A DNA stretch of 64,000 bases from an uncultured SAR86 cluster bacterium. GTDB taxonomy: Bacteria > Pseudomonadota > Gammaproteobacteria > Magnimaribacterales > D2472. This document shows positions 1 through 64,000 of the stretch, piece after piece. Location of the stretch: contig CACEJU010000003.1 of the NCBI GenBank assembly GCA_902559885.1, forward strand, positions 33,542 to 97,541, in the 5' to 3' direction. Positions within the stretch are counted from its first letter, which is position 1. The number at the start of each line of letters is the position of its first letter. The notes below the pieces were generated by a model. The model made no database searches and was not told the origin of the DNA. It was given only the letters and a program-made list of their open reading frames with translations. Made by a program: the position numbers and the translations under genes.

Positions 1-917
1 TCATTATCACTTTTGCCTAATACCTGATGGATGGATATTTCGTGCAATACAGAAATTAAACTCTTCAAGATTTCTTCATACTCAGGAGAGAGCTCTTCTA
101 TTTTTGCAAGCGTATCAAAGGCTGAATTACCTTCATTATTAAATACCGCTTCAAGTAGTTCATATAGAAATGATTTATCAATGGTACCAAGCAGATCTTT
201 TACATTGTTATATAAAAGCTCTCCATCACCATGAGCTAAAGCCTGATCAAGCAATGTAAGACCATCACGAATTGATCCGTTTGCAGCTTCTTCAATTATA
301 TTCAAAGCTTCTAAATCATATTTTATCTTCTCAGTATCAAGTATATATTTAAAGTGATTTATTAATTTAGAACCTCTTATTGTTTTAAGATTAAGTTGTA
401 AACATCGGGATTGAACTGTTTTAGGTATTTTTTCAGGGTTTGTTGTAGCAAAAATAAATACAACATGAGATGGGGGTTCCTCTAATGTTTTCAATAAAGC
501 ATTAAAGCTTTGTGTTGATAGCATATGCACCTCATCAATAAGATATATCTTATATCTTCCAGATGTTGGCTTATATTGAACTGAATCAAGCAGTTCACGC
601 ATATGGTCTACACCTGTTCTGGAAGCTGCATCAACTTCGAGGAAATCTATATGTCTTCCATCTCGGATCTCATTACATATATTACAATCATTGCAGGATG
701 TGCTTGTTGGCTCAGAGAATGAATCACAGTTTAGGCATCTTGCCAAAATCCTAGCCAGAGTTGTTTTTCCAACTCCTCTTGTTCCAGAAAATATATAAGC
801 CTGATGAATTCTTTTAGTCGTAATTCCATTACTTAAAGCTTGAATGACATGCTCTTGACCAACAACTTCTTCAAATGAGTTTGGTCTGTATTTTCTTGCT
901 AGCACTTGATAAGACAT
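1..917 (-). CDS. dnaX: DNA polymerase III subunit gamma/tau, N-terminal ~305 aa (3' end of the gene lies beyond the left edge)
   Basis: Absent from the ORF track because there is no stop codon in the window. Minus-strand translation from the ATG (complement of cat at 915-917) gives MSYQVLARKYRPNSFEEVVGQEHV..IFSGTRGVGKTTLARILAKCLNC..CNDCNIC..YLIDEVHMLS..TLEEPPSHVVFIFATT..SRC. This covers the clamp-loader Walker A, zinc module, Walker B and sensor motifs. The frame stays open to base 1. Confidence 0.9.
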   Translation of the reverse strand, partial: MSYQVLARKYRPNSFEEVVGQEHVIQALSNGITTKRIHQAYIFSGTRGVGKTTLARILARCLNCDSFSEPTSTSCNDCNICNEIRDGRHIDFLEVDAASRTGVDHMRELLDSVQYKPTSGRYKIYLIDEVHMLSTQSFNALLKTLEEPPSHVVFIFATTNPEKIPKTVQSRCLQLNLKTIRGSKLINHFKYILDTEKIKYDLEALNIIEEAANGSIRDGLTLLDQALAHGDGELLYNNVKDLLGTIDKSFLYELLEAVFNNEGNSAFDTLAKIEELSPEYEEILKSLISVLHEISIHQVLGKSDN

Positions 918-938
918 AGATGAGAATCATAACATGTG

Positions 939-1385
939 CTAATTAAAAATTGATTCAATTTCTTGAAATCTAAAGCCCCTACCAATCATAAAATTCTGTT
1001 GTTTCGACTTTTCTTTAAATTCTGAAGATACACCATTCCTAAACTTTTTTGAAAAGACTTCTTGGGCTACTATTTGCCAATCATTGGAATCATTAAAAAT
1101 TGCTTTATCTGAAATCTTTTCTTGAATTCCTCTTTGCTGTAACTCAAAAAATATTTTTTTGGGGCCAAAGCCCTTCCTTTTTCGGGAGCTAACGTAAGCG
1201 TCAGCAAATCTTTCATCATTAACTAAATTTTTAGCTACAAGTTTGTCTATTACTTCATGAACCAATGAGCCCTCAAAGCTTTTTTTTAAGAGTTTATTTT
1301 TTAGCTCAAGCTCTGAGTGCTCTCTATATGAAAGGAAGTCAAGACTTTTGTTGTATGCATCTGTAAATTTATCTTGGTCTACCAT
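939..1385 (-). CDS. recX: recombination regulator RecX
   Basis: 148 aa. Repeated helical RecX pattern: LSYREHSELELKNKL, VIDKLVAKNLVNDERFADAYV, GFGPKKIFFELQQRGI. Confidence 0.75.
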   Translation of the reverse strand: MVDQDKFTDAYNKSLDFLSYREHSELELKNKLLKKSFEGSLVHEVIDKLVAKNLVNDERFADAYVSSRKRKGFGPKKIFFELQQRGIQEKISDKAIFNDSNDWQIVAQEVFSKKFRNGVSSEFKEKSKQQNFMIGRGFRFQEIESIFN

Positions 1386-1392
1386 TCATGCT

Positions 1393-1848
1393 TTATAGGA
1401 CTGGAATGACTCTTGACTTGCCATTTCTTCTAATAATTCTTACATTTTGATTTATGGCATAGTTGAATTCAGATTTTTCTTGAATTATTGATAAAGTTCT
1501 TCCAGATTTAAGCTCAATTACAAGCTCGACTCCATCTTTTTGCGATACAGCATTGCCAATTTCAGAACCAACCCTGCTGCCGACTATACTTCCGACCACT
1601 GCAGCTATATTAGATTCAGTTTCTGAATCTGTAACATTCTTCCCTGCTGCTCCACCAATTAAAGCACCAGCAGTTGCTCCTAGCTGTCTATTACCTTCAA
1701 TAGTGACATTTATAATATCGACAATTACCCCTTCTTGAACGTACTGTTGTTTTTGTGCATCTTGCCTTGAGACAACGTTTGGCTGCAAAGAGGTATTAAC
1801 ACAACTTGATAATAAAATTATTAAACTGAATGTGTATATTTTTTTCAT
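1393..1848 (-). CDS. outer-membrane lipoprotein with a glycine-zipper domain (SlyB/17-kDa-antigen-like)
   Basis: Lipobox LLSSC. Glycine zipper GATAGALIGGAAGK..VVGSIVGSRVGSEIG. Confidence 0.6.
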   Translation of the reverse strand: MKKIYTFSLIILLSSCVNTSLQPNVVSRQDAQKQQYVQEGVIVDIINVTIEGNRQLGATAGALIGGAAGKNVTDSETESNIAAVVGSIVGSRVGSEIGNAVSQKDGVELVIELKSGRTLSIIQEKSEFNYAINQNVRIIRRNGKSRVIPVL

Positions 1849-2252
1849 GAATTTATCTCCTCTATAAGTTCAAATTTTCTTATTAAGTCTTCTTTAATTA
1901 TGTAAAGTTCTTTTTTATGATCTGCAGATTTAACTTTCACAATTTTGTTATTGTGAACCATCTCTACAATTTTGATCTTAGAATCTTTTTTAATTCTTTT
2001 AAGGTTACGTGAATCAACTAAAGCAAAAACATCCCATTCATTATATTCTCGAGCTCTATATGTGTTTAAAGCATCTGAAGAATACATATATAATGGCTCA
2101 CCAACATATGGAAAATTGCTTGATCGTGTTACCAAAATCCATTCTTGGTCTGGAGCAATAACTATTTCATTTTTTTTACTTAAGCTACCTTCAGGTATTC
2201 CGGAACAAGAAACTAATAAAGAAATTAAAATAAATTGATAGATCTTATGCAT
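1845..2252 (-). CDS. hypothetical lipoprotein
   Basis: Signal peptide plus lipobox (LLVSCSG). 4-nt overlap with the downstream lipoprotein gene. No family recognised. Confidence 0.5.
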   Translation of the reverse strand: MHKIYQFILISLLVSCSGIPEGSLSKKNEIVIAPDQEWILVTRSSNFPYVGEPLYMYSSDALNTYRAREYNEWDVFALVDSRNLKRIKKDSKIKIVEMVHNNKIVKVKSADHKKELYIIKEDLIRKFELIEEINS

Positions 2253-2304
2253 TACATAATTTTAGACTATTTTTATATCCCATAGTTCATAAAACATTTA
2301 AATA

Positions 2305-2332
2305 CTTGAAAGTTTTTAACTAACCACTATAT
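2305..2332 (+). promoter_or_regulatory. candidate sigma-32 (heat-shock) promoter for the sHSP gene
   Basis: Exact CTTGAAA (2305-2311), a 12-nt spacer, then CCACTATA (2324-2331). The spacing equals that of the E. coli groE sigma-32 promoter. The -10 matches CCCCATnT only partially. Confidence 0.4.
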
Positions 2333-2418
2333 AAATATTGTGGATGCCAAAAAGGGTTCACATATATTAACAGCATGCCGAAAGGATGCATTTATAGTCG
2401 CTTAAAGGAGGACTAATT

Positions 2419-2871
2419 ATGAATATAAATTTTACTGATCCATTCTTCACAACTAGAGTGCTTGGATTTGAAACTTTGTTTGATAGGTTAAATAGGTTAT
2501 CAGAATCTTCAACTAGAAGTTCAACTTACCCACCTTATAATATAACAAGAGATGGTAATTACTTTTCAATTGAGTTAGCAGTTGCAGGGCTAACTAAGAA
2601 AGATATTAATATTGATTTAGCTGATGGTACATTAACAGTTAGTTATGATGGACCAAATACTGAATTAATTAATGGAGATGAAAAGGTTGTATACCAAGGT
2701 ATTGCTCAGAGAGCATTTAAACAGCAATTTACGCTAGCTGAAGATATAATTGTCCAGGGAGCAGAATTAGCAAATGGCTTGCTTTCAATAAATCTTGAAA
2801 AAATTGTACCTGAAGAAAAGAAGCCTAGAAAAATAGAGATTAAATCTCCAAAAAAAATACTAGGCAATTAA
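2419..2871 (+). CDS. ibpA: small heat-shock protein, Hsp20/IbpA family
   Basis: 150 aa. Alpha-crystallin domain: YPPYNI..DGNYFSIELAVAGLTKKDINIDLADGTLTV..AELANGLLSINLEK. AAAGGAGG Shine-Dalgarno upstream. Confidence 0.85.
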   Translation: MNINFTDPFFTTRVLGFETLFDRLNRLSESSTRSSTYPPYNITRDGNYFSIELAVAGLTKKDINIDLADGTLTVSYDGPNTELINGDEKVVYQGIAQRAFKQQFTLAEDIIVQGAELANGLLSINLEKIVPEEKKPRKIEIKSPKKILGN

Positions 2872-2878
2872 GTTAATG

Positions 2879-2900
2879 AAGGGTGCACTGCACCCTTTTA
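2879..2900 (+). terminator. rho-independent terminator after the sHSP gene
   Basis: GGGTGC-act-GCACCC stem followed by TTTTAT. Confidence 0.6.
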
Positions 2901-2912
2901 TAAAAATATATT

Positions 2913-4892
2913 ATGCCAATCAAAAATCTTAGATACCTATACTTACTTTTAGCTTTTTATTCACTAAGTATCTATAGTCAAATTGATACCGGTCATTCAA
3001 TAGTCTCAATACATAAGATATCCGAACAAACAGATAAAAATTTTATTGGAATCAAAGTAGATCTTGATGATGGTTGGCATACATATTGGAAAAATCCTGG
3101 TGATGCCGGTGGGCCAATTATTGTTAAAATTTTATCTCCTGAAAAGGTAAATATTAAAAAAATTTACTTTCCTCCACCGCAACTAATACCTTATGAACCA
3201 TTAATGACTTATGGATATAAGGAAGAGGTATTATTTCCAATTGAGATCGAGAGTACGCATCTCATTGATGAAGATACTGTATTTGATTTTGAAGTTAATT
3301 TATTAATTTGTGAAGATGTTTGTATACCAGAATCTGCGGTATTTTCGCAAAAATATGATGAATTTAAAGCATCAGATGAAACTACTGAATGGTTAAAAAC
3401 TATTCCCGACATAACGTACCCTGTTCTAACTTTTATTAATAATAAAAACAATACTTTAGAGATGAAATTTTCAGGTATTGATGAAATATCTGATGTTTAT
3501 TTTTTTCCAGAAAATAAAAATATTTTTAACTACGCTGCCAAGCAAAAACTTAGCTATGATGGTAAGAATTATCTACTAGAAATTAATATTGATGAGATAT
3601 CAAATATTAATAGTCAAACCTTGCTAACTGGTTTATTAAAAATTAATGACGGTTATTACAAAGTAAAATCAAGTCCTAAAATTTTAGAAACTCAAGTATC
3701 TAACAGTATTTTGAAAATGCTTTTATTTGCATTTATTGGTGGTCTAATTCTTAATCTAATGCCATGTGTTTTTCCTGTAATTTCTCTAAAAGTATTAAGC
3801 ATGGTAAAGATGGGTGGAGAATCTAAATCAAAGATAATTTCTCATTCTCTAATTTTTTCAATAGGTGTCGTAATTTCTTTTTTAGCTATTGCAGCATTGG
3901 TAACATATCTTAGATCAACGGGTGAAATGATAGGTTGGGGATTTCAACTCCAATCACCATATGTAGTTTCAATTTTGTCGTCACTAATGATAATTATTGG
4001 TTTTGTACTTCTTTTAGATATAAATTTGGGTCTTTCATTAACCAGATTGGAAAGCTCAACAAATAATTCCTCTTTATTTTCAAGTTTTTCTACAGGAGTT
4101 TTAGCTGTTATTGTTGCTTCACCATGTACAGCCCCATTTATGGGTGCTGCTATTGGCTATGCATTATTAGAATCTAGTTCATCTACGTACCCTATTTTCT
4201 TAAGTTTAAGTATAGGATTTGCTTTTCCATACATCCTTTTAGCTTTAAAGCCATCATTAATTCAAAAATTACCAAAACCAGGCAATTGGATGAATGTATT
4301 TAAGGAATTTATGGCCTTTCCTATGTTCGCTACAGCAATATGGTTACTTTGGGTATTCTCTCTTCAAGTGAGCACTAATAGCTTAATTGAATTGATATTT
4401 ATATGGTTTTTGATTGGAATTCTTTTTTGGTTAACCTCTAAAACAAATAATCAAATTATCAAATTAGTATCTATACTGATAGTTCTTATATCAATATTTG
4501 CTCAAACTATAAATATTAATAATGAGATTACTAAAATAAGCTCTGATCAGTCTAAATCTAATGATTATGTTTTATGGAATCAAACAATAGAAGATGATTT
4601 ATTGTCTAACAATAAATCCTTTTTTATTAATTACACAGCGGCATGGTGTATTACTTGTCAGGCAAATGAAAAAATAGCGCTATCTTCTCTAAAAGTTCAA
4701 AATTATTTCAAATCACAAGATATTACTTATTTAAAAGCTGATTGGACAAATAAAAGTCCTGAAATACTCGAAAGTCTTAAAAAATATGGCAGAACTGGTG
4801 TGCCATTATATATTTATTGGGAACCATCCATGAGCGAACCTCGAGTTCTTCCGGCAATTCTAACTGAGAAAATAATTTTTGATTATCTTTAG
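2913..4892 (+). CDS. dsbD: thiol:disulfide interchange protein DsbD (protein-disulfide reductase)
   Basis: 659 aa. Signal peptide, N-terminal periplasmic domain with a Cys pair (ICEDVCIPE), a CcdA-like multi-TM core (NLMPCVFPV, ASPCTAPF), and a C-terminal thioredoxin domain with WCITC. Confidence 0.85.
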   Translation: MPIKNLRYLYLLLAFYSLSIYSQIDTGHSIVSIHKISEQTDKNFIGIKVDLDDGWHTYWKNPGDAGGPIIVKILSPEKVNIKKIYFPPPQLIPYEPLMTYGYKEEVLFPIEIESTHLIDEDTVFDFEVNLLICEDVCIPESAVFSQKYDEFKASDETTEWLKTIPDITYPVLTFINNKNNTLEMKFSGIDEISDVYFFPENKNIFNYAAKQKLSYDGKNYLLEINIDEISNINSQTLLTGLLKINDGYYKVKSSPKILETQVSNSILKMLLFAFIGGLILNLMPCVFPVISLKVLSMVKMGGESKSKIISHSLIFSIGVVISFLAIAALVTYLRSTGEMIGWGFQLQSPYVVSILSSLMIIIGFVLLLDINLGLSLTRLESSTNNSSLFSSFSTGVLAVIVASPCTAPFMGAAIGYALLESSSSTYPIFLSLSIGFAFPYILLALKPSLIQKLPKPGNWMNVFKEFMAFPMFATAIWLLWVFSLQVSTNSLIELIFIWFLIGILFWLTSKTNNQIIKLVSILIVLISIFAQTININNEITKISSDQSKSNDYVLWNQTIEDDLLSNNKSFFINYTAAWCITCQANEKIALSSLKVQNYFKSQDITYLKADWTNKSPEILESLKKYGRTGVPLYIYWEPSMSEPRVLPAILTEKIIFDYL

Positions 4893-4947
4893 TATATTTA
4901 ATTAAATTTGTTATCATCTGAATCTAAATAACTTATTGGTACTAAAA

Positions 4948-5688
4948 ATGGGTGTTAGAGAGTTTGTTTTGTTTGATGGTGTTCATCTCACCACTTTGGC
5001 AATGATTTTTTCTTTTATGATATTTCTTCCGAAGTTCGTTAATAAATATGCAGATAATAAGAAAGAATTCATTGGTAAACTAATTGCCATAGTACTCCTT
5101 ATACATTCTGTTTTATCACCTTATAAAGATCTATTTATGCTAGAGGTTCCATATCATTGGAAGGAGGCTTTGCCACTTCACATGTGTGATTTTTCAGAGC
5201 TTTTAATTGCATTTTTCTTGCTTGGGGGTCCAAAAATTCTTTTTAATATTGCATTTTATTGGGGTATTGGAGGGGCTACGATGGCTTTAATTACTCCTGA
5301 TGTTGAAACTAGTCTTGATACCGAATATTACTTTTTCTTTATTGGGCATGGATTAATTTTAATTGGAGTTTTTTATGCTGTTATTGCTTTAAATACAAGA
5401 CCAACTTTAAGGGAGACTCATCAGGTAACATTTTTAACGCTATTTGTTTTATTGCCAGCAATATATCTTGCAAACTTTATTTTAGGTGAGATCCCTCCTG
5501 GATCAGCCTCAGAGCAGCTTATAACAAATTATTGGTATCTCATGGCTAAACCTAATGGAGCTAGTTTGCTGGATTTCTTTCCAGATCCTCCCTTTCATAT
5601 ACTTGTTGTAATACCAATTGCAGTTAGTCTTTTTTATTTAATTTATTTACCATATTTTATTAAAGATAAATTAAAAGAGAGTCAATAA
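4948..5688 (+). CDS. integral membrane protein, YwaF/TIGR02206-like
   Basis: Polytopic membrane protein with the LPLHMCD motif typical of that family. The track ORF begins at a TTG (4936), and I prefer the first ATG at 4948. Confidence 0.5.
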   Translation: MGVREFVLFDGVHLTTLAMIFSFMIFLPKFVNKYADNKKEFIGKLIAIVLLIHSVLSPYKDLFMLEVPYHWKEALPLHMCDFSELLIAFFLLGGPKILFNIAFYWGIGGATMALITPDVETSLDTEYYFFFIGHGLILIGVFYAVIALNTRPTLRETHQVTFLTLFVLLPAIYLANFILGEIPPGSASEQLITNYWYLMAKPNGASLLDFFPDPPFHILVVIPIAVSLFYLIYLPYFIKDKLKESQ

Positions 5689-5689
5689 T

Positions 5690-6778
5690 ATGAATGAATT
5701 TTTAAATCTTTTGTCTGATGTATGGAATTCGGGTCTTTTTGGGATAAGTCTTGGTCCAATAATCTCATCTATATTTACTATAATAGTTGCACTTTTATTA
5801 AGGGGTTTTGTTATAAATGTAGTAATAAGTTTTTTAACCAAGCTATCTGAAAAATCAGAATCAACGCTTGATGATCAGATTTTAGAGTCTCTTAAAAAAC
5901 CCTTAGGATATATCCCTATTACAATTGCTTTATATGTTTGTACTCTTATTCTTCCACTTCAGGGGATTGTATTAGAAATAGCAACAAATTTAGTTAAAGC
6001 ATCTATCATCTTTACTTTATTTAGTGCTCTTGCTAATAGTGTAAAACCTATTTTTCAAGCACTGGCAACAAGTTCATGGCTTACCCCTTCTATGCAAATG
6101 TGGCTTGAAAGAGCATCTAGAGCAATAGTATGGATTATTGGTATAGCTATTATTTTAGATATTTTTGGAATTCAAATAGGACCTTTAGTTGCTGGCTTAG
6201 GTTTGTTCTCTGTAGCAGTTGCATTAGGAGCTCAAGACTTTTTTAAGAATCTTATTGCCGGTATTTTAGTTATTGGTGAAAATAGATTCCAGCCTGGAGA
6301 TAGGATTGAAGTTCCTGGTCAGCTCCACGGTATAGTAGAAACTATAGGTTTTAGGTCTACGGTTATTAGAACATTTGATACCGCACCAATGATAATTCCT
6401 AACGCTCAATTATCAGACGTTAAAATTATTAATCATGGTGAAATGAAAAACAGAAGGATTAATTGGCGTATTAATCTTTTGTATTCAACAACTAAACCTC
6501 AATTAGAAAAAATATGTCAGGATGTTAAGGACTATATTTCTAATTCAAGTGACTTCATTATTAATGATGATTTGCAACCAGTGGTAAAAGTTGTTGAGCT
6601 TGGTGCAAGCTCTATTGATGTAATGATTGTTGCATTCTGTGAACCCGTTGGATTTGCGGATTTTAATCAAATTAAAGAAAATCTCATTTTTAATATTATG
6701 GATATAGTAGAATCTAATGAAACAGAGTTTGCATATCCTTCTACCTCTTTATATGTAGAATCCCTTCCAGAAAAATAA
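5690..6778 (+). CDS. mechanosensitive ion channel family protein (MscS-like)
   Basis: 362 aa. N-terminal TM helices followed by GAQDFFKNLIAGILVIGENRFQPGDRIEV, the MscS pore and beta-domain signature. Confidence 0.8.
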   Translation: MNEFLNLLSDVWNSGLFGISLGPIISSIFTIIVALLLRGFVINVVISFLTKLSEKSESTLDDQILESLKKPLGYIPITIALYVCTLILPLQGIVLEIATNLVKASIIFTLFSALANSVKPIFQALATSSWLTPSMQMWLERASRAIVWIIGIAIILDIFGIQIGPLVAGLGLFSVAVALGAQDFFKNLIAGILVIGENRFQPGDRIEVPGQLHGIVETIGFRSTVIRTFDTAPMIIPNAQLSDVKIINHGEMKNRRINWRINLLYSTTKPQLEKICQDVKDYISNSSDFIINDDLQPVVKVVELGASSIDVMIVAFCEPVGFADFNQIKENLIFNIMDIVESNETEFAYPSTSLYVESLPEK

Positions 6779-6781
6779 ATC

Positions 6782-8548
6782 ATGAATGATCAATATATTT
6801 TATTGATTTCTCTTATAGCATTATTGGGTGTATTTATATGGGGTAAATTTAGATATGATGCTGTTTCATCAACTGCTTTAATTATCTTAGTAATAATAGG
6901 CATTATTCCAGCAGGAAATGCATTTGATGGCTTTTCTCATCCAGCAGTACTTACGGTTGCTCTAGTTTTGGTAATTAGTACTGGCTTAAAAAATTCAGGT
7001 ATGACCGGCTTAGTAAATAAGCTTGTAGGCGTAAGGAAGTTCACCGAGTTTCAATTTTTAATTACCTTGATGTTAGTTGCAGCTATTCTTTCGTCATTTA
7101 TTAATAATATTGGAGCATTAGCAATCTTACTTCCAATAACTTTAAATATTTGTCAGAAAATGGGTTGGAGGTCTTCTCGACATCTAATGCCTCTTGCTTT
7201 TGCATGTATTTTAGGAGGCATGAATACTGTAATTGGTACGCCGCCTAATATCATTATCTCAGAATATAAATCTACAATAACAAATACAGGATTTGGTTTT
7301 TTTGATTTTTCTTATGTGGGTTTGCTAGTAACAATAGTTTCAATATTGTTTATTGTTTTTGTTGGTAAAAATTTCATACCTTTAAGAAAAGACGCAGATA
7401 CTGGCTCATCTTTAATTAATCTAGATGGTTATTTATTTGAAGTTTTGGTTAATGAAGAAAGCATATGTATTGGCAAGACTTTAAGTTGGTTTAAAAAGAA
7501 TGCAACTGAGGATACTGAAGTTATTGGTATAGTTTCAGAGTCAGGATCAATTTCTAGAGTAAAAAATAATTTTAAAATAAAAGAAAACCAGATATTGGTC
7601 ATCAAAAATCCACCTGATGCAGTTTCTGGATTGCTTGAAAAGCTAAATCTCTCCATTCCAAAAGAACTTCATCACTTTACTGAAGAAGATCTTGATGAGA
7701 TAGAGGTAATGATTACGCCGGGTTCAAGATTAATAGGCAGGAAGTATGATTTCTTTTTTAAATCAGCTTATGAGGAAATGAACCTGCTTGGGCTTTGGAG
7801 AAAAGGATCAAAATATAGAACAAGATTAACCAGAGAAATGTTTAGAACAGGTGATGTGCTTTTACTTGGCGTGAAAGACCTTGAGGAGGAAGGAGTTGCA
7901 AATAAATTAAAATACCTAGGATTAATGCCGCTACTTCAAAGAGAATTACAAACTATCCCAAGTAGAAGTAGGCTTTTAAAGGGCATAATTTTCTTTTTAA
8001 GCTCTATCCTGCTTGTTACATTCAATGTAATGCCTCCTGCAGCAGCATTTTTTCTTTGTGTCATAGCATTTGCAAGAATAAAAATTATAGATACTAATTT
8101 CTATCGTGATATTGAATGGCCTATTGTTGTTCTTTTGGCAACTATGATTCCAATAGGTGTAGCAATTGAGAGTACAGGTTTAAGCTCTACAATATCATCT
8201 GCGATAAGTGGTATGGCAATTGGTTTAGATCAATTTTGGATACTTTTAATAATACTTGTTACCACAATGCTGATTACAGACATTATCAATAATGCAGCAA
8301 CTGCAGTGATTATGGCTCCAATATCTGTAGGTATTGCAAATCAATTAGGCTACTCAATTGAACCTTTTTTAATGGTGGTAGCAGTAGGTGCAAGTTGTGC
8401 TTTTTTAACTCCAATTGGGCATCAATGTAATACAGTAGTAATGGGACCTGGTAATTATAAATTTTCAGATTATTGGAAAATGGGTTTACCGTTAGACATT
8501 TTGATAATACTTATTTCTATACCAATGATATTATTCGTATGGACGTAG
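6782..8548 (+). CDS. SLC13/DASS-family anion permease with central TrkA-C (RCK_C) domains
   Basis: 588 aa. Two transmembrane halves (GGMNTVIGTPPNII, FLTPIGHQCN) flank a soluble segment of about 200 aa with a duplicated RCK_C-like pattern. Confidence 0.7.
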   Translation: MNDQYILLISLIALLGVFIWGKFRYDAVSSTALIILVIIGIIPAGNAFDGFSHPAVLTVALVLVISTGLKNSGMTGLVNKLVGVRKFTEFQFLITLMLVAAILSSFINNIGALAILLPITLNICQKMGWRSSRHLMPLAFACILGGMNTVIGTPPNIIISEYKSTITNTGFGFFDFSYVGLLVTIVSILFIVFVGKNFIPLRKDADTGSSLINLDGYLFEVLVNEESICIGKTLSWFKKNATEDTEVIGIVSESGSISRVKNNFKIKENQILVIKNPPDAVSGLLEKLNLSIPKELHHFTEEDLDEIEVMITPGSRLIGRKYDFFFKSAYEEMNLLGLWRKGSKYRTRLTREMFRTGDVLLLGVKDLEEEGVANKLKYLGLMPLLQRELQTIPSRSRLLKGIIFFLSSILLVTFNVMPPAAAFFLCVIAFARIKIIDTNFYRDIEWPIVVLLATMIPIGVAIESTGLSSTISSAISGMAIGLDQFWILLIILVTTMLITDIINNAATAVIMAPISVGIANQLGYSIEPFLMVVAVGASCAFLTPIGHQCNTVVMGPGNYKFSDYWKMGLPLDILIILISIPMILFVWT

Positions 8549-8709
8549 ATAAAACTAAAGACATTCATAAAAGAATAAATCAAACTACTGGCAAACCATT
8601 TCAAGAAGGTGATGTTGATTTATCAGGAAGAGTATTTAAAAAATATCATCATAAGATTGGTAATGATGGGTATTATCTCGAGATATGGTCTAAAACAAAA
8701 GAAGATTAA
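8539..8709 (+). CDS. small hypothetical protein (56 aa, if started at MDVDKTKD)
   Basis: It fills an otherwise empty 157-nt gap. Charged, non-repetitive sequence. No family recognised. The upstream part of the track ORF (8473-8538) overlaps the permease gene and is discounted. Confidence 0.3.
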   Translation: MDVDKTKDIHKRINQTTGKPFQEGDVDLSGRVFKKYHHKIGNDGYYLEIWSKTKED

Positions 8710-9893
8710 TTAGATAAAGCAGTTATACCCTCTATAAAATCTTGATAGTTTTTATAAAATTTACTTGATTCACCTTCTTCAAGCGTTACTGGAGTAACAA
8801 CATTTCTTCCTTCTTTTATTATTCCAGTATCAAGAAGAAATCTGGATATTACTATTGAGGTCTTAACACCTAACCAAGAAAAAGTTTTTAATGGTCCCCA
8901 TTTTTGAATATCTCCTAAATCTCTTTGTGGATATTTAGTTATTCTTGTTACAACAATATCATTCTCTCGATCAACAAAAATATATTGCCCAAATTTACCA
9001 CTAGCATTAAAAATTTTACTTTCCTCGGTGTAATTAGAAACCCACCAATGCATAGAATAATATCTCTTGTGATCAGTAAACCAATTAGGTGTCTCCCATA
9101 CTACTTGAAATGTCTCATCTACATATGATTTTGGAATTATTTGATTTCCATTCCAATTACCATTTCTTGCAAAAAGTAGACCGAATCTACTATATTCTCT
9201 TGCCGACATATCAATACAACAATAAGTTAATGTATTGCCAGCCTCATCTTTCCAAAGCTTATAATTTTTAGTATTTGAAGGGTCTAATATTCTTTCCTTT
9301 AACAATGTGTCAGCTTTTTTTCCTGTAACCTTATATAAAATATCCCCGATTAACATAGAGTTAACATTGTTATATTCGAAAAGTGTATTAGGTTCTTTTT
9401 GAAGTTTTATTTTTTTTGAATACTTTAATTGATCAGATTTAAAGAACATTGTTTCATGCTGATGATCTGGATAATTTAAGCCTGAGGACATATTTAAGAT
9501 ATCTCTAATTGTTATAACCTTTCTTGAATCATTAAAATAATCTAAATACATGCTAACAGGATCATCTAAGCTAGATATTTCACCTCTTTCAAGAGAGATT
9601 CCAATCAATGCAGCATAATAGCTTTTTGCCATAGACCATGAGGTTCCATGACTATTTTTATTAAAGCCATCTGCATACCTCTCACCAATAATTTTTCCAT
9701 TTTTAATAATTACTACAGCTTGAGTTGCAGAATCATCAAAAGCTATTGAAATTAATGATTCTACAGATGAATTATTAACACCAACATCAGAGGGTGATAT
9801 CACTTCCCATTCATCAGCTGGAAAAGAATCAGCATTAATTAGCTGTGTTGAAATAGATATAAAAATTAATAGGGGTAAATATTTAAATTGCAT
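8706..9893 (-). CDS. secreted serine hydrolase, beta-lactamase (class C/PBP-like) family
   Basis: 395 aa. Signal peptide. SxxK motif (SWSMAKS) in the expected context. Confidence 0.7.
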   Translation of the reverse strand: MQFKYLPLLIFISISTQLINADSFPADEWEVISPSDVGVNNSSVESLISIAFDDSATQAVVIIKNGKIIGERYADGFNKNSHGTSWSMAKSYYAALIGISLERGEISSLDDPVSMYLDYFNDSRKVITIRDILNMSSGLNYPDHQHETMFFKSDQLKYSKKIKLQKEPNTLFEYNNVNSMLIGDILYKVTGKKADTLLKERILDPSNTKNYKLWKDEAGNTLTYCCIDMSAREYSRFGLLFARNGNWNGNQIIPKSYVDETFQVVWETPNWFTDHKRYYSMHWWVSNYTEESKIFNASGKFGQYIFVDRENDIVVTRITKYPQRDLGDIQKWGPLKTFSWLGVKTSIVISRFLLDTGIIKEGRNVVTPVTLEEGESSKFYKNYQDFIEGITALSN

Positions 9894-9923
9894 TGAATAA
9901 TTATATATAAAAAAGAATGTATT

Positions 9924-10469
9924 TTAATAATAAACTAATGATCTAGTTTTATATCCTTGATCGATAATTTTTTGCGTGCCACCTAATTCCACTAAGTCAA
10001 TTACAGCTAAGATTAAAATATTTTCTTTTTTTACTCCAAAATTATCCACAATTAGATCAGCGCATGCTAAAGCAGTTCCTCCAGTTGCAATCAAGTCATC
10101 GACTATAACAACTCTATCATCAGAGTTTAATTTAGTATTTTTCTGAATTTCTATACTGGTACTGCCATATTCTAGATCAAAATCTTTTATAAAAGTTTCG
10201 TTAGGTAGTTTTCCAGGCTTTCTTGCCAGCACAAAGGGAAGCAGCAGATCTTTTGATATTGAACCTGCAAAAATAAATCCTCTACTCTCAATACTAGCAA
10301 CAGATGTTGCATTGAAAGCCTTTGAAAGCTTTATAAATTCGTCACACGTTTTTTTAAATGCCAAAGGTGTTTCAATTAAACTGGTAATATCTCTAAATTT
10401 TATACCTTCTATTGGAAAATCATTAACAGTGCGAATATGCTTTTTTAAATCTAAAATATCATCGGTCAT
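9924..10469 (-). CDS. apt: adenine phosphoribosyltransferase
   Basis: 181 aa. FPIEGIKFRDIT and the PRPP-binding loop VVIVDDLIATGGTA. Confidence 0.9.
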   Translation of the reverse strand: MTDDILDLKKHIRTVNDFPIEGIKFRDITSLIETPLAFKKTCDEFIKLSKAFNATSVASIESRGFIFAGSISKDLLLPFVLARKPGKLPNETFIKDFDLEYGSTSIEIQKNTKLNSDDRVVIVDDLIATGGTALACADLIVDNFGVKKENILILAVIDLVELGGTQKIIDQGYKTRSLVYY

Positions 10470-10495
10470 AATTTATTATAATCTGCTACTATAAA

Positions 10496-11110
10496 ATGAT
10501 GAAGCACAGTCTGTTATTAATATTCTCTTCTATATATATTGTTTTTTTTGCATGGTATACCAACTTAAATAAACCACTCACTGATCTAGAAGTTGAAAAT
10601 TATATAGAAAGCTTGAAACAATCTTCAAACAATGAAGAAAGTCTTAATGTACTCAAAAAATTTTTAAGTAACGATGATGGTAAGCAATTTATCATGGTTA
10701 ATCTCCTTGGTTATAGCAATAATCCTCCGCTACTAGAAAAGACTGAAGGTGCTAAGAATGGAAAAGAGCTAGTAGATTACTATACAAGTTTTATGTTTAA
10801 AGAAATGTTCACTAGAGCTTCTCATCCAGTTATTTTTGGAAGTGTTGTAGGCCCAAGCATTGAAGTTATTGGAATGCAAGATGCTAGGTCATGGGATGAA
10901 ATTGGTTTAATAAGATATAGAAGTAGAAGAGACATGATGGAGATAATAATAAATCCAGAATTTCAAAATAGACATGCTTATAAAATTGGTGGACTTGAAA
11001 GAACCATAGCGTCACCTATGCAACCATCTATATTTATAGATGGTAGATTCATTTTTTTTCTAATGCTTTCGCTTTTATACTTATCAATAAGAGTTTATAA
11101 ATCAAAATAA
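10496..11110 (+). CDS. hypothetical membrane-anchored protein
   Basis: 204 aa. N-terminal and C-terminal TM helices around a soluble core. No family recognised. Confidence 0.5.
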   Translation: MMKHSLLLIFSSIYIVFFAWYTNLNKPLTDLEVENYIESLKQSSNNEESLNVLKKFLSNDDGKQFIMVNLLGYSNNPPLLEKTEGAKNGKELVDYYTSFMFKEMFTRASHPVIFGSVVGPSIEVIGMQDARSWDEIGLIRYRSRRDMMEIIINPEFQNRHAYKIGGLERTIASPMQPSIFIDGRFIFFLMLSLLYLSIRVYKSK

Positions 11111-11138
11111 TTGTGTAAAATTGGTCGCATCTAAAAGT

Positions 11139-11215
11139 GCGTCCATAGCTCAGTTGGTTAGAGTACCTGCTCGACACGCAGGGGGTCGTTAGTTCGAATC
11201 TAACTGGACGCACCA
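11139..11215 (+). tRNA. tRNA-Val (anticodon GAC)
   Basis: 77-nt cloverleaf, almost collinear with E. coli tRNA-Val(GAC): acceptor GCGTCCA/TGGACGC, anticodon stem CCTGC/GCAGG, loop TCGACAC, T-loop TTCGAAT, encoded CCA. Position 33 is C rather than the near-universal U. Confidence 0.85.
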
Positions 11216-11321
11216 ATTTTCTAAAAAAATATTATAAATATTATTGATAATCTATTATAAATATGGATAATGGCGTTTCAGCTAGCACTCCTCTCCCCCT
11301 ATATTGAATTGCTAGCTTCTA

Positions 11322-11347
11322 AAAAGGAGGGTAATTGCCCTCCTTTT
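11322..11347. terminator. bidirectional rho-independent terminator (tRNA-Val / sbcB)
   Basis: AAAAGGAGGG-taattg-CCCTCCTTTT, with A and T runs on both sides. Confidence 0.65.
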
Positions 11348-11350
11348 CAT

Positions 11351-12763
11351 TTAGGAAATCCTTATTGATTTTAAGTATTTAAGTGTTGAATTTAAAATTT
11401 CCTGTTTTTCAGAATCATCATTATCTTCAAGCAATAATTCGGTTTCATCAATTGCTTTTTTAAGGGAGCCCCATGGACCATCGCTAGACAATCTTTCGTC
11501 TATTAGTTCTTTGTATCTATTTTGGATATCCTCTGGAGTTTGACTTGGGTATAGATACGAAATAATTCTTTCGGCAAAAATTCTATATCTATCGTCTTCA
11601 AAATTTCTAGATATTTTTATTAAATTATCAGGATCGTCAATTAAGAGATGGAATTGCTGCATTAAGTCTTTATCTTTAAATGATGCAAATCCACCCGAAT
11701 AAATACTCCCTTCAACATGCTCTGGATCCTTAAATGAGACCATCCTGTCGCTTAAGGCCTGAGAAACTTTATCAATAAAATCTTGATTGTTTTGTATTTT
11801 AAGAGCTCTTTTATTTAGTTCATCAAAACTTATATCAAAAATATTCTTATTTTCTATTAGATTGCTATGGCATATAGGTATCGTTTTGTTAATTTTATAT
11901 TTTTTTATAGGTGTATCTCTTCCTCCAGACTGAATAATTTTATTTATCTCAATAAAATCTAAATCAATAATATCATCAGGGTCATAACTTAAATCAAACA
12001 AAGCTATATCATTGGGTCTATTTTTATCTGAACCACAGAAGACTACTGGGTATGAAAATACATGTCTACGGAAAATTTCGCCAAGAGCTAAAAATCCACT
12101 TGATCTAAGTAATTCCATTACTCCTTGTTTAGATGAAATTTTTAAAAATGAGTTAAAGATTTCAGGGCTTTTATCAGAAAGTATTTTACAAACCTCTATC
12201 ATTAATTTGCAGTCAGCCTCTGCATCATGCGCATCATCTGTTCTTATTCCATGAAATTTTGCAATATCCTCCAATTTGTAACTAATTCTTCCATCATCAT
12301 TAAATAATGGAAATTCAAAAGAGCTTTGAAAAAACGTAGCAATATTATGCATCATTAACATCAAATCCAATCTGCTATTACCATTTGTATTCGTAATGTA
12401 TGGCTCAAATAGATTAGAAAAGAACTGTCTTCTCAAAAGCTCATCATCAAAACTATGACCATTGTAAGAAATAAATATTCCTTCAATATCTTGAGTCCAT
12501 TCTCTCCATTGTAAGTGGATATCTTTAATCATCTGGTAATGAGAATTATTAATATTAAATAAGTGTGTTTTCTTATTAGTAAGGAAGGCCTTGGGCTGAG
12601 GTATTATCCATGGCAATGGAGAGCTTGAAATATTTTGTGATGCAAGAGTATTTAACTTTAGGTTAGTTTTAATTGACCCACATTGAATTATTTGCGAAAA
12701 ATCCTTATTGATACCAGTTGTTTCAGTATCATAAAAAATTAAAGCTCTATCTTGAGCAGTCAA
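11351..12763 (-). CDS. sbcB: exodeoxyribonuclease I
   Basis: 470 aa. DnaQ-like exonuclease motifs (FYDTETTG, YNGHSFDDELLR, HDAEADC) plus a long ExoI-type C-terminal domain. Confidence 0.8.
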   Translation of the reverse strand: MTAQDRALIFYDTETTGINKDFSQIIQCGSIKTNLKLNTLASQNISSSPLPWIIPQPKAFLTNKKTHLFNINNSHYQMIKDIHLQWREWTQDIEGIFISYNGHSFDDELLRRQFFSNLFEPYITNTNGNSRLDLMLMMHNIATFFQSSFEFPLFNDDGRISYKLEDIAKFHGIRTDDAHDAEADCKLMIEVCKILSDKSPEIFNSFLKISSKQGVMELLRSSGFLALGEIFRRHVFSYPVVFCGSDKNRPNDIALFDLSYDPDDIIDLDFIEINKIIQSGGRDTPIKKYKINKTIPICHSNLIENKNIFDISFDELNKRALKIQNNQDFIDKVSQALSDRMVSFKDPEHVEGSIYSGGFASFKDKDLMQQFHLLIDDPDNLIKISRNFEDDRYRIFAERIISYLYPSQTPEDIQNRYKELIDERLSSDGPWGSLKKAIDETELLLEDNDDSEKQEILNSTLKYLKSIRIS

Positions 12764-12769
12764 AATATT

Positions 12770-14029
12770 TTATGATCTAGAAACATTAGATGATTCTACT
12801 TCATTAGAATCATTAACAACATATTTTCCTAACTCATGTCTTGCAACGGCTCTTCTATGTACTTCATCTGGACCATCTGCAAGTCTCAATGTTCTCATGT
12901 GAGCATACATACTAGCTAGGGGCGTCAATTGCGAAACACCCTCTCCGCCATGTATTTGGATTGCTCTATCAATAACTTTGAGTGCAACATTTGGTGCGTA
13001 TACTTTAATTTGAGCAATTTCACTTGCAGCAATCTTATTGCCAACAGTATCCATTTTAACTGCAGCATCTAAAGTTAAAAATCTTGCAGCATTAATTTCA
13101 ATTCTTGATTCGGCAATATAATCAAAATTGGCACCAAGAGATGCTATATTTTTACCAAATGGTTTTTTAGTAGGATCTAAACCCCTTTTACACATTAGCT
13201 CTAATGCTCTTTCAGCTGAACCGATAGCTCTCATACAATGATGGATACGCCCTGGACCTAATCTTCCTTGAGCTATTTCGAAACCTCGACCTTCACCAAG
13301 TAATAAGTTTTCTTTAGGAACTCTAACATTATTGAACTTAATATGTGCATGACCATGAGGTGCATCATCATAACCAAATACATGCATCATTTTTTGAACC
13401 TCTACTCCTTCTGATTCCATTGGGACTAATATCATTGAGTGTCTTTGATGTTTAGCATTATCAGGGTTTGTAACACACATAAAAATTATAATTTTACACC
13501 TTGGATCTCCGGCTCCAGATGTCCACCATTTCTCTCCATTGATTACGTATTCATCACCATCTAAAACTGCAGTAGCTCTCATATTTGTAGCATCTGATGA
13601 AGCAACACCCGGCTCAGTCATTCCAAAAGCAGATCTGATTTTTCCATCAAGAAGTGGCTGAAGCCAATCTACTTGATGTTGTTCATTTCCATATCTTGCA
13701 ATAACCTCCATATTACCTGTATCTGGAGCACTACAATTCATCGCTTCAGATGCAATATGGCATTTACCCATTTGCTCAGCAAGATGAGCATATTCATAGT
13801 TAGAAAGACCTGCTCCAAATTCACTTTCAGGTAAAAATAGATTCCAAAGTCCTTTTGATCTAGCTTTTTCTTTTAAATCATCAATGACAGAAGGATATGA
13901 GTTCCATCTATCTTCACCAACTTGAATTTGATCTTCGAAAACTTTTTCCATAGGTTTACAATCTTCGTTGATAAATGTTGTGACTCTTTCAATCAAGTCT
14001 ATAGCTTCAGGTCTAAGTTCTGGAAACAT
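12770..14029 (-). CDS. acyl-CoA dehydrogenase family protein (FadE2/ACAD10-like)
   Basis: 419 aa. [18 protein letters not shown]/substrate loop, and a C-terminal [19 protein letters not shown] pattern. Confidence 0.8.
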
Positions 14030-14085
14030 TGGTACTCCCCTTATAAGTAATTATTTGTTACTATTATAAATAGTGTGAATAATGT

Positions 14086-14102
14086 AATTTAACAGTTAAA
14101 TT
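14086..14102. promoter_or_regulatory. candidate LysR-type operator (T-N11-A dyad) in the divergent ACAD/LysR intergenic region
   Basis: AATTTAAC-A-GTTAAATT perfect palindrome containing T-TTAACAGTTAA-A. It is nested inside a second inverted repeat, GTGTGAATA (14073-14081) / TATTCACAC (14115-14123). Confidence 0.4.
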
Positions 14103-14169
14103 ATATTTCAATTATATTCACACATTGCTTTAAAAAAAGCAAAAGCAACATGGAAGAAATGCACACAAC

Positions 14170-15075
14170 ATGAAAATAAGTTCTTTTGATTTAAATTTAT
14201 TAGTAATTCTTAATGCCATATACACCGAAGGTAGCCTAACTAAAGCAGCCCAGGTTGTAGGGATAACCCAACCTGCGGTGAGTAATGCTCTTTCCAGATT
14301 ACGTGAAAATTTCAATGATGATCTTTTTATTAGAACTGGTTCTGGTATGGTGCCAACACAAAAAACTGAAAATATTATTAAAGATATTCAGCAAGCAATT
14401 GCATTAATGCAAAATTCAATTAATGAGCCTGATAGCTTTATCCCTGCTGAGACAACAAGAAATTTTAAATTACATTTAGGCGATGTATCTGAGACTAGAA
14501 TACTTCCATATTTAACTAAGATTATTGATATGGAGGCTCCTAAAATATCAATTGGTAGTTATAACTTCCCTCGTAAGGATCAAGTCCATGCCCTGGCTAC
14601 TAATAATTTAGATTTTGTTGTAGATCCTATTATTCCGCAATCTGAAGAAATTAATTCATGTAAGGTTTTTGAAGATCATTTTGTCTTAGCGCACAGAGAT
14701 GGGCACCCGTTGACCAAAAAGAAAAAAATTACTTTAGAGGATATTATTGAACAAAAACATATTCAGATCTCATCAAGAAAAAGAGGTTTACATCTAATGG
14801 ATATTGAGCTTGAAAAAGTTGGTTATAAAAGAGAGATAGCCCTTAGATGCCAACACTTTTTAATTGCACCTAAGATAATTACCTCAACAGACTTAGTGCT
14901 TTTTGCTACACATAGCTTTGCTGTTTCACACAACCTTAAATTTATTGAAATCCCTGTAGAAGAAGTACCAAAAATGGAATATTTTTTGTTCTGGCATAAA
15001 AGCGATGAAGGCGATGGTGGCCATGAATGGATGAAAGATCATATTATCCAGGCATATAAAAAAGCCATGAAATAA
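14170..15075 (+). CDS. LysR-family transcriptional regulator
   Basis: 301 aa. N-terminal wHTH FDLNLLVILNAIYTEGSLTKAAQVVGITQPAVSNALSRLR. Divergent from the ACAD gene. Confidence 0.85.
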   Translation: MKISSFDLNLLVILNAIYTEGSLTKAAQVVGITQPAVSNALSRLRENFNDDLFIRTGSGMVPTQKTENIIKDIQQAIALMQNSINEPDSFIPAETTRNFKLHLGDVSETRILPYLTKIIDMEAPKISIGSYNFPRKDQVHALATNNLDFVVDPIIPQSEEINSCKVFEDHFVLAHRDGHPLTKKKKITLEDIIEQKHIQISSRKRGLHLMDIELEKVGYKREIALRCQHFLIAPKIITSTDLVLFATHSFAVSHNLKFIEIPVEEVPKMEYFLFWHKSDEGDGGHEWMKDHIIQAYKKAMK

Positions 15076-15078
15076 ATA

Positions 15079-15882
15079 TTATTCGATAGATAGATTATGT
15101 CCAGCTGTCTTCACAATACCTCCATCTGAGGTAATAGTTTCTCCAACAGTGTATGCTCCTGCTCTAGATGATAAAAATATTGCTAAACCAGCTATGTCTT
15201 CAGGGGTTCCAACTCTCTTTCTTGGATTAGCAGCTGCTGCGGCAGTATAGTCATGATTAAGAGCAGCTCCTAACATCTGACTTGGGTATGGACCTGGAGC
15301 AATAGCATTTACGTTTATATTTTCACCTACTAATTTTCTTGATAAATGTCTGGTTAAATGAATAACGGCTGCCTTAGAAGAACTATATGAATAGGTTTCA
15401 GAGGCAGAAATTCCCATTCCATCTATTGAGGCAATATTAATTACTCTTGATGGATCATCTATTGAAGCATTTGCTTTTAAAAGATTTGTAAATTTTTGAG
15501 TCATAAAAAATAAACTTTTTACGTTTATATTCATAACTTTATCCCAACCACCTTCTGAGAATGACTCATATGGTTCGCCCCATGCTGCACCAGCATTATT
15601 TACTAAAATATCTATATAGTCTTCTTTATCAGATATTTGATCATAAAAATTATTGATACCCGATATTGTGCTGAGATCACATGGCAAAGCTATGCACTCA
15701 GCATTATACTGTTCACTAAGTTCTTTTGCTTTTAAAATTAGAGGAGCTTCTTTTCTAGCAGTTATATAGACCTTTGCTCCATTTGCTAAATAACCAGCTG
15801 TGATCATTTCACCAATACCTCTGGATCCACCAGTTACAATTACAACTTTACCGCTAACATCAAATAAATTATTTATATTCAT
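15079..15882 (-). CDS. short-chain dehydrogenase/reductase (SDR) family oxidoreductase
   Basis: 267 aa. TGGSRGIG, NNAG, and YSSSK catalytic motifs. Confidence 0.85.
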   Translation of the reverse strand: MNINNLFDVSGKVVIVTGGSRGIGEMITAGYLANGAKVYITARKEAPLILKAKELSEQYNAECIALPCDLSTISGINNFYDQISDKEDYIDILVNNAGAAWGEPYESFSEGGWDKVMNINVKSLFFMTQKFTNLLKANASIDDPSRVINIASIDGMGISASETYSYSSSKAAVIHLTRHLSRKLVGENINVNAIAPGPYPSQMLGAALNHDYTAAAAANPRKRVGTPEDIAGLAIFLSSRAGAYTVGETITSDGGIVKTAGHNLSIE

Positions 15883-15978
15883 CGAATTCCCCTTTTTATG
15901 TATTGATTATATTATGGTTATAGGATAATTTTTACAAATCTAATTTATAAAAAATCTTACAATGGGATAAAATAAGAA

Positions 15979-16929
15979 ATGGACCTCTTCTTGCATTTAT
16001 TTTATTTTCTAATTTCACTAGTTATATTAATTTTTAGTGCCGAGAAGTTTGTTTCAAGCTCATCTTCACTTGCAAAGGGCCTTGGCGTTAGTGAGATGAC
16101 GATTGGATTAACCATTATTGCATTAGGTACCTCTGCACCTGAAATTTTTGTTGGTATCTCATCAATACTTAATGCATCAGAAAGTATTGCTATGGGCACA
16201 GTCGTAGGTTCAAATATTTCAAATATTGCATTAATATTTGGTGTGGCATGTTTAGGTGCAATTTCAAAACCAGCTCAGGCTAACCTAAATCAAGCTTGGC
16301 CTTTCCTATTGTCACTTTTAATGCTTGGAATTTCTTTACTAGATCTTCGCATTAGTGTTGTAGAAAGCATAGTTATGCTAATTATTTTAATTAATTTTAT
16401 TTACTTTATCTTTAAGTTTAACTCTGATGATGTAATTGATGAAATTACAGAGAAAGATGATTCTTATGGGAAGGCTTTTTTATTTATTTTCTTAGGATTA
16501 TTAGGTCTCATAGTTGGCTCATATTATTGTGTTTTAAATGCAGAGATAGTTGCAAAAATTATTGGGGTTCCTGATCTAATAATAGGATTAACAATAATGG
16601 CTATTGGTACTAGCTTGCCTGAATTAGCAGCTACAATTGCTGCTCTTATTCAAAGAAAAGGTGCTATGGTTGTAGGTAATATACTTGGGTCAAATATTCT
16701 CAATATAGTGTTGGTAGTGCCAATAATTGGATTCTTTTCTAATATAGAATTAGACTCTGCAATCCTTTCAAGAGATTTCTTGCTTCTAGTTATACTTAGT
16801 CTATTATTTGTAATAACTGCAATCTTAAATCAGAAAAAGTTTTTTCCAATAATTGCTACCAGAGTATTTGGATTTGTTTTTATATCTGTATACGTTCTTT
16901 ATGTTCTGAGATTAAGCGGACTTATTTAA
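15979..16929 (+). CDS. calcium/sodium antiporter (CaCA, YrbG-like)
   Basis: 316 aa. Duplicated alpha-repeats GTSAPE and GTSLPEL in a 10-TM layout. Confidence 0.8.
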   Translation: MDLFLHLFYFLISLVILIFSAEKFVSSSSSLAKGLGVSEMTIGLTIIALGTSAPEIFVGISSILNASESIAMGTVVGSNISNIALIFGVACLGAISKPAQANLNQAWPFLLSLLMLGISLLDLRISVVESIVMLIILINFIYFIFKFNSDDVIDEITEKDDSYGKAFLFIFLGLLGLIVGSYYCVLNAEIVAKIIGVPDLIIGLTIMAIGTSLPELAATIAALIQRKGAMVVGNILGSNILNIVLVVPIIGFFSNIELDSAILSRDFLLLVILSLLFVITAILNQKKFFPIIATRVFGFVFISVYVLYVLRLSGLI

Positions 16930-17328
16930 AGATCTAATTAAATACACTCCCCATATAGCAACTACTACCTCAAATAAAAAATAATTGTTGATAAATGTAG
17001 GCATCTCTGGAAGAAAAGATGAGATGAATCTTCCCAGTGCTATTGAAGATGTTATTAGAACCATTACCTTGATAATAAATAACTTCAAAGAATCATAAAA
17101 AAATGCAAGAAAAGCTATAACGCCAAGTACAAGATTTATACCACCATATAAACCGGCGATTTCTGATTTACCTAAATCTGAAATTATTTCAAAACCAACA
17201 ACATTTGCAAACGAAGTAGATAAAAAATTTTTAGAAATTAATATAGAATCAAAAATTGCCCATATACCAATTGGAAAATAGACTATAAATATAATAAAAA
17301 GAAATAAATTTATTGATAATTTGTTCAT
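16912..17328 (-). CDS. small four-TM membrane protein (possibly DUF4345-like)
   Basis: 138 aa, four hydrophobic helices. Family assignment is tentative. Confidence 0.45.
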   Translation of the reverse strand: MNKLSINLFLFIIFIVYFPIGIWAIFDSILISKNFLSTSFANVVGFEIISDLGKSEIAGLYGGINLVLGVIAFLAFFYDSLKLFIIKVMVLITSSIALGRFISSFLPEMPTFINNYFLFEVVVAIWGVYLIRSLNKSA

Positions 17329-17370
17329 GTAAAGTATATTAATTACAAATTATTATACACACTATAAATA

Positions 17371-17862
17371 ATGAAAAACTTACTTTTAACTTTAATATTA
17401 GTATTTTGCTCAAGCTCAAATATGATATTTGCAAATAATCTCGAAAATGAGGATTTAAAATTGCCACTGCCTATGCCATACAAAGGCATATTAGTTGATA
17501 AAAATGCGTTAGATAAATTTGTTGAGTCAGCTATTAATAATAATAAAAAACCAATGCTAGTTTTTGGTGCAAATTGGTGTGGAGATTGCAGGATATTGTT
17601 TGGAACTTTTGAATTACCTACTTTTAAAAAAATGCTTGATGAAAACTACTCAATTTTAAAAATTGACGTTAAGAGATATGAAATTAATATGCATATAATG
17701 AATGAGCTTGGACTTGAGCCAAAAAAGGGAATTCCAAGAGTGGTGGTTATGGATAATAAAAAGAATATTTTAAATCTTGAGACCACCTTTGAATGGACAA
17801 CAGCAAGAGAAAGGACTAAACAAGAGATGTTTGATTACTTTGAGGGTCTATCAAAATTATAA
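17371..17862 (+). CDS. secreted thioredoxin-fold protein
   Basis: 163 aa. Signal peptide. WCGDC active-site motif preceded by MLVFGAN. Confidence 0.6.
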   Translation: MKNLLLTLILVFCSSSNMIFANNLENEDLKLPLPMPYKGILVDKNALDKFVESAINNNKKPMLVFGANWCGDCRILFGTFELPTFKKMLDENYSILKIDVKRYEINMHIMNELGLEPKKGIPRVVVMDNKKNILNLETTFEWTTARERTKQEMFDYFEGLSKL

Positions 17863-17863
17863 G

Positions 17864-19135
17864 TCAATCAAATTGCTTATTGGCACTAGAAAAAAACAAG
17901 TAAAATAAACCGCCAAAAAATAAAACTATTGTAGAGATATTAAAAATTAAGAACCATGAATTAGTATTCTCTAAAATAAATCCTGCAGCTAGTGGACTAA
18001 AAACAGCTGCTATCATGCCTATACTTCCAGCAATACCAAAAAGGTTTCCTGTATAATTTGGTCCAATATCTGCATGATTAACACCAAAACCACCTGCAGC
18101 CATGCCAATACAAAAATTAATAAGGCAAAGTAATATTAAAGTGATCTCAACTGAGGTTTGATAGGGTATTAGATAGATAAGAACTCCAGCACCAAAAAAT
18201 CCAATAGAATTAAATAGCTTTCTTGCCACTATTACTTTTAGCCCTTGTTTTATTAATGTATCAACTATGAAACCACCAATAAGAAGAGAAATAACACCGA
18301 TAACTGCGGGCAAAATAATAAGTATTAAAAATGTATCAGATTCTAAGCTTATTCCTAGGCCCCCAATAGATATATCAGAGTTAACATATTTGGGCATATA
18401 GGATATGAAGGTAAACAGAACCCAATTATTGCAAAAAGTTGCTACTGTTATTGCTAAGAAAGGTAAATTAGATATCAGATTTTTGAATGGAACTTTTTTT
18501 GCATTTTCACTTGAAGGAGCTTCATTTAAAATTTTTGATAATTCATAATCAGATATTTTCTTATTTCCGCTTGGCATTGAGCTAAAACCTTTAAACCAAA
18601 AAAATGACCAGATAATTCCTAATAACCCAAATAAATAAAAAACAACTTCCCATGAGTACATAGTTATTATTATTGTAGTTAGAGCAAAACCAAAAACTGT
18701 TCCTACTGAAATTCCACTATTAGTTATGGCAATTACTCTTGTTCTTTCTGTAAATGGAATCCAGCGTGCATAAAGTGAATGTATTGATGGAAAAGCCACC
18801 CCTTCACCCAATCCAAGTAATACTCTAATTAAAAAAATTGCGAAAAAACCTTGATAGGCAAAAATCGGGGTAAGGAATGTAAATAAAGACCAAGCCAATA
18901 CACCAAAACCTAAAACATATTTACCGCCATACTTGTCTGCTAAATAGCCACCAAGAATCATGGTAAACATATAACCAAAATAAAAAGATGAGAAAACTAT
19001 GCCGACTTGAGCTTCACTCCAGCCAAACTGCTGTTGCATGGGAATGATTGCAACAGAAATATTTACCCTGTCAATATAGCAAATAAATATCGCCAAGAAA
19101 GACATGAAAACAAGTTTGAATCTTTCTGGAATCAT
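17864..19135 (-). CDS. MFS transporter (anion:cation symporter/ACS-like)
   Basis: 423 aa, 12 TM. CYIDRVNISVAI and GYLADKYGGK motifs. Lies 29 nt downstream of argH on the same strand. Confidence 0.65.
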   Translation of the reverse strand: MIPERFKLVFMSFLAIFICYIDRVNISVAIIPMQQQFGWSEAQVGIVFSSFYFGYMFTMILGGYLADKYGGKYVLGFGVLAWSLFTFLTPIFAYQGFFAIFLIRVLLGLGEGVAFPSIHSLYARWIPFTERTRVIAITNSGISVGTVFGFALTTIIITMYSWEVVFYLFGLLGIIWSFFWFKGFSSMPSGNKKISDYELSKILNEAPSSENAKKVPFKNLISNLPFLAITVATFCNNWVLFTFISYMPKYVNSDISIGGLGISLESDTFLILIILPAVIGVISLLIGGFIVDTLIKQGLKVIVARKLFNSIGFFGAGVLIYLIPYQTSVEITLILLCLINFCIGMAAGGFGVNHADIGPNYTGNLFGIAGSIGMIAAVFSPLAAGFILENTNSWFLIFNISTIVLFFGGLFYLFFSSANKQFD

Positions 19136-19164
19136 TTATAAGGCTTACATTTTATAATTTATAT

Positions 19165-20460
19165 TTAGCTTAATATTAATTTTTTTAATTCAATAAATCT
19201 ACTTTCAATATCTTCAATAGCCAAATTAAAAGGAGATCCATATGAAAAGTTTTCAAATGAATCATTAGTTGAAACATCAACCTCCTTATTTTTAATCATA
19301 TGGTATGCATCTCTGAAGGGTATACCAGTAGAAACAAGACCGTATACTTTATTGGTCATCATCATTTCTTTATCAATGGCAAATTCAGATTTAATTTTAT
19401 TAATTTTTATTGTCTTAATTAAAGCTAGAAATATATCTAAAGTCTGAACTGATACCTGGAATGCTTCAATCAAAGACTTTTTAGATAATTGCAGATCCCT
19501 ATGATATCCACTTGGCAAAGAAAGCAATGTTTCAAGTTCGCTATAACAACCACAAAGTATTGAGTAATTAGCTCTTAGAATCTCAACTACATCAGGATTA
19601 TTTTTATTTGGCATGATCGATGAGCCTGTTTTAAAATCATCTCCTATATCCAAATAATCAAACTCTTGTGAAAGATATATACTTAGATCCCACGAAAATT
19701 TTCTTATATCTAACAAACATTGTTTCAACGCAGAAATAATCTGTAATTCATACTTACCTCTGCTATTTTGTGTATAAAGACTGTTAATCTGAATTCTTTC
19801 AAAACCAAGCTCTTTTGCAGAGAGCTCTCTATCAAGTGGAAGATTAACCCCATAGCCTGCTGCACCACCCAAGGGATTTGAGTTTATCCATTTTATAGTC
19901 TGATCAATTATTAAAATATTATCATTGAATGATTCAGCAAATGATCCAAACCATAGACCCCATGTCGATGGAGTGGCTTTTTGAATATGAGTGTATCCAG
20001 GAACTTTTATAGATGAAGTTTTCTTTGCTTTTTGTATTAAAACACCATTAATTTTTAAGTTTATTTTATTAATTTTTTTTAACATCTCCTTGGAATAAAG
20101 TCTCAAGGCCACTTGAACCTGATCATTTCTGCTTCTACCTGTATGAACCTTAGCTCCAACGTCACCAAGATGTTTGGTTAAATATATTTCTATTGCGGAA
20201 TGCCCGTCTTCATATTTGCTATCAAGCTTAAATTTTTTGTTTTTAAAATCCTTTGATAATAAGTTTAATTGCTTGTTTAGATCTGTATATTCAGCATGGC
20301 TGATAATATTAATTTTTTTTAAGCCTTTTATATGAGCTTTAGTAGCTTTAATGTCGTAAAGAAATAATTCATTATCCAGTTTTACATCATCCTTAGATAA
20401 AAAATTTGTAATATTTTCAGATGTAAAGGTCTTTTTATTTTTCCATAATTTTTTATTCAT
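19165..20460 (-). CDS. argH: argininosuccinate lyase
   Basis: 431 aa. HTGRSRNDQV and the GSSIMPNKNNPD fumarate-lyase signature. Confidence 0.9.
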   Translation of the reverse strand: MNKKLWKNKKTFTSENITNFLSKDDVKLDNELFLYDIKATKAHIKGLKKINIISHAEYTDLNKQLNLLSKDFKNKKFKLDSKYEDGHSAIEIYLTKHLGDVGAKVHTGRSRNDQVQVALRLYSKEMLKKINKINLKINGVLIQKAKKTSSIKVPGYTHIQKATPSTWGLWFGSFAESFNDNILIIDQTIKWINSNPLGGAAGYGVNLPLDRELSAKELGFERIQINSLYTQNSRGKYELQIISALKQCLLDIRKFSWDLSIYLSQEFDYLDIGDDFKTGSSIMPNKNNPDVVEILRANYSILCGCYSELETLLSLPSGYHRDLQLSKKSLIEAFQVSVQTLDIFLALIKTIKINKIKSEFAIDKEMMMTNKVYGLVSTGIPFRDAYHMIKNKEVDVSTNDSFENFSYGSPFNLAIEDIESRFIELKKLILS

Positions 20461-21385
20461 TATTGATTCCTGTTAATTCATTTAAACCTAGAAGGTAATT
20501 TGTGTTTTGTATTGCTTGAGTTGCTGCACCTTTTAAGAGATTATCAAGAACGCAAATTACTCTTAGTGAATTGCTTGAACTGTCGATGCAAAAACCACCT
20601 ATATGGACTTCGGATTTTCCCGCTATATTGCTGATATAGGGAACTTCTTTACTAATCTTTATGAGATCTTGATTATTATAAAATATCTTATAAATTTCTA
20701 TTATTTCTTCTATTTGCATTTCTTTATTAAGATAAATTTGGCTTGTTATATTAATGCCCCTAAAAAAATCACCTACATGAGGTACAAAAGAAATATTTTC
20801 ATGGCAATGATGTCTTACTTCTTTTTGATGAAGATGGTCGTTTAAGCTATAAGGCAATATATTATCCTTTAAAGTATTTGGATCATTTCTTTCGTTTGGA
20901 GTTGAACCAGCACCACTATATCCTGAAATACCAAAGCAACTTGCTTGTTTAATAAAATTTTTAATTGGTTCAATTGCAAATTGAATAGCTGATGCATAAC
21001 ATCCTGGATTGCTTATATATTTTATATTTGATGGTTTGCTGATCTCTGGAATTCTGTAATACCAGTTGCTATCAAATCTTTGATCTGAGCTTAAATCAAT
21101 TAGCATCAACTTTGGATACATTTTTTTAAGATTATCAATGTATTCAAAAGACTTATTATTAGGAAGTGCGAGTATTGCTAAATCAATGTCTTCTAGGTCA
21201 TCGAAACATGTTTCTGAGTATGATAAAGAAATATTTCTATTGTAAATAGAAACTTTTTTACCAGCCATTGTTGATGAAAATACTTTTTTAAGCTCAATGT
21301 GATCATGATGGTTTAATAATGAAATAATTTCTTTGCCGACAAAACCCCTGCCACCAAATATTACTATTGAGAATTTTTTATTCAT
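20453..21385 (-). CDS. argC: N-acetyl-gamma-glutamyl-phosphate reductase
   Basis: NPGCYA active-site Cys motif and an N-terminal Rossmann FGGRGFVGKE. I place the start at MNKKFSIV (21385), which overlaps the argA/B stop by 8 nt. The track extends 15 codons further into argA/B. Confidence 0.85.
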   Translation of the reverse strand: MNKKFSIVIFGGRGFVGKEIISLLNHHDHIELKKVFSSTMAGKKVSIYNRNISLSYSETCFDDLEDIDLAILALPNNKSFEYIDNLKKMYPKLMLIDLSSDQRFDSNWYYRIPEISKPSNIKYISNPGCYASAIQFAIEPIKNFIKQASCFGISGYSGAGSTPNERNDPNTLKDNILPYSLNDHLHQKEVRHHCHENISFVPHVGDFFRGINITSQIYLNKEMQIEEIIEIYKIFYNNQDLIKISKEVPYISNIAGKSEVHIGGFCIDSSSNSLRVICVLDNLLKGAATQAIQNTNYLLGLNELTGINNE

Positions 21386-22688
21386 AAGATATCGATACCT
21401 CTTTAGAGTCCGCATAATTAATGCACTCAATTATTTCATCAGAATTTTTGACACCTATCCAAAAAATATTCCATTTATCAGTTTTATGAAATCCATCAGA
21501 AATTTGTTTGTAGAATCCATTGATATCGTTACCGTGTCTTGATCTCCAAAAAACTTTAGAATTCTCTTTAATCATTTTTTTCCAAATAGAGTTTCCTAAG
21601 CCTTCACCCCTAGCATTGGGTGTTACAGCAAATTTATCCATATATGGGATATTTTTATGATTATCTAGCAAAATAATTGCCCTCTTGCATGAACTTATAA
21701 ATAGTTTTTTATCATGAATTGAATTCATATATTGATTAGACACTTTTCCATTAAAAGAATTTTCTAATATAAATTTGATTGTATTGCTGTAATCCTCTGA
21801 AACGTACTCAAATGTATCAATCTGGTGACCTTTTTTTACAAGGGTTCCTTTACCAGAATCTGAGAATAATTCTTTGGGTAAATCTATAGGTGATGTGATT
21901 GAGCATGAGCTATCTGACGGAAGATTTTCTAAAAGAATTTTAATCTGTTCAATTTTTAACTTCATACCCGAATGAAGCCAGTCTTTATTTATTAGGTTAT
22001 CAAAATCATCCTTTATACTAATATTTGAGATGATCTTATTATTTTCATCAAGCACTCCTCCTGTGGCAGTTAAAAAAATAACTTTGTCAGGTTGTACTAT
22101 TTTTGCTAGTTCTAAGACAGCAATATCTGCATTAATATTAACTATTTGATTAGAGCCAAGTGCTCCTAATGATGCAATTACTGGGATCTTATTATTATTT
22201 ATAGAATTTTTAATTTCTTGAATATTTAATCCTTTGATCTCTCCAACATACCCATATTTTTTATCCAATAATTCACAATCAAAATAACCATCGGCGTAAC
22301 CAATCGCTTGTACATTCTTTTTGTTTAGCGCATTTACTATAAGATTATTTGTGTCTTTGAATGCTTTTATTGCTTCATCTAAAACATCTTCATTAGTAAC
22401 TCTAATACCGTCAATAAATTCAAATTCAATATTTTTTTCATTTAATGTGCTTGTAAGTTTTGGTCCGCATCCATGAACTATTATTGGGCACAGGCCTACC
22501 TCATGAAGAAAGCTAATTGAGTCGGTCAAATTCTCAAGATCATCAGTGACTATCGCTCCACCGACTTTAATAACCGCAAACCTAAAATCATCAGATTCGA
22601 ATCTCTGTAGATATTTTTTAATTTCTCTTTCGCTGGTAAATCCATCTAATAGCCTGAATAGAGATTTTTTACTTAGATCTTTAGTCAT
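21378..22688 (-). CDS. argA/B: bifunctional N-acetylglutamate synthase/kinase (vertebrate-like NAGS/K, ArgA/B type)
   Basis: 436 aa. Amino-acid-kinase domain (AVIKVGGAIV, IIVHGCGPKL, NVNAD), then KLKIEQIKILLENLP..SITSP..LPKELFSDSGKGTLV, then a GNAT domain (YMDKFAVTPNARGEGLG..FWRSRHGN..KWNIFWIG). From memory, this is collinear with the Xanthomonas/Maricaulis bifunctional enzyme rather than with E. coli ArgA. Confidence 0.75.
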   Translation of the reverse strand: MTKDLSKKSLFRLLDGFTSEREIKKYLQRFESDDFRFAVIKVGGAIVTDDLENLTDSISFLHEVGLCPIIVHGCGPKLTSTLNEKNIEFEFIDGIRVTNEDVLDEAIKAFKDTNNLIVNALNKKNVQAIGYADGYFDCELLDKKYGYVGEIKGLNIQEIKNSINNNKIPVIASLGALGSNQIVNINADIAVLELAKIVQPDKVIFLTATGGVLDENNKIISNISIKDDFDNLINKDWLHSGMKLKIEQIKILLENLPSDSSCSITSPIDLPKELFSDSGKGTLVKKGHQIDTFEYVSEDYSNTIKFILENSFNGKVSNQYMNSIHDKKLFISSCKRAIILLDNHKNIPYMDKFAVTPNARGEGLGNSIWKKMIKENSKVFWRSRHGNDINGFYKQISDGFHKTDKWNIFWIGVKNSDEIIECINYADSKEVSISYE

Positions 22689-22690
22689 AG

Positions 22691-23878
22691 TTATTTATTA
22701 ATTTCAGACCATGTTTTTGTGCTTAATCCATAAAGCTTTATAAAACCTTGCGACTCTTCTATTGACCATGAAGCTGATTGAGCATAAGTTGCATCCTTGC
22801 TATTTAATATATGTCTTGAATCTATTTTTACAGCATCGGCTTTTCCAGCATTAAGTTCTAAAGTAACCTTTCCAGTGACTTTTGATTGCGTATCCTTCAA
22901 AAAAGTTTCAAGATTTTTTCTAAGTGGATCAAAATAAAAACCTTGATACAAAAGTTCAACCCATTTATTACCAACAAACTTCTTAAATTCATTCTGTTTT
23001 GCTGTAAGAACTGCTTCCTCTAAAGCTTGATGTGCTATTTTTAATAATGATATACCAGGGGCTTCAAATACAATTCTTCCCTTAATCCCAATGATGGTGT
23101 CATTGATAACAATTTCTCTACCAATTCCGTATTTTCCGCCGATTTTATTTAGATTTTTAACTGCATCTGATGTATTTATATTAACTCCATTTATAGACTT
23201 GATGTTGCCCTTGTTAAATTCAATAACAATTTTTTTTGCTCTTTTTAGCTGTTTCTCCGGTGGATTGCATAGAACATATGTTTCGTCAGATGGCTCATCA
23301 AATGAATCAATCTCTGAGCCAGATATGGTTACTCCTAATAAATTCTCATTAACGCTATATTTCTTACTTATGTTAGGAACCTTAAATCCCTTCTTCTTTA
23401 AAAAAGATAATTCATGATCTCTTATATTTTTATATTCTTTCTGAATTTCTCTAATTGGTGTAATTATTTTGAAATTGCCATTTGCATGTATTGATAAATC
23501 AAATCTAACCTGATCATTTCCCATACCAGTACATCCATGAGAAATATAATTAGTTTTTAATTTTTTACATAAATTTACCATCTCTTGCACAATCAAATAT
23601 CTATCTGAGCAAAGTATTGGATATTTGTTTTGGTATACAGAATCAGACCATAACAATGGAGTAACAATAGATTTGCAAAGCTCTTTTTCAACATTCTTAG
23701 AAACATGCTTCTTTGCTCCAAGCTGATAGGCTTTCTTTTCTATTATTTTTTCTTGTTTCTGTGAAATCCCGCCAGAGTTGATAAAGATTGTATATACGTC
23801 AAATCCCTTTTCAATTAAGTATGGAACACAAAAACTAGTATCTAATCCTCCTGAAAATGCTAAAACAATTTTTTTCAT
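22691..23878 (-). CDS. argG: argininosuccinate synthase
   Basis: 395 aa. N-terminal AFSGGLDTS ATP-PPase motif and HGCTGMGNDQVRF. Confidence 0.9.
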   Translation of the reverse strand: MKKIVLAFSGGLDTSFCVPYLIEKGFDVYTIFINSGGISQKQEKIIEKKAYQLGAKKHVSKNVEKELCKSIVTPLLWSDSVYQNKYPILCSDRYLIVQEMVNLCKKLKTNYISHGCTGMGNDQVRFDLSIHANGNFKIITPIREIQKEYKNIRDHELSFLKKKGFKVPNISKKYSVNENLLGVTISGSEIDSFDEPSDETYVLCNPPEKQLKRAKKIVIEFNKGNIKSINGVNINTSDAVKNLNKIGGKYGIGREIVINDTIIGIKGRIVFEAPGISLLKIAHQALEEAVLTAKQNEFKKFVGNKWVELLYQGFYFDPLRKNLETFLKDTQSKVTGKVTLELNAGKADAVKIDSRHILNSKDATYAQSASWSIEESQGFIKLYGLSTKTWSEINK

Positions 23879-23886
23879 ATTTTTTC

Positions 23887-24882
23887 CTATTTAATTAAAT
23901 TTGTCATAATTGATTTTTGGACATGAATTCTGTTTGCAGCCTCTTTAATAGCTACGCAATTTTCTGAATCCATTACAGCATCTGTTGCTTTTATATTTCT
24001 TCTTAATGGCAAGCAATGACTGAACAAAGCATTATTTGTGTAGCTCATTTTTTTTTCATCAACAATGAAATGCTTATATTGATCCCTAATTTCTTTTTCT
24101 TGATCTACTTTGTTAAAGTAATTTATTGATCCCCAGCTTTTTGCATAGACAATATCAGCACCCTTATAGCCATATTCAATATCATGAGTGATCTCAAAGT
24201 CTTTATTATTTTGTGAACAATTATTTTTTGCAGATCCTATAAAACTATCATGAAGTAAGTATTCATTATTTGGACAAAGCATCTTAATATTCATACCAAA
24301 CTTGCTAGCTATTAGTAAAGATGAGTTTGCTACAGCTGTATTCAGTGGCTTAGGGTGATATGTCCATGTTAGAAGATAGTTTTTGCCTTCCAATGACCCT
24401 AACTCTTCTTGAAGAGTTAATATATGTGCTAGCTCCTGACATGGATGCGTGATTGTTTCCATGTTAATAACAGGCACTTTTGAGTATTTAGCAAAACTAT
24501 TAATAACATAATCAGAGATATCATCATTTATATCTTTAAATTTTGGAAATGATCTGACTGCTATAAGATCACAATATTCTGATAAAACTTGAGCAACCTC
24601 TATGATATGTTCCTCATTCTCTTTATCCATAACTGTATTTAATTTAAATTCTATTGGCCATGCATCTTTTCCAGGATTTAAAACTACTACACAGCCACCT
24701 AACTCTTGAACTCCAAGTTCAAAACTTGTTTTTGTTCTCATAGAGGGATTAAAAAAAACTAAGCCAACAGATTTATTCTTAAGACTATCTTGAAATCTAT
24801 TTGTTTTAAGATATTTCGAATAATCCAAAATATCTTGTAATTCCTCTTTAGTCCAATCAACTGTCGATAAAAAATGTTTCAT
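23887..24882 (-). CDS. argF': N-acetylornithine carbamoyltransferase (AOTCase, argF' type)
   Basis: 331 aa. FFNPSMRTKTSFE carbamoyl-phosphate motif, GKDAWPIEFKLNTVMD, ITHPCQELAH, HCLPLRRN..ATDAVMDS. Near-collinear with the Xanthomonas AOTCase as I remember it. It includes the Glu of WPIEF that is associated with acetyl- rather than succinyl-ornithine specificity. Confidence 0.75.
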   Translation of the reverse strand: MKHFLSTVDWTKEELQDILDYSKYLKTNRFQDSLKNKSVGLVFFNPSMRTKTSFELGVQELGGCVVVLNPGKDAWPIEFKLNTVMDKENEEHIIEVAQVLSEYCDLIAVRSFPKFKDINDDISDYVINSFAKYSKVPVINMETITHPCQELAHILTLQEELGSLEGKNYLLTWTYHPKPLNTAVANSSLLIASKFGMNIKMLCPNNEYLLHDSFIGSAKNNCSQNNKDFEITHDIEYGYKGADIVYAKSWGSINYFNKVDQEKEIRDQYKHFIVDEKKMSYTNNALFSHCLPLRRNIKATDAVMDSENCVAIKEAANRIHVQKSIMTNLIK

Positions 24883-24899
24883 TTATTTACTCCTATAAC

Positions 24900-24924
24900 A
24901 AAAAAACCCAGCGCAAGCTGGGTC
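24900..24924 (-). terminator. intrinsic terminator hairpin 17 nt upstream of the argF' start (attenuator candidate, and also the only terminator after the P450 gene)
   Basis: Minus strand: ACCCAGC-UUGC-GCUGGGU followed by a U run. The AGGAG Shine-Dalgarno of argF' lies between the U run and the ATG. Confidence 0.7.
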
Positions 24925-24947
24925 TTTTTACACACGACAAGAACCAG

Positions 24948-24992
24948 CTACAAAGCTGTTCCCCGTCTGTTTTGTAAACTTAAGTTATTCAT
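24948..24992 (-). promoter_or_regulatory. candidate 14-codon leader peptide ORF with tandem Arg codons (MNNLSLQNRRGTAL*)
   Basis: ATG AAT AAC TTA AGT TTA CAA AAC AGA CGG GGA ACA GCT TTG TAG on the minus strand. It is preceded by an extended -10 TGCTATAAT (plus 25001-25009). It is followed by alternative pairing segments that overlap its stop codon. Confidence 0.4.
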
Positions 24993-25041
24993 TTCGAAGA
25001 ATTATAGCAACAAAAAAAGATTTTGAAAGCACCAATTGAAA

Positions 25042-26394
25042 CTATTTCAATTTAATGGGTAAATCTTGTATTGCATGAACAAAATTATTTGGAGCTACTT
25101 TCCAAGACCCATTTAATTGATAATTAGGAAACCTTTCTAAAAATTGTGAAAAGAATTCGTTTAATTGCATTAAAGCAATAGGTTTACCTAAACATGTATG
25201 CCTTCCAAAACCAAATGCTAGATGTTTGTCAGCATTTTTTCTTGTTATATCAAAAATGTCAGGATTTTTAAATATCTCTGGGTCTCTATTGGCTGCACCG
25301 TACCATAAAGCAATTTTTTCAAATGGCCCTATTTCTTGTCCTCTTATATTAGATTCAACTAAGCTAGTTCTCCTCATATGGATAACAGGAGATACGCATC
25401 TAACTGTTTCATGCAAGAAATTTTGAAAATGATCGCTATGACTTAATAGAAGATTTTTTTGGTCAGGAAAGTCTGCTAATAGTTTCACACCGCCGCTCAT
25501 TGTATTTCTAGTAGTATCATTGCCAGCAAATATAATAAGCAGCCATGAACCATCTAAAAATTCTTGGGATAGCTCCTCACCCTCTATCTTTGCATTAGCA
25601 ATTGCACTCAATAGATCATTTGTAGGATTCTTCCTTTTTTCTTCTAGTATATGCCTACCATAATCAAACATTTCATCAATCATGTTGTTGAACATCTCAA
25701 CAAGTGATGGATCGGGAGTCGAATCACTAATACCATCATTCTTTTGTTTAATTTGTTCCAAGGTAAAATATTGAGCAAGCTCTAAAAATTCCATCCACTC
25801 AACTAGTTTCTGTCTATCACTTTCTGGTATACCTAAAATCTCAGACAAAGTATAAATTGGTAATTGTTGAGAAATTTCTTTAACTAAATTAAATTCATTT
25901 AGTTTTTCAGCGCTATCAAGAAGTTCTTTTACCTTTATAGCTACTTTAGTCTGCAGATTAGCTACAAAATTAGGTTTAAAAAAAGGCATATGCTCTTTTC
26001 TTAGATTTAAGTGCATCTCACCATCAAGATTAAGCATATGATCTATAGTAGTTTTAAATAATTTTGGGTGTCTGTTTTCTTCTGAGCCAAAAGTTAATAA
26101 ATTACCGCTAGCATATTGTGAAGAAAATATTTTTGGGTTCATTGATACATATTTAATATCTTCATATTTAGTCAAAACCCAATAACCAGGTTCATCATCA
26201 AAAGGCATCGATTCATGGTAAAAAATAGGAGCATTTTCCCTGAGATCTTTATAAAAATCATAAGGTTGTCCATTAGTGAAAATATCCAAATCATTTAAGG
26301 ATTTATCAGCAGCATAAGAATACTTAGAATTATATGCAGGTGAGTTTAATTTATTATTTAAGACTTTATCAGATAAGACAAACCCTTTAGGCAT
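25042..26394 (-). CDS. cytochrome P450 monooxygenase
   Basis: 450 aa. Heme-thiolate loop FGFGRHTCLGKPIA, I-helix FAGNDTT, and an ExxR-region (HETVR). Confidence 0.85.
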   Translation of the reverse strand: MPKGFVLSDKVLNNKLNSPAYNSKYSYAADKSLNDLDIFTNGQPYDFYKDLRENAPIFYHESMPFDDEPGYWVLTKYEDIKYVSMNPKIFSSQYASGNLLTFGSEENRHPKLFKTTIDHMLNLDGEMHLNLRKEHMPFFKPNFVANLQTKVAIKVKELLDSAEKLNEFNLVKEISQQLPIYTLSEILGIPESDRQKLVEWMEFLELAQYFTLEQIKQKNDGISDSTPDPSLVEMFNNMIDEMFDYGRHILEEKRKNPTNDLLSAIANAKIEGEELSQEFLDGSWLLIIFAGNDTTRNTMSGGVKLLADFPDQKNLLLSHSDHFQNFLHETVRCVSPVIHMRRTSLVESNIRGQEIGPFEKIALWYGAANRDPEIFKNPDIFDITRKNADKHLAFGFGRHTCLGKPIALMQLNEFFSQFLERFPNYQLNGSWKVAPNNFVHAIQDLPIKLK

Positions 26395-26415
26395 TTAAGA
26401 TACCACGAACAAGAT

Positions 26416-26500
26416 TGGTAGGCATGGAGGGAATCGAACCCCCACGGCTTGCGCCACTAGGTTCTAAGCCTAGCGTGTCTACCAGTTCCACCACATGCCC
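26416..26500 (-). tRNA. tRNA-Leu (anticodon TAG)
   Basis: 85 nt, class II. Acceptor GGGCATG/CATGCCT (G1-U72), anticodon stem CTAGG/CCTAG with loop CTTAGAA, a long variable arm, T-loop TTCGATT, and an encoded CCA. Confidence 0.85.
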
Positions 26501-26555
26501 GGAATGCATGATTATATATTTAAAAAGCATCGAATGGTAAAGAATAGTTAAAAAA

Positions 26556-26948
26556 TTATAAGTCATATGAAATTTGATTTTTTCTATGAATCTGAATGAT
26601 TCGCAAGGCTATTAAACATAGTAATGCAAATAGTGCTGTTGCTAAAGAATACAATGAAAAACCGTCATAAAATAATCCGAAAATTTTACCAAATAGCATA
26701 AAAGAGATTATGTATATTAAGATTGATGGGATTTGAACTTTTGAAGAAGAGTAAATAGACCTAAGTGTTAAATAGCCGCAGGCTACATGAAAACCGGATA
26801 AACTCCTTACAATAGCAGCCTCTTCAATACTAGATACTTGTATTGGTATTACCATGGAGACTGGAGTAACAGGATTTAAAATAATAAATAAGCCGTACGC
26901 AATAGCAATAATGGAAATAATAAATAAAAAAGCTCTTATTAGTATCAT
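26556..26948 (-). CDS. small four-TM membrane protein (possibly DUF4345-like)
   Basis: 130 aa, four hydrophobic helices. 4-nt overlap with the upstream ORF. Confidence 0.45.
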   Translation of the reverse strand: MILIRAFLFIISIIAIAYGLFIILNPVTPVSMVIPIQVSSIEEAAIVRSLSGFHVACGYLTLRSIYSSSKVQIPSILIYIISFMLFGKIFGLFYDGFSLYSLATALFALLCLIALRIIQIHRKNQISYDL

Positions 26949-27172
26949 AAAATACCCAACATATATAAAGAAATTATAAAGCTAATAACTCCAATAATTA
27001 GCCATAAGTACATCTCTCTATCGTTATTAAATCTATATGAATTAATAGCAAGAAAACAACAAAATATAGGCGCTAAAACTATTAACCCATAGCCTATTAA
27101 TATTGCTAAAGGAATGAATGCTATCAATAAAAAAAATTGAAGTAGCCATTTATTCATTATTCTATAAAACAA
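26945..27172 (-). CDS. small two-TM membrane protein, hypothetical
   Basis: 75 aa, two hydrophobic helices. Packed between two other unknown membrane ORFs. Confidence 0.4.
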   Translation of the reverse strand: MFYRIMNKWLLQFFLLIAFIPLAILIGYGLIVLAPIFCCFLAINSYRFNNDREMYLWLIIGVISFIISLYMLGIL

Positions 27173-27175
27173 TTA

Positions 27176-27832
27176 TTATTCAGCTTTGTCAACAACCTCA
27201 TTAGCCTTGGTATTATTATCTGAAATTTGTATAAGATCTGTTTGAATCTCAAGCAAGACTTGATTGATTTGTTTTTTATAATTCTCAAGAGCTTGAATAT
27301 TATCTTCTATAAAAAATAACTGAGTTTCTATTAGTTTTATTTTTTCTTCATAATTAGATAAATTCTCTAATGTCATAGAATTCTTATCAGAAAGTTTTTT
27401 AAGAGATGTAATTTCAGACTTAATAGATTTAAGATCATTGTCAATATTGCTAACTGATTTAGTTGCTATTGATAGGTCTACCATCAGGCTATCTTGGTTT
27501 TTTTGAAGAGCAGCTATATTTACTTTATTACGTTTATTACTTAGATCCCAAAGTTTTCTTATTTCTTTATCAAGAAATTGAATATTTGCAGATATTCCTG
27601 TTAATGAGTCATTATTAATTTCATCGACCAGTTTTAATTGATCTTCAAGTACCATCAGTCGATTATCTAAATCTAACATAGATTTATCAACGATCTTAGC
27701 TTCTGTATATTGCCAATATGCTATAGCAAAAACACCTATAAGAACTAATAAAAAAATAAAACTAGCAAAAAAATTACCAGATGAGCTCTTTTTTAAATAA
27801 GCGTCTGATTTAGTTGATCTTATTTCTGACAT
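27176..27832 (-). CDS. membrane-anchored coiled-coil protein, hypothetical
   Basis: 218 aa. One N-terminal TM helix, followed by heptad-like sequence rich in L/I/K/E/N/D/S. Confidence 0.5.
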   Translation of the reverse strand: MSEIRSTKSDAYLKKSSSGNFFASFIFLLVLIGVFAIAYWQYTEAKIVDKSMLDLDNRLMVLEDQLKLVDEINNDSLTGISANIQFLDKEIRKLWDLSNKRNKVNIAALQKNQDSLMVDLSIATKSVSNIDNDLKSIKSEITSLKKLSDKNSMTLENLSNYEEKIKLIETQLFFIEDNIQALENYKKQINQVLLEIQTDLIQISDNNTKANEVVDKAE

Positions 27833-27925
27833 TATTTATAAAAATTTATATATAAAAACTGTTAATATAATCTACTGGTATATTAATATATACGTTCATT
27901 ATATTTTAGTTTAAGGGAGAATAAT

Positions 27926-29044
27926 ATGAATCTAGATTTTTCTGATGAACAAAAGTTTCTTAAGGAAGAAGCAAAAAAGTTTCTTACTAATGAAGAGGCC
28001 CTAAAAAAAGCAAGAAATGTTATGGAAAATGATGATGCTCATTTTGATAATGATTTATGGAAAAAAATAGTTGAGCTTGGATGGACTGGTATCAGAATTC
28101 CTGAGGCATACGATGGTTTGGGTTTGTCGCATTTAGAGTTATGTGTAATTGCAGAAGAATTAGGAAAATCTCTTGCTCCTACTCCTTTCTCATCATCTGT
28201 ATATATATTTACAGAATTTTTAATAAATTTTGCTAATGATGAAATTAAAGAAAAGCTTCTGCCAGCTCTTGTAAGTGGAGAAGCAATAGGTACATTTGCT
28301 GTTACAGAAGATCTTATGGCCCCAACCAAAGAAAATATAAATACATCTGTTTCTGATAATGGGGAAATTTCAGGAAAAAAAATAGCTATTCCTGATGCAA
28401 AAATTGCAACTCATTTAATTGTTGTTGCAAAGCACAGTTCAGGCATTCAGTTAAGACTTGTTGATTTATCTGATAAAAGTGTATCAATTGATCATCAAAA
28501 AACTATTGATGAAACTAGAGCTCATTACTCAGTTTCATTTAATAATACCCCTTCATTGCTTGTGGGTAGTCAATCAGATGGATGGTCTCATTACAATCAT
28601 GTCATAAATCAATCTGCTGTATTATTTGCATTTGAACAAGTTGGAGGAGCTGAAGCAACACTTGAAATGGCTACTAGTTATGCAAAAGAAAGATATGCCT
28701 TTGGAAGACCTATTGGATCCTATCAGGCAATAAAACATAAACTTTCAGACATGTATGTTGCGTTAACTTTAGCAAGATCTAATTGTTATTATGCTGCATG
28801 GGCATTAAATTCAGAGTCTGCAGATTTTGAATTAGCTGCAGCTACTGCAAGAGTTAGCTCAACAAAAGCATTTAACCTATGTTCACAAGAAAATATACAG
28901 ACGCATGGAGGTAATGGCTTTACATGGGAATATGATTGTCATTTATATTACAAAAGAGCGAAACTTTTATCAGTAAATATTGGCTCACTGAAAAATTGGA
29001 AAAATAAATTAGTTAATAATTTAGAAAAATCTAATACACATTAA
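27926..29044 (+). CDS. acyl-CoA dehydrogenase family protein, degenerate (beta-like) subunit
   Basis: 372 aa. ACAD fold (ERYAFGRPIGSYQAIKHKL, THGGNGFTWEYD). The FAD/substrate loop is degenerate (AVTEDLMAP instead of xTEPxxGSD). No Glu at either known catalytic-base position. Confidence 0.7.
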   Translation: MNLDFSDEQKFLKEEAKKFLTNEEALKKARNVMENDDAHFDNDLWKKIVELGWTGIRIPEAYDGLGLSHLELCVIAEELGKSLAPTPFSSSVYIFTEFLINFANDEIKEKLLPALVSGEAIGTFAVTEDLMAPTKENINTSVSDNGEISGKKIAIPDAKIATHLIVVAKHSSGIQLRLVDLSDKSVSIDHQKTIDETRAHYSVSFNNTPSLLVGSQSDGWSHYNHVINQSAVLFAFEQVGGAEATLEMATSYAKERYAFGRPIGSYQAIKHKLSDMYVALTLARSNCYYAAWALNSESADFELAAATARVSSTKAFNLCSQENIQTHGGNGFTWEYDCHLYYKRAKLLSVNIGSLKNWKNKLVNNLEKSNTH

Positions 29045-29063
29045 TTAGTAAAGGAATATTATT

Positions 29064-30284
29064 ATGGACTTTAAAGATACAACAAAAGAAGCAGAGTTTA
29101 GAAAAAAATGTCATGATTGGTTAGATGCCAATGCTCCAAAAAAAGACTCATCAAAAGCTATTTCCGGAGTTAACGATGAAACAGAGTATCTAGCTGAAGC
29201 CGCAAAATGGCAAAAGAAAAAATATGATGCCGGATGGGCAATGCTTCATTGGCCAAAAGAATATGGGGGTATAAATGCATCTCCTATCGAAAGAATAATT
29301 TGGGGTCAAGAAGAATCAAAATTTGATGTACCAAGAGGTGTATATGATATTGGTCTTGGAATGTGTGGACCTGTACTAATGGAATATGCAACGGAAGAGC
29401 AAAAACAAAGATACCTACCTCCAATGGCTGAAGGTAAAGAAATATGGTGCCAATTATTCTCAGAACCATCTGCTGGATCAGATGTAGCAGGATTAAGAAG
29501 TAAAGCAGTTAAAGATGGTGATAACTGGATAATTAATGGTCAAAAAGTATGGACTTCTGGAGCTCACTATTCTGATTTTGGAATCCTGGTTGTTCGCCAT
29601 GATCCAGATGCAGAAAAGCACAAGGGATTAACTTTCTTTTTCTTGGACATGAAATCCCCTGGTATTGAAGTGAGGCCAATTAAACAAATTACAGGTACCT
29701 CAAACTTTAATGAGGTTTATTTTAATGATGTAGTGATACCAGACTCACAAAGACTTGGTGAGATTGGTGATGGTTGGAAGGTAGCCATAACAACTTTAAT
29801 GAATGAGAGACTTGCTGTGGGAGATGCAAACGGTGTGGATGTAGAAGATGCATTTAAACTAGCAAAAAAACAAGATGATGAAGGCGATACTCTTATTAAT
29901 GATGGCTCAGTGAGAGATTCAATTGCTGACTGGTATTGTGAAGCAAAAGGATTAAGTAACACCAAGTTAAGAACTATGTCAGCATTATCAAAAGGTGAAA
30001 CTCCAGGACCTGAAGCATCAATTACTAAGATAGTAAGTGCTAATAAGCTTCAATCAATTGGTAATTTTGGTATTGATTCCATGGATATGGCTGGAATGCT
30101 TAGGTCTGATGAAGGCGTATCTAGAAGCTTTCAAAATGCTTGGTTAGGTGCACCAGGTTTAAGAATTGCTGGTGGAACTGACGAAATATTAAAAAATATT
30201 ATCGCTGAAAGAATATTAGGACTGCCTCAAGACCCAAGGGCGGATAAAGGAGTTGCATTCAAAGACATTCCTTCTGGAAATTAG
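29064..30284 (+). CDS. acyl-CoA dehydrogenase family protein, catalytic (alpha-like) subunit
   Basis: 406 aa. Intact LFSEPSAGSD loop. A Glu in TTLMNERLAVG aligns with the IVD/LCAD-type catalytic base. The C-terminal GGTDEI has Gly at the MCAD-type Glu position. Confidence 0.75.
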   Translation: MDFKDTTKEAEFRKKCHDWLDANAPKKDSSKAISGVNDETEYLAEAAKWQKKKYDAGWAMLHWPKEYGGINASPIERIIWGQEESKFDVPRGVYDIGLGMCGPVLMEYATEEQKQRYLPPMAEGKEIWCQLFSEPSAGSDVAGLRSKAVKDGDNWIINGQKVWTSGAHYSDFGILVVRHDPDAEKHKGLTFFFLDMKSPGIEVRPIKQITGTSNFNEVYFNDVVIPDSQRLGEIGDGWKVAITTLMNERLAVGDANGVDVEDAFKLAKKQDDEGDTLINDGSVRDSIADWYCEAKGLSNTKLRTMSALSKGETPGPEASITKIVSANKLQSIGNFGIDSMDMAGMLRSDEGVSRSFQNAWLGAPGLRIAGGTDEILKNIIAERILGLPQDPRADKGVAFKDIPSGN

Positions 30285-30291
30285 TTTAGTT

Positions 30292-32004
30292 TTATCTAAA
30301 TATCGATAATAACTTTAAAAAGTCTGTGCTACTGCCTTTTTTGATAATTATTTGACCGGTTGCCAGGCTTTCTATTGGCCTCTTATAGCCTATTAAAATT
30401 TGTTTTAATAAAATTTCAGGTATTTCTATTTCAAGATTACAGTTTGGGGCAATTGTATTAGTAATTTCTATAATATGATTTCTAAAAATCATGCTCTTCT
30501 GACTACTTAATAAATTAAAGCATGCAATGTTTCCATCATTATTATTTAATGACGGATTATATCTTGTAGCTAATATCTTAAAAAAAGTATCAACATGCAT
30601 ATCGTTTAAAGTTTCTGCAGTTAACATATTTCTTTGATCATCAGGTTTAAGATCTATTTCTTGTGCAGAAACTAAGAAATAATTTCTTTTATTTGGATTT
30701 GATGATCTTTTACCAATGTATTCTAAAGCTTCTTTTTTATAGCTCTTTAATTGATTAGATTTATAATCAATTGATTCTAGATAGGATATTAACTCTAGAG
30801 ACCACTGCATATCTTTTTTTATAATTGCATCTTCTAATTCTAAAAATAACTCCTCATCACCTCCAGCTAACATAGATAGTCTTTTAGCTTTATCCTTTTT
30901 TGATAGAGGATCTAAATCTACAGGCTCCCCACTAAACCATCCTAGATAACCATTAAATATACTTTTGACTGACCATCTAACGGTGCCATAAAACTCATAT
31001 AAAAATGGTGATGCTGCTAACTCTGGTGGCAATGTTATAGCGCTTGCTATTTCTTCAGGTAAAAGGCCTTTATTCATTAGGCGTATAGTTTGATCATGAA
31101 TATATTGAATAGCATCTCTGTATATCGTTAATGCATCCATGGCATTTTTACCTTCTATTACCTTTGTATGGCTTGGAAAAATATACTGGGGATTAAAACT
31201 TCTCATGTGATCCAAGCTATCTACCCAACCTTGAACATCTCTATGAGTCGTTCCTCGAATTGTATAAAGATTAGGGAAAGTCTTATAAATATTATCACCG
31301 GGCATCAATGATTTATGCTTGGGTAGCCAAACAAATATCTGATCATTTGTCTCGCCAGGCGCATGATAGAGTTCAATATTTATTCCAGATATCTTTAACT
31401 TTAATTCATCTTTAAAGGTTGTATCTGCTTTAACATATCCAAGGGGAGACTTTGAAACATTCAAGCTCTTACCTATTCCTACATTGATTAAATCTTTATC
31501 ATCAAGTGTACCTCCAAACATTCGAGTACTTCTCTTGCTAATAATTGGATTTAAAATACCCAATATTCTCTGCATATAATAATCAGTTGATTCATGTGCA
31601 ATTATCATGGGTTTTTTTTCTTGATTATTTACGTAGTATGATGTGCCAAAATTATGATCACCATGATTGTGCGTATAAATAATTGCACTTATTGGATTTG
31701 AGTTAAGTTTTCTAAATTGAGTATATATAAGCTCAGCTTCATGAATGCTATCAGATGTATCAATAATGATATTACCACCCTCTCCCTCAACCATAATTGA
31801 GTTAGCAATTCCAAAGCCTACTGCAATATGTATATTGCCTCCTGGCGTTTCGTAGCTATATATATTTCTATCAAATTCTTTAGTATGTTCAATCAATAGC
31901 TGGACGCTAGAAGGTTGCTCATCTAGTTCATTATTTTCAATATTATTTTCAGAACATGAAAGTAAAAAAAGAAGTAAAATGGTGTTTATAACAATGATTT
32001 TCAT
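30292..32004 (-). CDS. alkyl/aryl-sulfatase, metallo-beta-lactamase fold (SdsA1/BDS1-like), lipoprotein
   Basis: 570 aa. Lipobox LLSCS, HTHNHGDHNFG zinc motif, a long dimerisation region, and an SCP2-like C-terminal domain typical of type III sulfatases. Confidence 0.7.
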   Translation of the reverse strand: MKIIVINTILLLFLLSCSENNIENNELDEQPSSVQLLIEHTKEFDRNIYSYETPGGNIHIAVGFGIANSIMVEGEGGNIIIDTSDSIHEAELIYTQFRKLNSNPISAIIYTHNHGDHNFGTSYYVNNQEKKPMIIAHESTDYYMQRILGILNPIISKRSTRMFGGTLDDKDLINVGIGKSLNVSKSPLGYVKADTTFKDELKLKISGINIELYHAPGETNDQIFVWLPKHKSLMPGDNIYKTFPNLYTIRGTTHRDVQGWVDSLDHMRSFNPQYIFPSHTKVIEGKNAMDALTIYRDAIQYIHDQTIRLMNKGLLPEEIASAITLPPELAASPFLYEFYGTVRWSVKSIFNGYLGWFSGEPVDLDPLSKKDKAKRLSMLAGGDEELFLELEDAIIKKDMQWSLELISYLESIDYKSNQLKSYKKEALEYIGKRSSNPNKRNYFLVSAQEIDLKPDDQRNMLTAETLNDMHVDTFFKILATRYNPSLNNNDGNIACFNLLSSQKSMIFRNHIIEITNTIAPNCNLEIEIPEILLKQILIGYKRPIESLATGQIIIKKGSSTDFLKLLSIFR

Positions 32005-32016
32005 ATAATCCCCTTC

Positions 32017-33855
32017 ATGAATGATACATCTGACACATCTGTATTAAAAGTAAAAACTAATGATTGTTCATTCGATAATAATAATGTGCGCTCAAGGGAA
32101 TATGACGATATTTTTTTCCAAAAAGATGGTATTGATGAAAGTAAATATGTTTTTTTTGATCAAAATAATATTCAAGAAAAATTTGATAAATTAAAACCTA
32201 ACTCATCTTTTACAATTGGTGAAATTGGGTTTGGTCTTGGCTTAAATTTTTTAATAGCAATAAAGAAATGGAAAAAATCAAATAATGTAAATAAAAATAC
32301 TGAACTTAACTATATAGCATTTGATAAATTTGTAATTGATGAAGAGATACTAAGAAATTTATCTTTAATATATCCAGATATAAAACCTGAAGCAGAAATA
32401 TTGATTAAAAATATGCAGCCACTTAAAAGCGGTATAAATTTCATAAATATATTCGAATTGAATCTTAAGTTAATTTTTTTTGTGGGCGATATTAGCGAGC
32501 AACTAAATCTTGCAAAAACATTGTTAAATACAAAAATTGATTCTTGGTTCTTTGATGGCTTTGATCCAAAAAAAAACCCCGAAATGTGGTCAAAAAAAAT
32601 TTTTATTGATGCATTACATCTCTCATCAAATGAAGCTTCTTTCTCAACTTATACATCCTCTAGGGTTGTAAAAAAAAGCTTAGCTGACCTCGGCATTCAA
32701 TTTAATAAGGTTAAAGGGTTTGGTAAGAAAAGACATATGCTTACTGGCATATTCCCAAAAAAATTATTTCCTAATATTAAAAATAATAGTAGCTTGAGGA
32801 TAGCTATAATTGGATCTGGATTATCAGGATCAATAACAGCTAATAAACTAGCAAAAAATAATAATTTTAAGGTTACAGTATTTGATAGCCAGGAAAGCAG
32901 AGCATCATCGAGCCCAAATGCTGCCATGTACCCAAAACTTGCTCTTGGTTCAGACACTCGATCACATTTTGTCTTTCAGTCTTACTTTTATGCTGCAAGC
33001 TATTATTCTGAAAATATACCTGAATTTAATAATGAAGGAATTATTTTCTTATCAAGCAATGAAAATAAAAAAGATTGGATAAATAGATTCATGAAATTTA
33101 ATAGAAATGATATTGCTCATAAAATATCAAAAAATGAGATACATGAACTTACTGGTATAGAGCAAGATTATTCTGGTCTTAAATTTAATATTGGTGGATG
33201 TCTTTCACCAAATAAAGTATGCAAACATCATCTAATGCATAAAAATATAGAATATAAAAAAAGCTTTTATTTTGAATCCTTTGAAGTAAATGACCACAAT
33301 AAAATAAATATAAATTTTCTTAATAAAGGATCTGAGGATAACTATGATTACCTGATTTTGGCACTTGGCTCTGGGATTAAGAAATTTATTCCGAGTCTTA
33401 ATATATTAAAAGGCTCGTTAATAGCATTAAAAAACAATAGATTTAAAAAAGTTAAGATCCCAATAAATCACTCTGGTTACATATTACCAGTTAAGGATGG
33501 TTTTACATGGATTGGTTCTTCTCATCAAAAAAATGTACCCACTATTAATCAAGAAGATTCTGATGAAGAAATTTTAAATAATTTAAACTCCCTAATAAAC
33601 ACTGATATTTCAAGCAATGAAGTAATCAAGAGGTGGTCAGGTGATAGGATTACTACCCCAAATAAATTACCAATTTGCGGTACTTACAAAAATCATAATA
33701 ATGTATTTTTAATTGGTGGCTTAGGATCAAGAGGTTTAAGTTATGCCCCAGCACTAGCTGAACACATTAATTGCATGATAAGAAACAAACAGACTATTTT
33801 TACAAGGAATATTGAGGAAGCTATTTCACCCAACAGGTTTAAAGATTTGTCATAA
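32017..33855 (+). CDS. mnmC: bifunctional tRNA 5-methylaminomethyl-2-thiouridine biosynthesis protein MnmC
   Basis: 612 aa. N-terminal SAM methyltransferase (GEIGFGLGLNFL, DSWFFDGFDPKKNPEMWS) and a C-terminal FAD oxidoreductase (IAIIGSGLSGS). Confidence 0.85.
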   Translation: MNDTSDTSVLKVKTNDCSFDNNNVRSREYDDIFFQKDGIDESKYVFFDQNNIQEKFDKLKPNSSFTIGEIGFGLGLNFLIAIKKWKKSNNVNKNTELNYIAFDKFVIDEEILRNLSLIYPDIKPEAEILIKNMQPLKSGINFINIFELNLKLIFFVGDISEQLNLAKTLLNTKIDSWFFDGFDPKKNPEMWSKKIFIDALHLSSNEASFSTYTSSRVVKKSLADLGIQFNKVKGFGKKRHMLTGIFPKKLFPNIKNNSSLRIAIIGSGLSGSITANKLAKNNNFKVTVFDSQESRASSSPNAAMYPKLALGSDTRSHFVFQSYFYAASYYSENIPEFNNEGIIFLSSNENKKDWINRFMKFNRNDIAHKISKNEIHELTGIEQDYSGLKFNIGGCLSPNKVCKHHLMHKNIEYKKSFYFESFEVNDHNKININFLNKGSEDNYDYLILALGSGIKKFIPSLNILKGSLIALKNNRFKKVKIPINHSGYILPVKDGFTWIGSSHQKNVPTINQEDSDEEILNNLNSLINTDISSNEVIKRWSGDRITTPNKLPICGTYKNHNNVFLIGGLGSRGLSYAPALAEHINCMIRNKQTIFTRNIEEAISPNRFKDLS

Positions 33856-34354
33856 TTTCGTCAATCAAAATTGCTAAACCATCATCACTTATTGGGTTAT
33901 TGGATGAACCAGATCTCCAGCCAGTCACTATAGTCCAAACAATTTTGTCTTCTTTTAAATCTTTAATATTAATCCTAAGAAAATACTTAGAAATGGTTCT
34001 AATATCGTTTCTGTAATATGGATCCCAATAATAATATGAATACCTAGATCGAAGAGGATCGCTTTCAATTTCATCTTTTGTAGAGATCATGATATTAAAT
34101 TCTATAGATGCTTGTTTAGATTCTGAAAGCCCTCTATCGATCAATGCATTAGTAATTGCAAATTTAACCTTTTCTAGATCAAGTGGATTAATTTCAGCGC
34201 TAACTTTTTCAGCATTTATATTTATATAAAAATCGTTATAATTATCAATGTTAAAGTTATTTAAAGTATCGACTTCAACATTTAATTTTGTGCTTGTGCT
34301 ACATCCATAAATAAACACTAGCAGTAAAGAAATTAATAAATTTTTATATATCAT
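33839..34354 (-). CDS. hypothetical lipoprotein (possibly DUF4136-like)
   Basis: 171 aa. Lipobox FIYGCST. Family call is tentative. Confidence 0.45.
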   Translation of the reverse strand: MIYKNLLISLLLVFIYGCSTSTKLNVEVDTLNNFNIDNYNDFYININAEKVSAEINPLDLEKVKFAITNALIDRGLSESKQASIEFNIMISTKDEIESDPLRSRYSYYYWDPYYRNDIRTISKYFLRINIKDLKEDKIVWTIVTGWRSGSSNNPISDDGLAILIDEIMTNL

Positions 34355-34386
34355 TTTTAAACCTCATAAAAATATTTTAATACCAT

Positions 34387-37214
34387 ATGTTTAATTTACA
34401 AAATCAAAAGAAAATAACAAATTTGAATGTTAATGCGCACATCTATAACCACGAAAAATTTGGATGTCAGCATCTTCATCTTGAATCTAAAAATAATGAA
34501 AAAGTTTTTATGGTTGCATTTAGAACCGTTCCAGAAGATTCAACAGGAGTAGCACATATACTTGAGCATACAGCTTTGTGTGGATCAAAAAAATATCCTG
34601 TTAGAGATCCTTTTTTTATGATGATAAGAAGGTCTATAAATTCTTTTATGAACGCTTTTACCTCAAGTGATTGGACTGCCTACCCTTTTGCAACTCAAAA
34701 TGAAAAAGATTTTAATAATTTATTATCTGTTTATCTTGATTCTGCTTTTTTCCCGAATCTCGATGCATTGGATTTTGCCCAGGAAGGTCATAGATTAGAG
34801 TTCGCAAATGAAGAAAAAGATAAATTAGAAATCAAGGGTGTTGTATATAATGAAATGAAAGGTGCTATGAGCTCAATTACAAGTCAGCTTTGGCATGGCA
34901 TGTCTAAATATTTATATAGTTCTTCAACATACAAGCATAATAGCGGAGGAAATCCAGAAGATATTCTTGATCTAACTCATGATGATTTGGTTAATTTTCA
35001 TAAGAAACACTATCATCCCTCTAATGCTATTTTTTTAACTTTTGGTGATATGAACCCAGAGCATATCCAGAATTATATTGAGGAAAATGTCTTATCAAAA
35101 TTTGATCCATCTGATATGGAAATTTCAGTAGAGAATGAATCAAGAATTCAATCTCCTATTAGAGCTTCTGATAAATATAATCCTTTGCCTGGAGATGAAA
35201 AAAATCATCATGTTCTTATTAGTTGGTTGCTAGGAGAAAGTCATAATCCTACAGAGCTCCTAGAAAATTATTTAATGTCTAGTGTGTTATTAGATAATTC
35301 TGCATCGCCACTTAGAAAAATCTTAGAAACTTCTCAACTGGGTAAATCACCCTCACCTTTGACTGGCCTTGAAACTAGTCAAAAAGAAATAATATTTGCA
35401 TGCGGCTTTGAAGGTGTAAGCAGTAATCATGAGATCGATGTTGAAAATACCATAATCGATGAACTCAAAAAAATAGTTGAGAATGGTATTTCTATGGATG
35501 TTATTGAAGCTTCTCTTCATCAGCTTGAGATCAGACAAAAAGAAATTGCAGGAGGAGAACCTTTTGGTCTTCAGCTTATGCTGCATTGCTTGCCAGCTTT
35601 TATTCACCGCGATGATCCTATTAAAATATTAGATTTAGATGATTCATTTAAAGTTATTAGGGAAAGAATTAAAGAGAAAGGATATATAGAATCACTTATT
35701 GATAAGAATCTTATATCAAACAACCATAGACTTACATATACTCTTGTTCCAGAGGAAGGTTTAAATGCAAAAAGTGAAGCAAAGATTAATAAAAATCTTA
35801 AAGATAGACTTAGCACACTTACTGAAGTAGAAAAAAATAAGATTGTAAATCTAGCAAAATCACTTAAACAAAGACAAGAACAGGTAGATGATCCTGAGAT
35901 ATTACCAAAAGTAACAAAAGATGATGTCTCAAAAGAGATAAAGATTAAAAAACCTGCTCTTACAAAAGAAAATAATTACTTTTATGAAATTGGTTCAAAT
36001 GGTATTTTTTATAATACATTGATATATCCATGCATGAATTTATCAAGTGAGGAGCTTAAGTTTGCCTCGATGTTTGCTAACAGCATAACCGAAGTTGAAA
36101 ATGGCAAACTTTCATATGAAGAATTTCAGAAATTGCAGTCGTCTATATCAGGAGGTATTTCTACAGCATTTACATTAATACCTTATAAAGATAGCTACTC
36201 TCTAGCATTGAAAATTTCAGGTAAAAGTCTTGAAGAGAACTCTTCTAAACTGAATGATCTTATCCATTCAACAATAGATAAGACAATAATGAATAACGAA
36301 AATAGATTAAAAGAAATTTTAAACCTTGTGGCTTCTCAAAATGATGCCTCATTAGTTCAAAATGGTCATTACTTAGCTATGAATAGTTCAGCATCCAGTA
36401 TAAGTGAAATAGCATCTACGAATGATGTCTTGTCAGGTATTAAATTTATAACTAATACAAATAAGCTCATTAAAGATGAAAAAGCTTTTGAAGATTATTT
36501 AGAAATATTGAGATCTATTCAATCAAAAATTGTTAAGCAACCAATGTATCAATATGCGGCAACTTCAAAAGATATTGATTCAATTATTCTTCAAAACAAA
36601 GCTAAAAATATAGAAACAGAAATATTAAACCTTTCCATAGCATCAAATATAAATAATGCATGGATTACAGGTTCTCAGGTTTCCTTTTGTGCTGAAACTT
36701 TCCCATCAGTGGGATCAAATCATAAGGATTCAGCAGCATTGGCAGTGCTAGGAGTAGTTCTTAGAAATGGCTATTTGCATACTGCGATTAGAGAGAAAGG
36801 AGGAGCCTATGGCTCAGGAGCAATGAATGATACGGTTTCAAAATGCTTTAAGTTCTTTTCTTACAGAGATCCAAAGTGCTCAGAAACGTTTGCTGAATTC
36901 AAAAATTCAATTGATTGGGTTTTGTCTGGCTCAGTATCAAAAGAACAATTAGAAGAAGGTATTTTAGGTATTGTATCAAGCATTGATAAGCCCTTATCTC
37001 CAAATGGAGAATCTGCAATGGATTTTACGAATATGCTGGATGGTAAAACTGATGAAGATAGATTACGTTTTAAAAATAATGTACTTAGTTGTACTTTAGA
37101 AGATATTAAAAGAGTAGCTAATACGTATTTAATACAAAATAGCTCTAAATCAGTAATTGCTGGTAAAGGCTTTGAAGATGAAATTTCAAAACTTGGTTTT
37201 AGTATAAATATTAT

Positions 37215-37218
<4 letters not shown>
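34387..37218 (+). CDS. M16C insulinase-family zinc metallopeptidase (PreP/presequence-protease-like)
   Basis: 943 aa. Inverted zinc motif HILEHTALCGS. Length and four-domain layout typical of M16C. Confidence 0.8.
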
Positions 37219-39954
<2,736 letters not shown>

Positions 39955-40575
39955 CTAATTATAACTTTCTAAGCTTTTAATTCGAGCAATCTCCTGGGCT
40001 TTATTTTCAAGATGAGAAATCATTTGTTTTGTAATGGGGGTCCTTTCTTGGTCGCAAATATTTGCATGAAATTTATCAGCAAATAAGTAAGAAAGATCAA
40101 CCATAGATTTTAAAGTTAGAATAGGATCATCAACAGTTACAAGATCTGCAGCAACTATTATTGCAAATGTTTTTGTTTCCTCGTTGAGTAACCCAGGATT
40201 TAAAGCGTTAGCAATTCTATATTCCTCATTACCAGAACTTAAGACCGAAAAAAAACCATTATTAAACTTAGCATCTATGTTATTCATAAATCCAAACAAT
40301 TGATCCATATCAAAGAAAGATTTATCGATAGATATTAAGTTAAAAACTACTAACTCCTGATCTGGGAGATCATTGCTTGAATTATCGAATTCAAAAGAAG
40401 TTTGTTCCGCTTTTGAATGCTTAGAATCTGAAATATTGCTATCAATGGAGGGTTCTATTTTTACATGAAGATCTCTATTGCTTGAAATTTTCTTAACAAA
40501 AAAGAAAGTAAGTACTAAGAAAGCTAGTACAGATATACCAATAAGATATATTTCAATATTAGCATCTATCATCAT
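39955..40575 (-). CDS. zipA: cell division protein ZipA (short form)
   Basis: 206 aa. N-terminal TM anchor plus a ZipA-like C-terminal domain. Sits in the conserved smc-zipA-ligA position. The P/Q-rich linker is largely absent. Confidence 0.6.
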   Translation of the reverse strand: MMIDANIEIYLIGISVLAFLVLTFFFVKKISSNRDLHVKIEPSIDSNISDSKHSKAEQTSFEFDNSSNDLPDQELVVFNLISIDKSFFDMDQLFGFMNNIDAKFNNGFFSVLSSGNEEYRIANALNPGLLNEETKTFAIIVAADLVTVDDPILTLKSMVDLSYLFADKFHANICDQERTPITKQMISHLENKAQEIARIKSLESYN

Positions 40576-42755
40576 GCCTCAGCCATTTCTAAAGCTTGGC
40601 TAACATCAACAGAAACCATTCTTGAAACCCCAGCTTCTTGCATAGTGACGCCCATCAGGTGATCGCTTTTTTCCATTGAAACCTTGTTATGTGTAATAAA
40701 TATAAATTGAACATTTTTTGACATTTCATCAACCATGTCTATGAATCTCATAGTATTTAAATCATCTAATGGTGCATCTACCTCATCTAACATACAAAAA
40801 GGTGCTGGGTTTAATTCAAATAAAGCAAAAACTAATGCAAGTGCAGTTAATGCTTTTTCACCACCAGATAATTGCGATATTGTTGCATTCTTTTTTCCAG
40901 GAGGTCTAGCCATTAAAACAACGCCTGCATTAAGCGGATCTGGATCGGTCAATGTTAATTCAGCAAAACCTCCTCCAAATAATTTAGGGAATACCTCTTT
41001 AACTTTAGCATTGACAGAATCAAAACTTTCTTTAAAAATTATTTTAGTTTCCTGATCAATTTTTTTAATAGCATCAGAAAGTTTAGCAAGAGCTTCTTCA
41101 AGATCTTGATACTGCTCATCAAGATCATCTTTTCTTTTTGATTCTTCTGCTATTTCTTCAGGAGCCGCTAAATTAATTGCACCAAGTCTTACAATTTTTA
41201 CCTGTATTTCATTTAGTAAGTCTTCAAGCTCACTAATTTTTAGATTTTCATATTTAGATAAATCTAATTCTTCAATATTTATTCCAGCATCATTAAGCTT
41301 AGACTGTGCGGTTTCATATTTAATCTGATGTGATTTTAGCTCAACTCTATTATTTGATATTTTCTCAGCAATAGTTCTTAAATCTAGCTCAGCCATTGAT
41401 CGATCTCGCTCAAGCTCTCTAACTTCTGCATCAACTTTTGATTGTTGTTGTCTAATTTTATTTAATTCTGTTTCAGATAGAGCGCTATCTTCAATTAACG
41501 CTTTTAATTCAAGTGAATTTTTTTCTTGAATTTTTTGTGAGCTATTTATGTCATTAGTTAACCTTGATTTACGAAGTATGTAATCATCTTGAATTGATTT
41601 AGTTTGAGCAGATGCAATATCAAAAATCTCTAAAAGTAGCTCTTTTAGCTCAATAGTCTTAGTCTTTATTGTGTCATTAGGTATTGATGAAATAATTTCA
41701 TCAAGAATGTGAAGTGCTTTTTCTTTTGGAGTTAAGTTTTCAAAATTAGAATTTTTTTCAATTGTTTTTTGGTGCAATGCCTCTACTCTATCTAATTCCT
41801 CTTTCAGACTATCTTCAGAAGACTTTGCATTATGAATATTCTGTTCAAGTCTCGCGATTTCAGCACCAATTGTGTAGTATTTTTTCTGAGCTTCTTCATA
41901 GGAGTTTATAACTGATTCATTCTGTGTTCTAAACTCATCAATTTGGGCCTGCTTAGCTTGAGTTTCAGCTTCTTTAATTTTGTAATCTCTGTTGTATTTA
42001 TCAATTATTTTTTGCAATTCATCTCTTTTTTCTTGCGCCTCTAATAAGAAAAGCACAGAAATATCGATCTCTGTCTCATTTTCTTGTTTTTTAAGAAATT
42101 GGTATTTTTCAGCTGCTTTTGCTTGACCCTCAAGACGCCTTATTAGTCTTGCAATCTCGTCTCTAATATCTTTTACTCTTGAAAGATTCTCTTTGGTTCT
42201 TTTAATTCTGCTTTCTGTTTCTTTTCTTCTTTCACGATATTTTGATACACCCGCAGCTTCCTCTATATGAACTCTTAATTCCTCTGGTTTTGCACCAACA
42301 AGGTTACTTACCATACCTTGCTCAATAATTGCATACGAATTAGGGCCTAGGCCTGTTCCCAAAAAAATATCCTGAACATCCTTTCGCCTACATTTTGTAT
42401 TATTTATAAAATAATCTGATATGCCATCTCTAGTCATAGATCTTTTAATAGAGATTTCATTAAATGATGCGTATTCGCCCCCGATTTTTCCCATTGAATT
42501 ATCAAATAATAACTCTACGGTACATTGCCCCGAAGCTTTTCTTTTATCTGAGCCATTAAAGATAACATCAACCATAGAATCACCCCTAAGATTCTTTGCT
42601 GAAAGCTCGCCTAAAACCCATTTAACTGCATCTATAACATTAGATTTACCACAACCATTTGGGCCTACAACTCCAACTAGATTTGTTGGAAAAGTAATTT
42701 TCGTGGAATCCACGAAGCTCTTAAAACCTGAAAGTTTTATGTGTTTAAGCTGCAT
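40572..42755 (-). CDS. smc: chromosome segregation protein SMC, unusually short (727 aa, no recognisable hinge)
   Basis: Canonical N-terminal head (FKSFVD..GPNGCGKSNVIDAVKWVLGE) and C-terminal head (LSGGEKALTALALVFALF..FCMLDEVDAPLDD) in one uninterrupted ORF. About 390 aa of coiled-coil-like sequence lies between them. Confidence 0.8.
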   Translation of the reverse strand: MQLKHIKLSGFKSFVDSTKITFPTNLVGVVGPNGCGKSNVIDAVKWVLGELSAKNLRGDSMVDVIFNGSDKRKASGQCTVELLFDNSMGKIGGEYASFNEISIKRSMTRDGISDYFINNTKCRRKDVQDIFLGTGLGPNSYAIIEQGMVSNLVGAKPEELRVHIEEAAGVSKYRERRKETESRIKRTKENLSRVKDIRDEIARLIRRLEGQAKAAEKYQFLKKQENETEIDISVLFLLEAQEKRDELQKIIDKYNRDYKIKEAETQAKQAQIDEFRTQNESVINSYEEAQKKYYTIGAEIARLEQNIHNAKSSEDSLKEELDRVEALHQKTIEKNSNFENLTPKEKALHILDEIISSIPNDTIKTKTIELKELLLEIFDIASAQTKSIQDDYILRKSRLTNDINSSQKIQEKNSLELKALIEDSALSETELNKIRQQQSKVDAEVRELERDRSMAELDLRTIAEKISNNRVELKSHQIKYETAQSKLNDAGINIEELDLSKYENLKISELEDLLNEIQVKIVRLGAINLAAPEEIAEESKRKDDLDEQYQDLEEALAKLSDAIKKIDQETKIIFKESFDSVNAKVKEVFPKLFGGGFAELTLTDPDPLNAGVVLMARPPGKKNATISQLSGGEKALTALALVFALFELNPAPFCMLDEVDAPLDDLNTMRFIDMVDEMSKNVQFIFITHNKVSMEKSDHLMGVTMQEAGVSRMVSVDVSQALEMAEA

Positions 42756-42787
42756 ATTTAATTATAAATTTTAAACTACATATTAAA

Positions 42788-43573
42788 CTATTGTGTCACT
42801 GTAGACCATTGATTTGTCTCAATTTTGTAGTCATTTATTGGTGATGAAATGATAAAGAAAAAAGTAGATTCAAAGCTATAACTAACACCATTCTCACATA
42901 GTATTTTAGCCTCTAATAGCATTTCCTCATTGTTAAGATAGGCAGAAGATAAATCAAAACCGGGAATAAGCGAATGACTGGAATCTAATAATATTTTATC
43001 AAGATCTGATGATTTTTTTGAAGCAATAGGTATCTCAGGCCCATTATTTATATAGACTTCAATTTCAGATTCCAGTATTGAACATTCCAAAGAACCTAAA
43101 GAAGACAAATCAACCATTAAAGCTACTTCTTTAGAAATTGGAAATTTTAAATCTCTTAACATTGTATAAAAATTGTAAAAGACTAACTTTTCTTCATTGG
43201 TTTGAAAAAAAGGTTCTGAAAAAGCAATAAGTGATTCAGCTGACTTAATTTTTTTATCAGAAATTGATTTATTTAAATATTTTACAAGCCAAATTTTTTG
43301 ATCCTCCAGAGGAACCAAAAGATCAAATTCTGAAAATAAATCGTCTTCTATTTCATTATTATTTAATATCTTTTGTATTATTTTGTTATTTAAGGAGCTA
43401 ATTTGATAATTTCCAATAAAAGAAAATGAGCTGAAATAAGCTAGAAGAACTATAGAAGTAATAAAAACTGTTACGCCTATAACCACTCCTTTTAAATTAG
43501 TTACTTGCTTAAAAAGAAAAGCAATAATCGGCAATAGAAACAAAATAGTAATTGCTATATATGGCAATATCAT
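42788..43573 (-). CDS. putative cytochrome c biogenesis accessory protein (CcmI-like position, atypical)
   Basis: Start taken at MILPYIAIT, where its ATG overlaps the ccmH TGA (ATGA). Two N-terminal TM helices as in CcmI, but I cannot recognise TPR repeats in the soluble part. Confidence 0.4.
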   Translation of the reverse strand: MILPYIAITILFLLPIIAFLFKQVTNLKGVVIGVTVFITSIVLLAYFSSFSFIGNYQISSLNNKIIQKILNNNEIEDDLFSEFDLLVPLEDQKIWLVKYLNKSISDKKIKSAESLIAFSEPFFQTNEEKLVFYNFYTMLRDLKFPISKEVALMVDLSSLGSLECSILESEIEVYINNGPEIPIASKKSSDLDKILLDSSHSLIPGFDLSSAYLNNEEMLLEAKILCENGVSYSFESTFFFIISSPINDYKIETNQWSTVTQ

Positions 43574-43938
43574 CTTTTTGATCTCATTATAAAAACTATA
43601 CTTGCTATCAATAAAAATATAAAAGGCGCAAACCATAATATATAGGTTTCGTTACTTAGCCCAGGATCATACAGAGATTGATTTCCATATCTTTGAGATA
43701 CAAATGTTTTAATTTCTTCATCTGATTTTTTTTCATTGATAAGCTCAGCTATTTTAAATTTTAAATCTTCGCTGACTGGAGCATTTGAACTTGCTAAAGA
43801 ACCGCTTGTACACTTAGGACATCGTATTTCTTTGATGAGGTTGTTAAATCTCTCCTCATCTTCATAGGTTGTTAACCCGTAATATGAAGAAGCAAATAAT
43901 AAAATTGGAAATAAATATATTAGTAAAAATTTTTTCAT
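43570..43938 (-). CDS. ccmH: cytochrome c-type biogenesis protein CcmH
   Basis: 122 aa. Signal peptide, IRCPKC redox motif, and a C-terminal TM helix. Confidence 0.8.
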   Translation of the reverse strand: MKKFLLIYLFPILLFASSYYGLTTYEDEERFNNLIKEIRCPKCTSGSLASSNAPVSEDLKFKIAELINEKKSDEEIKTFVSQRYGNQSLYDPGLSNETYILWFAPFIFLLIASIVFIMRSKR

Positions 43939-44465
43939 AAATTTTTAATGTTGTTCTTATTGATAATGGGCAAGAAAGTTTCTGTCCACACTCTTTCATT
44001 AACCTCGCCAGAGTAGTGAGCTATAATTTTTCCATTATGAATTAAAAATGTCTCAGGAGCGCCAGTAACACCTAAATCAAGTGCTAAAGAACCTTTTGGA
44101 TCATATAAAACCTCAGAATAAGGATCTCCATATTTATTAAGCCAATTTTGCGCATTAAACCTTTCATCTTTATAGTTTAGACCAATAATTTTTATATCTT
44201 TTCCTTTCAAATTCATTAAAAAAGGATGTTCCACTAAACATGTTATGCACCAACTTGCCCAGACATTTAATAAGCCAGTAGAAGGCAGATCTTGCTCATT
44301 AAGAAAAATTTTTTCATCATCTAAAGTCTCAAGATAAAAGCTTGGGAAAGCAAATTCGTCTGTTTGGAAGCCAGGATATATTTTTTCTTCAGATAAATAA
44401 AAATAAAAAAATATAAAAAATGTAGCTGGTACTAGAATAATAAATAATTTAAAAATATTTTTCAC
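43935..44465 (-). CDS. ccmG: thiol:disulfide oxidoreductase CcmG/DsbE
   Basis: 176 aa. TM anchor, WASWCITC, and the GVTGAPETFLI motif. Confidence 0.85.
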   Translation of the reverse strand: MKNIFKLFIILVPATFFIFFYFYLSEEKIYPGFQTDEFAFPSFYLETLDDEKIFLNEQDLPSTGLLNVWASWCITCLVEHPFLMNLKGKDIKIIGLNYKDERFNAQNWLNKYGDPYSEVLYDPKGSLALDLGVTGAPETFLIHNGKIIAHYSGEVNERVWTETFLPIINKNNIKNL

Positions 44466-46336
44466 GATTGCCTCCTGGTATTACTAATAATAAATAAAGA
44501 GGCAAGCGCCATCATAATCATTGATGCCCATATGTATCTAATAAAATAATTTAATTGTATATTTACTATCCATGATCCATCGTCTAATTGATCGCCTAAT
44601 GTGACATATATATCTTTTATTGGGGTTACTTTTATATCTGTTTCAGTTGTAATTTGTCCTCTAACAAAATATCTTCTTTTTTCTGGCTCAAGTATATATT
44701 GATTAGCGCCATCATTTACTTTTAAAAATCCCTTAATAGAATCATAATTAGAGCCATTAAGAACTTTGATTTGTTCCAATGTTATATTAATACCTTTATA
44801 TGTTTTAGTTTCATTGATATTTAAGTTTAAGACTCTTTCAGAACTTAAAAGCGAGTTTAAAGATATTGCAACAATTAAAACACCCAATCCAAAATGAGCA
44901 CAAAAACTGGCTATATTGATGTATTTACTCATAAATAATACAAATAAATATCTAATGATGATTAAATAGCCAACAAATAAACTAATAAGCAATAAAATAT
45001 TTTTAATCTCAAACTCTTGATATAGATAAAGTGTTATGACAAATGCAAAAATTATTGAAAAGCTAAGTGGATGAAGAAGTTTAATTTTACTAAGAGAGCC
45101 ATTCCAATTTATTTCTATTGAAAAAACAAGAAACACTGCTGCAATAATAGTGATCGGTATATATATTGAATTATAAAAAGGCGCACCGACACTTATCTTT
45201 TCATTATATAAATACTCAAAAATCAGAGGGTAAAGTACCCCTAACATAGTCGAAAAAATTAAAGTGATAAATAAAATATTATTTATTGAGATAAATGATT
45301 GTTTTGATATGAGAGTAGATTTTTTTGATGATAGTTTTTCATATTTATTTGCATAAATAAATAATGAAGACAGAACAATAATTGAACAAAATGCTAAAAG
45401 ATATAATCCTCTTTCTGGATCATTAGCAAATGAGTGAACGCTGTCAATGATTCCAGACCTAACTATAAATGCTCCAAATAAGCTTAAAGAAAAAACTAGT
45501 AATGCCAAAAGTATTGTCCAAGATCTATGAGCTCTTGTGTCAGCTGAAACTTTTAATGAGTGGATAAATGCAGTTGCTGCTAACCAAGGCATTAATGCAA
45601 CATTCTCAACTGGATCCCAGAACCAATAGCCTCCCCAACCTAATTCATAGTATGCCCACCAACTTCCTAAAGCAATTCCTATAGTTAAAAAAGACCAAGC
45701 AATAACCGACCAAGATCTTATAGCTCTTTCCCAACTATATGAATATTCTTCATGTATTAAAAAAGAAATGGAATATGCAAAAGGTATGACAAAACCAACA
45801 TATCCTAAATATAGTGTTGGTGGATGCATTGCTAATGCTGGGTCTTGTAAAACTGGGTTTATATCTGCACCATTTTCAGGTGCTAATGGAAGGATTTGAG
45901 TAAAAGGACTAGAGGTTAATAATAGAAAAACCATAAACCCAAAAAGTATTAAACTAATTATGCCGATTGAAGTCATCTTAATTTGATCATTAGATGGTTT
46001 ATGCAAATTAAAGAAGTATCCCCAAATTGCTAAGAATAAAATCCAAACAAACATAGAGCCTTCATGTGCACTCCAAATAGATGAAATTTTATAAAACACA
46101 GGTAAATTACTATTTGAATGATTGGCAATATACTCTACGCTAAAATCATCTGAAATGGCTAAGTAAACGTATATACCAAAAGATATAAATAATAAATAAC
46201 AACTATTTGAGAAAATATTTTTTATTAAGCTTTTAGATGCATCTGCTTGCTTAATAAATAGAAAGCTCAGACATGCACAAAGCAGGAAGGATGCTCCTGA
46301 AAGGATGCTCATATAGTGTGAAAGATTAATTAACAT
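44462..46336 (-). CDS. ccmF: cytochrome c heme lyase subunit CcmF
   Basis: 624 aa, polytopic. WGGYWFWDPVEN (WWD) motif. Confidence 0.9.
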   Translation of the reverse strand: MLINLSHYMSILSGASFLLCACLSFLFIKQADASKSLIKNIFSNSCYLLFISFGIYVYLAISDDFSVEYIANHSNSNLPVFYKISSIWSAHEGSMFVWILFLAIWGYFFNLHKPSNDQIKMTSIGIISLILFGFMVFLLLTSSPFTQILPLAPENGADINPVLQDPALAMHPPTLYLGYVGFVIPFAYSISFLIHEEYSYSWERAIRSWSVIAWSFLTIGIALGSWWAYYELGWGGYWFWDPVENVALMPWLAATAFIHSLKVSADTRAHRSWTILLALLVFSLSLFGAFIVRSGIIDSVHSFANDPERGLYLLAFCSIIVLSSLFIYANKYEKLSSKKSTLISKQSFISINNILFITLIFSTMLGVLYPLIFEYLYNEKISVGAPFYNSIYIPITIIAAVFLVFSIEINWNGSLSKIKLLHPLSFSIIFAFVITLYLYQEFEIKNILLLISLFVGYLIIIRYLFVLFMSKYINIASFCAHFGLGVLIVAISLNSLLSSERVLNLNINETKTYKGINITLEQIKVLNGSNYDSIKGFLKVNDGANQYILEPEKRRYFVRGQITTETDIKVTPIKDIYVTLGDQLDDGSWIVNIQLNYFIRYIWASMIMMALASLFIISNTRRQS

Positions 46337-46337
46337 A

Positions 46338-46733
46338 CTAATCTAGTTGAGGTGGCATATAGTTTTCATCATGTTTTGCAAGAACTTGATCTGCAACCAA
46401 AATATTCTTTTCAACATAGCCAAGTGCAACAACACCGCTACCCTCTTTAAATAAATCAGGAACGATTCCAGCATAATACACATCAACCGTTTCTTTATAA
46501 TCAGTGACAGTAAAAATTATTCCATCTTTATTTCTTTTAACAGAGCCATCAAGAACCATTCCTCCTAGTTTAACCCTTCTATTCTCTGAGAAATTTGCGC
46601 TTTTAAAATCTGAGGCTGTGTAAAAATAATCAAGTTTATTGTTAAGTGAATAAAGAATTAAAAATATTCCTAAACTTGCACCAAGCAAAATTAATAAAAC
46701 TTTTTTTAATCTCTTTCTTCTAATTAATTTCAT
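46338..46733 (-). CDS. ccmE: heme chaperone CcmE
   Basis: Start taken at MKLIRRKRL. TM anchor, OB fold, and the heme-binding LAKHDENYMPP motif. Confidence 0.85.
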   Translation of the reverse strand: MKLIRRKRLKKVLLILLGASLGIFLILYSLNNKLDYFYTASDFKSANFSENRRVKLGGMVLDGSVKRNKDGIIFTVTDYKETVDVYYAGIVPDLFKEGSGVVALGYVEKNILVADQVLAKHDENYMPPQLD

Positions 46734-46887
46734 TATTTTCTTTTTTAAAATTATTAATTTTAATTTTATAAAACAGGAATAGCCCAATTATCACCATTAA
46801 AAAAATAATAAGTACAACCCATACATAAATCCCATGACCATTCATGTAGAAAAGACTTCTAAGTGATTCAAATTGCACGTTCATCAT
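46720..46887 (-). CDS. ccmD: heme exporter protein CcmD
   Basis: About 55 aa, single TM. Its ATG at 46887 overlaps the ccmC TGA (ATGA). GIYVWVV motif. Confidence 0.7.
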   Translation of the reverse strand: MMNVQFESLRSLFYMNGHGIYVWVVLIIFLMVIIGLFLFYKIKINNFKKENNEIN

Positions 46888-47612
46888 ATTGATTGAATCC
46901 ATTTCTTATTTTTTTCTCTGAGTAAAATTTCATATTGAATTGCTCTAAGTACAATAGCAATAATTAAACCTAAAAATGAAAATATACATATCATTAAAGG
47001 ATAAAGCATAGCCAAGTCTATAGATGGTTTTGATGATAAAGTTATAGATGCAGGCTGATGAAGTGTGCTCCACCAATTTACAGACATTTTGATAATTGGA
47101 ATATTTATAAAACCAACTAAAGCTAACACCGATATAAACTTATCTGCTTTATCTAAATTATTAAATGAATTATGAAGAGAAATTAAGCCTAGATACATAA
47201 TAAATAATATCAATGTTGAGGTTATCCTTGCATCCCATTGCCACCATGTACCCCAGGTTGGTATTCCCCATATAGAACCAGAAATTAAGGCTAAAAAAGT
47301 AACACTGGCCCCAATTAGTGACACAGATTTAACAACATATGCTGCTAACTTTACTTTCCATATTAAAAAAATAAAACTTGCTACAGCGATCATCATATAT
47401 AAGCTTTGAGCAGCAAAAGATGCAGGTACATGCATGTATATAATCCTGTAGGAATTCCCTTGTACTTTATCAACTGGCGCATAAAGAATCCCCCAAATTA
47501 AACCAATTATTAAAGACGTAATTGATAGCCAGAAAAGATAAGGGAAAATTTTTTGCGAAACAAAATAAAATGTTTTTGGGGAAGCAAATTGATGAAAAAA
47601 TTTTTTAAACAC
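46884..47612 (-). CDS. ccmC: heme exporter protein CcmC
   Basis: 242 aa. WGTWWQWDARIT (WWD) motif. Confidence 0.9.
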   Translation of the reverse strand: MFKKFFHQFASPKTFYFVSQKIFPYLFWLSITSLIIGLIWGILYAPVDKVQGNSYRIIYMHVPASFAAQSLYMMIAVASFIFLIWKVKLAAYVVKSVSLIGASVTFLALISGSIWGIPTWGTWWQWDARITSTLILFIMYLGLISLHNSFNNLDKADKFISVLALVGFINIPIIKMSVNWWSTLHQPASITLSSKPSIDLAMLYPLMICIFSFLGLIIAIVLRAIQYEILLREKNKKWIQSI

Positions 47613-47617
47613 TTTGT

Positions 47618-48268
47618 CTAATCTAAATGAGCTTTTAAAATAAAAGATATTAAAAAAGGAATTATAGTTATTATAATTGAAAGCACGCCTAATAATAAAA
47701 TAATGTAACTATAAAAATTAAGAGCATATTCTAATGCTGTTATGAATTTACCAAGAGTAATTAAAATTGGTAATACAAGAGGAAGACATACTAAAGAGCT
47801 TAAAAGAGAGCCTTTATTTAAGCTCAATGAATTACCAAAACTAAATACAGCAAAATAGATATAATTAACTACAAGAGAAATTACGCCTATTAAGAGAGAG
47901 CTTTCAAAATTACTAGTAAAAGCTATTGCGAAAATAAAGCTTAAAATTCCAATTGGAACTCCAATCAACAACCAATAAACAAAAATCTTTATGAAAACTA
48001 TTAGTGGCAGCGAAATATTATTAACAATGTATTGATCCATAGTACCGTCTAAATAATCTTCTAGAAAAATATCTTCTGTAGAAAACATAATGGTCATTAA
48101 GGATCCTAACCAAAGAATAGAATAAAACGACTTGGCTAATTCACTTGTAGAATATTCAACAGTTAATGGATAGGCAATAATTATAAGAGTAAATATTAAT
48201 ACAGGCCCTAACCATGATCTTATTTTTTTAAAAAGCTTAAATAGCTCGATATGCAATAATCCTTTCAT
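47618..48268 (-). CDS. ccmB: heme exporter permease CcmB
   Basis: 216 aa, six TM. Lies between ccmA and ccmC. Confidence 0.8.
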   Translation of the reverse strand: MKGLLHIELFKLFKKIRSWLGPVLIFTLIIIAYPLTVEYSTSELAKSFYSILWLGSLMTIMFSTEDIFLEDYLDGTMDQYIVNNISLPLIVFIKIFVYWLLIGVPIGILSFIFAIAFTSNFESSLLIGVISLVVNYIYFAVFSFGNSLSLNKGSLLSSLVCLPLVLPILITLGKFITALEYALNFYSYIILLLGVLSIIITIIPFLISFILKAHLD

Positions 48269-48852
48269 TACAAATACACCTCAATTGAATCTAAGTTCAT
48301 ATCAATATGTGATGAATAGACTATTGTTTTACCCTTGGCTAATTCTTTTTTTAAAAATTCTATTAAATAGATTTGCGTTTTTGCATCTAAGCCAACGCAA
48401 GGCTCATCAAGAATAATAAGATCTGAATTATTATTAAATACTTTTAAGAGACTAGCTTTTTTTCTCTGACCAAAAGACAAACTACCTATTTTTAACTCTA
48501 ATTTATTTTTTAAGTTTAATGATTCAAGAAATATATTGGTATCTTTAATATCAAAAGAGCCATCCATCAGAATATTCTCTTTTAAAGTTAAATAATCCTT
48601 GAGTGCGTTGCTATGTCCAACCATAACCTTACTAATTTCCTCATCAATAATGACTTCCCCATTTGAAGATGAGCAAATACCCGCAATTATTCTTAAAAGT
48701 GTAGTCTTGCCACTTCCATTGGAGCCTTTTATATGAATTGATTCGCCTTTTTTTGCCTCAAAATTAATATTCTTAAATAACTTAGTATTATTTATAGAAT
48801 AGCCTATATTGTGAGCTGCTAATACATAATCATTTGTCATGTTTCTATTCAA
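48268..48852 (-). CDS. ccmA: heme export ABC ATPase CcmA
   Basis: 194 aa. Walker A GSNGSGKTTLLR, signature-like SFGQRK, and Walker B LIILDEP. The start could instead be the internal Met at 48840. Confidence 0.85.
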   Translation of the reverse strand: MNRNMTNDYVLAAHNIGYSINNTKLFKNINFEAKKGESIHIKGSNGSGKTTLLRIIAGICSSSNGEVIIDEEISKVMVGHSNALKDYLTLKENILMDGSFDIKDTNIFLESLNLKNKLELKIGSLSFGQRKKASLLKVFNNNSDLIILDEPCVGLDAKTQIYLIEFLKKELAKGKTIVYSSHIDMNLDSIEVYL

Positions 48853-49357
48853 ATTTAATATTTTTAGATCTTATTATAAGCGCTGGTAAAGGCTTTTGAG
48901 GGTCTAATCTAGAATATAGCCTTCTAGAGATCTCAGAAAAAATATTTTTTTCTATTTTACCAAAACCACCAATTGAAAAATATAAGTTTTTAGTAAAATA
49001 AATTCCTTGTTCAAAATCAGGGGTACTTCTCAATTTTGTGATAACTTTTTTAAAGTCCTGACCAATATTTTTTCTAAATTTATTAAATTTAAACCAACCC
49101 CAGCTAGGAAAAGGCATTGATGCAACCTTTTGTAATTTTAATCTGGTTTGTTTGTTTGGTATGGAGGATGGTGGCAATAAAACTACAATCTCTCCCTTAG
49201 ATTCTGCAATCTTAATATCTAGATCTTTAATGAATGAATCAATATTTTTAAAATTTAACTTTAAAAACTCTTCGTAAGAATCTGTTTTGATTGCTTTTTT
49301 ATCAGCGAGATGCTTGGATGAGCCAAGAACAATATAGGATACTAATTCTTGGCTCAA
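48845..49357 (-). CDS. hypothetical protein immediately upstream of ccmA (8-nt overlap if ccmA starts at 48852)
   Basis: 170 aa, soluble and basic. No family recognised. Weak resemblance of FSIGGFGKI to the C-terminal part of GT2-like proteins. Confidence 0.45.
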   Translation of the reverse strand: MSQELVSYIVLGSSKHLADKKAIKTDSYEEFLKLNFKNIDSFIKDLDIKIAESKGEIVVLLPPSSIPNKQTRLKLQKVASMPFPSWGWFKFNKFRKNIGQDFKKVITKLRSTPDFEQGIYFTKNLYFSIGGFGKIEKNIFSEISRRLYSRLDPQKPLPALIIRSKNIKFE

Positions 49358-49362
49358 AACAT

Positions 49363-50655
49363 TTATATACTAGCTAAGGCTTGGTCAATGTCAGCGATGA
49401 TATCATCAACATGCTCAATACCAATTGATAATCTAACAAAGCCAGGTGTAACTCCTGTAGATAGCTGCTCTTCAGGCGTTAACTGACTATGAGTAGTACT
49501 TGCAGGGTGAATTGCCAAAGATCTAGAATCTCCTATATTAGCTACATGATATAACAATTCTAGTGAATTGATGAACTTTTTACCGGCCTCTAGTCCATCT
49601 TTAAGCTCAAATCCCATTAAGGCACCAAAACCATTTGATAAATATTTATCTGCTCTCTCTTTAGCTAAATCAGTTGCTTTAGATGGATATATAACTTTTT
49701 CTACTTTAGGATGATTTTCTAGAAAATCAGCAACCTTAGACGCATTTTCTGAATGCTGTTTGATTCTTAAAGCAAGAGTCTCTAACCCCTGAATAAACAT
49801 AAAAGCATTAAAAGGGCTCATTGCTGCACCCATATCTCTTAATAAAGTCGTTCTGGCTTTAAGAATATATGCAATTGGGCCTAACGGCTTAACAGCCTCA
49901 GTCCAAATGGCTCCATGATAAGATGGATCAGGCGTATTTAAGGCTGGCTGCCTTTCTGGAAATGCTTCCCAATCAAAATTACCGCTATCAACAATAATCC
50001 CACCTATTGAAGTTCCATGCCCTCCAATAAATTTTGTTGTTGAATGAATAATTATTGCAGCACCATGATCAAAAGGCTTTGCAATTATTGGTGCTGCTGT
50101 ATTGTCAACAATCAATGGAATTCCTAAAGGCCTTCCTATCTCAGCAACTTCAGAAATAGGAAATACTTCAAAACTTGGATTTGGTAAGACCTCTCCGTAA
50201 TAAGCTCTTGTATTATCATCAGTGGCTTTTAGAAAATTCTCAGGATCAGCAGGATCAACGAATCTAACTTCAATTCCAATATCTGCAAATGAATTTTTAA
50301 ACTGATTATAGGTTCCACCATATAAATGTGATGATGCAACTATGTTATCACCTGCTTTTGCTATATTTTGAATTGCATATGCTGATGCTGCTTGACCAGA
50401 TGCAACTGCTAAAGCGCCAACTCCACCCTCAAGAGCGGCAATTCTTTCCTCAAGAACTGCACAGGTTGGGTTCATAATTCTTGAGTAAATATTACCCAGC
50501 TCAGATAATGCAAATAAATTTGATGCATGCTCAGTATCATCAAATTGATATGAGGTTGTTTGATGAATTGGGACAGCAACTGAATTAGTAGTTTCGTCTT
50601 TTCTCCATCCTACATGAAGACCAATGGTCTCTGGATTTGTATAGTTTTTAGACAT
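49363..50655 (-). CDS. metY: O-acetylhomoserine sulfhydrylase (aminocarboxypropyltransferase)
   Basis: 430 aa. PLP-lysine motif [16 protein letters not shown]. Cys/Met-metabolism PLP enzyme fold throughout. Confidence 0.9.
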
Positions 50656-50714
50656 AATTTTTCCTTAATAATAAAATTATCAGCAAAAAAAAGGGAATTG
50701 ATCAAAAGATTTCA

Positions 50715-50770
50715 TCTCTTTAGCTTATTTATTAAACGCTAGCAAGCTGATTTCAAAAAGCGTTTGAGGG
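50715..50770 (-). ncRNA. candidate SAM-II/SAM-V-like pseudoknot riboswitch in the metY leader
   Basis: Minus strand: P1 AAACGCU (50765-50759) / AGCGUUU (50740-50734). The U-rich loop contains AGCUU (50748-50744). An A-rich linker AAUAAAU precedes AAGCU (50726-50722), which pairs back into the loop to form an H-type pseudoknot. The metY context fits. The covariance-model fit has not been tested. Confidence 0.4.
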
Positions 50771-50864
50771 ATTATATTGATTTTTAGTTTTCATAACAAG
50801 TTAAAATTTAATAAAACTAGACTCTAGTCTTTAATTATTTATAATTAATCACGAGGTAAATTTT

Positions 50865-51263
50865 ATGGCAAAAAAATATAATAATTTTCGAGTTGGTGGA
50901 TCTCCAAGAGTAGAGAATGAAGACTATTCTGTATGGACAAATGATCTTCTAGAAAGAATCATCGCAAGTAAAACTGTTATTCAACCAGGAAAATCAACAG
51001 TTGGACATAAGCTCATTGATTCAGATGTGGTTTATGTTATTACTAATGGAAGAGGCACTATGGAAGTTATTGAATATGCTAATAGCCAAGATGGTCATGG
51101 TTCAGACCCATCTTTTGGTATTGAGCATGAAGACTCATATGATTTAGCCTCAGGAGATGTTATTCTTGTTCAAAGCGGCGATTACGTTAAAGTTGTAAAT
51201 AATTCTGACCATGATCAGTTAACCTACTTAAGAATTTTTGATAGAGGCGGCTGGAGAAATTAA
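50865..51263 (+). CDS. cupin-domain protein
   Basis: 132 aa. Small beta-barrel pattern (GKSTVGHKL..VVYVITNGRG..GDVILVQSGDYVKVVN). AGG Shine-Dalgarno upstream. Confidence 0.45.
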   Translation: MAKKYNNFRVGGSPRVENEDYSVWTNDLLERIIASKTVIQPGKSTVGHKLIDSDVVYVITNGRGTMEVIEYANSQDGHGSDPSFGIEHEDSYDLASGDVILVQSGDYVKVVNNSDHDQLTYLRIFDRGGWRN

Positions 51264-51276
51264 TCCAAGCCTTTAA

Positions 51277-52269
51277 TTAATTCACTGAAATAGTAGCTAT
51301 TACTGGCAAGTGATCTGATACCCCTCTTCCATTATTCATATTAAAAGATAAAGGCTTTCCTTCTTTATTGGTGTTGATATTTGTTTTCAGCACATTTATA
51401 GATTCATTTTTAAAAGTTATACCACGATTCTCTTTAATAATTATTACATCTAAAAAAGACCAATTATCATCTCTTCTGTAATAGTGACTACCAGAACAAT
51501 TTGTGCAACCAGCTATATGAGAGATATCCCAATCTTTATCTAGTGATACAAAAGTTTTATTATTATCTGCTTCAAATGAAGTTACATTAAAATCGCCTAA
51601 CGCAATGACAGCATTAGAATGAGAAGATGTTATTTTTTTTAATGTATTAAACGCATCTTTTCTCATACCAATTGGATTGTAAGGTGCTGGAAAATGAACG
51701 TTATAAAAATGAATTGGTTTACCATTAAAGTCTATAACTGCCTCTAAAATTGGTCGAGTGTCTTTTGTTGAAAACTCTGGAGAAAATATAATTTTGTGTT
51801 GCTTAGTTTTTTGGATCTTATACTTTGATAAGTATGCATTATCAATACCTCTATAGTCGTTACCCTCTATTAACACATAATCAATATAGCCCTTATCTTT
51901 TAATTTATAGAAAATATCTTTTAAAGCATTAATGTTCTCTATTTCCTGAAAAGCTATTACGTCTGGAGTTGAATCTAAGGATCTAATAGTTGCAACTATA
52001 TTATTTAATTTTTTATTTTTATTTTCGTCACTCCAATCAAGGTACAGGCATTCGTTTTTCCATTTTGAAACTCTAATCTTATTACAAGCATCTATATGGC
52101 CTTGATCTTGTTTAGCTGAAAGTGGAAGATAAGCTTTATCGTCTTTACCAGGGTCATCATAAGTATCAAAAAAATTCTCTAAGTTATATGACATTACGCT
52201 CAAGCTATTATTTGCATATGAAGATATACTCAAAAATAAAAACAAAAATATAAAAACTTTTAATTTCAT
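51277..52269 (-). CDS. secreted endonuclease/exonuclease/phosphatase (EEP) family protein
   Basis: 330 aa. Signal peptide. SYNLENFFD N-terminal motif, AFQEIEN, GDFN, and a C-terminal SDHLPV. Confidence 0.75.
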   Translation of the reverse strand: MKLKVFIFLFLFLSISSYANNSLSVMSYNLENFFDTYDDPGKDDKAYLPLSAKQDQGHIDACNKIRVSKWKNECLYLDWSDENKNKKLNNIVATIRSLDSTPDVIAFQEIENINALKDIFYKLKDKGYIDYVLIEGNDYRGIDNAYLSKYKIQKTKQHKIIFSPEFSTKDTRPILEAVIDFNGKPIHFYNVHFPAPYNPIGMRKDAFNTLKKITSSHSNAVIALGDFNVTSFEADNNKTFVSLDKDWDISHIAGCTNCSGSHYYRRDDNWSFLDVIIIKENRGITFKNESINVLKTNINTNKEGKPLSFNMNNGRGVSDHLPVIATISVN

Positions 52270-52271
52270 AA

Positions 52272-52745
52272 CTATTTTTTTATTTTAAGCCTAATATCTA
52301 AATCAATACGCATTTCAGATTTGTGTGATTCACTAAGATTGATTAAATGTTCTAAATGATCAGATTTAAAATTAGCTGTTTTTCTTACATTCATATCAAT
52401 ATGGCCAAGGATTGTCTCCCAAAAAGCAGATGGATTACCGTCTTTATCTTTTAGACAACCAATCATATGTAAAAGTTTATTATTAACAGAATAAAGAGCA
52501 TACTCTATATTAATAATATCATCTAAAAGGAATTCTTTAAGATATCTCACATTGTCTTCAAGGGTAAAAGTTGAAAATCCTGATGCAAAATGATCATCTG
52601 TAAATTTCAACTCATTCGTATAAAAAATATGTGAATTATCTTCAAATATTTGATGATAAAAACATACATTCATATGACCATTTAGGTCACACATGTCTTT
52701 AGAAACAACTACAGGATCAACTTTATAAGGTAAATTAATTTTCAT
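52272..52745 (-). CDS. hotdog-fold acyl-CoA thioesterase (4HBT/YbgC-like)
   Basis: 157 aa. DMCDLNGHMNVCFY catalytic-region pattern. Confidence 0.6.
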   Translation of the reverse strand: MKINLPYKVDPVVVSKDMCDLNGHMNVCFYHQIFEDNSHIFYTNELKFTDDHFASGFSTFTLEDNVRYLKEFLLDDIINIEYALYSVNNKLLHMIGCLKDKDGNPSAFWETILGHIDMNVRKTANFKSDHLEHLINLSESHKSEMRIDLDIRLKIKK

Positions 52746-52751
52746 TTGATA

Positions 52752-52785
52752 TAAAAAAATAAGGCTGGTTAAACCAGCCTTATTA
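52752..52785 (-). terminator. rho-independent terminator after the TonB-dependent receptor gene
   Basis: Minus strand: AUAAGGCUGGUU-uaa-ACCAGCCUUAU followed by a U run. Confidence 0.7.
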
Positions 52786-52804
52786 TAAATGGATTAAGTA
52801 CTAA

Positions 52805-55705
52805 TTAAAATGAAGTACCGAAAGCTAAACCATAAGATCTTGGATCAGTGTAAGTACCAAATTGAGCTCCACCTTGAAGCGCACTTGATGCTGCCCATGT
52901 TCCAATAAATCTATCATCAGCTAAATTCTTTCCATAAAGAGCTACATACCAATCACTTGCATTTGGATTATATGTAAATCTTAAATCCCAGAATTTTTGC
53001 TCTGGCATTCTAGCTCTGTCAGTATTAAATACATTACCTTCTCTTTCAGCTTGGTATCTGTGAACAAGTCTAGCAGTCAACATACCATTTTCCATTTCAA
53101 AATCATGGTTTAGAGCAATACTATAAGAAAGCTCAGGTGACTGAGGTAAAGTATTACCTGATATATCAACTAAGTTAGGAGCAACAGGACATCCAGCACC
53201 TGCTAGAGGGTTAAATCCTCCACCTGCAACTGTTGCAATGTCTGCACCTTTAGCCATACATAGGTAACCAGCAGATTTAGCTACTAATGTTAAATTACCA
53301 GCTGCATCAAGACCCCATCCATAAGTCACAGCTCCTGCTGCATCTAATGGTAGCGCTTCAACTCCAGTAGCACCTGATGCTGGTCCACAAAGACCTGGCA
53401 CTGGTGCTGTAGTAGCACAACCTGGTGATCCTGGTGTCCAACCAGTAGGATCAAGATCAAGCATAGTTACTACATTACCTGGATTTAAGGGATCAGGCAT
53501 AGCAGCATCCTGCATTTCACTTTGAACATATAACCAATTAAAGTCTAATCTTGTTGATTCACTTAAATATGCAATTAAGTTACCTTCAAAACCTTTAATT
53601 TCTGAATCAATGTTGTAGTTAACAGAACCAGCGTTTTCAATATTTGAGATTAACAAACCATCTGTAGAGTTAAAGAATGCTGAAGCATTAAATAATACTG
53701 CACCATCCATTAATATACTCTTTGTACCAATCTCAAATACACCTGTCTCTTCTTGATCATATGGATCAGGAGTAGAACCAATTACTGGGTTGTTACCACC
53801 AGCTTTAACAGCTGTTGTGTAACTTGCATAAACCATCTGATTATCAGATAGATCGTGTTGAAGAGCTAGCTTATACGCAAAAGCATCATCTTCAATAATT
53901 TCAACAGTTGGTGAGAAAGAATATTGTCCGCTTAAATATGCTTCTTGAGTATAGTTAGGACAATTAAGATCTGTTAAACAAGTCATAATTGTATCTTTAA
54001 CTGTATCATCATTATATCTTAGGCCAACAGTAAGTTTTGTATCTTCATTTAGATCAAAATACATTTCACCAAATAACGCAGTTGATTTAACCCTTACGTG
54101 GTCATCATTAACATAACCTCTCATTTCTACTGGTAATTCATATTTACCAACGCCAGCACCTTGTAAGAGAAGACCTAAACACTGTGGATCAAACTGTGAT
54201 GGAGGTAAACCAAATGCAGGACAGTTTGTAGCAGCAGCAGTTCCACCAAGAACTAATGTTTGGTAGAAAGGAATACCACCGTATCCATTAAATGCGCCAC
54301 CAAATACTGCAGTTGAATATGGATGAGCTGCAAAATTTGCAGTCATGTTCCAAGCAGCAGTTTGAACCTGATATCTATTATGGTTTCTATCATCATATGA
54401 ATATGCACCAGCTACGAAATTAAATGGTCCGTCATAATCAGAAATAACAGTAACCTCAAATTGAGAACCATTAGTATCAACTGTTGAGTATTCGTATGTT
54501 CTATCTGAATTTACGTTTTCACAGAAACTAAATTTGTTACCAAATCCACCAAAACAAGCATCAAATGAAATTGGGCCAATCGGAACAGTTTGAGGCACTA
54601 AACCAGGAAATGGTATATCAGAATGACTGTAATCATTATCATTCATATGCTCATATCTTCTTGTACCATATGAATATTTAACATTTAAAGTTAAAGTATC
54701 TGAGAGATCTCTTTCATACTCTAAATTAGCAAATTCAGACAACTGATAATGCTCAGGAATTCTTGTTAAATATGCTTCACTGAAATTATCAGGAACAGTA
54801 GCGCCTGCATATGAGTTAACAAAAGCAGAAGGATTTAAACCACCTACTAAATTAAACAATGCAGCAGTGCTTCCTCTTGAATCAGATGCTTGGTTAGGTG
54901 AACCTACTTCAAATGGGTTACAGCCTAATAACTGGTGTGTTTGACAAAAAGCAGTTCCAATATTGTTTCTATTATCTTCACTTTCATACCTATCATAGGT
55001 AAATTTTAAAGTTGAATCATCACCAATATCAAAATCCATCGATAACCTAACACCTAGACCATCTCTATCATCAAAATCTTCACCAGTTCTAAGATTTTTA
55101 CTCATACCATCTCTTGATGAAGAAACTAAAGCCAATCTAGTTCTAATAGTATCTGATATTGGAATATTAACAGCTGTGGTTAATCTTTTTGAATTAAAGT
55201 TTCCAGATTCAACATCAACATAACCACTAAATTCACTATCTGGTCTTGATGTAATTACGTTTATAACACCGGCAACAGCATTTCTACCAAATAAAGTACC
55301 TTGAGGTCCTTTTAAAACCTCTATTCTAGATACATCGTAGAAACCCACATCTGCGAATGTTGATGAATTAAAATTATGGCCATTCTGTGCTGTGACAACA
55401 GCTCCTACAACAGCAGCACCAACACCATATGAACCTGTACCTCTAATAGCATAACTTGCGCCAGATCCTATACCTTTTGCAGTAATAAGACCCGGAATCA
55501 CTTCAGCTAAATCATCAGAATCTTGAATCATATTAGCTTCAACATCTTCAGATGATAAAGCTTCAATAGAAAGAGCAAGATCTTGGATAGATTCAGATTT
55601 TTTTGTGGCAGTAACAACTACTTCCTCAACCTCTTGTGCAAATGCAGTAAAGGTTAGGGAAAACGCAGCGAAAATGCCGAAAAAATATTTATTTAAATTA
55701 CTCAT
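52805..55705 (-). CDS. TonB-dependent outer-membrane receptor
   Basis: Start taken at MSNLNKYF, which has a strong AAGGGGGGA Shine-Dalgarno. Signal peptide, TonB-box/plug (EEVVVTATKK, IEVLKGPQGTLFGRNAVAG), and a C-terminal Phe (..FGTSF). Confidence 0.9.
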   Translation of the reverse strand: MSNLNKYFFGIFAAFSLTFTAFAQEVEEVVVTATKKSESIQDLALSIEALSSEDVEANMIQDSDDLAEVIPGLITAKGIGSGASYAIRGTGSYGVGAAVVGAVVTAQNGHNFNSSTFADVGFYDVSRIEVLKGPQGTLFGRNAVAGVINVITSRPDSEFSGYVDVESGNFNSKRLTTAVNIPISDTIRTRLALVSSSRDGMSKNLRTGEDFDDRDGLGVRLSMDFDIGDDSTLKFTYDRYESEDNRNNIGTAFCQTHQLLGCNPFEVGSPNQASDSRGSTAALFNLVGGLNPSAFVNSYAGATVPDNFSEAYLTRIPEHYQLSEFANLEYERDLSDTLTLNVKYSYGTRRYEHMNDNDYSHSDIPFPGLVPQTVPIGPISFDACFGGFGNKFSFCENVNSDRTYEYSTVDTNGSQFEVTVISDYDGPFNFVAGAYSYDDRNHNRYQVQTAAWNMTANFAAHPYSTAVFGGAFNGYGGIPFYQTLVLGGTAAATNCPAFGLPPSQFDPQCLGLLLQGAGVGKYELPVEMRGYVNDDHVRVKSTALFGEMYFDLNEDTKLTVGLRYNDDTVKDTIMTCLTDLNCPNYTQEAYLSGQYSFSPTVEIIEDDAFAYKLALQHDLSDNQMVYASYTTAVKAGGNNPVIGSTPDPYDQEETGVFEIGTKSILMDGAVLFNASAFFNSTDGLLISNIENAGSVNYNIDSEIKGFEGNLIAYLSESTRLDFNWLYVQSEMQDAAMPDPLNPGNVVTMLDLDPTGWTPGSPGCATTAPVPGLCGPASGATGVEALPLDAAGAVTYGWGLDAAGNLTLVAKSAGYLCMAKGADIATVAGGGFNPLAGAGCPVAPNLVDISGNTLPQSPELSYSIALNHDFEMENGMLTARLVHRYQAEREGNVFNTDRARMPEQKFWDLRFTYNPNASDWYVALYGKNLADDRFIGTWAASSALQGGAQFGTYTDPRSYGLAFGTSF

Positions 55706-55815
55706 AGTTAATCCCCCCTTACGGATTAGATATGTATATTCATAAGATAATAGCACTAAATTTGGATTCTAGCTAAAAAAATATGCTAAAAAAATAGTAA
55801 TAAATATTGCTTATT

Positions 55816-56010
55816 TTATTGACTTTTAGACCATGGATGGCACTTGGATACTCTTTGAATTGCCATCATAGTCCCTTTTATAGGACCATGCTCATTTATA
55901 ACTTCAATTGCATATTCAGAGCAAGTTGGTGTGAATCTACATGAAGGCGGAAAAAGAGGTGAAATAAAGTATCTATAAAATCTTATTGGTAGTATTAAAA
56001 TATATCGCAT
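55816..56010 (-). CDS. yidD: membrane protein insertion efficiency factor YidD
   Basis: 64 aa. [22 protein letters not shown] signature. Abuts the thrS stop with no gap. Confidence 0.85.
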
Positions 56011-57951
56011 TTACTTGGGTGCAGCTGCCAATAACTCAACCTCTTGTATGAAATCATTGAGTTTATGAAGGCTAGTTTCATTGCTACCAAGCTTTCTGAG
56101 AGAAATAGTGCTGTTTTCCATTTCTTTATTACCTACAGTGACTATATATGGAATTTTTGCAGTACTGTGTTCTCTTATTTTGTAACTAATCTTTTCATTT
56201 CTTATATCTAATACACATCTGATACCTTTAGATTGTAAATCCTGCATTATTTTTGCTGCATATTCATTTGAATCTGAGGTAATTGTTGTGATCGCAACTT
56301 GTTTTGGTGCAAGCCAAAAAGGAAGTTTGCCTGCATAGTTTTCAATTAGTATTCCAATAAATCTTTCAAATGATCCTAAGATTGCTCTATGAATCATTAC
56401 AGGCATTTGCTTGTTACCATCATTGTCAACATATTCTGCAGAAAGCCTATCTGGTAAATTAAAGTCTGCTTGAAAAGTACCACATTGCCATTCTCTGCCT
56501 ATAGCATCTGTTAAAACAAAATCTAATTTAGGTCCATAAAAAGCGCCATCACCCGGCATAACCTCATAATCAATACCAATACTTTCAATTGCATTCTGAA
56601 GAGAACTTTCAGCCCTATCCCATACCTCATCAGAACCTACTCTAGTTTCAGGTCTTGTTGAGAGTTTTATATCAAACTTTTCAAATCCAAGTTGATTATA
56701 TATTTCAGACAATAACTTTATAAAATTAGCAGCCTCATCTTTTATTTGATCCTCTGTACAAAATATGTGCCCATCATCTTGGGTAAAGCCTCTAACCCTC
56801 ATGAGCCCATGCAGTGTACCTGAAGCTTCGTATCTGTGACAGGAACCAAATTCAGCATATCTAATAGGTAAATCTTTATATGATTTCAAACCTTGATTGT
56901 AGACTTGTACATGACAAGGACAATTCATTGGCTTTAGAGCATTAGTTCTTTTTTCATTAGCATGCTCTTCATCAATCTCTGTAATATACATATTTTCTCT
57001 GTATTTATCCCAATGGCCAGAGGCCTCCCATAGCTTTCTATCTACAACTTGAGGAGTATTTATTTCCTTGTAATCATTTAACTCAAGCTTATTTCTCATG
57101 TAATTTTGAAGGGTTTTATATATAGTCCAACCTTTTTCATGCCAAAAAACCATTCCAGGGGCTTCATCTTGAAAATGGAACAACTCTAATTCTTTACCAA
57201 TTTTTCTATGATCTCTTTTCTCTGCTTCTTCAATCTGATTTAAATATTTTTTAAGATCTTTATCATCCTTCCATGCCGTTCCATAAATTCTTGTAAGCAT
57301 TTTATTATCAGAACTTCCTCTCCAGTATGCTCCGGATACTTTAGTTAATTTAAAAGCCCCTATCTTATTTAAATCAGTTAAATGCGGTCCTCTACATAAA
57401 TCTACAAACTCATCATTATCTTGATAATAAAGCTGAAAATTTTCTTCTTGATCTGAATCATTGATAATCTCACCTTTATATGACTCGTCCAAACTTTTAA
57501 AAACCTTTAAAGCTTCTGATTTAGAGAAATAACGTTTTGTTATTTTTGATCCTTTTTTAATAATTGAGTTCATCTCATTTTCAATCTTTGGTAAGTCATC
57601 GATTGAAATTGTCTGCTCGATATCAAAATCATAATAAAAGCCATCTTTTATAGTAGGACCTATGGCTAGCTTGGCTTTTGGGTAAAGATTTTTAACAGCT
57701 CTTGCTAAAACCTGAGCTGTAAGGGTATGTCTCATAATTTCTAAACCCTCTTCAGAATCTATAGTAATTATTGAAACTCTTGAATCTTCATCAATTGGAT
57801 CATTTATATCTTTTTGCACATCATTTACAGTTACAGCTATAGAAGCCTTGGCAAGCCCAGGACCTATATCTAAAGCCAAATCATAACCAGATGATCCTTT
57901 TTGAAGCACCCTTACACTTCCATCTGGTAATGTTAAATTAATTTCTGACAT
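56011..57951 (-). CDS. thrS: threonine--tRNA ligase
   Basis: 646 aa. TGS domain, editing domain, class II core (CRGPH, FGSCHRYE..GLMRVRGFTQDDGH) and an anticodon-binding domain. Confidence 0.95.
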   Translation of the reverse strand: MSEINLTLPDGSVRVLQKGSSGYDLALDIGPGLAKASIAVTVNDVQKDINDPIDEDSRVSIITIDSEEGLEIMRHTLTAQVLARAVKNLYPKAKLAIGPTIKDGFYYDFDIEQTISIDDLPKIENEMNSIIKKGSKITKRYFSKSEALKVFKSLDESYKGEIINDSDQEENFQLYYQDNDEFVDLCRGPHLTDLNKIGAFKLTKVSGAYWRGSSDNKMLTRIYGTAWKDDKDLKKYLNQIEEAEKRDHRKIGKELELFHFQDEAPGMVFWHEKGWTIYKTLQNYMRNKLELNDYKEINTPQVVDRKLWEASGHWDKYRENMYITEIDEEHANEKRTNALKPMNCPCHVQVYNQGLKSYKDLPIRYAEFGSCHRYEASGTLHGLMRVRGFTQDDGHIFCTEDQIKDEAANFIKLLSEIYNQLGFEKFDIKLSTRPETRVGSDEVWDRAESSLQNAIESIGIDYEVMPGDGAFYGPKLDFVLTDAIGREWQCGTFQADFNLPDRLSAEYVDNDGNKQMPVMIHRAILGSFERFIGILIENYAGKLPFWLAPKQVAITTITSDSNEYAAKIMQDLQSKGIRCVLDIRNEKISYKIREHSTAKIPYIVTVGNKEMENSTISLRKLGSNETSLHKLNDFIQEVELLAAAPK

Positions 57952-58007
57952 ACTATTATTAATATTTCTTATAATGGTATTTTATAGTTACTTTCGTAAA
58001 TTAAATA

Positions 58008-58082
58008 GCCTTCTTAGTTAAATGGATATAACAAATCCCTCCTAAGGATTAGTTGCAGGTTCGATTCCTGCAGAGGGCACCA
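58008..58082 (+). tRNA. tRNA-Arg (anticodon CCT)
   Basis: 75-nt cloverleaf. Acceptor GCCTTCT/AGAGGGC, anticodon stem AATCC/GGATT with loop CTCCTAA, T-loop TTCGATT, and an encoded CCA. Confidence 0.85.
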
Positions 58083-58085
58083 AAA

Positions 58086-58110
58086 AAAAAGGCCTTTAAA
58101 AAGGCCTTTA
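58086..58110. terminator. bidirectional terminator between tRNA-Arg and the convergent OMP gene
   Basis: AAAGGCC..GGCCTTT hairpin flanked by an A run and a T run. Confidence 0.55.
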
Positions 58111-58127
58111 AAATAGATATTTTATAG

Positions 58128-58580
58128 TTAGAAATTATATTGAATTGAGAACATGTCTGTATCCTCTATAAAATCAAACATTATTTTGGCTTTACCCACA
58201 TTAAAACCAAAGCCAAATCCAGCTTCACTATCTGAACCAGATATTGATTCACTGCCTGCAGATGCTGTGGCTTCGTATTTTGCCCAATTTACATTTATGA
58301 AAATATTTTCATTTATGTCATATATACCTTTCAAATAAAATGAAGGATCAAGCTCAGCTTTTACACCGTAAAGAGTATCATCTGTGATACCGATCAAAAC
58401 ACCTGTCTGCAATGAAAAAGGTGAATCATCAGCACTGAAGGTATAAGACCCACTCAATGCTCCGATGCTAAGCGAATCTCCGTCACCCATATCTAGGTCA
58501 AGACTAGTGTATCCAATACCAAAGCTTGCATATGAATAAGCAGGAACAGCAACCAAGATTGTTAATAAAAATTTTTTCAT
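58128..58580 (-). CDS. small outer-membrane beta-barrel protein
   Basis: Start taken at MKKFLLT (GGGGG Shine-Dalgarno). Signal peptide, alternating beta-strand pattern, and a C-terminal aromatic residue (..SIQYNF). Confidence 0.65.
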   Translation of the reverse strand: MKKFLLTILVAVPAYSYASFGIGYTSLDLDMGDGDSLSIGALSGSYTFSADDSPFSLQTGVLIGITDDTLYGVKAELDPSFYLKGIYDINENIFINVNWAKYEATASAGSESISGSDSEAGFGFGFNVGKAKIMFDFIEDTDMFSIQYNF

Positions 58581-58642
58581 ATTACCCCCTTTTTTTTTAT
58601 AATACGTATATAGTTTATACATATATTATAGCTGTTTGTCTA

Positions 58643-58672
58643 TAAAAAAGGCTAACAAAAAGTTAGCCTTTG
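58643..58672 (-). terminator. rho-independent terminator after the 58687-59280 gene
   Basis: Minus strand: AAAGGCUAAC-uuuuu-GUUAGCCUUU followed by a U run. Confidence 0.65.
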
Positions 58673-58686
58673 AGTTTAATAAAAAT

Positions 58687-59280
58687 TTATTTTGGAGCTG
58701 ACTCAGGTTGATAGTCATAATAACCTTCAACTGGAATCATTAAATGTACATATGGAGTTCCTTTAAACATCACATATGGGCCACCATTTGTATAGTCAGT
58801 TGACTGACCATCCAATGATGATGGATTTTTTGGCATTAACATTAAATGAGCTCCAGACTCAATAAAATGCTTATGACCCATATTTTTTTGACCATCTGTA
58901 TAAGGTTTAAAGTTATCAACACCTAAATCACCATGTAACATCCAAATCCAACCGTCTGAATCAAGTACTGGTTTTTCTTGAGCTTTATATGCATTTGCCC
59001 ACGCAACTGCATTTGCATCAGAGCATGCTGGTGCAGCATCATGCGGTTCTTTAAAACCTCCCTCTGGCATTGGCATAAATGGCTCACACCTCCATCCATT
59101 AGTGCCCTCTCTCAAAACTTTTCCAGAAGCACCTATAACTGTTGCATGGTCACCAATAAAAGCTGGTGCAGCAGAAGTATATGCATTAATTTCCCAATCT
59201 TTTGAATTACCGCCTTCGTGATGACCAGCATCAATATTAAAAGCGGTCACTAAAAAAATACTAAATATTATTTTTTTCAT
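58687..59280 (-). CDS. secreted hypothetical protein
   Basis: 197 aa. Signal peptide. His-, Gly- and aromatic-rich mature part with two Cys. GGGGG Shine-Dalgarno. No family recognised. Confidence 0.55.
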   Translation of the reverse strand: MKKIIFSIFLVTAFNIDAGHHEGGNSKDWEINAYTSAAPAFIGDHATVIGASGKVLREGTNGWRCEPFMPMPEGGFKEPHDAAPACSDANAVAWANAYKAQEKPVLDSDGWIWMLHGDLGVDNFKPYTDGQKNMGHKHFIESGAHLMLMPKNPSSLDGQSTDYTNGGPYVMFKGTPYVHLMIPVEGYYDYQPESAPK

Positions 59281-59374
59281 ATTAAAACCCCCTAGTGTTT
59301 ATTTTAGTATGGATTTAAAAATCAATGGGTGCAAGATAGAGCACAAATAAAAAAGTCAAATAATTATATGTTTT

Positions 59375-60748
59375 TTATAAAGGTTTCCATGTGGTGCCCT
59401 CAGCTGAATCCATAATTTCAACACCCATTTCTTTAAGTTGGTCTCTGATGGCATCAGCTGTTTTAAAGTCTTTATTGGCTTTTGCTATTTTTCTTTTTTT
59501 AATCAAACTATTTATTTTATCTTCATCAAGATCATTAGCCTTTGCTCTAAACCAATCTTCTGGATTATTATGCAAGATTCCTAAGGTTTTGCTTGCAAAT
59601 AGCAGAATTTGTTTAAAATCTTTTTTATTGATAACTCCAGCTATGTATTCTTTAAGCTTTTTATTTAAAAATGTAATAGCTCCAGGAGTATTTAGATCAT
59701 CATTTAAAAAATTTAAAAACTCTTCGTTAGTTTTTATCTCAACATTTTCATCAGATAAATCTGATAGCGCTTTATAAAGCTTATCTAATAAAACTTGAGC
59801 TTGGTGAATAATTTTTGCGTTCCAGTCGAAACTTTGACGGTAATGACTTGATAACAAAGCAAGTCTAATTACCTCACCATCATATTGGTTAATTAAATCT
59901 TTTACTAAAATAACATTACCTATGGATTTAGACATCTTTTCACCCTCAACAGTTACAAAGCCATTATGTATCCAATATTTTGAAAATGATTGAGGGTTAT
60001 TAATATCTCCTGATGCACAACAACTTTGAGCAATTTCATTCTCATGATGAGGGAAAATTAAATCTCTTCCTCCCCCATGAATATCAAAAGGTAATCCTAA
60101 ATTTTTTTCTGTCATAGCTGAGCACTCAGTATGCCATCCAGGTCTGCCAAAGCCCCATGGCGAATCCCAGCCTGGTTGTTCTGAAGTACTAGGCTTCCAT
60201 AAAATAAAATCAGCTGGATCTTTTTTATAAGGCGCTATCTCTACTCTACTTCCAGCGATTTGTTCTTCTCTATTTCTTTTAGATAAAGCTCCATATTTTT
60301 CGTAAGCTAAAACATGGAACATAACATGGCCATCTTTCTCGTAAGCAAAACCTTTTTCTATTAACTGTTCTATTAACTCAATCATTTCAGGCAAATATTC
60401 AGTTGCTTTAGGCTGAATGTCCGGAGCTTGAACACCAAGTACTTCCATGTTTTGGTTATATATATCAGTATATTTTTGAGTTATTTCGGATATGGGCGCT
60501 TTTTGTGCAGCAGCTGCATCTATAATCTTGTCATCAATATCAGTTATATTTGATACATAAGTAACTTTTTCATAATTAGCTCTTAAGACTCTTACCAAAG
60601 TATCAAAAACAACTGCAGGACGCGCATTACCTATATGTACATAGTTATATACAGTTGGACCACAGACATACATTCTGATATTGCTTTTATCAATTGGTGA
60701 AAATTCTTCTTTTTTACCTGTTAAAGAATTGTAAAGATATTGCTTCAT
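59375..60748 (-). CDS. cysS: cysteine--tRNA ligase
   Basis: 457 aa. HIGNAR (HIGH) and KMSKS motifs, and the zinc-binding Cys (CGPT). Confidence 0.95.
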   Translation of the reverse strand: MKQYLYNSLTGKKEEFSPIDKSNIRMYVCGPTVYNYVHIGNARPAVVFDTLVRVLRANYEKVTYVSNITDIDDKIIDAAAAQKAPISEITQKYTDIYNQNMEVLGVQAPDIQPKATEYLPEMIELIEQLIEKGFAYEKDGHVMFHVLAYEKYGALSKRNREEQIAGSRVEIAPYKKDPADFILWKPSTSEQPGWDSPWGFGRPGWHTECSAMTEKNLGLPFDIHGGGRDLIFPHHENEIAQSCCASGDINNPQSFSKYWIHNGFVTVEGEKMSKSIGNVILVKDLINQYDGEVIRLALLSSHYRQSFDWNAKIIHQAQVLLDKLYKALSDLSDENVEIKTNEEFLNFLNDDLNTPGAITFLNKKLKEYIAGVINKKDFKQILLFASKTLGILHNNPEDWFRAKANDLDEDKINSLIKKRKIAKANKDFKTADAIRDQLKEMGVEIMDSAEGTTWKPL

Positions 60749-61392
60749 TATGTATTTTCCTTGTTGGCACTTTCTACTATTTTAATTCCAAAGGATCTTA
60801 ATCTATTCAAAAGAGGCAATAAAGGCATACCTCTAACAGTATAGGATGAGCCTTCAACATTCTTAAAGAGGTTACACCCAATAGATTCATATTTATATGC
60901 TCCAGCTGCATGAATTGGGTTTTCTATATTTACATATGCCTCAATCTCTTCAATTGATAAATTATGCATGGTCATGATTGCTTTTTCTGAGTACTCCCAT
61001 AAACATTCAGAGTTTTTATATATACATATGCCACTATGTTGAAAATGAGTGGTATTAGATAGTTTTGATAAATTAATTATTGCTTGCTCTTGAGATCCAG
61101 GTTTGTGAAAAATTTCATTTCCCATAACGCACATTTGGTCACCACCTATAACAAAGGCATCAGGATTTTGTTTGCTTATTACTTCGGCTTTAGCTTTGGC
61201 AAGTTCAATAACTTGTTTTTCGAATGGCATTCCATCAATCAAGGTTTTTAGAGCATCCTCATCTACATCAGATACCTTTACAACAAAAGATAGACCTGCA
61301 TCAGTTAACATTATTTTTCTACTCTCTGATCCAGAGGCTAAGATAATTTGTGATGAATCAGATTCTGATTTTTGATCTGATTTTGGTTGCAT
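60748..61392 (-). CDS. maf: Maf-like nucleoside-triphosphate pyrophosphatase
   Basis: 214 aa. ILASGSESRKIML and a GAYKYES-type motif. 1-nt overlaps with both folE and cysS. Confidence 0.8.
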   Translation of the reverse strand: MQPKSDQKSESDSSQIILASGSESRKIMLTDAGLSFVVKVSDVDEDALKTLIDGMPFEKQVIELAKAKAEVISKQNPDAFVIGGDQMCVMGNEIFHKPGSQEQAIINLSKLSNTTHFQHSGICIYKNSECLWEYSEKAIMTMHNLSIEEIEAYVNIENPIHAAGAYKYESIGCNLFKNVEGSSYTVRGMPLLPLLNRLRSFGIKIVESANKENT

Positions 61393-61976
61393 TAAAACTT
61401 TTTAGGAGAATGTATTAGATGCATAAACTCTGCACGAGTTTCAGGCTTATCTCTAAAAATTCCAAGCATTCTGCTAGTAATAGTGCTTGACTCAGTCTTA
61501 TGAATCCCTCTAGTAGACATACATTGATGACCAGCATCGATTACAACAGCGACGCCTTTTGGTTGCAATACCTTATCTAAAATATTTGCGATTTGAGCTG
61601 TCATTGTTTCTTGCGTCTGAAGTCTTTTTGCATAGATATCTACAACCCTAGCAAGTTTACTAATGCCAACAACTCTGTTATTTGGAATATAGCCTACATG
61701 AGCTACACCTAGAATAGGTACCATATGATGCTCACAATGAGATTCAACCCTAATATTTCTTACGATTACAGCATCATCATATCCTTCAACCTCTTCAAAA
61801 GTTTTATTCAAAACTTCTTCAGGATCTTGGTCATAACCTTGAAAAAATTCATTATAGGCTTTTACAACTCTTTTGGGCGTTTCAATTAAACCTTCTCTTG
61901 AAGGATCATCACCAGCCCATTCAATTAAAGTCTTAACTGCTATCATTGCTTCTTCTTTAGTGGGTTTATTACTCAT
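61392..61976 (-). CDS. folE: GTP cyclohydrolase I (FolE type)
   Basis: 194 aa. GLIETPKRV, SHCEHH zinc motif, and HQCMSTRG. Confidence 0.9.
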   Translation of the reverse strand: MSNKPTKEEAMIAVKTLIEWAGDDPSREGLIETPKRVVKAYNEFFQGYDQDPEEVLNKTFEEVEGYDDAVIVRNIRVESHCEHHMVPILGVAHVGYIPNNRVVGISKLARVVDIYAKRLQTQETMTAQIANILDKVLQPKGVAVVIDAGHQCMSTRGIHKTESSTITSRMLGIFRDKPETRAEFMHLIHSPKKF

Positions 61977-62057
61977 AAGTTTTATTTTCCTTGAATTTGT
62001 GTCTCATTTTATATTAATTAAAGCCAATGTAAATTTTTTATCTTTTTTAGAACCTTA

Positions 62058-62768
62058 TTAATCAAGGCTTTTTAATGCATTTATCGATGCATTAAGTTCT
62101 TTTTTTAAGTTCGCACTATGGTTTTTATTTTCTAAAATTAAGCTCTTTAATATACTTAAATGATCTCTTTTATGAGCTGATATTTTTTTTGCAAGCTCAA
62201 AACTATCTTTAACTAATGCATTTTTATCATTACAAACTGCCAAAATAAACCCATATTTTATTAATTCTTCAGCAAATACTGGCTCTCCAGTAAAGAGCAT
62301 CTTCTTTACCAATGGCCTTGGTAAAAGACCTAGTGCATTTGATATGCCTGCAAAAACACCAAAATTTATTCCTGGAAGTTTAAATTGAGTTTTTGATTCA
62401 GCAAGAATAAAATCTGCACTCATTGCTACAAGCATACCGGCACCTACAACGAAATTAGAACAATTCACAATTACTGGCACTGGCGAACGCTCGATAGCCT
62501 GCACCAATTTCCAAACACCATCATTTATTTTTTCAGATACTTTTATTCTGTCCTCAATAGCTAAGTCTTTATGTTCATTTAAGTCAGCTCCAGAACAAAA
62601 ACCTTTTCCCTCACTATTAATAATGATTACCTTAACTTCTTCATTAAAAGCTTGTTCTTCAAAATTTTTATAAAAACTTATCCAGTCGGAAGAATTTAAA
62701 GCATTCACTGGGGGTTTGTTTATTGTTATATATCCAATAGAATGTTCTATCTTGGTAGTAAATGTCAT
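62058..62768 (-). CDS. enoyl-CoA hydratase/isomerase (crotonase) family protein
   Basis: 236 aa. ITINKPPVNAL and the GKGFCSGADL oxyanion-hole motif. Confidence 0.8.
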   Translation of the reverse strand: MTFTTKIEHSIGYITINKPPVNALNSSDWISFYKNFEEQAFNEEVKVIIINSEGKGFCSGADLNEHKDLAIEDRIKVSEKINDGVWKLVQAIERSPVPVIVNCSNFVVGAGMLVAMSADFILAESKTQFKLPGINFGVFAGISNALGLLPRPLVKKMLFTGEPVFAEELIKYGFILAVCNDKNALVKDSFELAKKISAHKRDHLSILKSLILENKNHSANLKKELNASINALKSLD

Positions 62769-62795
62769 GAAAGTTTATTATTTTTTATAAATACA

Positions 62796-63452
62796 ATGTC
62801 AGAAATTAAATCATTAATCAATCCAGTAACTCCATTTGAGCAAAATGCTCCGATTATCTACTGCACTGAAACAAAAATGTGTGCTTTTGTTGATCCTGGT
62901 GGAGACATAGATAAATTACTGGAAGTTGCCAAAAGATATCAACTAATACCTGAAAAAATTCTTTTAACACATGGGCATTTAGATCATGCTGGTGCTGCAG
63001 CAGAGCTAAGTGAAATTTTAAATATTGAAATCTATGGTCCTCATAAAGAAGATGCTTTTTTACTTGATGCATTAAGTGATCAAGGTCAGATGTATGGAAT
63101 GCAAACAAGAAACTGTACCCCAAATTATTGGCTTGAAGATGGTGATGAGATTTCAGTAGGAAATGTTAAGTTTCAAGTTATTTTTTGTCCTGGTCACACA
63201 CCAGGTCACATAGTTTTTTTTAACAAGGAAAATAAATTAGCCTTAGTGGGTGATGTTATATTTAATGGATCAATTGGAAGAACAGATTTCCCACGAGGCA
63301 ATCATCAAGATTTACTTGATTCAATAACAAAAAAACTATGGCCGCTGGGTAATGACATAGAGTTTATTTCAGGTCACGGTCCCAATTCTACATTTGGACA
63401 TGAACGACAGTTTAATATGTTTGTTTCAGATTCTGCCCTAGATATAGATTAG
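62796..63452 (+). CDS. MBL-fold metallo-hydrolase (glyoxalase II-like)
   Basis: Start taken at MSEIKSL, because the track start overlaps the divergent crotonase gene. THGHLDHAG motif, CPGHTPGH, and a GD..F..S.GR.DFP tail. Confidence 0.8.
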   Translation: MSEIKSLINPVTPFEQNAPIIYCTETKMCAFVDPGGDIDKLLEVAKRYQLIPEKILLTHGHLDHAGAAAELSEILNIEIYGPHKEDAFLLDALSDQGQMYGMQTRNCTPNYWLEDGDEISVGNVKFQVIFCPGHTPGHIVFFNKENKLALVGDVIFNGSIGRTDFPRGNHQDLLDSITKKLWPLGNDIEFISGHGPNSTFGHERQFNMFVSDSALDID

Positions 63453-64000
63453 TTCTTCTTGTAGCGACCGCCTGAAAGCTGATTGCTAAACAAATTGAGC
63501 AATGAAGAAGCATATTTCATTAAAAATACAATTACTTTATATCTTATGCTTGGAATAGATAATCTTTTGCCTTTAAACATAGCATCAAGACCTTCTTCAG
63601 CTACTACTTTTGCATCAAGCTTCATAAAACTTGGAACATTATCCATCTGTTTCTGTGTTCCTGATGCTGTGTGAAAACCAGTAACTGTGTAACCAGGGCA
63701 AACTGAAGTAGAAGTTACCCCTCTATGTTTATAGTTAATATTTATACCGTCACTAAACCTATTCATGAATGTCTTTACAGGGCCGTATAAAACCTGAATA
63801 GTGGATGGTGGAGCAAATGAAGCCACAGAGGAAACAATCATTATTTTCCCACTACTTTGTTCAAGCATATTGGGCAAGAATACTTTAGTAAGAGCGATTA
63901 CTGAAATACCCAAAACTCTTAAGCAATCCTCTTCATCTTGCATTGGAGTTTTATGAAACTGGTGTGGAAGTGCATAACCTGCATTATTGATAAGAATCTC
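63449..64000 (-). CDS. SDR-family oxidoreductase, C-terminal part (5' end lies beyond the right edge)
   Basis: The frame is open upstream of the track Met through base 64000 and reads EILINNAGYALPHQFHK (NNAG motif). It then continues through YGPVK (YxxxK) and SVCPG. Confidence 0.75.
   Translation of the reverse strand, partial: EILINNAGYALPHQFHKTPMQDEEDCLRVLGISVIALTKVFLPNMLEQSSGKIMIVSSVASFAPPSTIQVLYGPVKTFMNRFSDGININYKHRGVTSTSVCPGYTVTGFHTASGTQKQMDNVPSFMKLDAKVVAEEGLDAMFKGKRLSIPSIRYKVIVFLMKYASSLLNLFSNQLSGGRYKKN

Follow-up and report, generated by a model that had tools for sequence, protein, structure and literature searches.

A putative arginine-specific transcription attenuator in front of the argF' operon of a SAR86 bacterium

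The argF' operon and its upstream spacer

The DNA analysed here (the window, meaning the whole stretch of 64,000 nt or 64 kb) originates from the SAR86 clade and has a GC content of 31.5%. On its minus strand, it harbours an arginine biosynthesis operon, the first gene of which, argF', encodes an N-acetylornithine carbamoyltransferase (NF003384, 519 bits, E = 5e-156). The subsequent genes, argG, a bifunctional argA/B, argC and argH, have the same orientation, are tightly packed or overlap, and are presumed to be co-transcribed. Upstream of argF' lies a P450 gene, separated from it by a spacer of 159 nt. The first-pass annotation had named the same flanking genes, and its coordinates for the spacer, the -10 box, the short ORF, the four RNA segments, the terminator and the Shine-Dalgarno sequence agree base for base with the minus strand. 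In the following list, the leader ORF, its Arg codons, segment 4 and the Shine-Dalgarno sequence were read from the sequence.

19165–20460, minus strand: argH (the argG–argH block spans 19165–23878)
20453–21430, minus strand: argC
21378–22688, minus strand: bifunctional argA/B
22691–23878, minus strand: argG, the gene 3' of argF'
23887–24882, minus strand: argF', first gene of the operon
24883–25041, minus strand: P450/argF' spacer
24890–24894, minus strand: Shine-Dalgarno sequence AGGAG of argF'
24900–24929, minus strand: predicted intrinsic terminator (3:4), AAAAAGACCCAGC-UUGC-GCUGGGUUUUUUU, -17.2 kcal/mol (RNAfold)
24906–24912, minus strand: segment 4, GCUGGGU
24916–24926, minus strand: segment 3, AAGACCCAGCU, the terminator 5' arm, with CCAGCU at 24921–24916
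24932–24949, minus strand: segment 2, AGCUGGUUCUUGUCGUGU, with AGCUGG at 24949–24944, overlapping the leader stop codon (U-AGCUGG)
24948–24992, minus strand: leader ORF MNNLSLQNRRGTAL, 14 codons plus TAG
24954–24970, minus strand: segment 1, the 5' strand of hairpin 1:2, with the Arg codons and CAGCU (24958–24954)
24963–24968, minus strand: regulatory Arg codons AGA-CGG, codons 9 and 10
25001–25009, minus strand: extended -10 box TGCTATAAT, ending 8 nt before the leader ATG
25023–25028, minus strand: -35 element TTTCAA, 16 nt upstream of the -10 box (TTTACA in relatives)
25042–25044, minus strand: stop codon TAG of the P450 gene

The spacer is highly structured, with a minimum free energy (MFE) of -44.4 kcal/mol (RNAfold; z = -3.8) that was equalled by none of 200 shuffled sequences. 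The ACCCAGC-N4-GCTGGGT hairpin within it occurs once in the 64 kb, 0.03 occurrences being expected; a repeat element is ruled out by this uniqueness. A terminator scan flagged the palindromic hairpin on the plus strand only. Read on the minus strand, GACCCAGC-UUGC-GCUGGGU is followed by a U run that ends at 24900, 17 nt upstream of the argF' ATG at 24882. As had been argued before, a promoter could not be accommodated within this distance. The corresponding gap measures 13–34 nt in class I relatives.

The predicted leader promoter lies on the opposite side of the hairpin. A consensus promoter scan did not flag it, because its TTTCAA matches TTGACA at only 3 of 6 positions; it was accepted because of its extended -10 box and its conservation in relatives. 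TTTACA with a 16-nt spacer is found at the matching position in 33 of 38 class I relatives, where the promoter mostly reads TTTACA-16 nt-TATACT/TATAAT and ends 7–8 nt before the ATG (the gap is 7 and 8 nt in 16 and 17 of the 38, respectively, and 9 and 10 nt in a further 4 and 1). Because the -10 box ends so close to the ATG, the arrangement suggests that the SAR86 leader mRNA is leaderless or starts with a leader of 1–2 nt. The nearly leaderless transcript suspected in the first-pass annotation is consistent with this fixed gap, as well as with the Xanthomonas oryzae counterpart, in which the 5'-RACE end is located 2 nt before the homologous leader AUG (PMC3039613).

Conservation of the leader among relatives

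The loci of relatives were collected through the ArgF' protein alone, which yielded 160 loci; 4 of them were cut off upstream, leaving 156 usable. About 117 of the 156 present the same succession 5' of argF': first a short ORF containing Arg codons, next a GCYGGG box located on its stop codon or close to it, and finally the terminator ACCCRGC-loop-GCYGGGU-U(n). Of these carriers, 48 belong to SAR86 class I, 62 to Xanthomonadales and about 7 to Kangiellaceae. In the SAR86 relatives, the upstream gene varies (tRNA-Leu, various ORFs or P450), and the leader always accompanies argF'. The Kangiellaceae and Xanthomonadales leaders follow the same logic with other Arg codons and longer peptides.

Of the 39 distinct SAR86 leaders on which the ORF statistics are based, 37 have an ORF of 14 codons and 38 have TAG as its stop codon. 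All 39 are open in frame 0, compared with 2 and 6 in the other two frames, respectively. The encoded peptides are diverse, with 35 distinct ones among the 39 leaders and only 52% identity at codons 2–8. Codon 10, by comparison, specifies Arg in 38 of the 39, and CGG is present in 35. With 2 of the 491 Arg codons (0.4%) in the 39 long ORFs of the window, CGG is the rarest Arg codon of this genome, just as had been expected for an AT-rich genome. The leaders of loci L010, L092, L117, L118 and L128 have a single regulatory Arg codon, and the codon kept is CGG. Elsewhere, the putative SAR86 sensor comprises just two regulatory codons, which counts against it to some extent. AGACGGG is also part of helix 1:2, and pairing in this helix could explain some of the conservation of these nucleotides within SAR86.

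Between clades, the Arg codons vary while Arg itself is kept (AGA-CGG, AGG-AGA, CGG-AGA, CGA-CGT-CGC, CGC-GCG-CGC-CGA). In 53 distinct Xanthomonadales leaders, the core M-T-S-R-A-R-R is invariant at the amino-acid level, all nucleotide variation in it being synonymous, and the next residue is Pro in 52. As in the leader ORFs of classical attenuators, Arg codons precede the genes of the corresponding pathway (argF'GA/BCH), and they do so across three orders. According to the first-pass annotation, relatives that keep the hairpin and lose the ORF or its Arg codons would have spoken against an attenuator. The comparison gave the opposite picture, since ORF, length, Arg codons, stop on segment 2 and alternative pairings are all conserved in SAR86 relatives with different upstream genes. 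At the level of sequence, this conservation shows the leader element to be far above chance.

The same data bear on two other explanations. One is that a chance ORF lies beside an ordinary terminator of the P450 gene and that the arg operon is expressed by leaky read-through alone. Short ORFs are common, and no other obvious terminator for the P450 gene was seen in the window. However, promoter, ORF and terminator are retained in relatives with tRNA-Leu or unrelated genes upstream, frame 0 is the only one open in every SAR86 leader, and adjacent Arg codons, for which the chance in a 13-codon stretch is about 1–3%, recur across clades. The varied upstream genes and the frame conservation led us to reject this candidate, which retains hardly any probability.

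The other explanation is antitermination controlled by a protein or a ligand, as is known for TRAP, PyrR and riboswitches, with arginine or a protein binding the RNA and the ORF being incidental. Alternative hairpins would serve any antitermination mechanism, and the AGACGGG and GCUGGG nucleotides are well conserved within SAR86. Nevertheless, this possibility appears highly improbable, because the nucleotides of the Arg run differ between clades while the amino acid is kept, and both the open frame and the fixed ORF length would be left unexplained. The leader also lacks a conserved structure resembling a ligand pocket. At the gathering score, Rfam returned three tRNAs and no leader or riboswitch family for the whole window. 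At E <= 10, the spacer gave terminator-only look-alikes (rimP with 24 bits, and Leu_leader with 18.1 bits compared with its threshold of 50); Trp_leader, His_leader and Thr_leader were not listed.

Alternative pairings and the proposed mechanism

Segment 2 is a repeat of the terminator 3' arm and can pair with segment 1 or segment 3. Segment 1 mimics segment 3 (AGAC...CAGCU versus AGACCCAGCU), and segment 3 can pair either with segment 2, forming the antiterminator, or with segment 4. According to RNAfold, hairpin 1:2 has about 16 bp with the Arg codons inside (-17.6 kcal/mol), and pairing 2:3 consists of 6 + 4 bp separated by a single U.C mismatch (-12.0 kcal/mol). Both structures had been recognised in the first-pass annotation, but their extent was understated, at 5 bp for 1:2 and 6 bp for 2:3.

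The terminator stem is invariant in the 39 SAR86 leaders and shows no covariation there, which is why orders were compared. The SAR86 stem is identical in Kangiella and most Xanthomonadales. Across orders, segments 2, 3 and 4 change in concert when lineages with CCCAGC are compared with those having CCCGGC: CCCGGC is accompanied by GCCGGG or the wobble-compatible GCUGGG in segment 2, and the combination of GCCGGG with CCCAGC was never seen. For 1:2, 72% of the cells are paired, compared with 37–59% in slid controls, and 6 pairs have changed on both sides. For 2:3, the paired fraction is 85.6%, compared with 16–52% in slid controls, and a compensatory CG/UA pair occurs at 29:8. As an antiterminator, 2:3 uses the terminator 5' arm, excludes 3:4, and is both conserved and co-varying. 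In the leaders of SAR86 and Xanthomonadales, as well as at locus L011, the GCYGGG box lies <=12 nt from the stop codon of the leader ORF; at several Kangiellaceae loci, the ORF extends further past the box.

From these features, we infer the following course of events. Transcription would start at the leader AUG or 1–2 nt before it, generating a leaderless mRNA, and a ribosome would translate the 14-codon leader as the RNA polymerase advances. When charged tRNA-Arg is scarce, the ribosome would stall when AGA or, in particular, the very rare CGG occupies its A site, and its footprint would cover segment 1. The free segment 2 (AGCUGGUUCUU) could then pair with segment 3 (AAGACCCAGCU) as soon as the latter emerges; with 2:3 formed, the terminator would come too late and the operon would be transcribed. 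When arginine is plentiful, the ribosome would reach the UAG and occlude the overlapping segment 2, so that 3:4 would form and transcription would end 17 nt before argF'. On a transcript without a ribosome, for example one reading through from the P450 gene, 1:2 and 3:4 would both form, and transcription would likewise end.

The geometry of this switch was examined by masked folding. As known from toeprints, a stalled ribosome covers about 15 nt counted from its P site. With CGG in the A site, segment 1 lies within such a footprint and segment 2 outside it. On nascent RNA with this stall mask, 2:3 forms in 39 of 39 leaders; without a ribosome, segment 3 is free in 28 of 39, including that of the window. 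With a ribosome-at-stop mask, the terminator forms in 39 of 39. At equilibrium with segment 1 masked, the terminator is still the MFE structure in the window (-17.4 versus -12.0 kcal/mol) and in 32 of 39 relatives. The switch is thus seen in the nascent-transcript calculation only, the equilibrium favouring the terminator. Of the behaviour anticipated in the first-pass annotation, 2:3 on nascent RNA and 3:4 under the stop mask were reproduced, whereas masking of segment 1 produced no flip at equilibrium. A purely thermodynamic switch is ruled out, as the masked leader of the window does not flip to the antiterminator. This equilibrium result means that any action of the antiterminator has to be kinetic, and the textbook trp model likewise assumes a kinetic switch.

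A ribosome could also be held on segment 2 for a different reason. The nascent Arg peptide (M-T-S-R-A-R-R-P in Xanthomonadales, RR-x4-stop at the end of the SAR86 leader) may sense free arginine in the ribosome tunnel, in place of tRNA charging, and hold the ribosome on or close to the stop codon, enforcing termination at high arginine. If true, the leader would go beyond a response to codon hunger: it would resemble TnaC or the fungal arginine attenuator peptide (AAP), but in a bacterium and acting through an intrinsic terminator in a leaderless transcript, and arginine regulation in an entire gammaproteobacterial branch (Xanthomonadales, Kangiellaceae, SAR86) would depend on it. The invariant Xanthomonadales core, with its Pro in 52 of 53 leaders, exceeds the constraint that codon hunger needs. 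The position of the stop, or of an open frame in several Kangiellaceae, always on or beside segment 2, suits this explanation, although it fits the attenuator model equally. On the other hand, the SAR86 peptide has just 14 residues, the first 8 of which are not conserved (35 different peptides), and residues 11–14 are encoded by segment 1 and the loop, so that they can be accounted for by constraints on the RNA. That CGG, the rarest Arg codon, is used points to tRNA-limited decoding. Sensing by the nascent peptide is therefore considered unlikely.

The codon-based reading, already proposed in the first-pass annotation, is supported by the conserved ORF, the Arg codons, the stop position and the co-varying pairings, and the comparative evidence for a trp-style attenuator can be called strong as far as sequence comparison goes. 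Since the same design recurs in more than 100 relatives, including Xanthomonas, the leader is most likely a trp-style sensor of the arginine supply. We put the probability at roughly 0.75 that it is an arginine-specific, ribosome-mediated transcription attenuator controlling the argF'-argG-argA/B-argC-argH operon.

Relation to known systems and significance

Leader-peptide attenuation is textbook knowledge for Trp, His, Leu, Thr, Ile/Val and Phe, and arginine biosynthesis is taught as the domain of ArgR. The comparative-genomics papers on attenuation by Vitreschak, Gelfand and Lyubetsky reportedly cover Trp, His, Leu, Ile/Val, Thr and Phe only. A literature search retrieved no bacterial arginine attenuator; most subscription journals lay outside its scope, so that a prior description is possible. 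The earlier suggestion of a possibly undescribed regulatory solution is only partly borne out, as the Xanthomonas homolog is already present in Rfam as Xoo5, although without an assigned function.

The element suggests that an arginine-codon attenuator controls the argF'-type operon in a large gammaproteobacterial branch, instead of or besides ArgR. This branch is ecologically and agriculturally important; among its members are SAR86, a clade abundant in the ocean, as well as Kangiella, Xanthomonas, Stenotrophomonas and Lysobacter. Some relatives can be cultivated, so that the idea is open to direct tests. The element would be a natural example of a leaderless leader peptide, of interest for the question of how transcription–translation coupling is established without a Shine-Dalgarno sequence. 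The sensor would be a minimal one, since it has one or two codons and relies on the codon that is rarest in a streamlined genome. In addition, the orphan sRNA Xoo5 would gain a concrete, testable function.

sRNA-Xoo5 of X. oryzae (Rfam RF02242) was published without a function (Liang et al. 2011, PMC3039613). On Northern blots, it appears as short RNAs of about 130 and 100 nt. Their 5' end is located 2 nt ahead of the leader AUG, in the region immediately 5' of PXO_00353 (argF'), and the paper treats them as an orphan sRNA, with no mention of an arginine link, a leader peptide or attenuation (PMC3039613). A terminated leader would look like these RNAs. Like the SAR86 leader, Xoo5 is situated directly upstream of argF' (PXO_00353)-argG and has an Arg-codon ORF at its 5' end (..GMTSRARRP..AG-stop), a GCUGGG box at the stop and an ACCCAGC/GCUGGGU terminator stem. 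It differs in its ORF of about 33 codons with an invariant peptide core and in its RNA of about 124 nt, which is GC-rich and has extra helices. The Xoo5 covariance model scores 97–124 bits on loci L043, L074 and L022; it gave no match at 24600–25300 (E <= 10) or in the whole window at the gathering score (50 bits). Despite this failed model score, the shared locus and core elements indicate that Xoo5 is almost certainly a homologous element, of which the SAR86 leader would be a divergent, miniaturised relative.

The classification of Xoo5 in Rfam ("Gene; sRNA") and its appearance as discrete bands of about 130 and 100 nt might suggest a stand-alone gene for a trans-acting sRNA, located 5' of argF' by chance, with a constitutive terminator and an irrelevant ORF. 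Terminated leaders can act in trans, a precedent being rnTrpL. Yet a constitutive terminator 17 nt from argF', with no promoter downstream of it, would mean that the operon is never expressed. The linkage to argF' across three orders also argues against this explanation, which would leave the conserved frame, the Arg codons, the stop position and the 2:3 complementarity without a role. A stand-alone sRNA gene is therefore improbable; a trans role may exist on top of attenuation.

The ArgR regulons of Gammaproteobacteria concern the same pathway and also provide repression when arginine is plentiful; their reconstruction covers no more than 6 gammaproteobacterial groups (PMC5343134). Unlike the SAR86 leader, ArgR is a protein that binds to DNA at ARG boxes. 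A tblastn search with E. coli ArgR, confined to the 64-kb window, gave no match (best E = 1.4). The fungal AAP (arg-2/CPA1 uORF) is likewise a short upstream ORF of an arginine-responsive biosynthesis gene. It is, however, eukaryotic and translational, and its peptide sequence senses free arginine, whereas the SAR86 leader would have a codon-based design coupled to transcription termination; the AAP is thus relevant only to nascent-peptide sensing.

The leader orf34 of Salmonella speF contains two consecutive Arg codons that sense arginine via ribosome pausing (Ben-Zvi et al. 2019, PMC6386406). There, as proposed for SAR86, a ribosome paused at Arg codons chooses between alternative mRNA structures. 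In contrast to the SAR86 leader, orf34 has 34 codons and an ordinary 5' UTR, controls ornithine decarboxylase rather than arginine synthesis, and works through Rho-dependent termination, unmasking of the ribosome-binding site and RNase G sensitivity instead of an intrinsic terminator.

Also close in design are E. coli trpL and, more broadly, hisL, leuL, thrL, ilvL and pheL, in which codons for the end product lie in a short ORF 5' of the biosynthetic operon. The E. coli trp attenuator likewise has four segments forming 1:2, the 2:3 antiterminator and the 3:4 terminator, with the stop codon adjoining segment 2. Like trpL, the SAR86 leader consists of 14 codons, and in both, the regulatory codons are an adjacent pair close to the 3' end. 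Similarity to this group does not extend to the sequence or to the covariance models. The SAR86 leader further deviates in its ORF, predicted to lie at the very 5' end of the transcript without a Shine-Dalgarno sequence, in the use of the genome's rarest Arg codon as one of its two regulatory codons, and in the amino acid that it would sense, arginine.

The leader region of the arginine operon

The P450-argF' spacer of the window, read on the minus strand, is 159 nt long. The first-pass annotation placed a trpL-like attenuator with tandem Arg codons here, and its description of the spacer matches the sequence exactly. The region contains, in order of transcription:

26416-26500, minus: tRNA-Leu(tag), ahead of P450 and the arg leader
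25042-26394, minus: P450 gene, between tRNA-Leu and leader (stop codon 25042-25044)
25009-25001, minus: extended -10, TGCTATAAT, 8 nt before the leader ATG
24992-24948, minus: leader ORF, ATG AAT AAC TTA AGT TTA CAA AAC AGA CGG GGA ACA GCT TTG TAG, product MNNLSLQNRRGTAL
ending at 24900, minus: terminator hairpin GACCCAGC-TTGC-GCTGGGT with T-run
24894-24890, minus: AGGAG, between T-run and argF' ATG
24882, minus: ATG of argF' (N-acetylornithine carbamoyltransferase), followed by argG, bifunctional argA/B, argC and argH

The spacer folds at -44.4 kcal/mol, far better than shuffled controls (z = -3.8), and the terminator hairpin sequence occurs only once in the 64 kb. Four stretches of the leader RNA, segments 1 to 4, pair alternatively as 1:2, 2:3 (antiterminator) and 3:4 (terminator). 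These pairings had been proposed earlier and are present, but the first two were understated in detail. Hairpin 1:2 is a helix of ~16 bp (-17.6 kcal/mol) with the Arg codons within its 5' strand, and 2:3 joins AGCUGG.UCUU with AAGA.CCAGCU (-12.0 kcal/mol); terminator 3:4 reaches -17.2 kcal/mol. The leader stop codon and segment 2 (U-AGCUGG...) overlap; segment 2 is also a repeat of the terminator 3' arm, and segment 1 (AGAC...CAGCU) mimics segment 3 (AGACCCAGCU).

The proposed Arg-codon attenuator is supported as a classical ribosome-mediated, arginine-specific attenuator with a leaderless leader ORF, in which the rare CGG would be the sensitive site (probability about 0.75). This reading builds on the observed anatomy, conservation, covariation and folding alternatives, and would entail translation of the leader, stalling at its Arg codons and a response to arginine. 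For transcripts reading through from P450, the leader would be untranslated and termination the default outcome. The P450 gene has no terminator of its own ahead of the attenuator.

The window promoter is TTTCAA-16 nt-(TGC)TATAAT, with an 8-nt gap to the ATG. In the SAR86 leaders of the same type (class I), a gap of 7 or 8 nt separates TTTACA-16 nt-TATACT/TATAAT from the ATG in 33 of 38 sequences. Judged from this spacing, the transcript would begin with the leader AUG or 1-2 nt ahead of it, which would explain why the leader has no Shine-Dalgarno. Xanthomonas provides independent support. In three loci (L043, 2740-2864; L074, 2726-2849; L022, 2747-2870), the leader region scores 97-124 bits with the Rfam family RF02242 (Xoo5); position 1 of this model is the published 5'-RACE end of sRNA-Xoo5, with the leader AUG at model positions 3-5.

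Conservation within and beyond SAR86

Loci of relatives were gathered through the ArgF' protein only (80 species-representative genomes and 80 metagenome contigs), so that the sample is unbiased toward any leader structure. ArgF' homologs place the window (31.5% GC) in the marine SAR86 clade, with identities of ~68% to Kangiella and ~62% to Xanthomonadales. The design, an Arg-codon ORF, a GCYGGG box and an ACCCRGC terminator, is found in ~117 of 156 usable loci; 32 SAR86 loci carry a different leader (class II) instead, and the SAR92 loci, with a handful more, have neither.

Class I comprises 48 complete loci with 39 distinct sequences. The same module precedes argF' in every one of these relatives, and its upstream neighbour varies (tRNA-Leu, unrelated ORFs, P450); that a chance ORF merely lies beside a P450 terminator is barely credible. 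Frame 0 is open in 39/39 leaders, the other two frames in 2/39 and 6/39. The ORF has 14 codons in 37 and a TAG stop in 38 of the 39; Arg stands at codon 10 in 38, mostly as Arg-Arg at codons 9-10. The 39 leaders encode 35 different peptides, with codons 2-8 just 52% identical. Frame, length and Arg position are therefore conserved, and the peptide is not. CGG is present in 35/39 and is the codon kept in single-Arg variants (L010, L092, L117, L118, L128), yet the 39 long ORFs of the window have it at just 2 of their 491 Arg codons (0.12 per 1000 codons). In other sub-clades the Arg pair is AGG-AGA or CGG-AGA.

In one SAR86 subclade (L010, L114, L116-L118), the leaders have a single Arg (..NLRGQLI, then stop) or CGG-AGA, a natural series on the number of Arg codons needed. 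Their first gene begins ATGGATGATATT / ATGAATGA.., 28-29 nt past the terminator, which gives an N-terminus a few residues longer than that of the window's ArgF'.

The tRNA-Leu gene directly adjoins the leader promoter in many relatives (L003-L005, L007, L010, L084, L090-L092, L094, L097, L098, L101), and P450 therefore appears to be an insertion in the window's lineage; L081 and L082 have it as well. The window's only tRNA-Arg gene (58008-58082, plus, anticodon CCT) reads AGG, and a tRNA reading the leader's CGG is absent from the 64 kb. An MFS transporter gene (17864-19135, minus) follows argH on the same strand after 29 nt and could be co-transcribed; anion:cation symporter-type subfamilies match it best in NCBIfam, none of them reaching the cut-off.

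Class II leaders belong to SAR86 subclades other than those of class I (L015, L017, L018, L012, L029, L016 and ~26 metagenome loci, e.g. L123, L135, L137, L139, L145, L151). They lie, in the six named first, ~200 nt before argF' at 3001 (845 in L018). The promoter TTCTTGCATACT precedes by 8-9 nt an ORF of ~40 codons ending in ..RRRRSI, ..KRRRSI, ..QKLRSL or ..RFRSV; CTTAGATC-N-TTTAA is conserved. A short hairpin (CACCA-N-AATGGTG, or CCCCCAGTAATGGCGTGG), usually without a U-tract terminator, directly precedes the argF' ATG; this may act on translation instead of transcription. In L119 and L125 the CTTAGAT motif and hairpin are still there, but ORF and promoter have been lost.

Outside SAR86, Kangiellaceae leaders are longer (..QQRRRSRI.. 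or ..IRRRRRS..), and 62 Xanthomonadales loci have a ~33-codon leader, ..ARMASGMTSRARRP(E)xxxxAG, ~100-260 nt upstream of argF'. The SAR86 terminator stem ACCCAGC/GCUGGGU follows both. Arg identity is kept while codons change between clades, which points to the codons and not to a nucleotide motif. In 53 distinct Xanthomonadales nucleotide sequences (loci L019-L080, L142-L158), M-T-S-R-A-R-R is invariant, followed by Pro in 52, and all variation within M-T-S-R-A-R-R-P is synonymous (ACC/ACG/ACT, CGC/CGT, GCG/GCC/GCT). Such constraint on the peptide goes beyond the demands of Arg-codon hunger and hints at a nascent-peptide function. It suggests sensing of free arginine by the nascent peptide, an unlikely rival of the attenuator reading.

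Alternative pairing of the leader RNA

Pairs were counted on the 39-sequence class I alignment (A2), with the partner slid as control. Paired cells make up 85.6% for 2:3 (16-52% when slid) and 72% for 1:2 (37-59%); 2:3 has one compensatory pair, CG/UA at 29:8, and six pairs of 1:2 have changes in both partners. The terminator stem is invariant in this alignment and carries no covariation information. Across orders, where the terminator is CCCGGC/GCCGGG, segment 2 is GCCGGG (L035, L036, L045, L046, L080) or the wobble-compatible GCUGGG; GCCGGG was never found with a CCCAGC terminator.

Full-length free RNA folds as 1:2 plus 3:4 in 39/39, and a ribosome mask at the stop codon gives the terminator in 39/39. 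In the masked-folding test suggested earlier, a footprint at the Arg codon turns the equilibrium fold of the full-length RNA to 2:3 in just 7/39, and the window does not flip (-17.4 versus -12.0). In nascent transcripts ending at segment 3, a stalled ribosome gives 2:3 in 39/39; without a ribosome, segment 3 is free in 28/39, window included. It follows that the antiterminator has to work kinetically, by the same logic as in the textbook trp model. Antitermination by a protein or ligand in place of the proposed ribosome-dependent switch is highly improbable.

Relation to known systems

Cloning in X. oryzae PXO99 yielded sRNA-Xoo5, which lies between PXO_00354 and PXO_00353 and appears on Northern blots as RNAs of ~130 and ~100 nt (PMC3039613). 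In the tables of that paper, PXO_00353 is given as N-acetylornithine carbamoyltransferase and PXO_00352 as argininosuccinate synthase; the paper mentions neither arginine nor a leader, and "attenuat-" only generically (5'-UTR clones) and for virulence, so that in Xanthomonas the homolog has been recorded as an orphan sRNA. Rfam files RF02242 as a stand-alone Xanthomonadaceae sRNA; it coincides with the argF' operon leader ORF and ends just short of the terminator hairpin. The family type is probably wrong, and a cis-regulatory leader would be the proper one; a purely trans-acting sRNA is a very unlikely account. The window leader does not score with the RF02242 covariance model, but it has its locus, its logic, segment 2 and the terminator stem in common with Xoo5.

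Searches of the papers available in full text turned up no bacterial arginine attenuator, and "arginine attenuator" leads there only to the fungal AAP uORF. ArgR regulons have been reconstructed in just six gammaproteobacterial groups (PMC5343134). The mechanism itself, leader-peptide attenuation, is of a known kind, and Arg codons as sensor have their nearest experimental precedent in Salmonella orf34, upstream of speF, where two in a row are enough (PMC6386406). As far as established, what is new is the arginine specificity of such an attenuator, a leaderless design built on one or two codons, a rare one among them, and the spread over SAR86, Kangiellaceae and Xanthomonadales, a reading that reinterprets the Rfam "sRNA" Xoo5.

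What the first reader, a model, noticed from the sequence alone, without database searches (positions are those of the whole stretch)
40572..42755. Syntenic SMC shortened to 727 aa with no recognisable hinge
The gene sits in the conserved gammaproteobacterial smc-zipA-ligA position. It has textbook SMC head halves, with Walker A GPNGCGKSN at the N terminus and LSGGEKA plus Walker B MLDEVDAPLDD at the C terminus. The single uninterrupted ORF encodes only 727 aa, whereas bacterial SMC proteins are usually well over 1100 aa. The roughly 390 residues between the heads look like continuous coiled coil, rich in K/E/Q/L/I. I cannot find the Gly-rich globular hinge motifs. A short segment that is not heptad-like (..NFENLTPKEKALHILDEIISSIPNDTIKTKT..) may be the turn. 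The result is an SMC with a RecN- or Rad50-like hairpin architecture. That raises the question of how, or whether, it dimerises and entraps DNA. It may be an extreme case of genome streamlining, since ZipA in the same cluster has also lost its linker.
Basis: partly seen in the sequence, partly recalled or inferred. Interest (0 to 1): 0.6.

Follow-up and report, generated by a model that had tools for sequence, protein, structure and literature searches.

The report
Natural hinge-less, half-length SMC of SAR86
This gene is the true chromosome-organising SMC protein of the abundant marine SAR86 bacteria, but it has no hinge domain and only half-length arms; it is conserved and under selection, so it is a natural "mini-SMC", although hinge-less ocean SMCs were first reported in 2024-25.

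Summary
ORF 40572..42755 (-) encodes a 727-aa protein with intact SMC ATPase motifs. It scores above the curated SMC cutoff (TIGR02168, 822 vs 567 bits) and sits in ccm-smc-zipA-ligA synteny. No hinge exists. Pfam finds none, and a hinge HMM built from 70 canonical relatives finds nothing at E<=10. AlphaFold2 gives one long helix (170-336), a loop, a 15-residue helix (343-357), a turn, then a second long helix (361-489). Relative to canonical 1176-aa SMC, about residues 335-840 are missing (hinge plus the distal half of both arms).

It is not an assembly artefact. The organism is SAR86, and 727/732/736-aa forms occur in more than 20 independent genomes and hundreds of metagenome contigs, under purifying selection. 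A 995-aa SAR86 form is also hinge-less. It equals the 732-aa form plus one tandem repeat on each arm (120 + 143 aa). It nests among short forms in the tree, so it is probably a secondary re-lengthening.

How the protein dimerises was not tested. I infer dimerisation through the conserved, hydrophobic helical apex. ScpAB presence could not be checked. A 2025 paper already described abundant oceanic hinge-less SMCs, assigned to Actinobacteria, so this is a new member of a recently described kind.

The parts
40572..42755 (-). smc gene, 727 codons plus stop: hinge-less, short-armed SMC ortholog
   Evidence: ORF. TIGR02168 821.6 bits against a cutoff of 567.35. SMC_N 2e-61.
42249..42755 (-). N-terminal half of the ATPase head (res 1-169), with Walker A GPNGCGKSN at 42639..42665 and the Q-loop Q146
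   Evidence: Invariant columns. AF2 pLDDT 85-92. Foldseek TM 0.90-0.91 to solved Smc heads.
41748..42248 (-). N-terminal coiled-coil arm (res 170-336), one continuous helix of ~167 aa (~25 nm), collinear with the proximal half of the canonical N-arm
   Evidence: AF2 DSSP H170-336, pLDDT 80-89. TIGR02168 stretch 2-362 = profile 1-360. hhalign.
41676..41747 (-). Apex that replaces the hinge (res 337-360): loop NFENLT(P), 15-residue amphipathic helix KEKALHILDEIISSI, turn PND. The conserved hydrophobic stretch continues to about res 385 (ELKELLLEIFDIASAQ).
   Evidence: AF2. Conservation across the 727/732/995 forms and hydrophobic-position density of 0.37 against 0.19-0.31 in the arms. No Cys.
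41187..41675 (-). C-terminal coiled-coil arm (res 361-523): helix 361-489, a joint-like break at 490-506 (G491), helix 507-523
   Evidence: AF2 DSSP. It aligns to canonical residues from ~830-840 onward.
40572..41186 (-). C-terminal half of the head (res 524-727 plus stop): GAINLAAPEE junction, signature LSGGEKA (40851..40871), Walker B/D-loop MLDEVDAPLDD (40761..40793), H-loop H689, and a cap strand GVTMQEAGVSRMVSV nearly identical to B. subtilis
39955..40575 (-). zipA (206 aa, short linker). Its start overlaps the smc stop by 4 nt, so the two genes are probably in one operon.
   Evidence: ORF coordinates. ZipA_C 4.8e-08 at res 75-191. The same arrangement occurs in the L031-L035 loci.
37801..39951 (-). 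ligA (716 aa), the third gene of the conserved smc-zipA-ligA cluster
   Evidence: Pfam domains. PDB 2OWO 1e-183.

Best explanation
This is the single orthologous Smc of a SAR86-clade gammaproteobacterium.

Shown:
- In an ancestor of the clade, an internal deletion removed the hinge and the distal half of both coiled-coil arms (canonical residues ~335-840).
- What remains is a complete ABC-ATPase head, two ~165-residue arms (~25 nm instead of ~50 nm) folded as an intramolecular antiparallel hairpin, and a ~25-50-residue all-helical cap.
- The gene is functional. Every ATPase motif is intact. The head, neck and cap are highly conserved. The whole ORF, including arms and apex, is under purifying selection. 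The form is fixed in many species.

Inferred:
- It still acts as a condensin-type DNA-organising ATPase, cycling ATP-dependent head engagement, presumably with a kleisin.
- Two hairpins are held together at the far end by the conserved, unusually hydrophobic helical apex, which would form a small helical bundle. This would functionally replace the hinge, as the Rad50 zinc hook can do in engineered B. subtilis Smc.
- The result would be a half-size ring or rod.
- One SAR86 subclade later re-extended both arms by tandem duplication (120 aa on the N-arm, 143 aa on the C-arm) to give the 995-aa form. This suggests that arm length, not the hinge fold, is the selected variable.

The overall confidence blends about 0.9 for the identity, architecture and functionality claims with about 0.5-0.6 for apex-mediated dimerisation.
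For: Identity as SMC:
- TIGR02168 scores 822 bits, above its 567 cutoff. RecN and Rad50 models score 29-36 bits against cutoffs of 400-1087.
- Best PDB matches are Smc heads at 1e-104. The modelled head superposes on Smc heads at TM 0.90-0.91.
- Head identity to canonical gammaproteobacterial SMCs is 45-50%.
- The smc-zipA-ligA synteny is shared with all hinge-less relatives.

No hinge:
- HMMs; AF2 shows only loop-helix-turn between the two long helices.

Real and fixed:
- The organism is SAR86. 20 species representatives carry 732 aa and 5 carry 995 aa.
- The forms are abundant in metagenomes, on contigs up to 1.37 Mb.

Selection:
- pS is ~0.7 (saturated). pN is ~0.02 in the heads and 0.08-0.25 in the arms and apex.

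Apex:
- The motif NF[ED]xL[ST]PxEKA[LMI]H[IL]L...ELKxLL..I..IA[ST]xQSK is shared by the 727/732/995 forms.
- Conserved-hydrophobic density is 0.37, like the globular heads, against 0.19-0.31 in the arms.
- The apex has only moderate pLDDT (53-74) in a monomer model, as expected if it needs a partner.

Polarity:
- NJ tree: 995+732 excluding 727 in 200/200 bootstraps. P0152 (736 aa) is sister to the core in 155/200. Distances to the outgroup are equal.
- The 995 form minus one repeat per arm is exactly 732 aa and collinear.

Precedent:
- B. subtilis Smc with its hinge replaced by the Pyrococcus Rad50 zinc hook supports normal growth. Certain shortened arms are functional. Natural arm lengths have a minor mode at 163 aa (PMC5344682).
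Against: - Dimerisation at the apex was not tested.
- The apex is not more conserved than the N-arm (54% vs 58% identity between WIN and the 732 forms). In the more distant hinge-less lineages (P0152, P0186, P0248, P0258) the apex sequence is not recognisably the same.
- Genome-wide presence of ScpA/ScpB (or MksBEF/MukBEF) in SAR86 could not be examined. Only a crude motif scan of the window and 623 kb of loci was negative.
- The hinge's DNA-binding and gate functions would be lost, and nothing here shows what replaces them.
- For polarity, the two C-arm repeat copies are less alike (36%) than copy 2 is to the 732 ortholog (57%). Under a strict clock this would place the duplication before the split. 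It is reconciled only by the faster evolution seen in the inner copies (58-61% vs 75-77% within-clade identity).
- The tree is a distance tree on ~600 columns.
Confidence: 0.7

Rival explanations
1. There is no distal dimerisation. Each hairpin is a separate unit, and two of them are joined only by ATP-driven head engagement and by a kleisin bridging neck and cap. The complex would keep a head/kleisin compartment and a DNA clamp on the engaged heads, but would have no closed arm (S) compartment.
For: There is no hinge and no zinc hook. The apex is short and of only moderate model confidence. The apex sequence is not conserved across the more distant hinge-less lineages. Heads and cap are very highly conserved.
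Against: Within SAR86 the apex is conserved across the 727/732/995 forms and is richer in hydrophobic positions than a two-stranded coil needs. One clade re-lengthened both arms in a coordinated way, which is hard to explain if the arm tips do nothing together. In B. subtilis a dimerisation module at the arm tip was retained in all functional constructs (PMC5344682).
Confidence: 0.2
2. The coiled coil is intermolecular. The chain does not fold back, and the N-arm of one subunit pairs antiparallel with the C-arm of a second. This would give a ~50-nm rod with a composite head at each end.
For: With only ~24 residues at the apex and no hinge to enforce a fold-back, this topology is sterically possible. 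A monomer AF2 model cannot exclude it.
Against: The arms are collinear with the proximal arms of canonical SMCs, which fold intramolecularly. AF2 assembles the N and C halves into one confident head with TM 0.9 to solved heads. The conserved Pro-flanked loop-helix-turn (P343, P359) looks like a reversal element.
Confidence: 0.05
3. Assembly or gene-call artefact, or a decaying pseudogene. On this view the true gene is full length, or the short one is non-functional.
For: The length is ~450 aa below the norm. Single MAG or SAG assemblies can collapse repeats.
Against: The same architecture is found in more than 20 independent SAR86 SAGs/MAGs and hundreds of metagenome contigs from several sources. 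The reading frame is intact everywhere. Purifying selection is strong. There are no internal repeats in the short form that could collapse.
Confidence: 0.01
4. It is an SMC-like paralog (RecN, SbcC/Rad50, or a defence ATPase) and not SMC itself.
For: It has a hairpin architecture without a hinge. NCBI pipelines call relatives 'recombination protein RecF' or 'AAA family ATPase'.
Against: It scores above the SMC equivalog cutoff and far below the RecN/Rad50 cutoffs. It has no CxxC. It sits in the conserved smc-zipA-ligA position. It nests within gammaproteobacterial SMCs in the tree.
Confidence: 0.02

Closest known systems
Bacterial Smc of Smc-ScpAB (e.g. Bacillus subtilis Smc; gammaproteobacterial Smc such as the 1164-1176-aa relatives P0124/P0126)
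   Same: The head is orthologous and has all ATPase motifs. The neck, the joint-like break and the proximal arms are collinear. The cap strand is nearly identical. The genomic position is the same (smc-zipA-ligA).
   Different: It lacks the ~170-aa hinge and ~155-165 aa of each distal arm. The arms are ~165 aa instead of ~340 aa. The hinge's dimerisation, DNA-binding and gate functions have no evident counterpart.
Oceanic 'hinge-less SMC' cluster of PMC12153180 (Environ Microbiome 2025; preprint 2024)
   Same: It has an SMC-type head plus an antiparallel coiled coil, no hinge and no CXXC. It is highly abundant in Tara/OM-RGC data and is present in GORG-Tropics single-cell genomes.
   Different: That cluster was annotated as Actinomycetes and branched near Actinobacteria. 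This family is SAR86 (Gammaproteobacteria) by genome records and synteny. Identity of the two could not be tested because no sequences are in the held supplements. The paper gives no arm-length analysis, no synteny, no arm-duplication finding and no mechanism.
Engineered B. subtilis Smc(Zh) and Mini-Smc (Burmann et al. 2017, PMC5344682)
   Same: These are Smc proteins with a non-hinge dimerisation module or with shortened arms that still support growth. The ~165-aa arms here fall on the natural minor length mode (163 aa), two ~91-aa periods below the wild-type 344 aa.
   Different: The engineered proteins keep a proven dimeriser (hinge or zinc hook). Here the putative dimeriser is a short helical cap of unknown behaviour. 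This is a natural, fixed state and not a laboratory construct.
RecN
   Same: It is a hinge-less SMC-like hairpin whose coiled-coil tip mediates dimerisation, and it has short arms.
   Different: The TIGR00634 score is 29 bits against a cutoff of 408. The head subfamily, genomic context and role (SOS repair) all differ.
Rad50 / SbcC
   Same: It is a hairpin with a small apex in place of a globular hinge.
   Different: The arms contain no CxxC zinc hook and no cysteine at all. Family scores are far below the cutoffs. No Mre11/SbcD partner was seen next to it.

Membership tests
Bacterial SMC (TIGR02168 SMC_prok_B) | Whole-protein match to the curated equivalog model above its cutoff | tested here: met
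   821.6 bits against a cutoff of 567.35, in two stretches.
Bacterial SMC (TIGR02168 SMC_prok_B) | ABC-type head assembled from the N and C termini, with Walker A, Q-loop, signature motif, Walker B/D-loop and H-loop | tested here: met
   All motifs are present and invariant. The AF2 head has TM 0.90-0.91 to solved Smc heads.
Bacterial SMC (TIGR02168 SMC_prok_B) | Long antiparallel intramolecular coiled-coil arms (~340 aa each) | tested here: inconclusive
   Helical arms are present but only ~165 aa each. The intramolecular fold is inferred from the assembled head, not observed.
Bacterial SMC (TIGR02168 SMC_prok_B) | Central globular hinge domain (PF06470) that dimerises the protein | tested here: not met
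   No Pfam hit at E<=1. No hit to a lineage-specific hinge HMM at E<=10 with filters off. AF2 shows only loop, 15-aa helix and turn.
Bacterial SMC (TIGR02168 SMC_prok_B) | Orthology: conserved gene position and phylogenetic placement among SMCs | tested here: met
   smc-zipA-ligA synteny. The protein nests among gammaproteobacterial SMCs.
Bacterial SMC (TIGR02168 SMC_prok_B) | Works with the kleisin ScpA and the kite ScpB | not testable with these tools
   Only the 64-kb window and +/-10-kb loci are available, and a crude ScpA motif scan of them was negative.
Oceanic hinge-less SMC (PMC12153180) | SMC-type head and coiled coil, no hinge, no CXXC hook | tested here: met
   The paper's description was read.
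Oceanic hinge-less SMC (PMC12153180) | Abundant in ocean metagenomes and found in GORG-Tropics SAGs | tested here: met
   Tara, JGI and ENA contigs. AG-xxx GORG SAGs.
Oceanic hinge-less SMC (PMC12153180) | Actinobacterial affiliation / same sequence cluster | tested here: not met
   All organism labels are SAR86 or Gammaproteobacteria and none is Actinomycetes. A direct sequence comparison was impossible.
Rad50/SbcC | CxxC zinc hook at the coiled-coil apex | tested here: not met
   No cysteine anywhere in the arms.
Rad50/SbcC | Family HMM score above cutoff | tested here: not met
   Best Rad50 models score 34-36 bits against cutoffs of 700-1087.
RecN | Family HMM (TIGR00634) above cutoff | tested here: not met
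   29 bits against 407.85.

The most novel reading that the evidence does not exclude
SAR86 Smc is a natural minimal SMC motor that organises a chromosome without any stable distal dimerisation, that is, without a closed arm compartment. On this reading the hinge and topological entrapment between the arms are dispensable for condensin function in vivo, and arm length alone is tuned, as the independent re-lengthening by duplication in one subclade would indicate.
Probability: 0.2. Interest if true: 0.85.

Novelty: new member of a known kind. Interest (0 to 1): 0.55.

Why it matters
The hinge is treated as a defining and essential part of SMC proteins, serving as dimerisation site, DNA-binding surface and possible DNA gate. 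Here one of the most abundant bacterial clades in the ocean has done without it for a long evolutionary time, with arms half the usual length.

The clade also offers a natural series of 727, 732, 736, 810, 827, 906 and 995-aa hinge-less forms. It includes a coordinated two-arm duplication, which is an evolutionary replicate of the laboratory arm-resizing experiments. This makes several questions directly testable with small, tractable proteins:
- what the hinge is really needed for;
- what minimal dimerisation suffices;
- how arm length is tuned.

On the practical side, these proteins are mis-named RecF or 'AAA family ATPase' in public records.

Tried and rejected
1. Pfam alone as the hinge test was rejected as insufficient. 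It detects the canonical proteobacterial L026 hinge at only 18.7 bits, below its cutoff. I replaced it with a custom HMM.
2. BLASTP self-comparison did not report the internal repeats of the 995-aa form. Segment-against-segment BLAST did.
The first accepted model had poor heads from a shallow alignment and was redone with 103 sequences.
4. The afdb50 fold library was unavailable.
5. A Biopython bootstrap timed out and was redone with vectorised distances.
6. Looking for ScpA by a GPLDLL-type motif in the window and all loci found nothing. This is a weak test resting on my recollection of the motif, and it says nothing about the rest of the genome.
7. I tried to match the published hinge-less cluster to this family through the paper's supplements. 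They hold only identifiers.
8. Literature searches for 'SMC hinge SAR86', 'hingeless SMC', 'lacks the hinge' and 'SAR86 ScpA/ScpB' found nothing relevant.
9. I considered that the apex might be a degenerate copy of the NLAAPEE head-junction segment (LTPKEKA vs LAAPEEIA). I did not test this and do not claim it.
Full report
**Observation**

The ORF at 40572..42755 (minus strand) is real, uninterrupted and encodes 727 aa. The window has ~31% G+C.

- The protein carries Walker A GPNGCGKSN (res 31-39), Q146, the signature LSGGEKA (629-635), Walker B/D-loop MLDEVDAPLDD (655-665) and H689. All of these are invariant in an alignment of 103 SMCs.
- Pfam reports SMC_N spanning residues 3-711 (2e-61) and no SMC_hinge, even at E<=1.
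- NCBIfam's SMC equivalog TIGR02168 scores 821.6 bits against a cutoff of 567.35. The first stretch aligns residues 2-362 to profile positions 1-360 of 1181. RecN and Rad50 models score only 29-36 bits against cutoffs of 400-1087.
- The best solved relatives are Smc heads (5xg3, 1e-104), matched only over residues 2-222 and 517-723.
- zipA (206 aa; its start overlaps the smc stop by 4 nt) and ligA follow directly. A ccm operon lies upstream.

**Is the hinge really absent?**

Pfam alone is not decisive. It finds the hinge of a canonical 1169-aa proteobacterial SMC (L026) at only 18.7 bits, which is below its cutoff. I therefore used three further tests.

- I built a hinge HMM from 70 canonical relatives. 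It scores 80-200 bits on held-out canonical proteins and on L026.
- With all filters off, that HMM gives no hit at E<=10 in the window protein, in any 727/732/736/810/827/906/995-aa relative, or in any six-frame ORF of the window.
- Two AlphaFold2 models agree on the middle region (19-sequence alignment; 103-sequence alignment with mean pLDDT 83 and pTM 0.54).

The models give this secondary structure:

| Residues | Element |
|---|---|
| 170-336 | single helix (N-arm) |
| 337-342 | loop, pLDDT below 50 |
| 343-357 | short helix |
| 358-360 | turn (PND) |
| 361-489 | helix (C-arm) |
| 490-506 | joint-like break |
| 507-524 | helix |
| 531 onward | C-terminal head region (helix 531-593) |

In the better model the head is confident (85-92) and superposes on solved Smc heads with TM 0.90-0.91. 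The N and C halves therefore meet and the arms must form a hairpin. The arms contain no cysteine, so there is no zinc hook. A profile alignment to canonical SMCs places the missing material at about residues 335-840 of a 1176-aa protein. That covers the hinge and the distal half of both arms, lost roughly symmetrically.

**Is it real and functional?**

A scan of reference genomes identifies the organism as SAR86.

- 20 species representatives (GORG single-cell genomes and MAGs) carry a collinear 732-aa ortholog at 67-69% identity.
- 5 species representatives carry a 995-aa form.
- The window's exact protein is in public collections. Its 90% cluster has 138 members, and one variant occurs on 77 contigs up to 1.28 Mb.
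- The 732-aa form is on contigs up to 1.37 Mb and in Tara data.

Among the 732-aa genes, synonymous sites are saturated (pS ~0.7). Nonsynonymous differences are ~0.02 in the heads and 0.08-0.25 in the arms and apex. This is purifying selection along the entire gene. Assembly collapse and pseudogenisation are excluded.

**The wider family**

An exhaustive search of 1.8 billion cluster representatives shows that almost all relatives are canonical 1140-1220-aa SMCs at 39-52% identity. The exceptions are:

- the 995- and 732-aa SAR86 forms;
- a 736-aa form (P0152, 48% identity, 458 cluster members);
- hinge-less 810-, 827- and 906-aa forms.

All of these lie in smc-zipA(-ligA) synteny in seawater metagenomes. 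They are orthologs, not paralogs.

Two ~1000-aa relatives keep the hinge but lack 82-91 aa symmetrically in each arm. That is one coiled-coil superhelical period, matching the periodic length rule of Burmann et al. 2017 (PMC5344682).

**The 995-aa form**

It is also hinge-less and contains internal repeats:

- N-arm 281-380 matches 401-501 (37-43% identity, E 1e-19 to 1e-23).
- C-arm 515-659 matches 658-802 (34-38% identity, E 1e-34 to 1e-38).

Removing one unit per arm (120 + 143 aa) gives exactly 732 aa, collinear with the short form and carrying the same apex.

In a distance tree of the first and last 300 residues:

- the core SAR86 clade is monophyletic (200/200);
- the 995 clade is sister to the 732 clade to the exclusion of the 727 clade (200/200);
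- P0152 (736 aa) is sister to the core (155/200);
- identities to P0152 are equal (51-52%).

Parsimony therefore makes the ~730-aa hinge-less form ancestral and the 995-aa form a secondary re-lengthening of both arms.

One tension remains. The two C-arm copies are less alike (36%) than copy 2 is to its 732 ortholog (57%). The inner copies do evolve faster (58-61% vs 75-77% identity within the clade), which can account for this. I hold the polarity at about 70-75% confidence.

**The apex**

Within SAR86 the apex is conserved across all three length classes: NF[ED]xL[ST]PxEKA[LMI]H[IL]L ... ELKxLL..I..IA[ST]xQSK[ST]..[DE]Y.

- Its density of conserved hydrophobic positions is 0.37. That equals the globular heads (0.37-0.40) and exceeds the flanking arms (0.19-0.31).
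- This suits a small helical bundle better than a two-stranded coil.
- Its pLDDT is only 53-74 in the monomer model.
- It is not more conserved than the N-arm overall.
- It is not recognisably shared with the more distant hinge-less lineages.

**Mechanism**

Shown: this is an orthologous Smc with a complete ATPase head, ~25-nm hairpin arms and a helical cap, and it is maintained by selection.

Inferred: it still works as a condensin-type ATPase, and two hairpins are joined distally through the hydrophobic apex, which replaces the hinge.

The inference draws on experiments in B. subtilis (PMC5344682):

- arms were functional only at particular lengths, with a ~91-aa period;
- natural prokaryotic arm lengths show a minor mode at 163 aa, which is what I measure here (167 and 163 aa).

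The main rival is that there is no distal dimerisation and the complex is held together only by engaged heads and a kleisin. I could not test dimerisation, because no multimer prediction or model coordinates were available. I also could not test whether SAR86 has ScpA/ScpB, because only a crude motif scan of the window and loci was possible.

**Comparison with what is known**

A 2025 paper (PMC12153180; preprint January 2024) reports a monophyletic, very abundant oceanic cluster of 'hinge-less SMC' from OM-RGC.

- AlphaFold shows head plus coiled coil without a hinge.
- There is no CXXC motif.
- The cluster does not co-occur with a normal SMC in GORG-Tropics genomes.
- It was assigned by OM-RGC annotation and tree position to Actinomycetes.
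- The paper does not mention SAR86, gives no synteny, arm-length or repeat analysis, and leaves the function open.

Its supplements, as held here, list only identifiers, so I could not test whether that cluster is this family. All public labels for the present family are SAR86, Gammaproteobacteria or Proteobacteria, plus obvious mis-bins such as Flavobacteriales and Prochlorococcus. None is Actinomycetes. Either hinge loss happened in parallel in two streamlined ocean lineages, or the published taxonomy is wrong.

In both cases the kind of object, a natural hinge-less SMC in abundant marine bacteria, is already in the literature. What is added here:

- the SAR86 assignment;
- proof of orthology by synteny;
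- the finding that half of each arm is gone as well;
- the graded family of hinge-less lengths;
- the coordinated arm duplication.

**Verdict**

The feature is genuine, biologically interesting and mechanistically unexplained, but it is not unprecedented. I rate it a new member of a recently described kind, with interest 0.55.

Noticed in passing
window 38566..38703 (-), inside ligA (37801..39951): LigA has a ~46-aa insertion (residues 417-462) between the two cysteine pairs of its zinc finger relative to E. coli LigA 2OWO (query 8-416 = 8-416; 463-710 = 422-670). This gene of the operon has grown while smc and zipA have shrunk.
   Followed up: partly
window 39955..40575 (-): ZipA is only 206 aa. 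It has a TM segment, a ~45-aa linker and ZipA_C at residues 75-191. Its start codon overlaps the smc stop by 4 nt. ZipA in the related hinge-less-SMC loci is 157-222 aa.
   Followed up: partly
L020-L024 (995-aa SMC at 10001-12982 in L020, L021, L023, L024; 8980-11961 in L022): The 995-aa SAR86 SMC equals the 732-aa form plus one 120-aa N-arm repeat and one 143-aa C-arm repeat. The inner copies evolve faster than the head-proximal ones. The resulting arm lengths (~287 and ~306 aa) fall between the functional length windows reported for B. subtilis. This is unexplained.
   Followed up: yes
P0157 (1003 aa) and P0168 (990 aa), marine metagenome SMCs: These hinge-bearing SMCs lack 82-91 aa symmetrically in each arm, which is one coiled-coil superhelical period. 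They are a natural example of the periodic arm-length rule.
   Followed up: partly
L030:6176-9031 (Nanoarchaeota MAG): This 952-aa archaeal SMC has no Pfam hinge hit and no hit to the custom hinge HMM. It may be another hinge-less or highly divergent case.
   Followed up: no
public records of the 727/732/995-aa proteins (e.g. RZO27720.1, MBU28052.1, MBL6818365.1): Many are named 'recombination protein RecF', 'AAA family ATPase' or 'hypothetical protein'. Some sit in MAGs labelled Flavobacteriales or Prochlorococcus. These are likely mis-annotation and mis-binning.
   Followed up: partly
window 42788..49357 (-), upstream of smc: A cytochrome c maturation operon (ccmA/B/C/E/F, dsbE/ccmG, ccmH and a 282-aa CcmI-like ORF) abuts smc. 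The ccm-smc-zipA order recurs in the P0152 and P0186 loci, so it is a clade-level synteny marker.
   Followed up: partly
L034/L035 (P0258, 906 aa) and L032/L033 (P0186 810 aa, P0248 827 aa): Further hinge-less SMC lineages with other lengths and different apex sequences. P0258 has a different upstream context (PhyH, QueF). Whether these are independent hinge losses or steps of one progressive shortening is unresolved, because the deep tree nodes are unsupported.
   Followed up: partly
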